Origin: Okamejei kenojei
Lineage: Eukaryota
DNA: 64,000 nucleotides
Direction of reading: 5' to 3'
Assembly (NCBI GenBank): GCA_035221665.1
Contig: JAVHYY010000154.1
Span: forward strand, 434,001-498,000
The notes below the pieces were generated by a model. The model was not told where the DNA came from, did not search any database, and was given only the letters and a program-made list of their open reading frames with translations. A program made the translations under genes and the position numbers. This document shows, piece by piece, positions 1 through 64,000 of the stretch (its first letter is position 1; every line of letters starts with the position of its first letter).

Positions 1-1440
1 ACATCGCAAGTGTATTCCAGAATTTAATCAACCCATTTAATTTAGTTAATAAAAGCATATAGTTTGCGTTGAGTAATGATTTATATTTCCTAGTAATTTG
101 GATACCCAAATACTCGAATTTTTCTGACGCAATTCTAAAAGGGAATTTCAACAGTTGTGTCGGCTCATGAGGTTTTGTCGTCATAATTTCGCTTTTGTTC
201 CAGTTATTCTATATCCTGAAAAGGAACCAAATTCCACTATTAAATTTAGTATATTTGGAATGCTAATTTGCGAATTTGTAATATATAATAATATGTCGTC
301 TGCATATAATGCAATTGTATTATTTGTTTGGTGTTATATCCATGAATATTCGGATGACTTCTTATACTTTCTGCTAAAGGTTCTATCACTAGTGCAAATA
401 GCAGGGGCGATAATGCGCACACCTGTCTATTGCCCCATGATAACTGGAATTTCGGGGACAATATATATTTAGTCAGTATTCTAGCCGTCGGTTTATCGTA
501 TAATCATTTTACCCATGAGATAAAATTATCTCCCATATAAAATGTTTGCAATAATTTGAATAAGTAATGCCATGCTACTTGATCAAAAGCTTTTTCTTCA
601 TCCAGTGAAATAATTGCTACATCTTCTTCTTCCGTTTTATGTGAGTACATTATATTAAACAGCCGTCTCAAATTGTTAAATGAGTATCTCTTTGGTATAA
701 ACCCCGTTTGGTCTGGGTTTATTAGTTTGCTAACATATTTACTCTATCTTCTCGCTAGGGTCTTTGCTACTTTGTTAAATCTGTATTTAGGAGTGCTATG
801 GCTCTATATGAGCCTGGGTCGTCTAGATCTTTATCCTTTTTAGGTATAAGCGTAATAGTTGACTCGGTTAGTGTTTCTGGTAGTATATTTTCTTTAAAAG
901 CATGTATATATAACTTTTGTAAGCGTGGAGAAATTATCTGGTAGAATATTTTTAGAATTCATTACTAAAGCCATCTGGTCCTGGCGTTTTACCATTCTTC
1001 AACGAATTTATTGTTTCTTCTATTTCCTGAAGTATAACTTTTTTCAGTTGGCGTTCTAAGAGTTTATGTGGTTTATCACCAAATTCGAAATTGTCTTGTT
1101 TTGTAATTTGAAATAATATTATTATTCTTGCCGATAAAATTTTATTTAATTTATATTTTAGTAATGTTATCTTATTATGTTTATCTATGGTTGGTTCTTT
1201 GGCATATTCTAAATCTAATTGTCTAATTTCTTGTTCTAGCTGCAATTGTTCGGTGTTATTCCTTTTATTTTGCAAAGCTTGATATGAAATTATAGTTCCT
1301 CTAATAAATGCCTTAAAAGTTACCCATAATAAAGAGGGTGACATATCTGGTGTATCATTTGTCTCAAAGAAGAATATCATCTGTTCTTTTAAATATGTAC
1401 AACCTTGTTAGTTGTTTAAGATTTGGGGGTTAAGCCTCCA
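1..1440 (-). mobile_element. L1-clade LINE ORF2 fragment (degenerate)
   Basis: Minus-strand ORFs 952-1380 (..LKNGKTPGPDGF..) and 246-461 (GNRQVCALSPLLFALVIEPLA) are typical L1-clade ORF2/RT motifs; broken by stops and deletions. Confidence 0.8.
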
Positions 1441-1449
1441 GAACGATTT

Positions 1450-2355
1450 TACTTCGGAGTCACGTGAGGCCGGGAGGAGCGCTGCTCCTCTACCAGCAAG
1501 CTTAAAAAAGGAACCCTCAGGTAAGTACATCTAACCTAGAGTGGTTAGGGCACTCTGTCTCCTATATTTGCGTTTCAGAGGACCGAGCATGGACAAGGCT
1601 CGAGGAAAGAAAAGGGCCACTTCCCGGCTGACTACGGAGGACCGCGGGACCGGGGGCAGGAAACAGTGGCCAACAACGCCTGAGCTGGCCGTTGAGCATA
1701 AGGCAGCCCCCGACTTCATACCTCTACAGTCCGGAGGACCACCACAGACTGGCGGTAAGGCCGCTTAGAAGCCGGGCAGCCCCGTTGAATCGGTAGCCTC
1801 CGACTTTCTACCGCTGCAGTCCGCAAGACCACCGCGGACTGGTGGTAAGGCCCCGCGGAAGACGGGCAGCCCCGTTGACTCGGCTGAGTGCGGGCCTGAC
1901 GACCTGCCTTTCGCACACAGCGACGGTTGTCATTTATCCCGCATGGAGCGGATGGTGGAGCAATTGTTCCAACGTGACCTACTCCAGCAGGAGTCTGGTC
2001 ACCGTGGGTCTCTCCGCAGACCCACGGCAGTACCCTATTCAGGGCTGCCCAATGTCTCACTCTCCTAGCAGGGGAGCATTAAGAGTCAGGGCTGGGCTGA
2101 CTCCGAAGAGGGGATGGCTGAATAACCCAACTTGCTGGGGGTGCAAGAAGACGAGCTCCTGGGCATGGTATCGAAGTTTGCAATACCATCACAGAAGGGA
2201 CAGCCATTACAACAGTAGCAGGCAGCGAGTATCAACTACCTAACAACGCATCAGCTACAGGAACAAGTTATGACGGATACCACGGGCAAACACCTTGCTC
2301 CAGAGAACTGTGTGTCGCTCAACGTACCGGCAGTCACAACCCCATCTGGGGGAAC
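1450..2355 (+). mobile_element. Probable DIRS-like (tyrosine-recombinase) retrotransposon 5'/gag fragment
   Basis: GC-rich block with ATG near 1588 (MDKARGKK..); about 2275-2350 translates as TDTTGKHLAPENCVSLNVPAV, resembling the PENC-x-L-x-VP-x-VN motif of DIRS gag-like ORFs. Family assignment is from memory. Confidence 0.4.
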
Positions 2356-2600
2356 GTCAGCCCCAGTCTCGCTTGGGTCGGATTGATGAGGACTTCTGTG
2401 AGTGGGAAGAGTATCATGAGAGGAAGGAAGCACGGAGGGACCTGTAGCTTGAGCGGTCCCGAGATGTTTACGCGAGGTCGCGGGTCCAGATGGTGCACGA
2501 TCTGGACCGTGCATCACCTTTCTTTTTCTCTCTGGTGAAAGGGCGGGGTTTCCGCAAACAGCTCCTCGAGCTGCTCGCGGAAAACGGCTCCTCTGTTAAA

Positions 2601-5600
2601 CCATATAACCATATAACCATATAACAATTACTGCACGGAAACAGGCCCTCTCGGCCCTTCCAGTCCGTGCCGACCATTTGTTTTCCCCTAGTCCCATCTA
2701 CCTGCACACAGACCATACCCTTCCATTCCCTTCACGTCCAAAAACCTATCCACTTTACTCTTAAATGTTAAAATCGATCCTGCCTCCACCACTTCTGCTG
2801 GAAGCTCATTCCACACAGCCACCACCCTCTGAGTAAAGAAGTTCCCCCTCACGTTACCCCGAAACCTCTGTCCCTTAATTCTCATGTCATGCCCTCTTGT
2901 TTGAAACTTCCCTACCCTCAATGGGAAAAACGTATCCACGTCAACTCTGTCTATCCCTTTCATCATTTTAAAGACCTCAATCAAGTCCCCCCTTAACCTT
3001 CTGCGCTCCAAAGAATAAAGACCTAACTTGTTCAACCTTTCTCTGTAACATAGTTGCTGGAACCCTGGCAACATTCTAGTAAATCTCCTCTGTACTCTCT
3101 CTATTTTGTTGACATCCTTCCTATAACTAGGCGACCAAAATTGTACACCATACTCCAGAATTGGTCTTACCAATGCCTTGTACAATTTTAACATTACTTC
3201 CCTACTCCTATATTCAATGCTCTGATTTATAAAGGCCAGCACACCAAAGGCTTTATTTACCACCCTGTCTACATGCGATTCCACCTTCAGACAACTATGC
3301 ACAGTTATTCCTAGATCCCTCTGTTCCACAGCATTCCTCAATTCCCTACCATTTACCATGTACGTCCTATTTTGATTTGTCCTGCCAAGATGTAGCACTT
3401 CACACTTAACAGCATTAAACTCCATCTGCCATCTTTCAGTCCACTTTTCCAAATGGCCCAAATCTCTCTGTAGAGTTTGAAAATCTACTTCATTATCCAC
3501 AACACCACCTATCTTAGTATCATCTGCATACTTACTTGTCCAATTTTCCACCCCATCATCCAGATCATTGATGTACATGACAAACAACAGTGGACCCAAC
3601 AGAGATCCCTGAGGCACTCCACTGGTCACCGGCTTCCAACCTGACAAACATCCACCCACCATTACTCTCTGACATTTCCCATTCAGCCACTGTTGAATCC
3701 ATCTTTCTACTCCGCCATTAACACCCAAAGATTGAACCTTCTTGTGAGATACCCTTTATGCTCACAATTAATACTCAAAGACTAAATCCTGGAAGCAAGA
3801 GATTTCTTTATTTTACGAGTCTGCAGACCGGGTGCCTCTCCAACTCGAGACACACCGAAGCCAGAGAGATCATCCCCCTTTATACACAAAATCTTACATT
3901 CAATCTCCCCTCCGAACCTTTCTCCAATCAGGGTCGGAGGTGCACAATCTGTAGGTACAACCCACCGTACATCCCCTCGCACCTCCCATATCATACATTG
4001 CATGTTCAAACATGTTCATGGTAATGAGCAATTTCTTGACCAGGGGTGTGTTGTAATATTCATTTATTCTATTAAGCATGCTCAATTGCTCATGACCTGG
4101 CCCAGTTTTACTCACCTCCTAGTGAACCCTCTCAGTTTTCCTATATCAGTACTAAAGCTAAGCTATAGTGACAGGGGTCCCATCTATCACTCCTTTCCAC
4201 TGATAGGGATCTCTCTACATCACCCCCTTCTCTAGCTATACAATGAATCTCTCCTTACTCAAGGCCTCAAGGATGGGTCTGGCAACCTTCAGACACTGCT
4301 GTCAGAATCCTCTCTCCAGCCCCTCTCTGTTTGAATTCTCTTTAAAACTCCTTTCTTTAATAGGGTTTAATCACTTTATCCCTCACATTCTTAACCAACC
4401 TTCCATGGGGAACCTTGTCAAAGGCATTACTGAAATCCATATAGACAACATCCACTGCTTTACCCTCATCAATTTCCCTAGTTACCGCTTCAAAAATTTC
4501 AAGAAGGTTTGTCAAACATGACATTCCAGGCACAAATCCATGTTGACTGTTCCTGGTCTGACCCTGTTTATCCAGATGCTTATATATATTATCTCTAAGT
4601 ATCCTTTCCATTATTTGCCCACCACTGACGTCAAACTAATAGGTCTATAATTGCTAGGTTTATTCTTTGAACCCTTTTTAAACAATGGAACAACATGCGC
4701 AGTACGCCAATCCTCCGGCACTATTCCCGTTTCTAATGACATTTGAAATATTTCTGTCATAGCTCCTGCTATTTCTACACTAACTTCCATCAATGTCCTA
4801 GGGAATATCCTGTCAGGACCTGGAGACTTATCCACTTTTATATTTTTTAAAAGTGTCAGTACTTCCTCCTCTTTGAATCTCATAGTTTCCATAGCTACTC
4901 TACTTTTTCCCCTTAACTCACAGAGTTCAATATCCTTCTCCTTGGTGAATACCGAAGAAAATAAATTGTTCAATATCTCCCCCATCTCTTTTGGCTCTGC
5001 AGATAGCTGTCCATTCTGGTTCTCTAATGGTCCAATTTTATCCCTCGTTATCCTTTTGCTATTAATATAGCTGTAGAAACCCTTTGGGTTTACTATCACC
5101 TTTCTTGCCAAAGCAACCTCATATCTTCTTTTAGCCTTCCTAATTTCTTTCTTAAGATTCTTTTTACATTCTTTATACTCCTCTAGCACCTCATTTACTC
5201 CATACCTCCTATAATTATTGTAGATATCTCTCTTTTTTCGAAACAAGTGTCCAATTTCCCTTGAAAACCATGGCTCTTTCCAATTTTTACTATTTCCTTT
5301 CAACCTAACAGGGACATAAAGATTCTGTACTTACAATTTCCCCTTTAAATGTCCTCCATTTCTCTTCTACATCCTTCCCATGAAACAAAGTGTCCCAATT
5401 CACTCCTTTAAAATCCTTACGCATTCCCTCAAAGTTAGCCCTATCTCCAATCAAAAATCTCCACCCTAGGTCCAGTTCTGACTCTCTCCATAATTATATT
5501 GAAACTAATGTTATTGTGATCACTGGTCCCGAAGTGCTCACCAACGCATACCTCCGTCACCTGACCTGCCTCATTTCCTAACAGGAGGTCCAGCACTGCC

Positions 5601-6933
5601 CCTTCTCTGGTCGATACCTCTATGTACTGCTGCAAAAAACTATCCTGCACACATTTTACAAACTCCAAACCATCCAGCCCATTTACAGAATGTGTTTCCC
5701 AGTTTATTTTTGGAAAATTGAAATCTCCCACAATCACTACCTTGTGCTTACTACTAATATCTGCTATCTCCTTACATATTTGCTCTTCCAATTCTCGCTC
5801 CCCATCTGGCGGTCTATAATACACCCCTAAAAGTGTTGCTACACCGTTCCCACTTCTCAGTTCCACCCAAATAGCCTCCCTAGACGAGCCCGCTAATCTA
5901 TCCTGCCAAAGCACTGCTGTAATATCTTCTCTGACAAGCAATGCAACACCTCCCCCTCTGGTCCCTCCAATTCTATCACACCTGAAGCAACGAAATCCTG
6001 GAATATTTAGTTTCCAATCACAGCCCTCCTGCAACCATGTTTCACTGATTGCCACAACATCATATTTCCAGGTGTCAATCCAGGCTCTAAGTTCATCCAC
6101 CTTACTTACAATGCTCCTAGCATTAAAATATACACATTTTAGAAACCCACCATCCCTTATTCTCTGTCTATTATCTTTTTCATCTTTCTCGCCTACATTT
6201 TGGGTCCGAGTGCTTCCCTTCTCTGCCTCTTGCCCACACCCTGACCCCTAGCCCCCTCTACCCGAGTCCCCCCCCCCCCAGCCTTTCTAGTTTAAAGTCT
6301 CCCCAGTAGCCTTTGCAAATCTCCCTGCCAGGATATTGGTCCCCCTCGCAACCCGTCCTTTGTGTACAGATCATGCCTTCCCCAAAAGAGGTCCCAGTGA
6401 TCAAGAAACTTGAATCCCTGCTCACTGCACCAGTCCCTCAGCCACTCATTTATCCTCCACCGTATTTCATTCCTACTCTCACTGTCACGCGGCACAGGCA
6501 GTAATCCTGAAATCGTTACCCTTTTGGTCGTTCTCCTTAACTTTCCCCCCAACTCCCTAAATTCTCCCTTCAGGACCTCGTCACTTTTTCTGCCAATGTC
6601 ATTGGTACCTATGTGTACCACAACATCAGGCTCCTCTCCCTCCCTTATCAGAATCTTTTGGACACGTTCTGACACATGCGAGAGCCTGGCACCAGGGAGG
6701 CAAGCTACCATCCGGGTCTCCCGACTGCGTCCACAGAATCGCCTATCCGACCCCCTAACTATAGAGTCCCCTATTACAATTGCCCTCCTCTTTTTGCTAC
6801 CCTTCTGAGCATCAGAGCCGGTCCCTGTGCCGGAGGCCCGGCCGCTGCTGCTGCCCCCAGCTAGGCTGTCCCCTCCAATCGTACTCAATCCCGAGTACCT
6901 ATTTTCCAGGTGTACGGTCACAGGGGTACTCTC
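2601..6933 (-). mobile_element. CR1 LINE, 5'-truncated (ORF1 esterase part, ORF2 APE-RT, 3' tail)
   Basis: ORF 6292-6921 (GDSIVR SGNH esterase), 5441-6100 (APE endonuclease), 4611-5303, 2688-3728 (RT: GVPQGS, YADD). Octamer tail (ttatatgg)n at 2601. TSD taaa at 2597-2600 and 6934-6937. Confidence 0.95.
3743..4387 (-). mobile_element. Solo LTR (645 bp) inserted in CR1 ORF2
   Basis: Termini tgtgag...ctcaca. 4-bp TSD ttct (3739-3742, 4388-4391); removal restores gaaccttcttaacc as seen near 7667. Minus-strand TATAAAG (3878-3884) followed by AATAAA (about 3807-3812). Confidence 0.85.
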
Positions 6934-7199
6934 TAAAGATCCAGAGAAGATCAGTGCTTTAGTTCGGTCCTTTTACAGGTCTCTGTTCCCCGCAGATGGA
7001 TTCAGCGGGGATGCTGAGCTGATCTTGTGGGAGGGTCAACTGACTATAGATAGAGATTTGTTTGAACTCCTTGATGACATCTTTTCATTGGCTGGATTGG
7101 CTGACGGTAGCGTAGGTTAGAATTTTCTGGGATGTCCCGGGGGCTGACTACATGAAGGTCCTGGGGAGGGAGGGGGGTGGGGGTTTGGGGCCTGGCGAC

Positions 7200-7495
7200 G
7201 GGGGATCTATGGAGAGAAGGAGTAGGTTACGTTTCGGGTCGAGACACTTCTGCAGACTGAAGTGGGGTTGGGGGGGTCGGGAAGAAGAATGGAAGAGGCG
7301 GAGACAGTGGGTTGTGGGAGAGCTGGGATGGGGAGGGGATGGAGGCAGAAAGCAAAGACTACATGAAATTGGAGAAGTCAATGTTCATACCGCTGGGGTG
7401 TAAACTACCCAAGCGAAATATGAGGTGCCGCTCCTCCAATTTGCGGTGGGACTCACTATGTTCTGGGCATCCTCCATGGCCAGAATGAGTTACGT
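7200..7495 (-). mobile_element. Penelope-like element 3' fragment (paralogues at about 28395-28675 and 41355-41640)
   Basis: Minus strand encodes RKLEERHLIFRLGSLHPSGMNIDFSNF, the C-terminus of GIY-YIG-type Penelope ORFs. Confidence 0.7.
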
Positions 7496-7604
7496 AGGTT
7501 AAGGCACAATAATTAAACCAGTTTTCCTCATGGTCCAGTGGTCCGGATTCGATTTCCAGTCATGGAAGAGGGAGATTTGTTTTCTCCAGTACGGCCATAC
7601 ACCA

Positions 7605-8430
7605 TTACACTCCCATTCAGCCACTGTTGAATCCATCTTGCTACTCCGCCATTAACACCCTAAGATTGAACCTTCTTAACCAACCTTCCATGGGGAACCT
7701 TGTCAAAGGCCTTAGTGAAATCCATATAGACAACTTCCACTGCTTTACCCTCATCAATTTCCCTAGTAACCTCTTCAAAAACTTCAAGAAGGTTTGCTAT
7801 TTCTACACTAACCTGCTATTTCTACACTAACTTCTCTCAATGTCCTAGGGAATATCGTGTCAGGACCTGCAGACGTATCCACTTTTATATTTTTCAAAAG
7901 TGTCAGTACTTCCTCCTCTTTGAATCTCATAGTTTCCATAACTACTCTACTTTTTTCTCTTACCTCACAGGGTTCAATATCCTTCTCCTTGGTGAATAGC
8001 GAAGAAAATAAATTGTTCAATATCTCCCCCATCTCTTTTGGCTCTGCAGATAGCTGTCCATTCTGGCTCTCTAATGGTCCAATTTTATCCCTCGTTATCC
8101 TTTTGCTATTAATATAGCTGTAGAAATCCTTTGGATTTACTTTCACCTTTTTGCCAAAGCAACCTCATATCTTCTTTTAGCTTTTCGAATTTCTTTCTTA
8201 AGATTCTTTTTACACTCTTTATACTCGTCTAGCACCTCATTTACTCCATGCCTCCTATAATTATTGTAGAGATCTCTCTTTTTTCGAAACGTGTCCAATT
8301 TCGCTTGAAAACCATGGCTCTTTCCAATTTTTACTATTTCCTTTCAACCTAACAGGGACATAAAGATTCTGTATTCTTTCAATTTCCCCTTTAAATGTCC
8401 TCCATTTTTCTTCTACATCCTTCCCATAAA
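7605..8430 (-). mobile_element. CR1 ORF2 fragments
   Basis: Near-identical to parts of the 2601-6933 element (ORF 7808-8146 YSYINSKRITRDKIGPL). Confidence 0.9.
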
Positions 8431-8609
8431 ACTTTCTCTCTGTTCCCGGACTAATTGTACTTCTGTAAGTTTGAACATAATGTATTTTTGTAATATTTCT
8501 CTTTCTCTTCTTTCCCTCGCAACGTGTAATCAATCCATACGATACTACGGTTCTCGGACAGCGCCGCAGATGTTCTGCAGAGCTGTGTGCCTGTATTCCG
8601 CCACGCTGA

Positions 8610-8648
8610 GGTTTTGGTACAGCTATCTCACTGCGCGGTGTCACTGTG
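8610..8648 (-). other. 23-RSS of supporting V, cassette 1
   Basis: Heptamer CACAGTG (8642-8648), 23-nt spacer (8619-8641), nonamer ACCAAAACC (8610-8618). Confidence 0.95.
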
Positions 8649-8954
8649 CGATGCGCGGACTCATCCCACAGTAATACACAGCCTGGTCGCTCGGCAGTAC
8701 TTCAGATAGGGTTAACTGACTGATTTTCTGGCCAGGATCGAGAGAACCAGTAATACGCCCTTCGGCAGCCTCTTCCTTATCTTGCTTTCCTGAAGTGTGT
8801 CTTTGGAGCAGGAATTCCAGAGCGTGTCCTGGAAATTGTCGGTACCAGTGTACTGTGTACGAGCAGAATCCGGAATATACGCAGTTAAGAGTTGCAATGT
8901 CACCAGAAAGAGAGGATTGCTGAGGCGGACTCTGGGAACCCGCGGAAATGGAAT
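8649..8954 (-). CDS. Leaderless supporting TCR-delta-type V exon, cassette 1 (open)
   Basis: Acceptor ttctgcag then (D)SISAGSQSPP..TLNCVYSGFCSYTVHWYRQFPG..DQAVYYCGMSPRI. Canonical C/W/YYC V-set residues, extra Cys in CDR1, 3' 23-RSS, phase 1 matching the J donor at 12696. Confidence 0.92.
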
Positions 8955-9124
8955 CTGCAGAAATTAACAGGGGAATAGTTCTTATTTTAACATTGACTGT
9001 TGAAGACTGTGACATGCGCAGAAAGTGGTTACCGTCGCCGGTAGTTCATCACGTTTGCAAAATGTACGGAAACGTTATTTATGATTCTTTTAATTGTTCC
9101 TGCAACGAGTTGAGTTTTAATTTC

Positions 9125-9470
9125 GTTTAGTTTAGTTTACTTAAGTTTAGTTTAGTGTAGTTTAGTTGAGGGACACAGCGCGGAAACGGGCCCTTCTGCC
9201 CACCAAGTCCGCGCCGCCCTGCAATCCCCGCACATTAACACAATCCCACACACACGATGGATAATTTACATTTATAGAAAGCCAATTACCCTTCAAAACT
9301 GTCCATATTTGGAGTGTGGGAAGAAACCCCAGATCTCGGAGAAAACCCACGCAGATTATCGGGAGAACATACGAACTCCGCACAGACATCACCCGGAGTC
9401 GGGATCGAACTCAGGTCGCTGGTGCTAACAGCGCTGTTGGGCAGCAGTTCTACCGTTGCGCTACCATGGT
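9125..9470 (-). mobile_element. tRNA-derived V-SINE-like element (paralogues at about 30128-30490 and 49407-49707)
   Basis: Minus strand A-box-like TGGTAGCGCAACGG, B-box GAGTTCGATCC, central V-domain-like ..GGGTTTTCTCC..TTCCCACACTCC, (ctaaa)n tail. Confidence 0.8.
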
Positions 9471-10379
9471 GAAAATCACTGACGAATATTCGCGAGGTCA
9501 AACTCTGATTATGAAAGATAAATTGGAAGCATCCCACGCTGTGGGAACAGTCAAAGCGAGCACGGAATAATAGTGGAGCTGATTCAGAGAGTACGGATCC
9601 GGTGAATGTGGCAAATTACCTTACTCGGTTCTCTAACATTTTGTAAATGGTTCTTCGCGTTATAACAATAGAACTAGTCATTCTCCCCACAGCTTGACTG
9701 AAATGTATCCCTTCCTGGATATGATTAAGGTTCAACAGTGATGTGTTGACATTTAAGGTATAAGGATATAAGGTGATGTGATAGGAGTTTAATTAGGCCA
9801 TTCGATCCATCAAGCCTACTCCGCCATTCAATGTTGGCTGAATTATCTCAACTTGCGAACCCAATTCTCCTGCATTCTCCGCAATAACAAACATCTCTGA
9901 CGCCTCGACTAATCAAAAATCTATGTTTCGCGGCCTTAACATCCCCCTCTGAATTGGCCTCCACAGCATTTTGTGTTTAACAACTGGAAGTTCATCTTAT
10001 CAGTGCAATTTACACAACACGGGATAGATGCGCTGCCCTTTATGTATTAAGAGTTGTTTTCATTTTCACTGGGCCACGTCCTTCTACGTTTTACTTTCAT
10101 TTATTGAAGAACAGTTTTAGTTTTCAATCTTGGTCGCCCGCTTTTTGTTGCTTGCGGTTCATATTTTCCCCTCCCGAGAACCGTTTCAACTGTTCTGGCA
10201 GCTGTCGTTTGATTTCAGTTTTTGGAATGTTTACAATGGTTCCAGCTTCACTCGCAGCCCTTCTACTCTCCTGCCAACCTCCCTCTGTTTCCTGGAAGTA
10301 AGAAAGATATTGTTTCCCAGGCTTTCACACGCAGGGGGCGTGGATCAATCCCATGAATTGCATGGGAAAATTTCTAAGC

Positions 10380-11380
10380 CCGATGTAATGATAAGGCGGT
10401 TAGCATGACTTCAATAGTTGGTAACATTTTAGAGACCATTAGTAAAAATGAGGTTCCAGTTACTTTGAAGCACATGATAAAATCGGCGGACAGCAAAGGG
10501 GGGGGGGGGGGGAGCTCTTGCCTGACAAATCTGTTGACATTCTTTGTGAACGTAACAGGCAGGATGGACAAAGGAAAGGCAGAGATGCTGCTTACTTAAA
10601 TTTTCTGATGAATATTAAACGGGGCAGGACGCGATGCGGTCAATTAAGTTTGCAGTATTGGTGTTAGAGATAAGGTATTCGTGTGGATAGAGGATAGGCT
10701 GTCCGTTGCAGGGAAAATATTGGAATAAAAGTTGCTGCCTTTGACTAATGGGTCAATGTTGGGTCCAGTACTTTTCCCGTTGTATGTATACGATCTGGAT
10801 GATGGAAATGATGGCTTTGCGGACGATATCGCTGACGATGCCAAAAATAGGAGAAGGGGCAGGTAGTGCTGAGTAAACATGGAGTCTGCACAGTTACTTC
10901 AACATGTTGGAAGAGGGGCCAAATAAATGGCAGATGGAATACTACATAGCACACTATTCGGGCATGCACTTTGGAGGAATGAATAAAGATGTCGACTATT
11001 TTCTAAATCAGGAGAGGATTCAGAAATTGAGGTGCAAAGGGACTTGGCAATGCTGATGCGGGAATTCCAAAATTCCAGAATTCCAGAGTGAATCGTCGTT
11101 GAGGAGACAAATTAAATTTTAGCATTAATTTCGAGATGACTAGAATATGAAAACAGGGGTCTAATGTAAATGGTAGATTTGTTTTAGGCACTGATTTGAT
11201 CACATTTGGAATATCGCGAGCAGTTTTCGGACACGGATCTGTGGACGGATATGGTGGCTTTGGAGATTGCCAAGCGGAGGTTTACGCGAATTATTTAGGG
11301 ATCATTCGGTCGCGCATTAGAAGCGTTTGCTAACTCCAAGCCTACACACGCTGGACTTCAGAAGGATAAGTTTTGATCAA
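10380..11380 (+). mobile_element. Old CR1 RT fragment in the J-to-V intron (paralogues at about 31400-32300 and 50580-51560)
   Basis: Degenerate SCLTNLL, FADD-like and WQMEY motifs; present in all three cassettes. Confidence 0.75.
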
Positions 11381-12696
11381 TCTGATCACTCTGATTGAAA
11401 TTTGAGCAGCATTGTCATCGGCATTTCGTCCTCACGCTCCAAACTCGGATATCTTCCCCCTTCTAACTGAATTTGCCCTTGCTACATATTGCAATCTTCA
11501 CCCAAGCACTTTTCGTTTTCATTTACAACGGCGGATTTCAATTTCCCTAACGGGCAAATGGCCTAACTCTGCTTCTATGCCTTATGGTCTTTGTCTCTGC
11601 TTTGGATGTGGGCACACCTGTTAAGGCCAACAGCCATTGCCCGTTAGAATCAAAAGTAACGATTCCAGGCTGTTCAAATGTAATCTGTTCCGACAACGGA
11701 ACAGTGACATTCTTACTTGTAGATGCACACAGGCCTAGAAATGCAATATGCTTTATCAGATAACAGCGTCATAGAGTCATGGAGCGATATAACGCGGAAA
11801 CAGGCTCTTTAGCTCACGCTGCCCACACCGGCCAACATGTCACAGCTACAGTAGTGCCACCTGCCCGATTTTGGTCCAAATCCATACAAACCTGTCCTGT
11901 CCATGTACTTGTCTAACTGATTCTTAAACAGTGAGATAGTGGCAGCTTCAACTACGTACTCTGGCAACTTGTTCTGTACACCCACTACCCTCCGTGTGAA
12001 AACGTTACCCCCTCACATCCTATTGAATCTTCCCCTTCAGCTGAAACCTGTGTCCTCCGGTCCTCGACTCACCTACTCTACAAAAGAAACTTTGTGTACC
12101 TACCCGTTCTATTCTTCCCATGATGTTATACAGCACCGTACGATCACACCATTCCTCTCATAACATATGATACAAAAACTAACTCAAAACCTTTGTATAT
12201 CCAGACACAATTATGAAAAGTTTATTAACACAAAGTGCTGCAGTAACTTGTCGACCAAGAAGGTGAATCCACATAGTGTTTTGGAGCAAGCCGGCGGTTT
12301 GGTGGTAACATTAACTGCGCCGGTCAGGCAGCATTTCAGGAGAACATTGATAGTCGACATTTGGTATCAAGATTTCAGATTCCGATTTCAGCGTCGGCAT
12401 TTCCTTGTGTCTGCATAGAAATTCATAACTGTGGTTAGCACTGTATGGTGTTCCCGAGCCTGATGGTTTTGGGGACGTAGCTATTCTTGAACCTGATTAA
12501 CTTTGTGCTCCCGGGGAGCCCCACATATCATCTCCTTGGACTCGCGCGTACCGTAACATCTGGACCAAGTTGCTGGAATCCTTTATGAATGGAATGTGTT
12601 TCAATTGGAAAGCAATTGAAACCTCGAGATTTAATGTTAAAGGGAACTGAATATTTCTAAGAACATCCGTGGATAAGAGAGATTTTGGGTACCTAC

Positions 12697-12754
12697 CGGC
12701 TGTAACAGTCACCGTAGTCCCAGTCTCGACCTGAACGTAAGTGGCCCATGAAGT
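12697..12754 (-). CDS. NAR-TCR J segment, cassette 1 (TSWATYVQVETGTTVTVTA)
   Basis: Preceded by a 23-RSS; ends G|GTAGGT (phase-1 donor); GTTVTV J motif, with the first Gly of GxG replaced by Glu. Confidence 0.9.
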
Positions 12755-12793
12755 CACAGTGCCCCGTCTCCCGATGCTCGCAGTACAAGAACA
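12755..12793 (-). other. 23-RSS of J, cassette 1
   Basis: CACAGTG 12755-12761, 23-nt spacer, ACAAGAACA 12785-12793. Confidence 0.92.
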
Positions 12794-13085
12794 GTTCTCA
12801 CCTCGATTTGCCCGGCAATCACAAAATTCGCTGACCAATTATTCCAGGAGTTTCAGACCAACCAGTAACTGTCCTTGCTCCCCAATCCTCGCTGGGTCGA
12901 CCGGTTCCAGCTAAGAAACAGAGCTAAGAGCAGAGTGATCCCCCACGCAGGCTGGTGTGCTTTGACAAACACTCAACCAATTATTAAGGAATGTTAACGG
13001 AATGTGGTAATCCCTATGCAATTTAACTGGACTACAGCGTCAGTTCTGGTTCCGGAACCCAAGAACATATATGTTGAATGGGGTG

Positions 13086-13156
13086 AGTTTTTATTCGACC
13101 CTGCTACACTGTGGATATCCCCGTCCCACACGTTGTTTCACGTCAGTTTCAAATCC
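13086..13156 (-). other. D segment, cassette 1 (13114-13128, TGGGACGGGGATATC) with 12/12 RSSs
   Basis: 3' RSS: CACAGTG (13107-13113), 12 nt, ATAAAAACT (13086-13094). 5' RSS: CACGTTG (13129-13135), 12 nt, TTCAAATCC (13148-13156; weak). G-rich core open in all three frames. Confidence 0.85.
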
Positions 13157-13480
13157 CCTGGCGCCCGACAAGTCGGGCGGGCAGGAGATTAACGTTCAGC
13201 GAATGTTTTTTTCAGATTGCATTTCCTGTAACTAGATCCCGTCTGGAGTTGTGCATTAGAAGAGTGGTCAGTCATTCTCGATGGCAGTTCGTTTACACCA
13301 TTTTCGGGAAAGGAGGCATTATCCAGCCGCATTCGCCAAATAGAGAAACCCTATTGTTTGAATCGCACGTATTTCATCCGGTACAACCTAGAATGCAGGG
13401 CAGGCGGGACAAAGCGGGACGGTGGGTTACCCCACGGATTCACCTCGCGTCTTCACGTTGTTACTAGAATCTCCCTTCAG

Positions 13481-13518
13481 GGTTTTAGTATTGCTGGAAC
13501 CGCAGACCCATCACTGTG
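13481..13518 (-). other. RSS (22-nt spacer, 23-class) of NAR-TCR V, cassette 1
   Basis: CACAGTG 13512-13518, 22-nt spacer, ACTAAAACC 13481-13489. Confidence 0.92.
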
Positions 13519-13811
13519 CTTTCTCCACCTGTACTCAGCATGACAGATATAGGTGGCCATGTCCTCAACTCTCAAACCACGAATTGTCAACGTAAAGGTC
13601 TTTTTCGCTTTATTGGTCGACACAACAACCCGTCCACCTGTTCTGATCCGCTGCCGTTCAGCACCGGGTTGTGCTTGCTTGAAGAAATATCCTACTTTAA
13701 ATTCGTAGCTTCCACTGGAACCTTCCTGGAATAGGCAGGTGATTGTGAGGGGTTGGCACTCTTTTCCAGTCACCGCATTCGGGCTCTGGGTCACTGACTG
13801 ACTGAAGGTGT
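13519..13811 (-). CDS. NAR-TCR (IgNAR-like) V exon, cassette 1
   Basis: Acceptor ccacag then TFSQSVTQSPNAVTGKECQPLTITC..GYFFKQ..RIRTGGRVVVSTNKAKKTFTLTIRGLRVEDMATYICHAEYRWRK. Short FR2-CDR2 as in IgNAR V, extra FR1 Cys, 3' RSS. Confidence 0.92.
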
Positions 13812-13962
13812 CTGTGGATGAAACACAGGGAGAGGTGAGTGGGAATTTGAGGCGCACCACGGAAGAAGGATAAATCGTGGACAGTGTTTGAAATTCATGT
13901 CGGAGTGGACTCTTGTTTTATGTTAAACCCGCACTGTGTGGGAGTAGGGGACCGGTACTCAC

Positions 13963-14005
13963 GGCGTAAGCACAGTGACAGTACAAAAAACAGGAGGATT
14001 CCCAT
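13963..14005 (-). CDS. Leader exon of NAR-TCR V, cassette 1 (MGILLFFVLSLCLR)
   Basis: ATG at 14005, 43 nt, hydrophobic, donor C|GTGAGT, phase 1 in frame with the V exon. Confidence 0.9.
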
Positions 14006-14027
14006 CGCGCGTTCTCCGGAAAATAAT

Positions 14028-14270
14028 GGTTTACGTGACGAGATGTTGGAGCTCAGGTTTCCCGACAGATCCTGCCCCTGTCCCGGTGAACGTGCCGCAA
14101 CCTTGGCTGGCCCTTTCGTTTCGGTGCAGGCGGTGTTCTGGGAATTTCTGAAAATGAATGTGCGAGGAGAGGAAAGTTTGAGAAGAGGATCGTTAAATCT
14201 GCTGATTTGTTTGGTGGCCTGGCATCTGATGTGAAGCATCTGATGTGTCTCTGACGTTTCTCTGACGTTC
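14028..14270 (-). promoter_or_regulatory. Putative NAR-TCR V promoter (CRE half-sites and E-boxes)
   Basis: TTACGTGACG at 14031-14040, CATCTG E-boxes at 14223 and 14237, TGACG at 14252 and 14263. The CRE motifs and one E-box recur upstream of the other two leaders. Function is inferred. Confidence 0.4.
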
Positions 14271-14874
14271 AGTAGACCATTTGAACCATTCAGGCAACTG
14301 AACACATGGGGGTAGTAGATAGCATGAAGGCACAATCCTCTCTCCAATCGGTCAGAAGATATAGAAGTGTGCAAACTCACACTTCCAGATTTAGGGACTG
14401 TTTATTACCTGCAGTTATCAGGCAACTGAACCATCCTAACACAACTCTAGAGCCGTACTGCAATATTATCTACCTCATGAGGAAAGAACCTCCTCAACCA
14501 GAGAGTTGTGAATCTGTCGAATTCACTTCCACAGAAGACAGTGAAGGAGAATTACTGGATGCTTCAAGAAATAATTAGATTTAGCTCTTGGGGCGAAAGG
14601 AATCAAGGGATACGGGAAGTAAACAGGAACGGGGTGCTAATATTAGAGGATCATCCATAATCATATTGAATGGCGGTGCTGGCTCGAAGGGCCGAATGGC
14701 CTACTCCTGCATCGACTTTTCTGTTTCTTTGTTTCGAAATTGCTTACCCATTAAAGAAAATAAATTGTTCAATATTCAGTCTGAAGAAGGGTCTCGACCC
14801 GAAACGTCGCCTATCTCCTTCGCTCCTTAGATGCTGCTGCACCCGCTGAGTTTCTCCAGCTTTTGTGTACCCCC

Positions 14875-16490
14875 CCTGTTCAATATCCCCCTCCATCTCT
14901 TTTGGCTCTGCAGATAGCTGTCCATTCTGGCTCTCTAATGGTCCAATTTTATCCCTCGTTATTCTTTTGCTATTAATATAGCTGTAGAAACCCTTTGGAG
15001 TTACTTGCACCTTTCTTGCTAAAGCAACCCCATATCTTCTTTTAGCCTTCCTGATTTCTTTATTAAGATTCTTTTTACATTCTTTATACTCCTCTAGCAT
15101 CTCATTTACTCTATGCCTCCTATAATTATTGTAGATATCTCTCTTTTTTCGAAACGTGTCCAATTTCCCTTGAAAACCATGGCTCTTTCCAATTTTTACT
15201 ATTTCCTTTCAACTTAACAGGGACATAAAGATTCAGTACTCTTACAATTTCCCTTTAAAAAATGTCCTCCATTTCTCTTCTACATCCTTTCCCATGAAAC
15301 AAAGTGGTCCCAATTCACTCCTTTAAAATCCTTATCGCATTCCCTCAAAAGTTAGCCTTCCTGCTCAATCAAAAATCTGCACCCTAGGTCCAGTTCTGTG
15401 GAGGTGGTCTACGCTCTCATAATTTATTTTGAAACTAATGGTATTGTCACTTGATGAGAACATATGCCATTTTATTTTTATTTTTATATTTTTTATATAT
15501 TATAGTATTAACACCTGATGGAGATTAGTATTGCTCACAAAAGCATACCGAAGATCCGTCACCTGACCCTCCTCATTTCCTAGCAGGAGGAGAATCCAGC
15601 CACTGCCGTACGTGACTTTCTCTGGTCGATACCTCTATGTATCTGCTGCAAAAACTATCCTGCACACAATTTTGCAAACTGCAAACCATCCAGCCATTAA
15701 CGGAATGTGTTTTCCCAGTCTATTTTGAAAATTGAAATTCTCCCACAATCACTACCTTGTGCTTACTCGAATATGTGCTATCTCCTAATATATTTGCTAT
15801 TACAATTCTCGCTCCCCATTTGGCGGTCTACAATACACCCCAGATGTGTTGCTACACGTACCCACTTCTACTGTTCCACCCAAATAGCCTCCCTAGAACC
15901 CGAGTCTAACTATCCGTGCCAAAGCACTGCTGTAATATCCTTTCTGACAAGCATGCAACACCTCCAACCTCCTGGTCCCCCAATTCTATCTCACGTACAT
16001 CCTGAAGCAACGAAATCCTGGAATATTTAGTTTGTTTCACAATCCCAGCCCCTCCTGCAACCTTGTTTCATTGATTGCCACATCCCTGCCGCATCATATT
16101 TATCCAGGTGATAAATCCAGCTTGCTAAGTTTCATCCACACTTTCTTACAATGCTGCTAGCATTAAAATATACACATTTTAGAAACCGCACATCCCTTAT
16201 TCTCTGTCTATTATCTTTTTCCTGTAGGGGGGGGGGGGGGGGGGGGTATTTTAATTGTTTTGGGGTTTTTTTTTTTGTTTTCCCCCGCCCTCGCCTACAT
16301 ATTGTGTCCGAATGCTTAGAACCCTTCTCTGCCTCTTGCCCCAGCACCCCTGTCCCCTTGCCCCCCCCCCCCCCATTGGACCCCTAGAGTCCCTCCCCTG
16401 GCCTTTCTTAAAAAATAAGGGATTGATAAGTAAAAACTTCCCAGTAGCCTTTGCAAATCTCCCTGCCAGGATATTGGGGTCCCCCTCGAA
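14875..16490 (-). mobile_element. CR1 fragment (APE/ORF2 part), indel-rich
   Basis: Colinear with 4968-6345, with many indels. Confidence 0.85.
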
Positions 16491-16789
16491 TATAAAATGT
16501 ATATAAGTAACATTTTCTTGCTACGTGAGCATGTATATCCATGAACTACAACGTGCGAGGAAATTTGGGCCGAGAGACCGATTATCGGAACAGCTAATAC
16601 GTAGCTCAGATCAAGAGTCGCATAAAGAGGAACAAGGAGATTGCAATTTAGGCAGCGGTAGAGGCCGGGCGATTTTTTTATTGGGCGCTTGTGTTGGGGG
16701 GCGCTGTCACTGAGCTGCGTTTTTAACTCGTTCGGTGATATAATTTTTTTTTTCTGGAATAGGGTTCAGATAAAGGAACTGCAACAAGA

Positions 16790-17140
16790 AACAAGGCTGG
16801 CAGCATCAGCAAGGACCCATACCATCCTGGTCACACACTCATCTCCCCACTAACGTCAGGTAGAAGGAACAGGAGCCTGAAGACTGCAGCGTCCAGGCTC
16901 AGAAATAGCCGCTTCCCCACTGCCATCAGGCTATTAAACTCAACTGAAATAAATCTCTGAACACTAATGGACAAGTTATCTGTTTATTTTGCAGCATTTA
17001 TCTGCTTATTTATGATGTGTGTATATATTTTATATAATGGCATTATGGACTCACTGATATGATTTGTTCTGTATTCGTGCTATTATATTCTGTTGTGCTG
17101 ATGGCAAAGCAAGATTTCATTGTCCTATCTGGCACATATT
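16790..17140 (+). mobile_element. Rex1/Babar-like LINE 3' end
   Basis: AGSISKDPYHPGHTLISPL..SGRR; matches the longer copy at 57650-57990. Confidence 0.75.
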
Positions 17141-17834
17141 AAATAAATTCTCTTGGACGTCCATATTTGATCCAATTCGACTGTTTTCTCTCTTTTGTTC
17201 TGTCTTTCCCCAAAACGCCACTTTTCGGAGATATATCCGACCCTGTGTGACCTGTGTGACCAGTGGATATGCTGAAATGCCTGTCATGCGTCGCGCTCTC
17301 TCCCTGTTATCGCTGTTTGGAAACGCGACTAGAAAAGGTACAGCACTCGCCGGCAATTTTCACTGGCGTCGTTGGGATAGTTTGAGATTTGCAAATCCAT
17401 GGCTCACTGTGTGTCTGTTGGAAATGTCGCCAAGGGGGGGGAGGGGGGGGGGGGGGTGCAATGATGTGATTTTGATATTACATGGGCAAACAATAGATGG
17501 TATATTAAAACATGTGTAAGTAATGTCCCCAGGGGTGTAACTCGTCGCCTGTTTTCTCTTTTATTTTCTTTATAAATATGCCAGATATTGGTTTGTTTCG
17601 CTGACAACCCCTTAGCGGCTCCACCAGGCGTGATCGCCTGGACTTTCGCATTAAAATGCACGGTATTCCGATCGAGGAAAAAATAGGACTTGTCTATTAT
17701 CCGATTCTGGCAGCAATCGGTTTACCGGGTAGGTAATTGTCGGCACATTTCATGGAACCAACAATGAATGTTTGAAAAGCGCAGAGTATTAAAGGTTAAG
17801 TGAACATACCGAATAGTCCAGCAGGAGCTAGAGC

Positions 17835-18028
17835 GCACGGTGGCGCAGCACTAGAGTAGTTATCTTACAGCGCTTGTCTGTACGGAGTGTGTGCGTTCTA
17901 CCCGTTACCTTTTGGGTTTTCCCAGATACCTTCGGTTTCCTCCACACTCCATAAAAGTGAAATACATTGTCCCTTGTGTGCGCCAGCTTGTGTTAGTGTG
18001 CGCGCTGTATCCCTAAACTAAAACGAAA
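17835..18028 (+). mobile_element. Degenerate tRNA-SINE in the GPCR intron (paralogue at about 58657-58850)
   Basis: cacggtggcgcagc head, V-domain-like core, ctaaa tail. Confidence 0.65.
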
Positions 18029-18839
18029 CATGGAATTTACATTCTTGGAGCGAAGAAGCGCGTTTGTATATTTGATGTATGCTGCTCAGCGAAGCTAGCA
18101 GAAATGTAGGTCCTTCACGGACGTTTTACTAAAATCAATGCCGGTCGTGAGCATGCACTGTTGCGAAGTGAAGGGCAACCTGGTCCTCGCTGTGAGTGCA
18201 GTTTCTATTCCACTGTTCGTTCTCATTCGGCAGAACGAGAAATACACCCGTCCAGTAATTTGGCACTGCATTTTGTGTATCGCTCTTAAATTCTCATAGC
18301 AATAATTTCGTTGGGACAGATTTGAAGGTCATACGAACAACCTGCTCCAGTGAAAACAAAGAACTAGTTAACTCAGTCAGTCTTGCAGCATCTCTGGAGG
18401 ACGGACGCAGTCGACGTATCGGTTTGGGATCATTTTTCCGATCGGATTCTGAAGAACGGGCTCGAGATGATACATCGCCTATGTATGTCGTCCAAAGATA
18501 TGGCTTGCGCCACTGACACACTCCAGCACTTGGTCTTGTCAGGTACAGTACGGAAGTCCGCCGGCTGTTCGGCAGAAAATACCTGCCTAAATGTTGTTAG
18601 CCGTGTTTGTGAAGCGTGTTTGTAATTATATTTGCAATGCTTCACTGAACCCATTTCCTTGGTCTCATGTTCGGAAATGCATTCTTGAAGGTCCAATGGA
18701 AAACAAATCCTGTTAATCCAGACCACGATTGACTCAATGCCCCGATGCAAAAGTTGCTCAGGTCTCAGCAATAGAAACGACACTGCGCATTTGAATTTAC
18801 CGTTGTAAAAGTTAAATCAAATATTTGATATTGGAAGGG

Positions 18840-19070
18840 TAGAAACATAGAAACATAGAAATTAGGTGCAGAGTAGGCCATTCAGCCCTTCGAGCCTGCA
18901 CCGCCATTCAATATGAAAGTCATGGCTGATCATCCCAATCAGTATTCCCGTACCTGCCGTCTCTCCATACCCTCTGATCCCCTTAGCCACAAGGGCCACA
19001 ATCCAACTCACTCTTAAATATAGCCAATGAACTGGCCTCAACTACCCTCTGTGGCAGAGAGTTCCAGAGC
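18840..19070 (-). mobile_element. CR1 3'-end insertion specific to cassette 1
   Basis: (tagaaaca)n tail plus CR1 3'UTR; absent at the equivalent sites near 37165 and 59652. Confidence 0.8.
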
Positions 19071-20950
19071 TCATCCCTCTTAGTTCTGATTTGATCGACG
19101 GTAATTTGGATTGTTAATTTCATTTTTAGATACACTGACTGACCTGTTGAAAATGTTCTATATTTTACATCAAAATCAAACTATTTGCATAATGTTGTGA
19201 AGATTAGTACAAACGGCAATCCAACTAATTTTGGTAAATAGGATCATAATAATTTTCAGATTACATTTCTGTTTACCAAAATTGGATTGCCTTTTGTCCT
19301 ACTATTTCCATCTTCATGTCCTTCTCTTTTCATCTTCATGTCTACATAAGGCAATCCCACTAATTTTGGAAATCACGTATTTAATAATTTACTGATTGAA
19401 CTTCTTTCTGGCAAACGAATGACGGATGATTGTCCCAAATATTAATTCGTTAAATAAATAGTCTCTACTACTAGCGACACAGGGTTAAATTACTCAGTCA
19501 GCTCCCTTCCACCAGCCCGTACACCACACAATTAATTAATTTCTGTTTTCATTCTTTCCCAGTGAATGTAATGGCGATTTTGATCTTGTCCCGTGGCACG
19601 TGCGGATTTTCCAAGTGCATCACTCGTTACATGGTAGCCATGGCTTCCGCTGATCACTCTGTGATTCTCTGTGAAGTGATACTTCACAGGATTGCTGATC
19701 TTTATTGGTGGCATGCTTCCTTGCCCTACACTCCTTTCTGCAAAATAACGATCTTCCTGGCATCCGTCACGGTGAATTGTTCTGTATGGTTCACAGATAC
19801 TTTCACTTTTGATCGCTTTGTTGCGATCTCTACTCAGAACATGAAAATTAAATATTGCACCGATAGAACCGCGTCGATTGTTATCCTGACAGTGATCCCA
19901 TTCGTCTGCATCAAAAACCTACCCTTGCCCTTTCCCTACGTTCCTTATCCCGGATTGGGTAGACCGCATGGCTGCCGCAAACATGACCATTTTTACATGC
20001 GTCGGGAATGGATGTTGTTCTCTTGGACCGAACAGTTGTTCACCCCGGCGGTACCATTCTGCCTGATTTTGTTTGTTTAACAAAAAAAAAAACGCTCACC
20101 GTCAGACGTATTTTCGTGGCCAGTCGAATCCGCAGGAATCTCCGAGAACTCAGGGTGGGGGTGAAAAGAAAGACCAGGAGATATTGAACCGCAGACGGTC
20201 GGTCGTTTTACTTCTGGCAATCTCGAGCTGCTTCATCCTCCTCTGGACCACAAGTGGCACATTTTATAGCGTATTGGAAGTTTGAAAGTGTTTATGCGCA
20301 AGGCCTGGACAGACTATGTGGGTGGATTGGAAAGGGTTGGATTTATGCTTCAGCTACTGAGCTCCTGCACCAACACGGCGATTTACACCGTGGACATAGA
20401 GCTAGATCAGAGAGGAGCTGTTCCGTGTGCTAACTTATCCGGTCACTTGCACTGGAAAGATATTTAAAATCGGGAAAGTGTAAGTTACAATAATATAACA
20501 ACAACGAGTGGACCAGCTGGCTTCATGCGTTGCTTTGCTGTAGGGTTAAATGTGAAAAGATAGCATTTTAATGTGTGGACATTTTATGTCCATTCGCCCT
20601 GTCGGGCATGCCTACCTGCTTAGTAGGTTCATGGGGTCAATTTAGTCGCACCTCTTGTACGTTTCATCATGTGCCCCCGCTCAATCATTCAACTCTGTGT
20701 TTTCATGAATATGTATACATATGCCTGGAACTTATTGTTTTCAAAACGAGCGAAGATTTTTAGTTGAATAGGTGCAACGGGTTGTATTTATGATTTCCTT
20801 TCATCATTGAAAACACGTATCATTGCACATTAACGAGGTTTTCGGTTTAAAGCGGATCTGCTGTTTTAGCAGCGGGTGATCTAGATTTTGTAAAGTTCCA
20901 TACAGATACCGTGCTTAACATACGTTCACTATGGGGAAGACCTATATCGA

Positions 20951-21860
20951 TATTAGTGATCTGGAGGAGGGAATCGAATGCAGCATCTCCAAGTTTGCGG
21001 ATGCCACGAAGCTGGGGGGCAGTGTTAGATGTGGGGAGGATGCTAGTACAATGTGGATAAATGAGAGGTTATCCAGGTTGGTGGCAAAAACAGGAGGGTA
21101 GATTATTATCTGAATGGTGGCCGATTAGGAAAAGGGGAGATGCAACGAGACCTGGGTGTCATGGTACACCAGTCATTGAAAGTAAGCATGAAGGTGCAGC
21201 AGGATGTGAATACAGCGAATGGTATGTTGGCATTCATAGCAAAAGATTTTGAGTACAAAAGCAACGATATACAGAGTCTTGGTGAGGCCACACAAGGCGT
21301 ATGTGTACAGTTTTGGTCTCTTAATCTGAGAAAAGACATTCTTGCCATAGAGGGAGTACAGAGAAGGTTCACCAGACTGATTCCTGGGATGGCAGGACTT
21401 CCATATGAAGAAAGACTGGATAGACTCGGCTTGTACTAGCTGGAATTTAGAAGATTCAGGCGGGATCTTATAGAGAGTTACAGAATTCTTAACCGTATGG
21501 ACAGGCTAGATGCAGGACGATTGTTCCCGATGTTGGGGAACTCCAGAACAAGGGGTCACAGTTTAAGGATAAGGGGAAAGTCTTTTAGGGCCGACATGAG
21601 AACATCATTTTTCACACAGAGCGTGGTGAATATGTGGAACTCTCTGCCACAGAAGGAAGTTGAGGCCAGTTCATTGGCTATATTTAAGAGGCAGTTAGAT
21701 GTGGTCCTTGTGGCTAAAGGGATCAGTGGGTATGGAGAGAAGGCGGGTACAGGATACTGAGTTGGATGATCAGCCATGAACATATTGAATGGCGGTGCAG
21801 GCTCGAAGGGCTGAATGGCCTGCTCCTGCACCTATTTTCTATGATTCTGTGATTCTATGA
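20951..21860 (+). mobile_element. 5'-truncated CR1, shared with cassette 3
   Basis: RT C-terminal ORFs 21140-21760 and (attctatg)n tail. Empty site atcga|aagtaa at 38964 in cassette 2. Confidence 0.9.
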
Positions 21861-22583
21861 AAGTAAAGCTATAGGTGAGGTGTGCCAGAAATACAAAAAT
21901 CACGAGAGGAATGGACCGGGTAGATGCACGGAATATTTTGCCCACGAATCGAAATCGACTACGAGAGGACACAGGTTGATAAGGAGAAAGGCAAACATGT
22001 TCAATAGCAATCCGTGGGAAACAGTTTCACACAAAGGTAGTGGGTGTATGGAATAAGCTGCAAACAGGAGGTTAGTCGAGTCTGGGACTATCCCAATCGT
22101 TTAAGAAAAACAGAGGGTTAGACAGGTACATAGATATGAGACATTGAAGGGATATGGACCAAACGCAGGCAAGTGGGACTAGACGATAGAGAATAGCTGC
22201 AGGAGTAGGCCATTCGGCCCTTCGAGCCTGCACCACAAAAGTCATTCAATGTGATCATCGCTGATCATTCCCAATCATTGGCAAGCCTTCCCCCCATGAC
22301 TCCACTATTAATTTTACAGAGCCCTATACAGCACTCTCTTGTAAGCATCCAGCGAACCCGGCCTCCACCACCCTCTGAGGCAGATAATACACAGACTCGC
22401 CACGCTCTGTAAGAAAAAGTTTTCCTCTTTTCCGTTCTAAATGGCTTTACGCCAAGGGAGTATTTGTTAAAAATGGGGCCCCTGGTTTCTGGTCTCCCTC
22501 ACATCGTGAACATGTATCCTGCCCTCTCGCGTGTCCAAGCCCTTGACAAACTTATCTCTTTCATAGAAACATAGGAATTAGGT

Positions 22584-22655
22584 AATAATAATAATAATAA
22601 TAAATATAATAATAATAATAATAATAATTAATAATAATATTAATAATAAATAACT
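22584..22655. repeat. (AAT)n microsatellite
   Basis: Direct reading; probably the tail of the adjacent minus-strand LINE. Confidence 0.9.
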
Positions 22656-22659
22656 TTAT

Positions 22660-24530
22660 TACGGACTCATGGTCCAGACAAGGGGCAACATTACATTAAA
22701 AATGCATTGCATATCAAATATCATAAAATATAATAAAATCTGGTAAATCACATAAAAACATCATAATTTATTTATTTTAAAAAAAGCCCACAATACTTAA
22801 GTTAAAAATCCAGGGTAAAAATGATCAATGTCGTACAACGAGACAACGATACATGTCTCCACAACTGGGATTCGTATCGTGTAGTGCTAACCCTTATGTT
22901 TGTCAGCCACAATAAGCACATTTTTAGAGTCCTTTTCTCTATCCTGCAAAAGGATTTATACATGTGGTGTCTTAGGATAGCTTCTAGAGTACTGACTCCT
23001 GCAGCCACAAACATATTACTGGCACTATACCGATCTTGGTTGCCTAAGCAGTGTTTCTCATGGCATCGTATATGCAACCTTTAGGTCTCTGCATACTTGT
23101 CTTTAATAGTTCGACCACAGGTGCGCAGTGTAGAAGGGGTGTGCAGTATGCTCTATAATAGCGACATCTTCACCATATCTGCACACGCACCAAATTTACG
23201 CAAGATGATATTCGTCCTGTATATACAGCATGCGTCGTTGCCTATAAATATCCTCATCATCTGTCAGTTTTTTTCTGTAAATAATATGCCATAGATATTT
23301 TATCTTATTACAGACACTAAGATTGTTGTCAAACATTTTTAAAATGGATATTTTAGGCTTAGATCCTCTTGGTTCTACAGATTGTGGGTACCATAACAGC
23401 ACACTTACTAGCATTATATTTAATGTCATTTAGTTCCAACCATACACGGAACATGCAGTAAGGAGCCTGCTGGAGGCCAGCGCTAGATGACTAAAGACCA
23501 CAAGATCATCTGCATACATTATGGTTCATCTAAAATATTACCAATCACGCACAACCATGTTTACAGGCTTTCAATTGTTTAGATAGATCATCAATATATA
23601 GATTAAAAAAGGGTCTGGGGATAAAAAATTCCCCCCTTGTCTAAACAACAACCATTGCTAACCCAAATGGGGCTGAGACCCTATTGCCCCATTTTATTTG
23701 CAAGTCTGGTTGGCATATACCAGTAGGCCAGTTTTCTCACAATGTATTTGGACACCCCCCTTTATGACACATTTTAATATCCAAACAGCTTTCTTTGATT
23801 AAAACGGTCAAAGGCTTTGAAGCCATCAATAAAAGCACATAAGGATTGAAGCGTTTTTGCCTCTCTAATTGTTTACAATCTCCTTTTCGGCATATATGCA
23901 TGTCAGTGCCATGTTTAGCTTTAAAGCCAAACTGTTATCTGTGAGTTAACAAACTCATGTATTCTATCCAGCAAACCTTCTATTTCTACATTTCGACTTT
24001 TGACAATATTCGGCTAAAGCTATGGGCCTGTAATTATTTAGACTGCCACTTTACCAGCTTTGTCCTAAATAAACCGGCACTAACAGGACAGACAACATTG
24101 AGTCTGGTAACATGCCACGAATCATAAAGCCAGTAACACAAATAGCTTTAAGAGAGGTGCTATCCTCATAGTCGCATACTTAAGATTTCAGCAGAGATAT
24201 GATCCAAGCACGCTTGCTTTTGTTGTTGGAACAGCTTGTTCAATGCAGGATACACCTCATGTGACATAATCACCATCGAGTCATTTACTCTCAATATTGT
24301 CCACCCTATACAAGTCAACCTTGGGCACAGTTGAATAAAGTGCTGTAATGTTGTCGCCAAACTCCGCGATATTTTAGGCCGTTCCCGGAGTTTCCATCTA
24401 CAGTACATGGTAGAGAAGTTTTGCAACTGCCAAGAGCTCTCACTCTTCCGTCCAAAATCTGTAGCATTGTTACTCAGGCAGCTTCTTAGCTATGGAATCA
24501 GCCCTCATAGCTTATTCATTCGTAATATGC
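22660..24530 (-). mobile_element. Degenerate L2/Crack-like LINE RT
   Basis: Minus-strand RQGG, NLYIDDLS and MYADDLVV motifs near 23490-23645; heavily frameshifted. Confidence 0.6.
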
Positions 24531-24534
24531 CTTA

Positions 24535-26645
24535 CTGTTTTTGCTACCAAAGTGGATAACCTCACAATTTATCCGCATTAATCTTCATCTGCCATGCATC
24601 TGCCCACACTCCCCCAACCAGTCAAGTTCACCCTGCATTCTCATAGCATCCCCACACAGTTCACACTGCCACCCAGCATTTGTGTCATATGCAAATTTGC
24701 TAATGTTACTTCAATCCCTTCATCCAAATCATTGATGTACATTGTAAATAATCTGCGGTCGCACACCGGACCTTGCGGACCCTCACTAGTCCACTCAGTT
24801 ACAGACTGCCTGCCATTCTGAAAGGGACCCCTTTTATCCCCACTTTTTGTTTCCTGTCTGCCAACCATTTCTTGATTCCATGTCTGCACTCTAAACCTCA
24901 TTACCATGCGCCTCTAATTTGCCCACTAATCTCCTATGTAGGATCTTATCAAATGTTTACTGAAAGTCCAGTACACTACATCCACTGGCTCTCTCCTTCC
25001 ACTGGCTCCTTCCCCCCTGTCATTTTCCTAGTTACATCTTCAAAAAATCTCAGAAGATTAGTCAAGCATATTTCCCCTTCCTAAATCAATGCTGACTTGG
25101 AACGATCCTGTTTTACAACTATCCAAAATTTTTTGGCAAATTCATTTTTTACAATTGACTCAAGCATCCTCACCACCATGTCAGGCTAACTGGGCTGTAA
25201 TTCCCTGTTTTCCCTCCTCCCGCCTTTCCTAAAACGTAAGGATAAAACATTAGCTACCCCGTCCAATCCACATGAACTGATCCTGATCTATGGAAAATTG
25301 GAAAATTATCTCCAATGCATCACAATTTCTGGAGCCACTTCCTTAGGTACCCTGGGATGCAGACCAACAGGCTTGGGGATTTATCAGCCTTCAGTCCCAT
25401 CGTCTATCCAACACTATTTCCTGCCTAATGTGGATTCCTTCAGTTTCCTCCTCTCCCTGTTCCGTCACCCCAGATCCTCTGGCCGCTAATATCATCAGGA
25501 AGATTGTTTGTGTCCTCGTTAGTGAAGACAGATCCAAAGTACTGTTCAACTCATCTGCCATTTTCCTTGTTCCACATAATAAATTCACCTTTTTTCGGTC
25601 TTCAAGCGTCCAAACTTTGGCCTTATCTATTGTTTTCCTATGCTTCACATACTTAAATTTAGCTTTAATATCCTGCTTTATATTCTTGGCTAGCTTACCT
25701 TCGTACCTCATCGTTTTCTTCTCCCAGGTAATTGTATTCTTGTATTGTCGTTCTAGTATCATCTATTGTTTCCTTAAACGTTATACCCAATCCTCTTGCT
25801 TTTCCCGCTCATCTTGCTACGATGTACGCCTTCGCTTTAATTTTTATACTCTCACTGACTTCCCAGTCCAGCCATGGTCGTCCTTTCGTTCGGCCCCTTG
25901 GAATCTTTACTTCCTCCTAGAAAAATGAACTGAGCCTGCACCTTCTGTATTATTCCTGGAAAAACACCTGCCATTATGTTCCACGTCATCCCTGCTAGTG
26001 TATCTGTCCAATCAACTTTGGCCAGCTCCTCCCTCATGGGCCCATAGTCCCCTTTATTCAACTGCAAAACACTGGCACCTCCGAAGCTATCACTTCTTCC
26101 CTCTCCAATTGTAGAATAAACCTAACCATGTTATGGGCCACTGCGTCCTAATGGATCATTAAACTTCGAGTCCTTTATCAAATCCGGTTCATTACATAAC
26201 ACGAAATCCAGAATTGCCTTCTCCCTGTTAGGCCCAATACAAGCTGTTCAAATAATGCATCACTAAGGCACGCTACAAATTCCCGTTCGGGGGGGGGTCC
26301 AGAACCAACCTGATTTTTCCAGTCCCTAGCTGCATGTTGTAACTCCCATAACGAACCACAGATTACTTTTACTTCTTGCCAATTTTAACTCCTGATTCAA
26401 CTTGCGCCTATGTCCAGGCTACTGTTTGGGGGGCTGTAATTATCCCATTAGGGTATTTTTACCCTTACAATTCCCTCATCCATACAGACTCTACATCTCC
26501 TGTTTGATGTCACCCCCCTTGTAAGGGTCTGAATTTCATTCCTAACCAACAGGGTCAACCCCACCCCCTTCAGTCATTTCGATAGGATGTATACCCTTGA
26601 ATACTTCAAGGTCCCAACCTTGCCCTCTTACAGCCATGTCTCAGT
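24535..26645 (-). mobile_element. CR1 ORF2 fragment (degenerate)
   Basis: [19 protein letters not shown] and LNKGDYGPMREELAKVDW motifs. Confidence 0.85.
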
Positions 26646-27639
26646 AACTGAGTTCGATGATCAGCCATGATCATAATTGACTGACTGGCGGTGGCAGGCT
26701 CGAAGGGCCGAATGGCCGACTCCTGCACTTATTCTATGTTTCAATGTTTCTAACAATGGGCAATTATGGGCTAATTTATTATTATTGTTGCCTTCCCTGC
26801 CTTGTTCTGCCTACTACTCTTGCTTCCAGAGGCCTCGCCCTACTTTTCGACTGAAGAATGACCCTGACCAGACACGTTATCATATATCCTTTTCCTCCAG
26901 AGATTACTGCCTGCTGTTCATTTTGCCGATTTAAACCGGCGACAGTAAAAGCTGCATAATGTTTCCCTGATAAATAGCCACACAAATTGTGTGGCTGGTG
27001 GAAGGTTAACTTTGTACCTACCCATTTCTCCCCTTCTCTCGCAATCTGGGAAGAAAACAGAAATAATCTGTCCAAACAGAATATCATGATGATATCTTGT
27101 TCAAAAACTCTAATCATCGCTCGTGCATTTTAATGACAAGCCACTTGTTAAAAAATTAAGTGATAATACAAAACCCTCCTCCTCAGCTTCCCATATGTCA
27201 ACTCCTGCCAACATTTATCATGCAGCATCCCCCTCAACGCGGGGACATGTTCCGTCGCGGATTCCGTGAAATGATAATCTGAGCGGAATTAATTCTGTGT
27301 GATGGGGAAAATTGTGAACCATATTTCTCGCCCTTTAGTGACACAAATCGCAACGAACTGTCCCTTGTAAACGACTATGTGTTTATTTGAATGCAACAGC
27401 CTCCATAGTGCAAATGCTTGAATTCAGTAGTAAAGTTTTACCTTCTCTCGCTGTTGTCCCATTGAAAGTATATTGCATGTCCCCATCAATATATTTGCTG
27501 AATGTCAGCGATCAACGCTACAAAGCCTCACTTGTGGATTTTAAAAACTTGCTGATCTCTCGTGAAACCGAATTCAGAAGTTCTTTCCAAGCTAAATAAG
27601 TGAAAATTGGTTGTCTGGTGTGAGTGACTTTATACTAGC

Positions 27640-28345
27640 GCGCACCCACAGCTGGGTCAGCGTTATGGCACCTTTAATAACAGCTGCTGGAGGATTGCCG
27701 ATTCCAACAGTCATTCTGTCGGTTATGGTGAAGTGACGGAGAGGGTCGGAGGTAATCCCTTCCCTTAGCGGCAGTGGTGGGGTGTGGGAAAGACTTACAT
27801 CATTTGTCATGGAGTTCACGTCGGGTTCGACCAGAAGGGCGGGTCGCAGAGAATTAGTCAGCACACAGAGTCTCGCTTTGGGTGCGGATAGGTGAGGCAC
27901 ATTTTCCCGTGAGAGGAGAATATTATGAGAGAAAGGAGCACGGAGGGACCTGCAGCTTCAGCGGTCCCGAGATGCTTACGTGAGGTCGCGGGTCCCCAGA
28001 TGCTGCACGATCTATAAGACGTGTGCATGCAACCGTTTTATCTTTTTCTCATCTGGAGAAATGGCTCCTCGCGGATGACGGCTCTCCTTTGTTAAAGATC
28101 CAGAGAAGATCATGCTTTTAGTTCGGTCATTTTTTTGGTCTCTGTTCTCCTCAGATGGATTCAGCGGGGAGACAAGCTGGTCCAGTGGGAGGCTCTACTG
28201 ACTGCAGATAGAGAGTTGTTTGAACGCCTTGATGACCACTTTTTCATTGGAGGAGTTGCCTACATTGGAGGAGTGCAAATCCCACCTGTTTTGGCTGACG
28301 GTAGAGTTTTCTGGGATGTCCTGGGGGGTGACCACATGAAGGTCT
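27640..28345 (+). mobile_element. Tx1-like fragment, cassette 2
   Basis: Homologous to 2364-2600/6934-7170 and to 40650-41325. Confidence 0.65.
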
Positions 28346-29096
28346 TGGGGTGTGGGGGGTGGGGGGGGGGAGTGGAAGCCTGGCGACCGGTGATCTATGG
28401 AGAGAAGGAATAGATGACGTTTCGGGTCGAGGCCCTTCTGCAGACTGATGTGGGGGTGGGGGGCGGATGAAAAATGGGAGAGGCGGAGACCAGTGGCTAT
28501 GGGAGAGCTGGGAAGGTTGGAGATGTAACTTAGAAAGCAAGGACTAACCTGAAATTGGATAAGTCAATGTTCATACCCGCAGGGTGTAAACTACCCAAGC
28601 GAAATATGATGGTGCCAATTTGCGGTTGGGCCGCACTGTGTTCTGGGCCTCCTCCATGGCCAGAATGAGTTAATGTAGGTTAAGGGCAGTTTCCATCATG
28701 GTCCAGTGGTCCGGATCGATTTTCGTTCAGCGAAGGGGGAGATTTTATTTTCTCCAGTGCGGAACTGAGCAGCTGCCAACTTCTGCACATTGTGCACCTG
28801 CCACCAGCACATAAATAGTGGGCAGTCCATCAGTCTTTATACTAGTACGGTCTGCTGCTGCTTCGTAAAGTAATACTGATACAAATTGGCAACAGTACAT
28901 GAATGAGATTTTAAAACAGTTTTAGTCTGTGCTTGTTTGTGTTGCGCTCGTGTTATGAAAAATTGTGAGAATAATAATCGGCGGCTGATGCGGCAGCAGT
29001 TTACCTCGCACTGAGTCTACCAGATATTAAAGCCAGGGCCGATTTTCATTTCAGCTGAAATTCCGCCTATTATCCCCAGATATATATCGTTACATT

Positions 29097-29452
29097 NNNN
29101 NNNNNNNNNNNNNNNNNNNNNNNNNNNNNNNNNNNNNNNNNNNNNNNNNNNNNNNNNNNNNNNNNNNNNNNNNNNNNNNNNNNNNNNNNNNNNNNNNNNN
29201 NNNNNNNNNNNNNNNNNNNNNNNNNNNNNNNNNNNNNNNNNNNTCCGCTCCCTCTCCCTCTCTCCCTCCCCCCCTCTCTCTCCCCCCTCTCCTCTCTNNN
29301 NNNNNNNNNNNNNNNNNNNNNNNNNNNNNNNNNNNNNNNNNNNNNNNNNNNNNNNNNNNNNNNNNNNNNNNNNNNNNNNNNNNNNNNNNNNNNNNNNNNN
29401 NNNNNNNNNNNNNNNNNNNNNNNNNNNNNNNNNNNNNNNNNNNNNNNNNNNN
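29097..29452. other. N runs (29097-29242, 29298-29452) around a CT-rich tract
   Basis: Direct reading; gap or masked simple repeat, at the same cassette position as 42046-42276. Confidence 0.95.
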
Positions 29453-29637
29453 TTTTTGCTTCTGTAATTTATCTTTGTAATATTTTCTATTTTTTCCTTC
29501 CCCACGCAACGGCGTCTAATCAATCCACACTAGACTGGGTTCTCGGATTGCGCCGCAGATGTTTTGCTGTGCTGTGTGTCTGTATGCCGCCACGCTGAGG
29601 TTTGGTACAGCTATCTTCACTGCGCGGTGTCACTGTG

Positions 29638-29955
29638 CGATGCGCGACTCATCCCACAGTAATAAACAGCCTGGTCGCTCGGCAGTACTTCAGATAGCGT
29701 TAACCGACTGATTTTTCTGGCCAGGATCGATAGAACCGGCGGGTAGTAATACGACCTTCGGCAGCCTCTTCCTTATCTGGCTTTCCTGAAGTGTGTCTTT
29801 GATCCAGTAGAATTCCAGAGATTGCCCTGGGAACTGTCGGTACCAGTGTATTGTGTACGAGCAAATTCCGGAATATACGCAGTTAAGAGTGACAATGTGT
29901 CACCAGAAAAGAGAGGTTAGTTTAGGTGGACTCTGGGATCCCGCGGAAATGGAAT
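29638..29955 (-). pseudogene. Supporting TCR-delta-type V, cassette 2 (frameshifted as assembled)
   Basis: Homologous to 8649-8954; acceptor tctacag and heptamer (29631-29637) kept. Several indels (7-nt insertion near 29738, +2 near 29896, +1, -1); 24-nt spacer and shortened nonamer. Confidence 0.85.
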
Positions 29956-32900
29956 CTGTAGAAAATAGTAGAATTGTTATTGTTTTAACATTGACTGTTG
30001 GAGACTGTACATGCGCAGAAGGGGGTTACCGTCTCCAGTAGTTTCATCACATTTTGAAAAATGTATGGAAAACACTTATTTATGAATCTTGTTATTGTTT
30101 CCTACCACGAGTTGAGTTTAATTTTCGTTTAGGTTTAGTTTACTTTTAGTTCCTTTAGCTTACTTTAGTTCAGTTTAGTTTAGTTTAATTTAGGGACACC
30201 CGAGCGGAAACGGGCCCTTCGGCCACCTTCCGCACCGCCCTGCAATCCCGGCACATTAACACTACCCACACACACGATGAAATTAACATTTTTGGAAAGC
30301 AATTACCCTTTTTAAAACTGTCCGTATTTGGAGTGTGGGAAGAAACCCTAGATCTCAGAGAAAACCCACGCAGATTATGGGCAGAACACACAAACTCCGT
30401 AGAGACATCACCCGGAGTCGGGATCGAACTCGGGTCTCAGGTGCTAACAGCGCTTGTCGGGCAGCAGGTCTACCCGTTGCGCACCGTGGTGAAATTCGCT
30501 GACGAATATATTTCGCGAGGTCAAACTCTGATATATGAAAGGGAAATTGGGAAAACATCCCACGCTGTGTGAACCGCCACAGCGGCACGAATAATACTGG
30601 AGCTGATCAGAGAGTAGGGATCCGGTGAATGAACCAAATTACCTTACCCGCTTCTCTAACATTTTTTAATTGGTTCTTCGCGTTAAAACAATATAACTAG
30701 TCATTTTCCTCAGAGCTTGACTGAAATGTATCCCTTCCTAGGTATGGTTAAGGTTCAACAGTGATGTATTGGCATTTAAGGCATAAGGTAAAAAGGCCAT
30801 GTGATAGGAGTATAATTAGGCCATTCGACCCATTAAGCCTACTCCGCTATTCAATGATGGCTGAACTATCTCACCTTGCGAACCCAATTCTCCTGCTTTC
30901 TCCACAATAACAATAACGTCTGACGCCTCGATTAATCAAAAATCTATCTTCGCTTGCCTAATTTCCCCCCTGACTTGGCCTGCACAGCCTTCTGTGCTTA
31001 ACAAATTGAAGGTCATCTTTTGAGTGCAATTTGCTCAACCCGAGATAAATGCTTTGCGCTCTATGTATTAAAGAGTTGTTTTTTCTTCATTGGGCCTCGC
31101 CCTTCTACGTTTTACTTTCATTTAATTCAAGAACAGTTTTTAGTTTTCATCATTGGTCGCCCCGCTTTTTGCTGCTTGCGGTTCATATTTTCCCCTGTCG
31201 AGATCAGTTTTCAAGCGTTCTGGCAGCTGTCGTTTAATTTCAGTTTGTGAAATTTTTACAGTGGGTCCAGCTTCACTCACAGGCCACCTACTCTCCTGCC
31301 GACCTCCCTCTGTTTCCTGGAAATAAGAAATATATTGTTTCCACTGGCTTTCACATGCAGGGGGCGTGGATCAATTCCATGATTGTATGGGAAAGTTTAT
31401 AAGCCCGTTTAATGATAAGGTGGTTCGCAAGATCAATAGTTGTAAGATTTTAGAGACCATTAGCAAAATGAGGTTCCAGTTACATTGAAGCACATAATAA
31501 AATCGGCGAAGTCAGCAGGGGGGGGGGGGGGGGGGGGTGGGGGCTCTTGCCTGACACATCTGTTGATATTCTTTGTGAACGTAGCAAGCAGGATGGTGAA
31601 AGGAAAGTCAGAAATACTGCTTCCTTAAATTTTCTGATGCATATTAAACGGTGTAGGACGCGAAGCGGGTAATAAGAATGGAGTATTGGTGTTAGAGTTA
31701 AGCATACAGTGTGGATAGAGGATAGGCTGTCCGTATCAGGTCAAAATATTGGAATAACGGTGATCGTTTCTGCTTGCTGCCTTTGACTAGTGGGTCAATG
31801 TTGGGTCCACTACTTTTCCCGTTGTATTTTTACGATCTGGATGATGGAATTGATGGCAGATGGAATACTACACAGCACACTATACGGGCATGCACTTTGG
31901 CGGATGGAATAACGATGTCGACTATTTTCTAAATCAGGAGAGGATCCAGAAATTGAGGTGCTAAGAGATTTGGGAATGTTGGTGCGGGAATTCCAAAATG
32001 TGAATTTGCAGAGTGAATCGTCGTTGAGGGATACGAGTTAAATTTTAGCATTCATTTCGAGATGACTAGAATATGAAAACAGGGATCTAATGTAAATAGT
32101 AGATTTTTTTAGGCACTGATTTCATCACATTTGGAATATCGCGAGCAGTTTTGTGTCCCGTATCTGAAGAAGGATATGGTGGCTTTGGAGATTGCCAAAC
32201 GGAGGTTTTCGCGAATTATTTGGGGGATCATTCGGTCGCGCATAATATGTGTTTGCTAACTCCAAGCCTACACACGCTGGACGAGAAGGATAAGTTCTGA
32301 TTAATCTGATCACTCTGTTTGACATTTGAGCAGCATTGTCATCGCCATTTCGTCCTCACGCTCCAAACTCGGATACTTTCCCAATTTTCTCTGAATTGAC
32401 CCTTGCTACATATCGCAGTCTTCACCCAAGCTCTTTTCGTTTTCTGTACACCCACTACCCTCCGTGTGAAAACGTTACCCCTCACATCCTATTAAATCTT
32501 CCCCTTAAGCTTAAACCTGTGTTCTCCGGTCCTCGACTCACCTACTCTGCACAAGAGATTCTGCGTGTCTACCCGATCTATTATTTCCATGATTTTATAC
32601 ACTTCCACACTTCCACCCCATTCCTCTCATAACATAAGATACAAAAACTAACTCAATAATTTAATGGCCACAATCCTAGAGCAACAATACAAACAAATCC
32701 TTTGTATAACCAGAGACAATTATGAAAAGTTTATGAACACAAAGTGCTGCAGTAACTTGCCGACCAAGAGGGTGAATTCACATAGCGTTTTGGAGCAAGC
32801 CGGCGGTTGGGTGGTAACATTAACTGCGCGGGTCAGGCTGCATTTCAGGAGAACATTGATAGCTGACATTTGGTATCAAGACTTCAGATTCCGATTTCAG

Positions 32901-33205
32901 CGTCCGCATTTCGTTGTGTCTGCATATAAATTCATAACTGTGGTTAGCACTCTGTGGTGTTCCCGAGCCTGATGGTTTTGGGGAAGTAGCTATTCTTGAA
33001 CCTGATTAACGTTGTGCTCCCGGGGAGCCTCACATATCATCTCCTTGGACTCGCACGTACCGTAACATCTGGACCAAGTTGCTGGAACCCTTTATGAATA
33101 GAATCTGTTTCAATTGGAAAGCAATTGAAGCCTCGAGATCTAATATTACAGGGAACTGAATATTTCTAAGAACAGCCGTGGATAAGAGAGGTTTTGGGTA
33201 CTTAC

Positions 33206-33302
33206 CGGCTGTGACAGTCACCGTAGTCCCCGTCCCCTCTTGATGGTAAGTGGCCCATGAAGCCACAGTGCCCCGTCTCTCGATGCTCGCAATACAAGAA
33301 CA
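33206..33302 (-). CDS. NAR-TCR J, cassette 2 (33206-33263, ASWATYHQEGTGTTVTVTA) with 23-RSS
   Basis: CACAGTG 33264-33270, 23 nt, ACAAGAACA 33294-33302; donor G|GTAAGT. Confidence 0.92.
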
Positions 33303-33603
33303 GTTTTCACCTCGATTTACCCGGCAACCACGAGACTCGCTGTCCAATTATTCCAGGAGTTTCAGACCAACCAGTAACTGTCCTTGCTCCCCAACCCTCG
33401 CTGCGTTCCCGCTAAGAAACAGAGCTAAGAGCAGAGTGATCCCGCACGCAGGCTGGTGTGCTTTGACAAACACGGAACCAGTTATTAAGGAATGCTAACG
33501 GAATGTGGTAATCCCTATGCAATTTAACTGGACTACAGCGTCACGAACAACAATCGTTTGATTTTGTTTCCGGAACCCAAGAACATAAATGTTGAATGGG
33601 GTG

Positions 33604-33674
33604 AGTTTTTATTCGACTCTCCTACACTGTGGATATCCCATTGTCACACGTTGTTCCACGTCACTTTCAAATCC
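33604..33674 (-). other. D segment, cassette 2 (33632-33646, TGACAATGGGATATC) with 12/12 RSSs
   Basis: Heptamers 33625-33631 and 33647-33653, 12-nt spacers, nonamers 33604-33612 and 33666-33674. Confidence 0.85.
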
Positions 33675-34036
33675 CCTGGCGCCCGACGAGTCGGGCGGGC
33701 AGGAGATTAACGTTCAGCGAATGCATTTTTCAGATTGCATTTTCTGTAACTGGATCCCGTCTGGAGTTGTGCATCAGAAGAGTGGTCAGTCATTCTCGAT
33801 GGCAGTTCGTTTACATCATTTTCGGTAAAGGGGGCGTTATCCAGCCGCACTCGCCAAATAGAGAAACCCCATTGTTTGAATCGCACGCATTTCATCCGGT
33901 ACAACCTAGAATGCAGGGCAGGCGGGACAAAGCGGAACCGTGGGTTACCCGGTGGATTCACCTCACGTCTTCACGTTGCTACTAGAATCTGCCGTCAGAG
34001 TTTTTGTATTGCTGGAACCGCACTCCCATCACTGTG

Positions 34037-34329
34037 CTCTCTCCACCTGTACTCAGCTTGACAGATATAGGTGGCCGTGTCCTCAACTCTCAAACCACGA
34101 ATTTTCAACGTAAAGGTCTTTTGCGCTTTATTGGTCGACACAACAACCCCTCCACCTGTTCTGATCCGCTGCCGTTCAGCACCGGGTTGTGCTTGCTTGA
34201 AGAAATATCCTACATTAAATTGGTAGCTGCCACTGGAACCTTCCTGGAATAGGCAGGTGATTGTGAGGGGTTGGCACTCTTTTCCAGTCACCGCATTCGG
34301 GCTCTGGGTCACTGACTGAGTGAAGGTGT
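34037..34329 (-). CDS. NAR-TCR V exon, cassette 2
   Basis: Open 293-nt exon (..GKECQPLTITC..EDTATYICQAEYRWRE). RSS CACAGTG 34030-34036, 22 nt, ACAAAAACT 33999-34007. Confidence 0.92.
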
Positions 34330-34483
34330 CTGTGGATGAAACACAGGGAGAGGTGAGTGGGAATTCGAGGCGAACCACGGAAGAAGGATAAATCGCGGAC
34401 AGTGTTTGAAATTCAGGTCGGAGTGGACTCGAGTTGTTTTATGTTAAACCCGCACTGTGTGGGAGTAGGGGACCGGTACTCAC

Positions 34484-34526
34484 GGCGTAAGCACAGTGAC
34501 AGTAGAAAAAAAAGTGGGATTCCCAT
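34484..34526 (-). CDS. Leader exon, cassette 2 (MGIPLFFLLSLCLR)
   Basis: ATG at 34526, 43 nt, GTGAGT donor. Confidence 0.9.
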
Positions 34527-35539
34527 CGCACGTTCTCCTGGAAAAAATGGTTTACGTGACGAGAGGCTGGAGCCCAGGTGCCCCCACAGACCCTGCACGT
34601 GTCCCGGAGAACTGAGCGGGAACCTCAGCTGGTCCGTTCGTTTCGTTACGGGCGGTGTTCTGGGAAGTTTTGAAAATCGATGTGCGAGGAGAGGGAGAGT
34701 TCGAGACGCGGATTGTTAAATCTGCTGATTTGTTTGGTGTGAAGCATCTGGTGTGGCTCTGACGTTTCTCTGACGTTCAGTAGACCATTTGAACCATTCA
34801 GGCAACTGAACATATGGGGGTAGTAGATAGACTGAAGGCAAAGTCCCTTCTCCAATCGGGCAGAAAATACAGAAGAATGAAAACTCACACCTCCAGATTT
34901 AGGGTACAGGTTCTTCCCTGCAGTTATCAGCTAACTGAACCATCCTAACACGGCTCGAGAGCAGTCCTACAATACTATCTACCTCATCATTGACCCTCGA
35001 ACTATCCTTATCGGACTTTGTTGCCTTTATCTTGCACTAAACTTTATTCCCTTAACATGTATCTGTGAAGTGTACATTGCTTGATTGTTACCATGTATTG
35101 TTTCTCCGCTGACTGGTTAGTATGCAAAAAGCTTTTCTCTCTGTACCGTGTTATACGTGAAAATAAACTAAACTGCAACGGGTGGCGGAGGTGTTTTGTC
35201 AGCAGAGGCTGTCGTTCCATGTGCAACTCCGGAATAATGCAGGAAGGCCTGTGCAAGGCCTGTTTGTTTGTTGTTTGACGAGCGGCTGTACGGCCAAAGG
35301 TAGTGGGAATTGCCGCACGTGGCTTATAACATCGACGAAAGACCAATGCGAGGCCGCAGTCGGGCTGGGTACCGGTATCCCTCCGAATGCCAATGCGCTA
35401 GTAAAAGCGAACACACAGATTACAATTAATGCTGTCACCAGCAGGGATGGAGAAACACAGAAACGTAGAAAATGGGTGTACGTGTAAGTCATTCTCCCTT
35501 CGCCCCTGCACCGCCATTCAAAATGATAAAGGCATGTGG

Positions 35540-36470
35540 CACATGAGGTGGGGCAGCTCTGTTCGTGAGGGATGAAATGCACTCCCTTGCGTGCGATGAC
35601 AGATGTACTGGCGATGTAAAGTCGCTGTGGATCTGATTGAGGAATTGTAAAGTTAAGACGACAATAGAAATTATCTGCAGGCCCCCGAACAGTGGCCTGG
35701 ATACAAGGTGCAAGTTGCAGCAGGAGTTAACATTGGCTTGTAACAAATGTAATGCCACTGTCGTTAGGGTGTTTTCAAAATGCAGGTAGACTGGGGAAAT
35801 CAGGTTGATTCTGGAACCCAAGAAAGCGATTTTGTAGAGTGCCTCTGAAATGGATTCGTAAAGCAACTTGTATTGGAAAGTACCACAGAGAAGGCAACTC
35901 TGGATTTAGTGCTGTCTAATAGACCAGATTTCGTAAGGGAACTCAAGGTAAAGGAATCGCTAGTAGGGAGCGACCATAATATGATAAGTATTAACCTGCA
36001 ATTTGAGATGGAGAAGGTTGAATGAGAAGTGTCAGTGTTGCAGTTGAACAAAACGGACTATAACGAGATGGGAGAAGAGAGGGCCAAGGTCGATTGCAAA
36101 ATGATTCTATCAGGAATGACGGAGGAACAGCAATGGCAGGAATTTCTGGGCATAATGCAGAATATGCAGGATCATTTCATTCCAAGGATGAAGAAAAAAA
36201 AATCTAAGGGGAGTAAGAGGCAACCGTGGATGACAATGGATGTTGGGAACGGTATACAAAGGAAAGAAAAGATGTATAACATGGCAAAGAGTGGTGCAAA
36301 GCCAGAGGTTTGGGAAAATGTCAAAGGCCATCAGAAGGTCACACAAAGGGCAATACGGGGTGAAAAGATGAAGTACGAAGGTAAACTCGCCAGGAATATA
36401 AAGGGCAGTAAAAGCTTATTTAGGTATGTTAAGAGAAAAAGATTAGTAAAGGAAAATGTCGGTCCCTTGT
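35540..36470 (+). mobile_element. CR1 APE/ORF2 fragment where GPCR exon 1 would be expected in cassette 2
   Basis: ORF 36029-36472 (LNKTDYNEM..YVKRKRLVKENVGPL); homology to the GPCR intron resumes at about 36480. Confidence 0.85.
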
Positions 36471-37637
36471 GACTGGTCGTTTCTGTTCCATTATGTGTAT
36501 TGCATTCGGAAGAACGGGAAATGCACACCGTCCAGTAATTTGGCGCTGCATTTTTGGTATCGCTCTTAAGTTCTCATAGGGATAATTTCGCAGAGACTGA
36601 TTTGAAGGTCGAACGAAAAACCTGCTCAACAAAACCGGATTAGAGATAAAAACAACTACACATGCAGCGATCTTGCCGTGAAAACGAAGAACTGGTTAAC
36701 TCAGCCAGTCTTGCAGCATCTCTGGAGGACCAACGCAGTCGACGTATCGGTTTGGGATAATTCTTGCAATCAGAGTCCGAAGAAGGGAATCGAGCTGATA
36801 CGTCGCCTAACTATGTCCTCCTGAGATATTGCCTGCGCCACTAAGATACTCCAGCACTTTTTCTTGACAGCTACTGTACGTACACCCGCCCGCTGTTCGG
36901 GAGAAAATACTAGCCCGTTATGTTGTTAGCCGTGTTTGTGAAGGGTGTTTGTAATTATATTTGCAGTGCTTCACTAAATCCCTTTCCTCGGTCTCATGTT
37001 CGGAAATGCATTCTCGAAAGCCCAATGGAAAACAGACCGCGTTAATCCACACCACGATTGACTCAATGCCCGGACGCAAAAGTTGCTCACGTCTCAGCAA
37101 TAAAAACGACAGTGCGCATTTGAATTTACCGTTTTAAAAATGAAATCAAATATTTGATATTGGAAGAATCCCCTCTTAATTCTGATTTGATAGATGGCAA
37201 TTTGGACTGTTAATTTCATTTTAGATACACTGTGTGACATGTTGAAAATGTTCTATATTTTACATCAACATCAAACGATTGGCATAATGTTGTGAAGATT
37301 AGTACAAAAGGCCATCCCACTAATTTTGGCAAACAGGATTTTAATCATTTGCAGATTAAATTCCTGTTTACCAAAATGGGATTGCTATTTGTACTAATAT
37401 TTCCATCTTCATGACATTGCTTTCCACTTTTACGCTAATTTTGGTAATCAGGAATTTAATAATTTACTGATTGAACATCTACCTGGTAAACGTTTGACGG
37501 ATGATTGTCCCAAATATTCATACGTTAAATAAATAGTCTCTACTGCTGGCGACACAGATTTAAATTACTCCGTCTGCTCCCTCCCACCAACGCATACACC
37601 ACACAATTAATCAGTTTCTGCTTTCATTCTTTTCCAG

Positions 37638-38511
37638 TGAATCTGATGGCGATTGTGATCCCGTCCCGTGGCAAGTGCGGCCTTTCCAAGTGCATCACTT
37701 GTTACATGGTAGCCATGGCGACCGCGGACCTTCCTGTGATTTTCTGTGAAGTGATATTTCACCGGATTGCTGATATGTATTGGTGGCATGCTTCCTTGCC
37801 CTACACTCCGGTGTGCAAAATAACGATCTACCTGGCATCCGTCACGGTGAATTCTTCTGTATAGTTCACAGTCGCTTTCACCTTTGATCGCTTTGTTGCG
37901 ATTTCTACTCAGAAAATGAAAACCAAATATTGCACCGAGAGATCCGCGTCGATTGTTATCCTGACAGTGATACCATTCGTCTGCCTTAAAAACCTACGCT
38001 TGCCCTTTGCATAAACTTCTTAGCCTGAAACTCGTAATTGGTCTACATTCATCCCGAATGGATGGTGTTCTCTTGGATCGAACAGTTGTTCACCCCGGTG
38101 ATTCCATTCTGCCTGATTTTGTTGTTTAACGCGCTCACCGTCAGGCGTATTTCTGTTGCCAGTCGGGTCCGCAGGAGTCTCCGGGACATCAGGGGTGGGG
38201 AGAAAAAAAAAGACCAGGAGATGGTGAACAGCAGACGTTGGTTTGTTTTACTTCTAGCAATTTCTAGCTGCTTCATCCTTCTCTGGGTTGCACATTTTAT
38301 TGCGGTTCGAAGTTTGAAACTCTTTGTGTAAAAGGCATGGAAAAACTCTGCAGAAGAATTGGAAAGGGCTGGATTGATGCTTCAGTTGCTGAGCTCCTGC
38401 ACCAACACGGCCATTTACAGCGTGACACAGAGCAAGTTCAGAGAGGAGCTGTACCGTGTGCTAACATATCCGATCCGTTGCACTGGAAAAATAATTAAAT
38501 CGGTAAAGTGA
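37638..38511 (+). pseudogene. GPR139-like GPCR exon 2, cassette 2 (exon 1 not found)
   Basis: Acceptor ttccag; NLMAIVIPSRGKCGLSKCITCYMVAMATADL. TAG at 37862 and later stops/deletions. Ancestral-looking C-terminus TQSKFREELYRVLTYP..SVK-TGA. Confidence 0.85.
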
Positions 38512-40509
38512 TAGTTAGAATAATATAACACAAACGAGTGACCAGCTAAGCTTCAGGGTTTAAATGAAAATACAGCATTTAATGTGTGGACATTTTATGT
38601 CCATTCGCCCTGTCGGTTACGTCCAGCTGCTTAGGAGGTTCATGGGCTCAATAGATTCTCACCTCATGTACGTATTCCCAAGTGGCCCGTTCAATCATTC
38701 AACTGCTGTGTTTTCACGAATATGTATACATATGCCTGGAACATATTGTTTGCAAAATGAGTGAAGATTTTCAGTTGACTAGGAGCAACGTGTTGTATTG
38801 ATGATTTCCATTCATCATTGAAAAAAAAACGTATCTTTGCTCATTGACGAGGTTTTCGGTTTAAAGAGAATCTGCTGTTTTATCAGCAGATGATCTAGAT
38901 TGTGTAAAGTTCCAAACATATACCGTGCTTAAAATACCTTCTCTATGCGGAAAACCTCTATCGAAAGTAAACCTATAGGTTAGATGTGCCAGAAATACAA
39001 AATCATGAGAGGAATATATCGGGTTGATGCACAGAGTCTTATGCGCAGAGAATCGACTACCAGAGGACATTGGTTCAAGGAGAAGGGAAACATATTTAAC
39101 AGGAATCCGCAGGGAACATTTTCACACAAAGGGTAGTTTGTGTATGGAACAAGCTGCCACATGAGGTAGTCGATGCTGTCTCTATCCCATCGTTTAAGAA
39201 ACAGTGAGACAGGTACATGGATAAGAGAGATATGGAGGGATATGGACGCGATCAGGCAAGTGGGACTATTGTAGATGGGAGATTGTTGGCCGGTGTGGCG
39301 ATTGGGGCCGAAGGTCCTGATACCACACTGTATCACTTCTGTGACTCTGTGATTCTATGCTCCTATCTACGGTAACAAATCATTTTCCGCATTTTCCTTT
39401 ATGTTCTCCCGGTGGGCAAACATTTTAACACCTATTCCCATTCCCATATAAACCCTTCTGTCGTTGTCCTCCTCAACTGTTAGAGCGAGGCCACGCAAAA
39501 AATGTAGGAGCAGCATCTCGTATGCCGCATGTCTCTCTTTCTCTCACTCTCCCCCCAACCTAGTCATCATACTAGTTGTACTGCTCTCATCTTTGTAGTT
39601 GTTTGTTACCACTTATTCCCCAGCCAACAATGGGCGATTATGGGCTCCTTCATTTCTTAGACACGTGTTTCCTTCCCTGCCTCGTTCTGGCCTACTCTTG
39701 CATCCAGTGGCCTCGCCCTACTTTCAGACGGAAGAAGGATCCTGACCAGAATCGTCAACTGTCAATTTCCTGCAGAGATACTGCCTGCTGTTCATTTGCA
39801 CCTAAGAGGCTGTAAGCCGCATAATGTATCCCTGATACTACAACGTTGGGGCTGGTGGAGGGTTAACTTTGTACCTACCTATTTGTCGTCTTCCCTCACA
39901 ATCTGTGAAGAAAATGAAATATTCTGTCAATTATGAATTAAAATGAAGATATCTTGTTCTAAAAAAAATGCTCGTGCACTCTGTCGTTCATAAACCATTG
40001 GCTAATAAATTAAGTGATAATACACCCCTCCAGGTGTTCAAATGTCAACTCTGCCAATATTATCATCCAGCATCCCCTCACCGGGACATGTTTAGGCGCG
40101 GATTCCGTGAAATGTAAATGTGAGCGGAATTATTCTGTGTGATGGGGAAAACTGTGAACCATATTTCTCTCCATTCAGTGGCGATAATCGCAACGAAGAC
40201 CATTGTCCCTCTTCCTACTCGTGTGGTTATTTGAATGCAGCAGCCTCCTTAGTCCAAATGGCTTGAATTCAGTTGCTAAAATCTTACCTACTCCGCTGTT
40301 GTCTCCATTGAAAGTATATTGCATGTCCCATAAATATATTGATGATTCTCCCGATCAACTCTACAAAGCCTTGTGGGATTTTTTAAAACTTGCTGATCTT
40401 TCGTGAAACAAATTTGGAAGTTTCTTGCCAGCTAAATAAAGGTGAACATTTGTTGTATGACTCTTTAATATTTTTCTTTCAGGTCCACCCTCATTCCAAT
40501 GTGTTGAGT

Positions 40510-41325
40510 GGGGTGGTTCCCGTATCGATCGCATGTACATCTCCGGAGCTTTTGCCGCTCGTGTCTCGTGGCCTCTGTGCGGCCGGTGCCGTGCTACGAC
40601 CACTGTCTGGTGCAAGTGGACTTCATCCTAGCGCGCACACAAGCTGGTCCGCGTTCTGGCACTTTAATAACCAGCTGCTGGAGTTTAGCCGATTACAGGT
40701 ATCATTCAGTCGGTTTGGGGTGAAGTGAAGAGAGAGGCGGAGGGGTTTCCCTTCCCTTAGGCAGTGGTGGGACACGGGGAAGACTTACATCCTTTTGCCA
40801 GGAGTTCACGTCGGGTTCGTCGAGAAGGGGGGGGGGGGGGGGGCAGAGAATTACTCGACGCAGAGTCTCGCTTGGGTCGGATTGGTGAGGACTCCTGTGA
40901 GTGGGGAGAGTATCATGAGAGGAAGGAACCACGAAGGGATATGCAGCCAGAGCGGTCCCGAGATGCTTACGTGACGTCGCTGGTCCAGATGCTACACGAA
41001 TTGGACCGTGCGTCACCTTTATTTTTCTCTCTGGAGAAAGGGCTGGGATTCCGCAAAGAGCTCATCTGTTAAAGATCCAGAGAAGGTCAGTGCTTTAGTT
41101 CGGTCTTTTTATGGGTCTCTGTTCTCCGCAGATGGATTCAGCGGGGAGGCGCAGCTGGTCTTGTGGGAGGGTCTACTGACTGTGGATAGTGAGTTGTTTG
41201 AATTCCTTGACGACCACTTTTCATTGGTGGAGTTGACTGTGGAGAGGCAAATCCCCAGCCGGCTTGGCTGAGGGTAGAGTTAACTGGGATGTCCTGGGGG
41301 GTGACTACATGAAGGTCCTGGGGAG
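40510..41325 (+). mobile_element. Tx1-like fragment, cassette 3
   Basis: SAFWHFNNQLL and LDRASPLFFSLEK..KDPEKVSALVRSFYGSLF. Confidence 0.7.
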
Positions 41326-42045
41326 GGGGGGGGGATTGGAGCCGGGCGACCGGTGATCTATGGAGAGAAGGAATAGGTCGTTTCGGGTCGAGACACTCTG
41401 CAGACTGATGTGGGGGTGGGGGGGTGGGGGGGGGTGGGGAGAAGAATGGAAGAGGCGGAGACAGTGGGCTATGGGGGTGCCTGGAAGGGTCGGAGGGAGG
41501 GAGAAAGCAAGGACTGCCTGAAATTGGAGATGTGAATGTTCATACCGCTGCGATGTAAACTACCCAAACGAAATCTGAGGTGCCAATTTGCGGTGGGCTT
41601 CACTGTATTCTGGGCCTCCTCCAAGGCTAGAACGAGTTACGTAGATTAAGGCACAATAATTAAGCCAATTTCCCTCATGGTCCAGTGGTCCGAATTCGGT
41701 TTCCGTTCAGGGAAGGTGGAGATTTTTTAAATCTAGTGCAGAACTGCGCAGGTCCCACCTTCTGCATATTGTGCACCCCACCAGCACATAAAATGTGGGC
41801 AGTCCATCAGTCTTTATACTGGTACGTCTGCTGCTTCTTCGTAAACTATACTGATACAAATTGGCAACAGTAGATGAATGAGATTTTTAAACAGTTTTAG
41901 CGTGTGTGTTTGTGTTGTGCTCGTGTGTATGAAGAATGGTGAGAATAAAAATCGGCGGCTGATGTTTTCTTGGCCACTGACGACTACTCAGATATATAAA
42001 GCCAGAGCTGATTTTCTACTTGAGCTGCATTTCCGCCTATTAACC

Positions 42046-42276
42046 NNNNNNNNNNNNNNNNNNNNNNNNNNNNNNNNNNNNNNNNNNNNNNNNNNNNNNN
42101 NNNNNNNNNNNNNNNNNNNNNNNNNNNNNNNNNNNNNNNNNNNNNNNNNNNNNNNNNNNNNNNNNNNNNNNNNNNNNNNNNNNNNNNNNNNNNNNNNNNN
42201 NNNNNNNNNNNNNNNNNNNNNNNNNNNNNNNNNNNNNNNNNNNNNNNNNNNNNNNNNNNNNNNNNNNNNNNNNNNN
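42046..42276. other. N run adjacent to a CT-rich tract
   Basis: Direct reading. Confidence 0.95.
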
Positions 42277-42390
42277 CCCTTTACCTCTCCCTCTCCCTCT
42301 CTCCCCCCTCCCCTCTCCCTCACTCTCCCTGTCTTCCCAGAATAATTTTGCTTCTGTAATTTATCTTTGTAATCTTTCCATTTTTTTTGT

Positions 42391-45300
42391 AGCGTTGCTG
42401 GTTAGAGCGGAGATTAACGCAATAGAAAGGAATGGCATTAGCTTGGAGGATGTGGAATTGATATGGGAGGAGCTGCGAAACACTAAGGGGCAGAAAACGC
42501 TAGTGGGTGTTGTGTACAGGCCTCCTAACAGTAGTAGTGGAGTTGGGGATGGCATCAAACAAGAAACTAGAAATGCGTGCAACGAAGGTAAAACCGGTAT
42601 AATGGGTGACTTCAATCTACATATAGATTGGGTGAATCAAATTGGCAGGGGTGCTGAGGAAGAGGATTTCTTGGAATGTATGCGGGATAGTTTTCTAAAC
42701 CAACATGTGGAGGAACCAACGAGAGATTAGGCTATTCTAGACTGGATATCGAGTAATGAAGAAGGGTTAGTTAGCAGCCTTGTTGTACGTGGCCCCTTGG
42801 GCAAGAGTGACCATAATATGGTTGAGTTCTTCACTAGGATGGAGAATGACATTGTTAATTCAGAAACACGGGTCCTGACAAGGTAACTTTGAGGGTATGA
42901 GACGTGAATTGACCAAGATGGACTGGCAATTGATTCTTGAAGGGTTGACGGTGGATATGCAATGGAAGGCATTTAAAGACTGCATGGATGAACTACAACC
43001 ATTGTTCATCCCAGTATGGCAAAAGAATAATTCAGGGAAGGTGGCGCATCCGTGGATGACGAGGTAAATCAGGGATAGTATCAAAGAAAAAGATGAAGCG
43101 TACACATTTGCCAGAAAAAGCAGCCTACCAGGGGACTGGGAGAAATTCAGAGACCAACAGAGGAGGACAAAGGGCTTAATTAGGAAACGGAAAATGGAGT
43201 ATGAAAGTAAGCTGGCAGGAAACATAAAAACTGACTGCAAAAGGTTTTATCGATATGTGAAGCGCAAAAGATTAGTTAAAACAAATGTAGGTCCCTTGCA
43301 GTCAGAAACGGGTGAATTGATCATGGGGAACAAGGACATGGCAGACCAATTGAACAACTACTTTGGTTCTGTCTTCACTAAGGAAGACATAAATAATTTG
43401 CCGGAAATAGCAGGGGATCGCGGGTCAAATGAGATGGAGGAAATGAGTGAAATCCAGGTTAGCCGGAAAGGGGCGCGCTGTCTTCAGGGCCGATAGAACA
43501 GCGGAGGACTCCGGTAAGACCAAGGGCGGCGGACTGTGCATTTATGTGAATAACACATGGTGTACAGATGCTGTCAGGATTGGTAGTCACTGCTCTGCTG
43601 ACCTGGAATACCTGATGATAAAGTGCAGGCCCTTCTATCTGCCCAGGGAATTTACATCGATTGTTATCACTGCAGTCTATGTACCATCGGACGCTAATGC
43701 CAGGCTAGCAATGGAGGAGCTGCAAGCTGCTATCAGCAGCCAACTAACTGCACACCCAGAGGGGGCTTTTATTGTTGCAGGTGATTTTAACCACTCCAAC
43801 CTTAAAACTGTACTCCCCAGATTCCACCAACATGTTTCCTGCCCAACCGCACGAAACAAGACTCTGGACCTAGTATTCACCAATATTACTGAAGCATACA
43901 AAGCCCTCCCCCTCCCCCACCTGGGACAGTCTGACCAGCTCTCTCTGTTCCTGCTCCCCAAATACACACTTCTGATCAGACGTGTGAAACCTTCCGTGAG
44001 GACAGTGAAGGTCTGGCCTGAGGGGGCTGTCTCTGTCTTACAGGAACAGTTTCAGCAAACAGACTGGAGTCTGTTTGCCACCCAGGCCACCTTCAACTCC
44101 CAAGTGGACATCAACTCATACACCTCAACCGTTCTGGACTATATAAAATTCTGCACGGACAACGTCACTACCTACAAAGCGATAAAGACCTTTCCTAACG
44201 AGAAGCCGTGGATGAGCAGGGAGGTCAGACTCCTGCTGAAGACTCTCGACGCCGCTTTCAAATCTGGCGATGCTGCGGGATACAGCTCATCCAGGGCCAA
44301 TCTGAAAAAGGGAATTAGGAATGCTAAACTCAATCACAAACGGCGGATCAAGGAGCATTTCCGAAATAACTCTGACCCCAGGCGCATGTGGCAAGGAATA
44401 AAATCCATTGCCGATTACCATAAAATTAACACCCCCCCCAGACAATGCCTCCCTTCCTGACGAGCTAAACAATTTCAACGCCCGCTTTGACCGGGACAAT
44501 AAAACTCCAGCCATCAAAGTCGCTCCACCCCCGCATGAACAATCCCTCAGTCTCTCCACCTCTGCTGTACAAGATGCACTGAGCAAGGTGAATGAGCACA
44601 AAGCTGCCGGCGCCGATGGCATCCCCGGGCGGGTGCTCAGGGCATGTGCTGGACAACTATCCCTGGTCCTCACTGACATTTTCAATCTGTCACTGGCCCA
44701 GGGTGTCGTCCCCACTTGCCTCAAGACATCTACCATTGTGCCAGTGCCCAAACAATCAGCGACAGGGAGTCTCAACGATTTCTGGCCAGTGGCACTCACC
44801 CTGTCATCGCCAAGTGCTTCGAGCGGCTGATCCTGGCTGACCTCAAAGCCATCCTCCCCCCCACACTGGACCCCCATCAGATTGCCTACCGGACCGATAG
44901 GTCAACAGAGGACGCCATATCGGCGGCCCTACACTCTGCCCTGACCCACCTGGACAGCAATAACACCTACATCAGGCTGCTGTTCATCGACTTCAGTTCC
45001 GCCTTTAACACTGTCATACCCGCTAGCTTGATCACCAAACTCAGCGGTCTTGGCATCTCCACTTCCCTCTGCAATTGGACACTGGATTTCCTCACTAACA
45101 GACCTCAGTCTGTTAGGATCAACAACCTCACCTCCTCCACTATAACACTGAACACTGGCGTGCCACAGGGCTGTGTGCTCAGTCCTCTCCTCTATTCTCT
45201 CTTCACCCATGACTGCATCCCTAAGTTTAGCTCCAACGCCATCATAAAATTTGCCGACGACACCACGGTGGTAGGACTGATCAGCGACAACGACGAGTCA

Positions 45301-47597
45301 GCCTACAGGGAGGAGGTCCAGCACCTGACAACCTGGTGTGCCAATCACAACCTCGTCCTCAACTCCCAGAAGACGAAGGAAATCATTGTCGACTTCAGAA
45401 AAAACAGAGGGGGCAGACACCCCTCCATCCATATAAACGGGACTGAGGTGGAGCGTGTCTCCCACTACAAATTCCTCGTGGTACACATCTCGGAGAATCT
45501 GTCCTGGTCCCTCAACACCTCCAAGCTGATCAAAAATGCGCAGCAGCGCCTTTACTTCTTGAGGAGGCTCAAAAAAGCCCAACTGTCCCCCCAGATCCTG
45601 ACCAACTTTTACCGCTGTACCGTTGAAAGCATCCTGACCACCTGCTTCACGGTATGGTACAGCAGTTGCACCGTAGCAGACAGGAAGGCACTACAACGGG
45701 TGGTGAAAACCGCCCTGTACATCATCGGTGCCCCGCGCCCTGCCTTGGATGCCCTCCACCGAAAACGGTGTCTGAGACGGGCTGGGAAGATCATCAAGGA
45801 CCCCTCCCACCCTAACCATGGACTGTTTGCCCTCCTACCATCGGGGAGGCGGTACAGGAGAGCCTCAGGTCCCGCACCAGCAGGATGAGGAGTAGCTTCT
45901 ACAATAACACCATCGCACTGCTGAACACCCGCCGATAGATTCCCGCCGATAGATTCCCACATCTGTATTTATTTTTCTGTATTTATTTATCTGTACTTAT
46001 CTAAACATTGCTATCACTACGTACTGACACTAAACTGCATTTCGTTGTACCCATGCCTGTATCTGTACAATGACATTAAATTTGAATTGAATTGAAGTGG
46101 TGTTAGGTACATTGAATGGATTAAAGGTCGATAAATCCCCAGGGCCAGATAGGCTGCATCCCAGGGTACTTAAGGAAGTAGCCCCAGAAATAACAGATGC
46201 CTTAGTGATAATTTTCTCAAAACTCTTTTTAAAAAGGGAGGGAGAGAGAAAACGGGGAATTACAGACCAGTTAGTCTAACATCGGTAGTGGGGAAACTGC
46301 TACAGTCAATTATTAAAGATGGGATAGCAGCGCTTTTGGAAAGTGGTGAAATCATTGGACAAAGTCAGCATGGATTTACGAAGGGTAAATCATGTCTGAC
46401 GAATCTTATTGATTTTTTTGAGGATGTAACTAGTAGAGTGGATAAGGGAGAAGCAGTGAATGTGTTATATCTGGACTTTCAGAGGGCTTTCGACAAGGTC
46501 CCACACAACAGATTGGTTTACAAACTAACTGTCTGGCAGACAGGAAGCAAAGAGTAGGAGTGAACGGGTCCTTTTCAGAATGGCAGACAGTGAATAGTGG
46601 GGTGCCGCAAGGCTCAGTGGTGGGACCCCAGCTAGTTACAATATACATTAATGATTTGGACGAGGGAATTAAATGCAACATCTCGAAGTTTGCGGATGAC
46701 ACGAAGCTGGGGGGGCAGTGTTAGCTGTGAGGAGGATGCTAGGAGGCTGCAGGATGACTTCGATAGACTGGGTGAATGGGCAAATGCATGGCAGATGCAG
46801 TATAATGTGGATAAATGTGAGGTTATCCACTTTGGTGGCAAAACAGGAAGGTAGACTATTATTTGAATGGTGACCGATTAGGAAAAGGGGAGATGCAGCG
46901 AGACCTGGGTGTCATGGTACACCAGTCATTGAAAGTAGGCATGCAGGTGCAGCAGGCTGTTAAGAAAGCGAATGGTATGTTGGCATTCATAGCAAAAGGA
47001 TTTGAGTACAAGAGCAGGGAGGTTCTACTGCAGTTGTACAGGGTCTTGGTGAGGCCACACCTGGAGTATTGCGTACAGTTTTGGTCTCCTAATCTGAGGA
47101 AAGACATTCTTGCCATAGAGGGAGTACAGAGAAGGTTCACCAGACTGATTCCTGGGATGGCACGTCTTCCATATGAGGAAAGACTGGATAGACTCGGCTT
47201 GTACTCGCTGGAATTTAGAAGATCGAGGGGTGATCTCATAGAGACTTACAAAATTCTTAAGGGGCTGGAAGATTGTTCCCGATGTTGAGGAAGTCCAGGA
47301 CAAGGGGTCACAGGTTAAGGATAAGGGGGAAGTCTTTTAGGACCGAGATGAGAAAATCGTTTTTCACACAGAGAGTGGTGCATCTGTGGAATTCTCTGCC
47401 ACAGAAGGTAGTTGAGGCCAGTTCGTTGGCCATATTTAAGAGGGCCCTTGTGGATGAAGGGATCAGGGGGTATGGAGGGAAGGCAGGTGCAGGATACTGA
47501 GGTGGATGATCAGCCATGATCATATTGAATGGCGGTACAGGCTCGAAGGGCCGAATGGCCTGCTCCTGCACCTAATTTCTATGTTTCTATGTTTCTA
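42391..47597 (+). mobile_element. CR1 ORF2 (APE-RT-3'UTR), interrupted by Rex1
   Basis: ORFs 42395-42730, 43194-43468 and 46097-47500; (tttctatg)n tail near 47575. Confidence 0.9.
43469..46096 (+). mobile_element. Rex1/Babar LINE (APE + RT), nested in CR1
   Basis: [48 protein letters not shown]; (attga)n tail; the CR1 frame resumes at gtggtgttagg. Confidence 0.92.
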
Positions 47598-47599
47598 CT

Positions 47600-48762
47600 T
47601 TCAATTATGCTGGTGGACAAACTGGGGGACTTGGGACTTCCGCACTCCACCTGCATGTGAATGAATAGCATCCTATCGGGTCGCAGCCAGAGAGTCAGAG
47701 TGGGCCATCACACATCCACGGCCCTCAGCCTCAGTGTCGGCTCTCCACAGGGCTGCGTGCTGAGCCCCCTGCTCTACACCATCTACACACATGACTGCAC
47801 CCCCACCCACCACAGCAACACCATTGTCAAATTTTCGGATGACACTACGGTGGTGGGACTCATTTCCAGGGGCGACGAGTACTCCTATCGGGATGAGGTG
47901 GAACAGCTGACAGTGTGGTGCGGAGAAAATAACCTGCTCCTCAACACCTTAAAGACCAAGTAGATAATAATAGACTTCAGGAAGAACAAAAACTGACATG
48001 GTACCACTGATCATCAGAGGGGACTGTGTGGAGAGGGTGGCGGATTTCCGCTTCGTAAGAATCCATATTGAGGAGGACCTGACGTGGAGCGTGAACACTT
48101 CTGCGCTGCTGAAAAAGGTCCAGCAGAGACCGCACTTCCTGAGGGTGCTCGGGAAGAATAACATCACTCAGAGATTGCTGCTGTCCTTTTATCGGTGCTC
48201 CATTGAGAGCATCCTAACATACTGTATATACATGTTGTACACCAGCTGCACAGCGGTTCAGAGGAAAGCGCTCCAGAGGGCCATTGACAACGCCCACAGG
48301 ATTGTCGGCAGCCCTCTCCCTACCTTGGAAGACTTACACAGTTCCCGCTGCATCAGAAAATCCCAGAATATTATAAAGGACATTTCCCACCCGGACGCTC
48401 CTTGTTGGAACTGTTGCCGTCAGGCAGACGGTACAGATCTACAAGGACAAGGACAAACAGACTTAAACACCGTTTTTACCCCACTGCTATAAAGGCACTA
48501 AATGTAGCTGCCAAGGAACGCAGGGACTAAGGGACTGTGGTTGGTACACTGTGAAATCGACAGAAGGATGTAGCGTTGGGTGGTTTATGCGTGCTATTTT
48601 CGTATTTATTTTAGTTGTTTATCTTTTTTAATATGTTACCTTGTATGTATCGTTAGCTTTTAGAAATGTTTGAATGGTGCACTGACTGGCTGACGTTTTT
48701 TTAAATTTCTTTGTACATGGTTCATGTTACAATGACAATAAATAAACTATTCTATTCTACTC
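47600..48762 (+). mobile_element. Second Rex1-like LINE, 3' part
   Basis: [18 protein letters not shown]..; (tattc)n tail near 48748. Confidence 0.85.
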
Positions 48763-48931
48763 TAATGTATTTTTGTAGTCTCTCTTTCTCTTCTTTCCCT
48801 CGCAACGTGCAATCAATCCATACGACACTGAGGTTCTCGGATAGCGCCGCAGATGTTCTGCAGAGCTGTGTGCCTGTATTCCGCCACGCTGAGGTTTTGG
48901 TACAGCTATCTCACTGCAATATGTCACTGTG

Positions 48932-49237
48932 CGATGCGCGGACTCATCCCACAGTAATACACAGCCTCGTCGCTCGGCAGTACTTCAGATAGCGTTAACT
49001 GACTGATTTTCTGGCCAGGATCGAGAGAACCAGTAATACGACCTTCGGCAGCCTCTTCCTTATCTTGCTTTCCTGAAGTGTGTCTTTGAAGCAGGAATTC
49101 CAGAGCCTGCCCTGCGAATTGCCGGTACCAGTGTACTGTGTACGAGCAGAATCCGGAATATACGCAGTTAAGAGTGACAGTGTCACCAGAAAGAGAGGAT
49201 TGTTTAGGCGGACTCTGCGAACCCGCGGAAATTGAAT
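48932..49237 (-). CDS. Leaderless supporting TCR-delta-type V exon, cassette 3 (open)
   Basis: Acceptor ttctgcag; ..TLNCVYSGFCSYTVHWYRQ..DEAVYYCGMSPRI. RSS CACAGTG 48925-48931, 23 nt, ACCAAAACC 48893-48901. Confidence 0.92.
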
Positions 49238-52200
49238 CTGCAGAAAATAACATAATTGTTATGGTTTTAACATTGACTGTTGTAGACTGTGACATGCGCA
49301 GAAAGTGATTACCATCTCCGATAGTTCATCACATGTTTGCAAAATGTATGGAAACGTAATTTATGAATCTTGTAATTGTTCCTGCGACGTGTTGAGTCTT
49401 AATTTCGTTCAGTTTAGTTTACTTTAGTTCAGTTTAGTTCAGTTTAATTTAGGGACACAGCGCGGAACGGACCCTTCGACCCACCGTCCTCGCCGCCCTG
49501 CAATCCACGCACATTAACACTATCCCACACACACGATTTATAGAAAGCCAATTACCTTCAAAACTGTCCGAATTTGGAGTGTGGGAAGAAACCCTAGATC
49601 TCGGAGCTCCCGACTCCGGGTGATGTCGCTCCGGAGTCGGGATCGAACTCGGGTCTCAGGTGCTAACAGCGCTGTTGGGCAGCAGCTCTACCGTTGCGCC
49701 ACTGTGGTGAAAATCACCAACGAATATTCGCGAGGTCAAAAGGGAAATTGGAAACATCCCACGCTGTAATAACAGTCAAAGCGAGCATGGAATAATAGTG
49801 GAGCTGATTCGCAGAATAGGGAACCGGTGAATGAGCCAAATTATCTTACTCGGTTCTGTAACATTTTGTAATTGTTTCTTCGCGTTAAAACAATAGAACT
49901 AGTCATTCTCCCCACAGCTTGACTGAAGTGTATCCCTTCCTAGATATGGTTAAGGTTCAACAGTAATGGGGTGGCATTTAATGCATAAGGTACGAAGGTC
50001 ATGTGATAGGAGTATAATTGGGCCATTCGATCCATCAAGCCTACTCCGCCATTCAATGATGGCTGAACTATCTCATCTTGCGAACCCAATTCTCCTGCAT
50101 TCTCCGCAATAACAATATCCTCTGATGCTTCGACTAATCATAAATCTATAAATCGCTGCATTATTTTCCCTCCTGACTTGGCCTCCACAGCCTTCTGTGT
50201 TTAACAACTGGAAGGTCATCTTTTAAGTGCAATTTACACAAACCGGGATAAATGCTTTGTATTAAGAGTTGTTTTTAGTTTCACTGGGCCACATCCTTCT
50301 GCGTTTTACTTTCATTTAATTGAAGAACAGTTTTAGTTTTCAATCTTGGTCGCCCGCTTTTTGTGTTTGCGGTTCATATCTTCCCCTCCCGAGAACCGTT
50401 TCAACAGTTCTGGCAGCTGTCGTTTGCTTTCAGTTTGTGGAATGTTTACAGTGGGTCCAGCTTCACTCGCAGCCCATCTACTCTCCTGCCAACCTCCCTC
50501 TGTTTCCTGGAAATAAGAAAGAGATTGTTTCCCAGGCTTTCACACGCAGCGGGCGTTGATCAATCCCATGGATAAACGTTTAAGCCTGTTGTAATAAGGC
50601 GGTTAGCATGACCTGAACGGTTTGTACGATTTTAGAGACCATTCGTAAAAATGAGGTTCCATTTACTTTGAAGCACGTGATAAAATCGGCGAAGTCAGCA
50701 AGGGGGGGCTCTTGCCCGACAAATTTGGTGAAAATCTTTGTGAACGTAACAAGCAGTTTGGAGAAAGGAAAGTCAGAAATGCTGCTTACTTAAATTTTCT
50801 GATGTATATTTAACGGGGCAGGACGCGAAACGGCTAATTAAGTTTGGAGTATTTTTGTTAGAGATAAGATATCAGTATGGATAGAGGATAGGCTGTCCGT
50901 TGCAGGGCCAAAATATTGGAATAAATGTGAAAATTTCCGCTTGCTGCCATTGACTAATGGGTGAATGTTGGGTCCACTACATTTCACGTTGTATGTTTAC
51001 GATGAAGGTATTGATGGCTTTGCGGCTGATATCGCGGACGATGCAAAAAATAGGTGAAGGGGCAGGTAGTGTTGAGTAAGCATGGAGTCTGCAGAGTTAC
51101 TTCAACAGGTTAGAAGAGGGGACAAATAAGTGGCAGAAGGAATACTACATAGCAGACTCTACGGGAATGCACTTTGGCGGAATAAATAACGATGTCGAGT
51201 TTTTTGTTCTAAATGGGGAAAGGATTCAGAATCTGTGGTGCAAAGCGACTTGGGAATGTTGGTGCGGAAATTCCAAAGCGTGAATCGTCGTTGAGGGTGA
51301 CAAATTACATTTCAGCATTCATTTCCAGATGACTAGAATATATAAACAGGAATCTATGTAAATGGCAGATGTTTTTAGGCACTGATTGGATCACATTTGA
51401 AATATCGCGAGCCGTTTGCGATCCCGTATCTGAGGACGGATATGGTGGCTTTAGAGGTTGCCAAGCGGAGATTTACGAGAAGTATTTGAGGGATCATTCG
51501 GTCGCGCATAAGAAGTGTTTGCGAACTACAAGCCGACACACGCTGGACTTGAGAAGGATAAGTTCTGATCACTCTGATCACTCTGATTGACATTTGAGCA
51601 GCATTGACGTCAGCAATTCGGCCTCGCGCTCCAAACTCGGAAACGTTCCCCCTTTTCTCTGAATTGATCCTTGCCACATATCGCAGTCTTCTCCCACGCA
51701 CTTTTCGTTTTCACTTCCAACGGCGGATTTCAATTTCTCTAACGGGCAAATGGTCTAACTCTGCTTCTGTGCCTTATGGTCTTTGTCGTTATTTTGGATG
51801 TGGGCACAGCTGTTAAGGCGAACAGTCATTACCTATTAGAATCAAAAGTAACGATTCCAGGGTGTTCAAATGTAATCTGTTCCGACAACGGAATAGTGAC
51901 ATTCTTAGTAGCAGATGCACACAGGCCTAGAAATGCAATATGCTTTATCAGATAAGAGAGTTATAGAGTCATGGAGCGATACAACGAGGAAACAGGCTCT
52001 TCAGCTCTCGTTGCCCTCACCGGCCAACATGTCACCGTTACGTTAGTGCCAACTGCCCGCGTGTGGTCCAAATCCATACAAATCTGTCCTGTCCATGTAC
52101 TTGTCGAACTGATTCTTAAACAGGGGGATAGATTCAGCTTCAATTATGTACTCTGGCAACTTGTTCTGTACACCCACTACCCTCCGTGTGAAAACGTTAC

Positions 52201-52927
52201 CCCTCAAATCCTACTAAATCTACCCCTTCAGCTTAAACCTGTGTCCTCCGGTCCTCGACTCACCTACTCTGCACATGAGACTCTGCGTATCTACCCGATC
52301 TATTCTTCCCATGATTTTATACACTTCCGTACGATCACCCCATTCCTCTATTAATGTATGATACAAAAACTAACTCAATAATTTAATTGCCACAATCCTA
52401 GAGCAACAAAAAAAACAAATCCTTTGTATAACCAGAGACAATTATGAAAAGTTTATGAACAAAAAGTGCTGTAGTAACTTGCCGACCAAGAGGGTGAATT
52501 CACATAGTGTTTTGGAGCAAGCCGGCGGTTTGGTGGTAACATTAACTGCGCGGGTCAGGCAGCATTTCAGGAGAACATTGATAGCCGACATTTGGTATCT
52601 AGACTTCGGATTCCGATATCAGCGTCCGCATTTCCTTGTGTCTGCATAGAAAGTCATAGCTGTGGTTAGCACTGTGTGGTGTTCCCGACCCTGATGATTT
52701 TGGGGAAGTAGCTATTCATGAACCTGATTAACTTTGTGCGCCCGGGGAGCCACACATATCATCTCCTTGGACTCGCGCGTACCGTAACATCTGGACCAAG
52801 TTGCTGGAACCCTTTATGAATAGAATCTGTTTCAATTGGAAAGCAATTGAAGCCTCGAGATGTAATATTAAAGGGAACTGAATATTTCTAAGAACAGCAG
52901 TGGATAAGAGAGGTTTTGGGTACTTAC

Positions 52928-53018
52928 CGGCTGTGACAGTCACCGTAGTCCCCGTCCCCTCCTGATAGTAAGCCACAGCCACAGTGCCCCGTCTCTCGAT
53001 GCTCGCTGTACAAGAACA
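52928..53018 (-). CDS. NAR-TCR J, cassette 3 (52928-52979, AVAYYQEGTGTTVTVTA) with 23-RSS
   Basis: CACAGTG 52980-52986, 23 nt, ACAAGAACA 53010-53018; donor G|GTAAGT. Confidence 0.92.
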
Positions 53019-53326
53019 GTTCTCACCCCCATTTGCCCGGCAACCACAAGACTCGCTGACCAATTATTCCAGGAGTTTCAGACCAACCAGTAACTGTCCT
53101 TGCTCCCCAATCCTCGCTGGATCGACCGGTTTCCGCTAAGAAACAGAGCTAAAAGCAGAGTGATCCCCACGCAGGCTGGTGTGCTTTGACAAACACGGAA
53201 CCAATTATTAAGGAATGTTAAGGGAATGTGGTAATCCCTATGCAATTTAACTGGACTACAGCGTCACGAACAACACTCGATTGATTTTGGTTTCGGAACC
53301 CAAGAACATATATCTTGAATGGGGTA

Positions 53327-53397
53327 AGTTTTTATTCGACTCTCCTACACTGTGGATAATCCAGTCCCACACGTTGTTTCACGTCACTTTCAAATCC
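53327..53397 (-). other. D segment, cassette 3 (53355-53369, TGGGACTGGATTATC) with 12/12 RSSs
   Basis: Heptamers 53348-53354 and 53370-53376, 12-nt spacers, nonamers 53327-53335 and 53389-53397. Confidence 0.85.
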
Positions 53398-53760
53398 CCA
53401 GGCGCCCGACAAGTCGGGCGGGCAGGAGATTAACGTTCAGCGAATGTTGTTTTTCAGATTGCATTTTCTGTAACTAGATCCCGTCTGGAGTTGTGCATTA
53501 GAAGAGTGGTCAGTCATTCTCGATGGCAGTTCGTTTACACCATTTTCAGGAAAGGAGACATTATCCAGTCGCATTCGCCAAATAGAGAAACCCCATTGTT
53601 TGAATCGTACGCATTTCAACCGGTACAACCTAGAATGCAGGGCAGGCGGGACAAAGCGGGACGGTGGGTTACCCGGCGGATTCACCTCGCGTCTTCACGT
53701 TGTTACTGGAATCTCCCTTCAGGGTTTTTGTATTGCTGGAACCGCAGACCCATCACTGTG

Positions 53761-54053
53761 GTTTCTCCACCTGTATTCAGCTTGACAGATATAGGTGGCG
53801 ATGTCGTCAACTGTCAAAGCACGGATTTTCAACGTAAAGGTCTTTTTCGCTTTATTGGTCGACACAACAACCCGTCCACCTGTTCTGATCCGCTGCCGTT
53901 CAGCACCGGGTTGTGCTAGCTTGAAGAAATGTCCTACATTAAATTCGTATCTGCCACTGGAACCTTCCTGGAAAAGGCAGGTGATTGTGAGGGGTTGGCA
54001 CTCTTTTCCAGTCACCGCATTCGGGCTCTGGGTCACTGACTGACTGAAGGTGT
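53761..54053 (-). CDS. NAR-TCR V exon, cassette 3
   Basis: Open 293-nt exon. Consensus heptamer and nonamer: CACAGTG 53754-53760, 22 nt, ACAAAAACC 53723-53731. Confidence 0.92.
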
Positions 54054-54207
54054 CTGTGGATGAAACACAGGGAGAGGTTAGTGGGAATTCGAGGCGCACC
54101 ACGGAAGAAGGAAAAATCGCGGACAGTGTTTGAAATTCAGGTTGGAGTGGACTCTCGTTGTTTTATGTTCAACCCGCACTGTGTGGGAGTAGGGGCCCGG
54201 TACTCAC

Positions 54208-54250
54208 GGCGTAAGCACAGTGACAGTACAAAATACAGGAGGATTCCCAT
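54208..54250 (-). CDS. Leader exon, cassette 3 (MGILLYFVLSLCLR)
   Basis: ATG at 54250, 43 nt, GTGAGT donor. Confidence 0.9.
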
Positions 54251-55069
54251 CGCGCGTTCTCCGCGAAAATAATGGTTTACGTGACGAGATGTTGGAGCTC
54301 AGGTTTCCCGACAGATCCTGCCCTGTCCCGGTGAACGAGCCGGAACCTTGGCTGGCCTTTTCGTTTCGCTGCAGGCGGTGTTCTGGGAATTTCTGAAAAT
54401 GAATGTGCGAGGAGAGGAAAGTTTGAGAAGAGGATCGTTAAATCTGCTGATTTGTTTGGTGGCCTGGCATTTGATGTGAAGCATCTGACGTTTCTCTGAC
54501 GTTCAGTAGACCATTTGAACCATTCAGGCAACTGAATATATGGGGGTAGTAGATATCATGAAGGCACAGTCCTCTCTGCAATCCGTCAGAAGATATAGAA
54601 GTGTGCAAACTCACACTTCCAGATTTAGGGACAGTTTATTACCTGCAGTTATCAGGCAACTGAACCATCCTAACACAACTCTAGAGCAGTTCTGCAATAC
54701 TATCTACCTCATGAGGAAAAATCCTCCTCAACCAGAGAGTTATGAATTTGTGGAATTCTCTTCCACAGAAGACAGTGAAGGATAATTCACTGGATGCTTC
54801 AAGAAATAATGAGATTTATCTCTTGGGGCTAAAGGAATCAAGTGATACGGGAAGTAAACAGGAACGGGGTACTAATAATAGAGGATGATCCATAATCATA
54901 TTGAATGGCGGTGCTGGCTCGAAGGGCCGAATGGCCAACTCCTGCATCGACGTTTCTGTGTCTTTGTTTTGAAATGGCTTACCCCTTATTCGTAGACTGT
55001 GATCCCCGGTTTCTGGACTCCCTCAATATCCGGAAGAAATGTCCTGCATCTAGCCGGTCCAATATTCCT

Positions 55070-56035
55070 GTTATTGAGGGAGTGAAGCGTAGGCTCACAA
55101 GCTTAATTCCCGGCATGGCGGGACGGTCACGTGCCGAAAGAATTGAGCGGCTGGGCTTGTATACTCTGGAATTTAGTTGGATGAGAGAGGATCTTATTGA
55201 AACATAAAAGATCATTAAGTGTTTGGACAAGAAATAGGCAGGAAACATGTTCCCGATGTTGGAGGAGTCCAGAACCAGTGGCACAATTTAAGAATAAGGG
55301 GTAAGCCGTTTAGAACGGGAATGAGGAAACACTTTTTCACATAGAGAGTTGTTTGTCTGTGGAATTGTCTGCCTCAGAGGGCGGTGGGGCCGGTTCTCTG
55401 GAAACTTTCAAGAGAGAGCTAGATAGGGTTCGTGAAGATAGCGGAGTCAGGGAATATGGGGAAAATGCAGGAACGGGGTTCTGATTGTGAGTGATCAGCC
55501 ATGATCCCATTGAATGCCGGTGCAGGCTTGAAGGGCCGTCTGGGCTCCCACTGCACCTATTGTCTATTGTTTATTGTCTAATGCGTTAAGGCTGTTATGT
55601 TTCTATATAATCCCCTTTCATCGTAAATTCCAGTGAATACAAGCCCAGTCACCCCATTGCTTCATGATATGTCTTTTCCGGCATCCCGGAAATTAATTTG
55701 ATAAACCTGCACTTCACTTCCTTTATAGCAAGAACTAGGAGACCAAAACTGCACACAATGTTCCAGTTGTAGTGTCACCAGGGCCTTGTGTAACTGCAGT
55801 AGGACCTCTTTGCTCCTCAACTTAAATCTTCTCGCAATGAAGGACAACATGCCATTAGCTTTCTTCACTGACTTCTGTACCTTCATGCATACTTTCAGTG
55901 AGTGATGAGCAAGGCCACCCAGGTCTCGTTGCACCTCCCTTTTTTACGAATCTGACACCATTCAGATAATAATCCGCCGTCTCGTTCTAGCCACCAAATA
56001 ATCTCACATGTATTTAAATGATACAGCATCTGCCA
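55070..56035. mobile_element. Two tail-to-tail CR1 3' fragments (55070-55580 +, 55600-56035 -)
   Basis: IEGVKRRLTSLIPGM on +; ORF 55662-55934 on -. Confidence 0.8.
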
Positions 56036-57059
56036 CTCCTGTGGCCGTAACTGAACTGCTGTCAAGAAGGTGTGCAGGTTAGGAATGTATTCCTTTGGAG
56101 CGCAGGAGGTTGATTAGGAATCGTGTCAGAGGATTCAGGTTTAAGGTGGGAGCAGTTCTTTCAGGAATGGCTGCTGGTCGCGATTGCAACACCCCAAAGA
56201 TGCAGGAAAGGGAATGCCTCTTTTATTTATTTGATGAGGGTTAGTACGACAGCTTAATTATTTAGTCTATGTAAGCACTTTGGTTTCAACGCGAGTTGAT
56301 TTAAACGTGCTATATAACTCGTTCGGTTAAGGAATGTTTTTTTTTTGGAATAGGGTTCAGAAAAAGGAACTGCGACAAGAAACAATGTGTGTTATTCGTC
56401 CCTGCCACTGTAAAACATTACAATAGGAGGAAGAGGTATTTCTACTGCCGATATGGGGTTTAAACTCATCGCAACCGCAAGGTTCCAAACGATCGCGTTC
56501 CGCAAAAACACACTTGCAAGATGATTTAAATGGCCATTAATTTACGGGAATTAAACACTAAATTCCTTCCATTTGGCCTATAAATTCTTGACAATGAGAT
56601 TTAAAAATCATGTTATATTGCGAATTCTTGAGTGATTGTTATTTGGACACTTAGGCAATTTAAAAATGTTAATCTTTTCTTAAGAAATGGATAGATGTTT
56701 AGGTCTTGTAATTGAATTTTGTAATTTCAGGACATCCAAGTAAGATTGTTTCTTATTTGTTTCAGAATGCTTCAATCTATAATAACTGAACATTTCTTTC
56801 AGTTCTCTTAATTTGTAAGAAAGTTATGGGCTTTTGACTGTTCTCGAACACAGCTTTCCTATTAAGTCAATGGAAAAACAATAGGGAACAAGATGCACAT
56901 TTCCGAGTATGAAAATGCTCATAACTTTTTTAATACTGAAGATATGAAAGTGAATTAGGTGTCACATTAAACTTCGTTTTATGCTTTATCTGATGGGATG
57001 AATTGCAGACTTGAATTTTTACATCTCAAAATTTTGTAACATTGCTACATGTTAGTGAT

Positions 57060-57990
57060 TTGCTGCTGTACTCACTCTATACTCATGGCTGCGGAGCTGG
57101 TCATGGTGCGAACTCCGTCATCTCGTTCGCTGATGACACCACTGTTGTGGGAAGTATCACTGATGGGGACGAGTCAGAGTATAGACGTGAGATCGACCGA
57201 CTGACCAAATTGTGCCAGCACAATAACCTGGCCCTCAACACCAGCAAAACAAAGGAACTGATTGAGGACTTTGTAAGAGATATGATGGAGACGCCCAGTC
57301 CCGTTTATATAAACGGGTCTATGGTGGAAAGGGTCAAGAGCTTTAAGTTCCTGGACATGCACATTTCTGAAGATATCGCCTTATCCGAGATGCAATTATT
57401 AAAACAAGCACATCAGCGACTCTACTTCCTGAGATGATTACGGAGAGTCGGCCTGTCAAGGAGGACTCTCTGTAACTTCTATAGGTGCAGACTAGAGAGC
57501 TTGCTGACCGGTTGCATCGTGGGTTGGTTCGGCAACTTGAGCGCCCAGGAGCGGAATTGACAACAAAAAGTGGTAAACACTGCCCAGTCCATCATCGGCT
57601 CTGATCTCCCTACCATCGAGGGCGTCTATCGCAGTCGCTGCTTCAAAAAGGCTGGCAGCATCAGCAAGGACCCATACCATCCTGGCCACACACTCATCTC
57701 CCCACTACCTTCAGGTAGAAGGAACAGGAGCCTGAAGACTGCAGCGTCCAGGCTCAGAAATAGCCGCTTCCCCACAGCCATCAGGCTATTAAACTCAACT
57801 GAAATAAATCTCTGAACACTAATAGACCATTATCTGTTTATTTGCACTTTATCTGCTTATTTATTGATGTGTGTATATATTTATATAATGCTATATGGAC
57901 TCACTGATATGATATGTTCTGTATTCGTGCCTAATATATTCCGTTGTGCTGATGCAAAGCAAGGATTTAATTGTCCTATCTGGCACATAT
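57060..57990 (+). mobile_element. Rex1-like LINE, 3' part
   Basis: [24 protein letters not shown]; KDPYHPGH. Confidence 0.85.
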
Positions 57991-58476
57991 TACAATAAAT
58001 TCTCTTGACTTGGCCATATTTGATAAATTCGACTGGTCTTCTCTCTTTTGTTGCTCTTTCCCACAAAACGCGACTTTTCGCAGATATCCGACACTGTGTG
58101 ACCTGTGTGACCAGTGGATATGCTGAGGTACCTATCCTGCGTCGCGCTCTCTCCCTGTTATCGCTGTTTGGAAACGCGACTAGAACAGGTACAGCACTCG
58201 CCGGCAATTTCACTGCGCGTGCGATAGTTTGAGATTTGCAAAATCCATGGCTCACTGTGTGCTGTTGGAAATGTCGCCACAATGATTGTGATTTTGAATA
58301 ATACATGGAAAACAATAGATGTTTGTTAAAACATGTGTAAGTAATGTCCTCAGGGGTGTAATTCGTCGCCTGTTTTCTCCGTTATTTTCTTGATAAATAT
58401 GCCAGATATTGGTTTGTTTCTCTGACAACCGCTCAGCGGCTCCACCAGGCGTGATCGCCTGGACTTTCGCATTAAA

Positions 58477-61010
58477 ATGCATGGCATTCCGATCGAGGAA
58501 AAAATAGGACTTGTGTATTATCCGATTCTGGCAGCAATCGGTTTACCTGGTAGGTAATTGTCGGCACATCTCATGGAACCAACAAAGACTGTTTGAAAAG
58601 CGCAGAGTATTAAAGGTTAAGAGAACATACCGAATAGTCCAGCAGGAGTTCGGGCGGCACGGTGGCGCAGCACTAGAGTAGTTATCTTACAGCGCTTGTC
58701 TGTACGGAGTATGTGCTTTCTCCCCGTTACCTTCAGGGTTTTCCCAGATATCTTCGGTTTCTTCCACACTCCATAAAAGTAAAATACATTGTCCCTTGTG
58801 CGCGTCAGCTTGTGTTAGTGTGCGCGCTGTATCCCTAAACTAAAACGAAACAAGGAATATACATCTTTGGAGCGAAGAAGCGCGTTGGTATATCTGATGT
58901 ATTCCGCTCAGCGAAGCTGGCAGAAATGTAGCCTTCACGGCGTTTTACTAAAATAAATGCCCATACATGCACAGCTGCGAAGTGAAGGGCAACCTGGCCC
59001 TCGCTGTGAGTGGCAGTTTCTGTTCCACTGTTCGTTCTCATTCGGCAGAACGAGAAATACACCCGTCCAGTAATTTGGCACTGCATTTTGTGTATCGCTC
59101 TTAAATTCTCATAGCAATAATTTCTGTGGGACAGATTTGAAGGTCATACGAACAACCTGCTCCAGTGAAAACAAAGAACTAGTTAACTCAGTCAGTCTTA
59201 CGGCATCCCTGGAGGACCGACGCAGTCGACGTATCGGTTTGGGATCAATCTTCCGATCGGATTCTGAAGAAGGGGCCCGAGATGATACATCGCCTATGTA
59301 TGTCGTCCAGAGATATGGCTTGCGCCACTGAGATAGTCCAGCACTTGGTCTTGTCAGGTACAGTACGGAAGTCCGCCCGCTGTTCGGCAGAAAATACCTG
59401 CCTAAATGTTGTTAGCCGTGGTTGTGAAGGGTGTTTGTAATTATATTTGCAATGCTTCACTGAACCCATTTCCTTGGTCTCATGTTCGGAAATGCATTCT
59501 CCAAGGTCCAATGGAAAACAGACCCCGTTAATCCAGACCACGATTGACTCAATGCCCCGATGCAAAAGTTGCTCACGTCTCAGCAATACAAACGACACTG
59601 CGCATTTGAATTAACCGTTCTAAAAGTTAAATCAAATATTTGATATTGGAAGGATCCCCGGTAATTTGGATTGTTAATTTCATTTTTAGATACACTGACT
59701 GACCTCTTGAAAATGTTCAATATATTACATCAAAATCAAAGGATTTGCATAATGTTGTGAAGATTAGTACAAAAGGCAATCCCACCTATTTTGGTAAACA
59801 GGATTATAATCATTTGCAGATTACATTTCTGTTTACCAAAATTGGATTGCCTTTTATCCTACTATTTCCATCTTCATGTCCTTCTCTTTCCATCTTCATG
59901 TCTACATAAGGCGATTCCATTAATTTTGGTAGTCACGAATTTAATAATTTACGGATTGAACTTCTTTCTGGCAAACGAATGACGGATGATTGTCCCAAAT
60001 ATCAATTCGTTAAATAAATAGTATCTACTACTAGCGACACATGGTTAAATTACTCAGTCAGCTACCTCCCACCAGCCCGTACACCACACAATTAATTAAT
60101 TTCAGTGAATGTAATGGCAATTTTGATCTTGCCCCGTGGCAAGTGCGGCCTTTCCAAGTGCATCACTCGTTACACGGTAGCCATGGCTTCCGCCGACCTC
60201 TCTGTGATTCTGTGAAGTGATATTTCACTGGGTTGCTGATCTGTATTGGTGGCATGCTTCCTTGCCCTACACTCCTGTCTGCAAAATAACGATCTTCCTG
60301 GCATCCGTCACGGTGAATTGTTCTGTATGATTCACAGTCGCTTTCACTTTTGATCGCTTTGTTGCGATCTCAACTCAGGGCATGAAAACTAAATATTGCA
60401 CCGAGAGAACCGCGTCGATTGTTATCCTGACAGTGATCCCATTCGTCTGCATCAAAAACCTACCCTTGCCCTTTCCCTACGTTCCTTATCCCGGATTGGG
60501 TAGACCGCATGCCTGCCGCAAACTTGTCCATTTTTACTTGCGTCGGGAATGGATGGTGTTCTCTTGTATCGAACAGTTGTTCACCCAGGCGATACCATTC
60601 TGACTGATTTTGTTGTTTAACACGCTCACCGTCAGACGTATTTTCGTGGCCAGTCGAATCCGCAGGAATCTCCGAGACCTCAGCGGTGGGGTGGAAAAGA
60701 AAGACCAGGAGATATTGAACCGCAGACGGTCGGTCGTTTTACTTCTGGCAATCTCGAGCTGCTTCTTCCTCCTCTGGACCACACGTGTGGCACATTTTAT
60801 AGCGTATCGAAGTTTGAAAGTGTTTATGCGCAAGGCCTGGACAGACTATGTGGGTGGATTGGAAAGGGTTGGATTTATGCTTCAGCTACTGAGCTCCTGC
60901 ACCAACACGGCGATTTACACCGTGACATAGAGCTAGATCAGAGAGGAGCTGTTCCGTGTGCTAACTTATCCGGTCACTTGCACTGGAAAGATATTTAAAT
61001 CGGTAAAGTG
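58477..61010 (+). pseudogene. GPR139-like GPCR, cassette 3 (exon 1 58477-58549; exon 2 from 60106)
   Basis: Exon 1 encodes the same protein as in cassette 1. Exon 2 has lost its polypyrimidine tract and has a 2-nt deletion near 60210, TGA at 60328 and 60601, TAG at 60928 and 60934. Confidence 0.88.
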
Positions 61011-61476
61011 TAAGTTACAATAATATAACAACAACGAGTGACCAGCTGGCTTCATGCGTTGCTTTGCTGTAGGGTTTATGTGAAAAGATAGCATTTAATG
61101 TGTGGACATTTTATGTCCATTCGCCCTGTCGGGCACGCCTACCTGCTTAGTAGGTTCATGGGGTCAATTTAGTCGCACCTCTTGTATGTATCATCATGTG
61201 CCCCGCTCAATCATTCAACTCTGTGTTTTCATGCATATGTATACATATGCCTGGAACTTATTGTTTTCAAAACGAGCGAAGATTTTTAGTTGAATAGGTG
61301 CAACGGGTTGTATTTATGATTTCCTTTCATCATTGAAAACACGTATCATTGCACATTAACGAGGTTTTCGGTTTAAAGCGAATCTGCTGTTTTAGCAGCG
61401 GGTGATCTAGATTATGTAAAGTTCCATACAGATACCGTGCTTAACATACGTTCACTATGGGGAAAACTTATATCGA

Positions 61477-62455
61477 TATTAGTGATCTGGAGGAGGGAAT
61501 TGAATGCAACATCTCCAAGTTTGCGGATGCCACGAAGCTGGGGAGGCAGTGTTAGATGTGAGGAGGATGCTAGGAGGCTGCATGGTGACTTGGATAGGTT
61601 GGGTGAGTGGGCAAATGCATGGCAGATGCAGTACAATGTGGATAAATGAGAGGTTATCCAGGTTGGTGGCAAAAACAGGAGGGTAGACTATTATCTGAAT
61701 GGTGGCCGATTAGGAAAAGGGTAGATGCAACGAGGCCTGGGTGGCATTGTACACCAGTCATTGAAACTAAGCATGTAGTTGCAGCAGGATGTGAATAAAG
61801 CGAATGGTATGTTGGCATTCATAGCAAAAGGTTTTGAGTACAAAAGCAGCGAGGTTCTACTACAGTTGTACAGGGTCTTGGGGAGGGCCACACCTGGAGT
61901 ATGCGTACGGTTTTGGTCTCTTAATCTGAGGAAATACATTCTTGCCATAGAGGGAGTACAGAGAAGGTTCACCAGACTGATTCCTGGGATGGCAAGAATT
62001 CCATATGAAGAAAGAGTGGATAGACTCGGCTTGTACTAGCTGGAATTTAGAAGGTTGAGGGGGGATCTTATAGAGACTTACACAAAACGTATGGACAGGT
62101 TAGATGCAGGAAGATTGTTCCCGATGTTGGGGAAATCCAGAACAAGGGGTCACAGTTTAAGGATAAGGTGGAAGTCTTTTAGGGCCGAGATGAGAAAATC
62201 ATTTTTTACACAGAGCGTGGTGAATCTGTGGAACTCTCTGCCACAGAAGGTAGTTGCGGCCAGTTCATTGGCTATATTTAAGAGGCAGTTAGATGTGGTC
62301 CTCGTGATCAAAGGATCAGGGGCTATGGAGAGAAGGCACGTACAGGATACTGAGGTTGGATTGATCAGCCATGAACACATTAAATGGCGGTGCAGGCTCG
62401 AAGGGCTGAATGGCCTGCTCCTGCACCTATTTTCTATGATTCTATGATTCTATGA
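61477..62455 (+). mobile_element. 5'-truncated CR1, same insertion as 20951-21860
   Basis: Same 5' junction atcga|tattagtgatc and (attctatg)n tail. Confidence 0.9.
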
Positions 62456-62688
62456 AAGTATTGCTATAGGTGAAGTGTGCCAGATGTAGGAATAGACCGG
62501 GTAGATACACAGAGTCTTTTGCCCAGCGAATCGACTACCAGAGGACATAGGTTTAGGGAGAAGGGAAACCTATTCAATAGCAATCCGTGCGGAAACATTT
62601 TCACACAAAGGGTAGTGGGTATGTGGAACAAGCTGTAACAGGAGGTAGTCGAGTCTGTGACTTTCCCATCGTTTAAGAAACAATTAGA

Positions 62689-63586
62689 AAATCTACTTCA
62701 TGGATAATGAAGTCGATTTTCAAAGGCTACAGAGAAATTTGGGCCGTTTGGGAAAAGTGGGCTGAAAGATGGCAGATGGAGTTTAATGCTGTTAAGTGTG
62801 AAGTGCTACATCTTGGCAGGACAAATCAAAATAGGACGTACATGGTAAATGGTAGGGAATTGAGGAATGCTGTGGAACAGAGGGATCTAGGAATAACTGT
62901 GCATAGTTCCCTGAAGGTGGAATCGCATGTAGATAGGGTGGTAAAGAAAGCCTTTCGTGTGCTGGCCTTTATAAATCAGAGCATTGAATATAGGAGTAGG
63001 GAAGTAATGTTAAAATTGTACAAGGCATTGGTAAGACCAATTCTGGAGTACGGTGTACAATTTTGGTCGCCTAGTTATAGGAAGGATGTCAACAAAATAG
63101 AGAGTACAGAGAGATTTACTAGAATGTTGCCAGGGTTCCAGCAACTATGTTACAGAGAAAGGTTGAACAAGTTAGTCTTTATTCTTTGGAGAGCGCAGAA
63201 GTTAAGGGGGGACTTGATTGAGGTCTTAAATGATGAAAGGGATAGACAGAGTTAACGTGGATACGTTTTTCCCATTGAGGGTAGGGAAGATTCAAACAAG
63301 AGGGCATGATATGAGAATTAAGGGACAGAAGTTTCGGGGTAACGTGAGGGGGAACTTCTTTACTCAGAGGGTGGTGGCCGTGTGGAATGAGCTTCCAGCA
63401 GAAGTGGTGGAGGCAGGATCGATGTTAACATTTAAGAGTAAAGTGGATAGGTATATGGACGTGAAGGGAATGGTCTGAGTGCAGGTGGATGGGACTAGGG
63501 GAAAACAAATGGTCGGCACGGACTGGAAGGGTCAGAGAGGGCCTGTCTCCGTGCTGTAATTGTTATATGGTTATATAGTTATATAG
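62689..63586 (+). mobile_element. Young CR1 3' portion
   Basis: Near-identical to the reverse complement of 2601-3500; (ttatatrg)n tail; possible TSD ttaga at 62684-62688 and 63587-63591. Confidence 0.9.
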
Positions 63587-63723
63587 TTAGACAGGTACAT
63601 GGATAGGAGGCATTTGAAGGGATATGGACCAAATGCAGGCAAGTGGGACTAGACGATAGAGAATAGAGAATGGCTGCAGGAGTGGGCCATTCGACCCTTC
63701 GAGCCAGCACCACGATTCAATGT

Positions 63724-64000
63724 GCACAGGCAGTAATCCTGAAATCGTTACCCTTTTGGTCCTTCTCCTTAACTTTCCCCCCAACTCCCTAAATTCTCCC
63801 TTCAGGACCTCGTCACTTTTTCTGCCTATGTCATTGGTACCTATGTGTACCACAACATCAGGCTCCTCTCCCTCCCTTATCAGAATCTTTTGGACACGTT
63901 CTGACACATGCGAGACCCTGGCACCAGGGAGGCAAACTACCATCCGGGTCTCCCGACAGCGTCCACAGAATCGCCTATCCGACCCCCCAACTATAGAGTC
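63724..64000 (-). mobile_element. CR1 ORF1 (esterase) fragment running off the window
   Basis: Matches 6492-6768 (VVHIGTNDIGRK). Confidence 0.9.

What the first reader, a model, noticed from the sequence alone, without database searches (positions are those of the whole stretch)
13963..20483. A GPR139-like GPCR is co-duplicated head-to-head with every antigen-receptor cassette
Seen: a two-exon 7TM gene (YYP-L-AIGLP|VN..SRGKCGLSKC..FDRF..SSCTNT.IY) starts about 3.7-4.2 kb from the leader ATG in divergent orientation in cassettes 1 and 3; its exon 2 is also present in cassette 2. Established: non-immune passengers occur in mammalian TCR loci (olfactory receptors at TRA/TRD, trypsinogens in TRB). 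I know of no description of a NAR-TCR plus GPR139-like duplicon. Inference: the unit of amplification is V-D-J-V plus GPCR. Deletional joining of an upstream supporting V would somatically excise the intervening GPCR copies, and the two genes may share upstream regulatory DNA.
Basis: partly seen in the sequence, partly recalled or inferred. Interest (0 to 1): 0.72.

Follow-up and report, generated by a model that had tools for sequence, protein, structure and literature searches.

The report
Passenger receptors in skate T-cell cassettes
In this skate, a gene from a family of hundreds of unstudied cell-surface receptors sits back-to-back with a special T-cell-receptor gene cassette and was copied along with it several times, but all three receptor copies here are broken, so it is most likely a hitch-hiking neighbour rather than a working part of the immune receptor.

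Summary
The window holds three NAR-TCR cassettes inside a skate TRA/TRD locus, each with a divergently oriented 'GPR139-like' GPCR 3.1-4.2 kb upstream.

Co-duplication holds. All 13 assessable young NAR units in the fetched contigs have such a neighbour, the GPCRs form one clade found only on these contigs, and V and GPCR distances correlate (Mantel r 0.68, p 0.015, 6 non-redundant pairs). Adjacent RefSeq accessions suggest the same neighbourhood in two other skates and a sawfish.

A functional link is unsupported. All three window GPCRs are pseudogenes; copies 1 and 3 share two stop codons, so a dead gene was copied. Partners decay independently, 11 of 23 clade members have no cassette, and no shared intergenic element is conserved. 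The family has at least 394 motif matches genome-wide, with equally dense clusters elsewhere. Somatic excision follows from the geometry but applies to any gene between V and D. Expression could not be tested.

Best reading: a passenger amplified by tandem duplication, like olfactory receptors in mammalian TRA/TRD. This scan noted similar interleaving on other shark and skate DNA (e1-8587776, e1-9188581, e1-9500982, e1-9161493).

The parts
8649..8954 (-). Cassette 1 supporting (leaderless) V-delta exon, intact, followed by a 23-RSS (heptamer at 8648)
12697..12793 (-). Cassette 1 NAR J with its 23-RSS and splice donor
13086..13160 (-). Cassette 1 D segment with 3' 12-RSS (heptamer 13113); 5' RSS degenerate and not picked up by the scan; bounds approximate
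13519..13811 (-). Cassette 1 NAR-TCR V exon, intact; RSS with 22-bp spacer from 13518
13963..14005 (-). Cassette 1 leader exon
17656..17728 (+). GPCR copy 1 exon 1 (N-terminus and TM1)
19563..20483 (+). GPCR copy 1 exon 2, pseudogene: 5 frameshifts and two stops after TM7 shared with copy 3; end approximate
29638..29955 (-). Cassette 2 supporting V, frameshifted, 24-bp RSS spacer
33206..34526 (-). Cassette 2 leader, NAR V (34037-34329), D (heptamer 33631) and J; frames open
37638..38505 (+). GPCR copy 2, exon 2 only, pseudogene (2 stops, 2 frameshifts, ECL2 deletion, exon 1 lost); end approximate
48932..49237 (-). Cassette 3 supporting V, intact, 23-RSS
52928..54250 (-). Cassette 3 leader, NAR V (53761-54053), D (heptamer 53354) and J; frames open
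58477..58549 (+). GPCR copy 3 exon 1
60106..61015 (+). GPCR copy 3 exon 2, pseudogene (4 stops, 1 frameshift); end approximate

Best explanation
Three NAR-TCR cassettes of a skate TRA/TRD locus each carry a broken, divergently oriented class A GPCR gene that was duplicated together with them and is most likely a passive passenger. Shown: the arrangement, the lesions, one GPCR clade confined to the NAR-TCR contigs, and matching V and GPCR distances. Inferred: a member of a several-hundred-copy chondrichthyan GPCR family already lay beside the NAR-TCR array in an early batoid. In skates, unequal crossing-over then copied 20-90 kb blocks that contained both, and each partner has since been kept or lost on its own (birth-and-death). 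Intact members of the clade show dN/dS below 1, so they likely work as receptors in their own right, with unknown ligand and tissue. A supporting-V to D-delta join would delete downstream cassettes and GPCRs in that T cell as a by-product.
For: Locus identity: J-alpha array, C-delta, J-delta and D-delta lie on the same contig and strand; the V domains align with NAR-TCR models. Co-duplication: 13 of 13 assessable young NAR units have a head-to-head GPCR remnant 2-11 kb upstream. One clade (SH-aLRT 100, quick tree) holds 22 skate copies from C241, C176, C586, C592, C988, C189 and C1102 plus 2 Amblyraja and 2 Leucoraja proteins. Mantel r is 0.86 for 9 pairs and 0.68 for 6 non-redundant pairs, exact p 0.015. 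Passenger status: 3 of 3 window copies are broken and only 8 of 23 clade copies are lesion-free. Copies 1 and 3 share two stops and have dN/dS 1.4, against 0.47-0.76 among 6 intact copies. Decay is reciprocal: live cassette with dead GPCR (c1, c3), live GPCR with dead cassette (C176:657k/663k, whose leader ATG is lost; C988:112k/125k), and both dead (c2, C176:618k/628k). 11 of 23 copies are unpaired. No shared intergenic block. The family is large: 394 exact motif matches against 1 control match, and 150 of 1,868 candidates scored, all at E below 2e-29.
Against: The neighbourhood looks old. GPCR and NAR-TCR RefSeq models share a contig and have adjacent accessions in Leucoraja (XP_055522161 GPCR, 162 NAR-TCR, 163 GPCR, on a 208-kb scaffold), Amblyraja (GPCR 424 and 447 among NAR-TCR 419-426 and 444-449) and Pristis (GPCR 913, NAR-TCR 915 and 926). 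Long persistence could mean selection. One lineage (c4, C586, C592:53k) probably has both partners intact. The assembly has many indels between near-identical contigs (125 gap openings in 28 kb), so single frameshifts overstate decay; the shared and independent stop codons are not explained by this. Cassette 2's V and GPCR fall in different groups in the two trees, so the blocks also recombine.
Confidence: 0.8

Rival explanations
1. The family is an immune or leukocyte receptor family that clusters in antigen-receptor regions because it shares their chromatin domain or enhancers; the one-to-one pairing is incidental but the regional linkage is selected.
For: At least three GPCR subfamilies lie within the TRA/TRD contigs. 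One subfamily (5 intact copies at C241:338-404k plus 2 on C176) has dN/dS 0.10-0.23 between distant copies, one close pair 0.49. 24 listed motif hits surround two IgNAR-like loci on C15, at 55.3-57.6 Mb. Hits also overlap C1-domain clusters on C30 and C10. The linkage appears in three other batoids.
Against: Equally dense clusters on C20 and C5 have no C1-set hit among the 150 listed. None of the top 120 of 2,312 GPCR homologues lies on a shark NAR-TCR contig. The term was absent from the searched supplements of two shark immune single-cell papers, which is weak evidence because gene naming may differ. Large gene families commonly share repeat-rich regions (general knowledge).
Confidence: 0.13
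2. The pair is a coupled unit: a bidirectional promoter, or the TCR-delta enhancer brought close by rearrangement, switches on the GPCR upstream of the chosen NAR V and gives clone-specific receptor expression.
For: Orientation is divergent and spacing is 3.7-4.2 kb in several pairs. The own-cassette GPCR is retained on rearrangement while downstream ones are deleted (geometry). One lineage probably has both partners intact.
Against: The intact cassettes 1 and 3 have dead GPCRs, and intact GPCRs sit beside dead cassettes. Spacing varies from 2 to 11 kb, with repeats in between. The GPCR-proximal conserved block is the same in unpaired copies. Amblyraja has four consecutive NAR-TCR accessions (419-422) with no GPCR model between them.
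Confidence: 0.05
3. The repeated units are largely assembly artefacts: uncollapsed haplotypes and indel errors.
For: C241:498-526k and C586 are 98.9% identical over 28 kb with 125 gap openings, and C1102, C189 and C988 share 95-98% blocks. One copy has 18 frameshifts.
Against: The three window units are only 80-94% identical, too divergent to be alleles or errors. Stop codons arise by substitution and two are shared. Independent assemblies of other skates show the same neighbourhood.
Confidence: 0.02

Closest known systems
NAR-TCR cassette of cartilaginous fishes (Criscitiello 2006, not held; known here from passages of PMC1845163, PMC6795676 and PMC12227049)
   Same: Leader, IgNAR-like V, D and J, followed by a leaderless supporting V-delta with the CDR1 cysteine, inside TRA/TRD.
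   Different: Here each young cassette has a GPCR gene upstream. No GPCR is mentioned in the main text or the two supplements of PMC12227049 or in the main text of PMC1845163.
Olfactory receptor genes within mammalian TRA/TRD (human OR10G2 and OR4E2; mouse Olfr1507-1509; passages of PMC4574546)
   Same: Class A GPCR genes of a large birth-and-death family lie among rearranging V segments and can be somatically deleted.
   Different: They are a different GPCR family. The mammalian ones are 2-3 genes at the 5' end, whereas here the GPCR was amplified with the cassette and several subfamilies run through the V region.
Trypsinogen genes in the TRB locus (recalled, not checked in any call)
   Same: Non-immune genes embedded in, and duplicated within, a TCR locus.
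   Different: Protease genes at a different locus.
RefSeq 'probable G-protein coupled receptor 139' models of sharks and rays; human GPR139 (PDB 7vug, 9m42)
   Same: Intact relatives score up to 80-82% identity with skate models of that name; 2,312 homologues at E <= 1e-10; Pfam 7tm_1.
   Different: Similarity to human GPR139 is weak, 28 bits, the same as to 5-HT2A, so the name is a label and not shown orthology. This is a family of several hundred copies.

Membership tests
NAR-TCR cassette | IgNAR-like V with leader, lacking the W of WYRQ, with an extra A-B loop cysteine | tested here: met
   Leader and V intact in 3 of 3 window cassettes; 'GKECQ' and 'GYFFKQ' motifs; VNAR structures fill most of the top PDB hits (features)
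NAR-TCR cassette | Own D and J with 12/23-compatible signals | tested here: met
   V RSS (22-bp spacer), D 3' 12-RSS and J 23-RSS in all three cassettes; D 5' RSS is degenerate
NAR-TCR cassette | Leaderless supporting V-delta with CDR1 cysteine and 23-RSS, upstream of D-delta, J-delta and C-delta | tested here: met
   'SGFCSY' motif, splice acceptor and RSS; intact in c1 and c3, frameshifted in c2; D-delta, J-delta and C-delta on the same strand
NAR-TCR cassette | Expressed doubly rearranged transcript | not tested
Class A (rhodopsin) GPCR | 7tm_1 domain with DRY-like and NPxxY-like motifs | tested here: met
   Intact paralogue C176:657k matches PF00001 at E 6e-16, with DRF and NTAIY
Functional GPCR gene (window copies) | Open two-exon reading frame | tested here: not met
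   0 of 3 window copies are open
GPR139 orthologue | High, specific similarity to vertebrate GPR139 | tested here: inconclusive
   28 bits, E 1.4e-5, level with 5-HT2A; no tree with true GPR139 or GPR142 was built
One-to-one NAR-TCR + GPCR duplicon | Each cassette has a GPCR and each GPCR has a cassette | tested here: not met
   13 of 13 young NAR units are paired, but 11 of 23 clade GPCRs are unpaired and the older cassettes are unpaired
Bidirectional-promoter gene pair | Shared conserved intergenic element | tested here: not met
   Two separate proximal blocks; the middle is not conserved
Bidirectional-promoter gene pair | Coordinated divergent transcription | not testable with these tools
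   No RNA holder was listed

The most novel reading that the evidence does not exclude
An undescribed, several-hundred-member GPCR family is embedded in the batoid antigen-receptor complex, and NAR-TCR rearrangement both deletes some members and brings the head-to-head member of the chosen cassette under the TCR-delta enhancer. V(D)J recombination would then set a clone-specific GPCR repertoire on gamma-delta T cells.
Probability: 0.05. Interest if true: 0.85.

Novelty: new variant of a known kind. Interest (0 to 1): 0.36.

Why it matters
As a passenger, the GPCR is a useful marker: it traces the duplication history of skate NAR-TCR cassettes and flags that a large unstudied GPCR family runs through the chondrichthyan TRA/TRD-IgNAR region, in the position that olfactory receptors take in mammals. 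I found no description of this in the papers I searched. If T cells expressed the paired receptor according to V choice, recombination would be controlling a non-antigen receptor, which would be a major surprise; present evidence leans against that.

Tried and rejected
Expression: no RNA holder was listed for an intact paired copy. The three same-label runs, contigs only and possibly DNA, covered just short conserved or repeat pieces. This says nothing about expression.

Homologue search: NAR V alone found nothing. The representatives search and an alignment query did.

Literature: 'GPR139' + 'shark' gave 4 unrelated papers, seen as listings only. 'coupled receptor 139' + 'cartilaginous' gave 0. 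Searches were seen as listings. Criscitiello 2006 is not held. The catshark atlas supplement was too large to read and may hold expression data for the family. Supplements of PMC11372145 (4 files), PMC10529500 (1 file) and PMC10115646 (3 of 4 files) had no hit for the name. Most subscription papers on the nurse-shark TRA/TRD locus are outside the library.

A PDB search could not tell C-delta from C-alpha. I assigned C-delta from its position between the J-alpha array and the J and D segments and from its similarity to shark models.

Rejected: a shared conserved promoter block, strict one-to-one pairing, and a pure assembly artefact.

Tree limits: the careful search did not finish, so one search is the quick tree (SH-aLRT only). 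One copy with 18 frameshifts was left out, 6 short fragments were dropped before the count, and only 41 of the 120 listed homologues and 20 distant genomic copies were included. The place of the Pristis and Hypanus proteins within the batoid clade is unresolved. Whether the Hypanus best hit lies on its TRA/TRD chromosome was not determined. C1102 beyond 80 kb was not fetched.
Full report
1. What is in the window. The window is G000:C241:434,001-498,000. The nearest named homologues are from skates. It holds three minus-strand cassettes of leader, V, D, J and a second leaderless V. The first V hits shark VNAR structures. Both V domains align with NAR-TCR models from a sawfish and several sharks and carry the features described in passages of PMC1845163. 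Cassettes 1 and 3 are open throughout; cassette 2 has a frameshifted supporting V. Further down the same contig and strand lie two D-delta segments (258.2k, 258.6k), J-delta, a C-delta with its TM exon (235.7-237.7k) and a J-alpha array (152-198k). So this is the TRA/TRD locus itself.

2. The GPCR. A two-exon class A GPCR lies on the plus strand upstream of each cassette. ATG-to-ATG distances are 3,651 and 4,227 bp for cassettes 1 and 3; cassette 2 keeps exon 2 only. All three copies are pseudogenes. Copies 1 and 3 share two stop codons just after TM7, and their dN/dS is 1.4 (37 nonsynonymous against 9 synonymous differences, somewhat inflated near frameshifts). Six intact relatives give 0.47-0.76. 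The gene was therefore already damaged when units 1 and 3 were copied. The stops at codon 76 in copies 2 and 3 differ (TAG and TGA) and are independent. An intact paralogue matches Pfam 7tm_1 and RefSeq 'probable GPR139' models, but matches human GPR139 no better than 5-HT2A.

3. How far the pairing goes. I fetched the contigs holding the closest GPCR and NAR V hits. Of 14 young NAR units, 13 could be assessed and all 13 have a divergent GPCR remnant 2-11 kb upstream. These GPCRs form one clade (SH-aLRT 100, quick tree) whose skate members come only from those contigs. NAR promoter-leader-V distances correlate with GPCR distances (Mantel r 0.86 for 9 pairs; 0.68, exact p 0.015, for 6 non-redundant pairs), with cassette 2 discordant. 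Co-duplication is real, but it reflects one ancestral adjacency, and several contigs are near-duplicates of each other.

4. Why it looks like a passenger. Only 8 of 23 clade copies are lesion-free and 11 of 23 have no cassette. On C988 the block is about 90 kb with four GPCRs and one decayed cassette that lacks its supporting V. Fates are uncoupled: live cassette with dead GPCR (c1, c3), live GPCR with dead cassette (C176:657k/663k, C988:112k/125k), both dead (c2, C176:618k/628k), and both probably alive in one lineage (c4, C586, C592:53k). Single frameshifts may be assembly errors, given 125 gap openings in 28 kb between two near-identical contigs. Older NAR-TCR cassettes (C176:510k, C988:432k, C3) have no head-to-head GPCR. 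Between the two ATGs, conservation is limited to two separate proximal blocks, and the GPCR block is equally conserved in unpaired copies. The family is very large: 394 exact motif matches against 1 control match, with dense clusters on C20, C5, C30 and C15.

5. Other species. I had no genomes for them, so this rests on contig lengths and RefSeq accession order. Best GPCR hits and NAR-TCR models share a contig in Leucoraja (208 kb; accessions 161 GPCR, 162 NAR-TCR, 163 GPCR), Amblyraja (GPCR 424 and 447 among ten NAR-TCR models, 419-449) and Pristis (GPCR 913, NAR-TCR 915 and 926). Accession order follows LOC order in these rows, and LOC order follows position within runs of V genes in Table S1 of PMC12227049, so adjacency is likely but orientation and distance are unknown. 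Rhinoraja shares a contig too, but with a different subfamily and distant accessions. None of the top 120 of 2,312 GPCR hits lies on a shark NAR-TCR contig; other subfamilies could. In the stingray sheet, LOC numbers 689-700 are all V genes, which is weak evidence against pairing there. The neighbourhood is thus probably batoid-old, and the paired amplification skate-specific.

6. Somatic excision. The supporting V 23-RSS faces the D-delta 12-RSS about 184 kb away from cassette 1, so joining would be deletional. It would remove downstream cassettes, their GPCR pseudogenes, and five intact GPCRs of another subfamily at C241:338-404k. The GPCR upstream of the chosen cassette would be kept. This is inference from geometry and is ordinary for any gene between V and D.

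7. Known context. Olfactory receptor genes lie among human, mouse and sheep TRAV genes (passages of PMC4574546). The recent description of the elasmobranch antigen-receptor complex lists NAR-TCR but no GPCR (PMC12227049: section 6, term searches of the main text and both supplements, Table S1 read in full). My searches found no paper on the linkage or on the family. Earlier notes of this scan report the family and similar interleaving on other DNA; they are unchecked AI notes and agree with the passenger reading I had recorded before opening them.

8. Verdict. The window's receptors are dead, and nothing shows a functional tie to the T-cell receptor. New variant of a known kind; interest 0.36.

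Noticed in passing
G000:C241:297,200-310,300 (L168-L169): An inverted minicluster inside TRD: IgH-like V with an RSS, one J with a 12-RSS and no D signal found between them, a second delta-like C exon and a TM exon; a related V lies at 281.7k on the other strand.
   Followed up: partly
G000:C241:318,000-405,000; C176:553-615k: An older GPCR subfamily inside TRA/TRD: 5 intact copies on C241 and 2 on C176, with dN/dS 0.10-0.23 between distant copies. These are better candidates for function than the cassette-linked clade, and the C241 copies would be deleted by any upstream V-to-D-delta join.
   Followed up: partly
G000:C15:55.3-57.6 Mb: 24 listed family motif hits surround two loci with a NAR-like V and several C1 exons (IgNAR-like).
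   Followed up: no
G000:C3:34.89 Mb and 35.6-35.7 Mb: Orphon NAR V and supporting V pseudogenes among sister-clade GPCRs on a large chromosome, suggesting that a piece of TRA/TRD moved; C20, C5 and C43 clusters belong to the same batoid GPCR clade as C176 copies.
   Followed up: partly
window 8600-8648 and 48880-48931: The supporting-V RSS spacer in cassette 1 contains a second heptamer-like sequence; earlier notes of this scan describe stacked RSSs behind supporting Vs.
   Followed up: no
window 13925-13940, 34459, 54183: A perfect heptamer with a 12-spacer, weak-nonamer site lies in the leader-V intron (scan hits at 34459 and 54183; heptamer visible in cassette 1).
   Followed up: no
G000:C1102 (L077-L084): Duplicated exon-1 copies about 750 bp upstream of two GPCR genes; no NAR V in the 80 kb fetched.
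   Followed up: no
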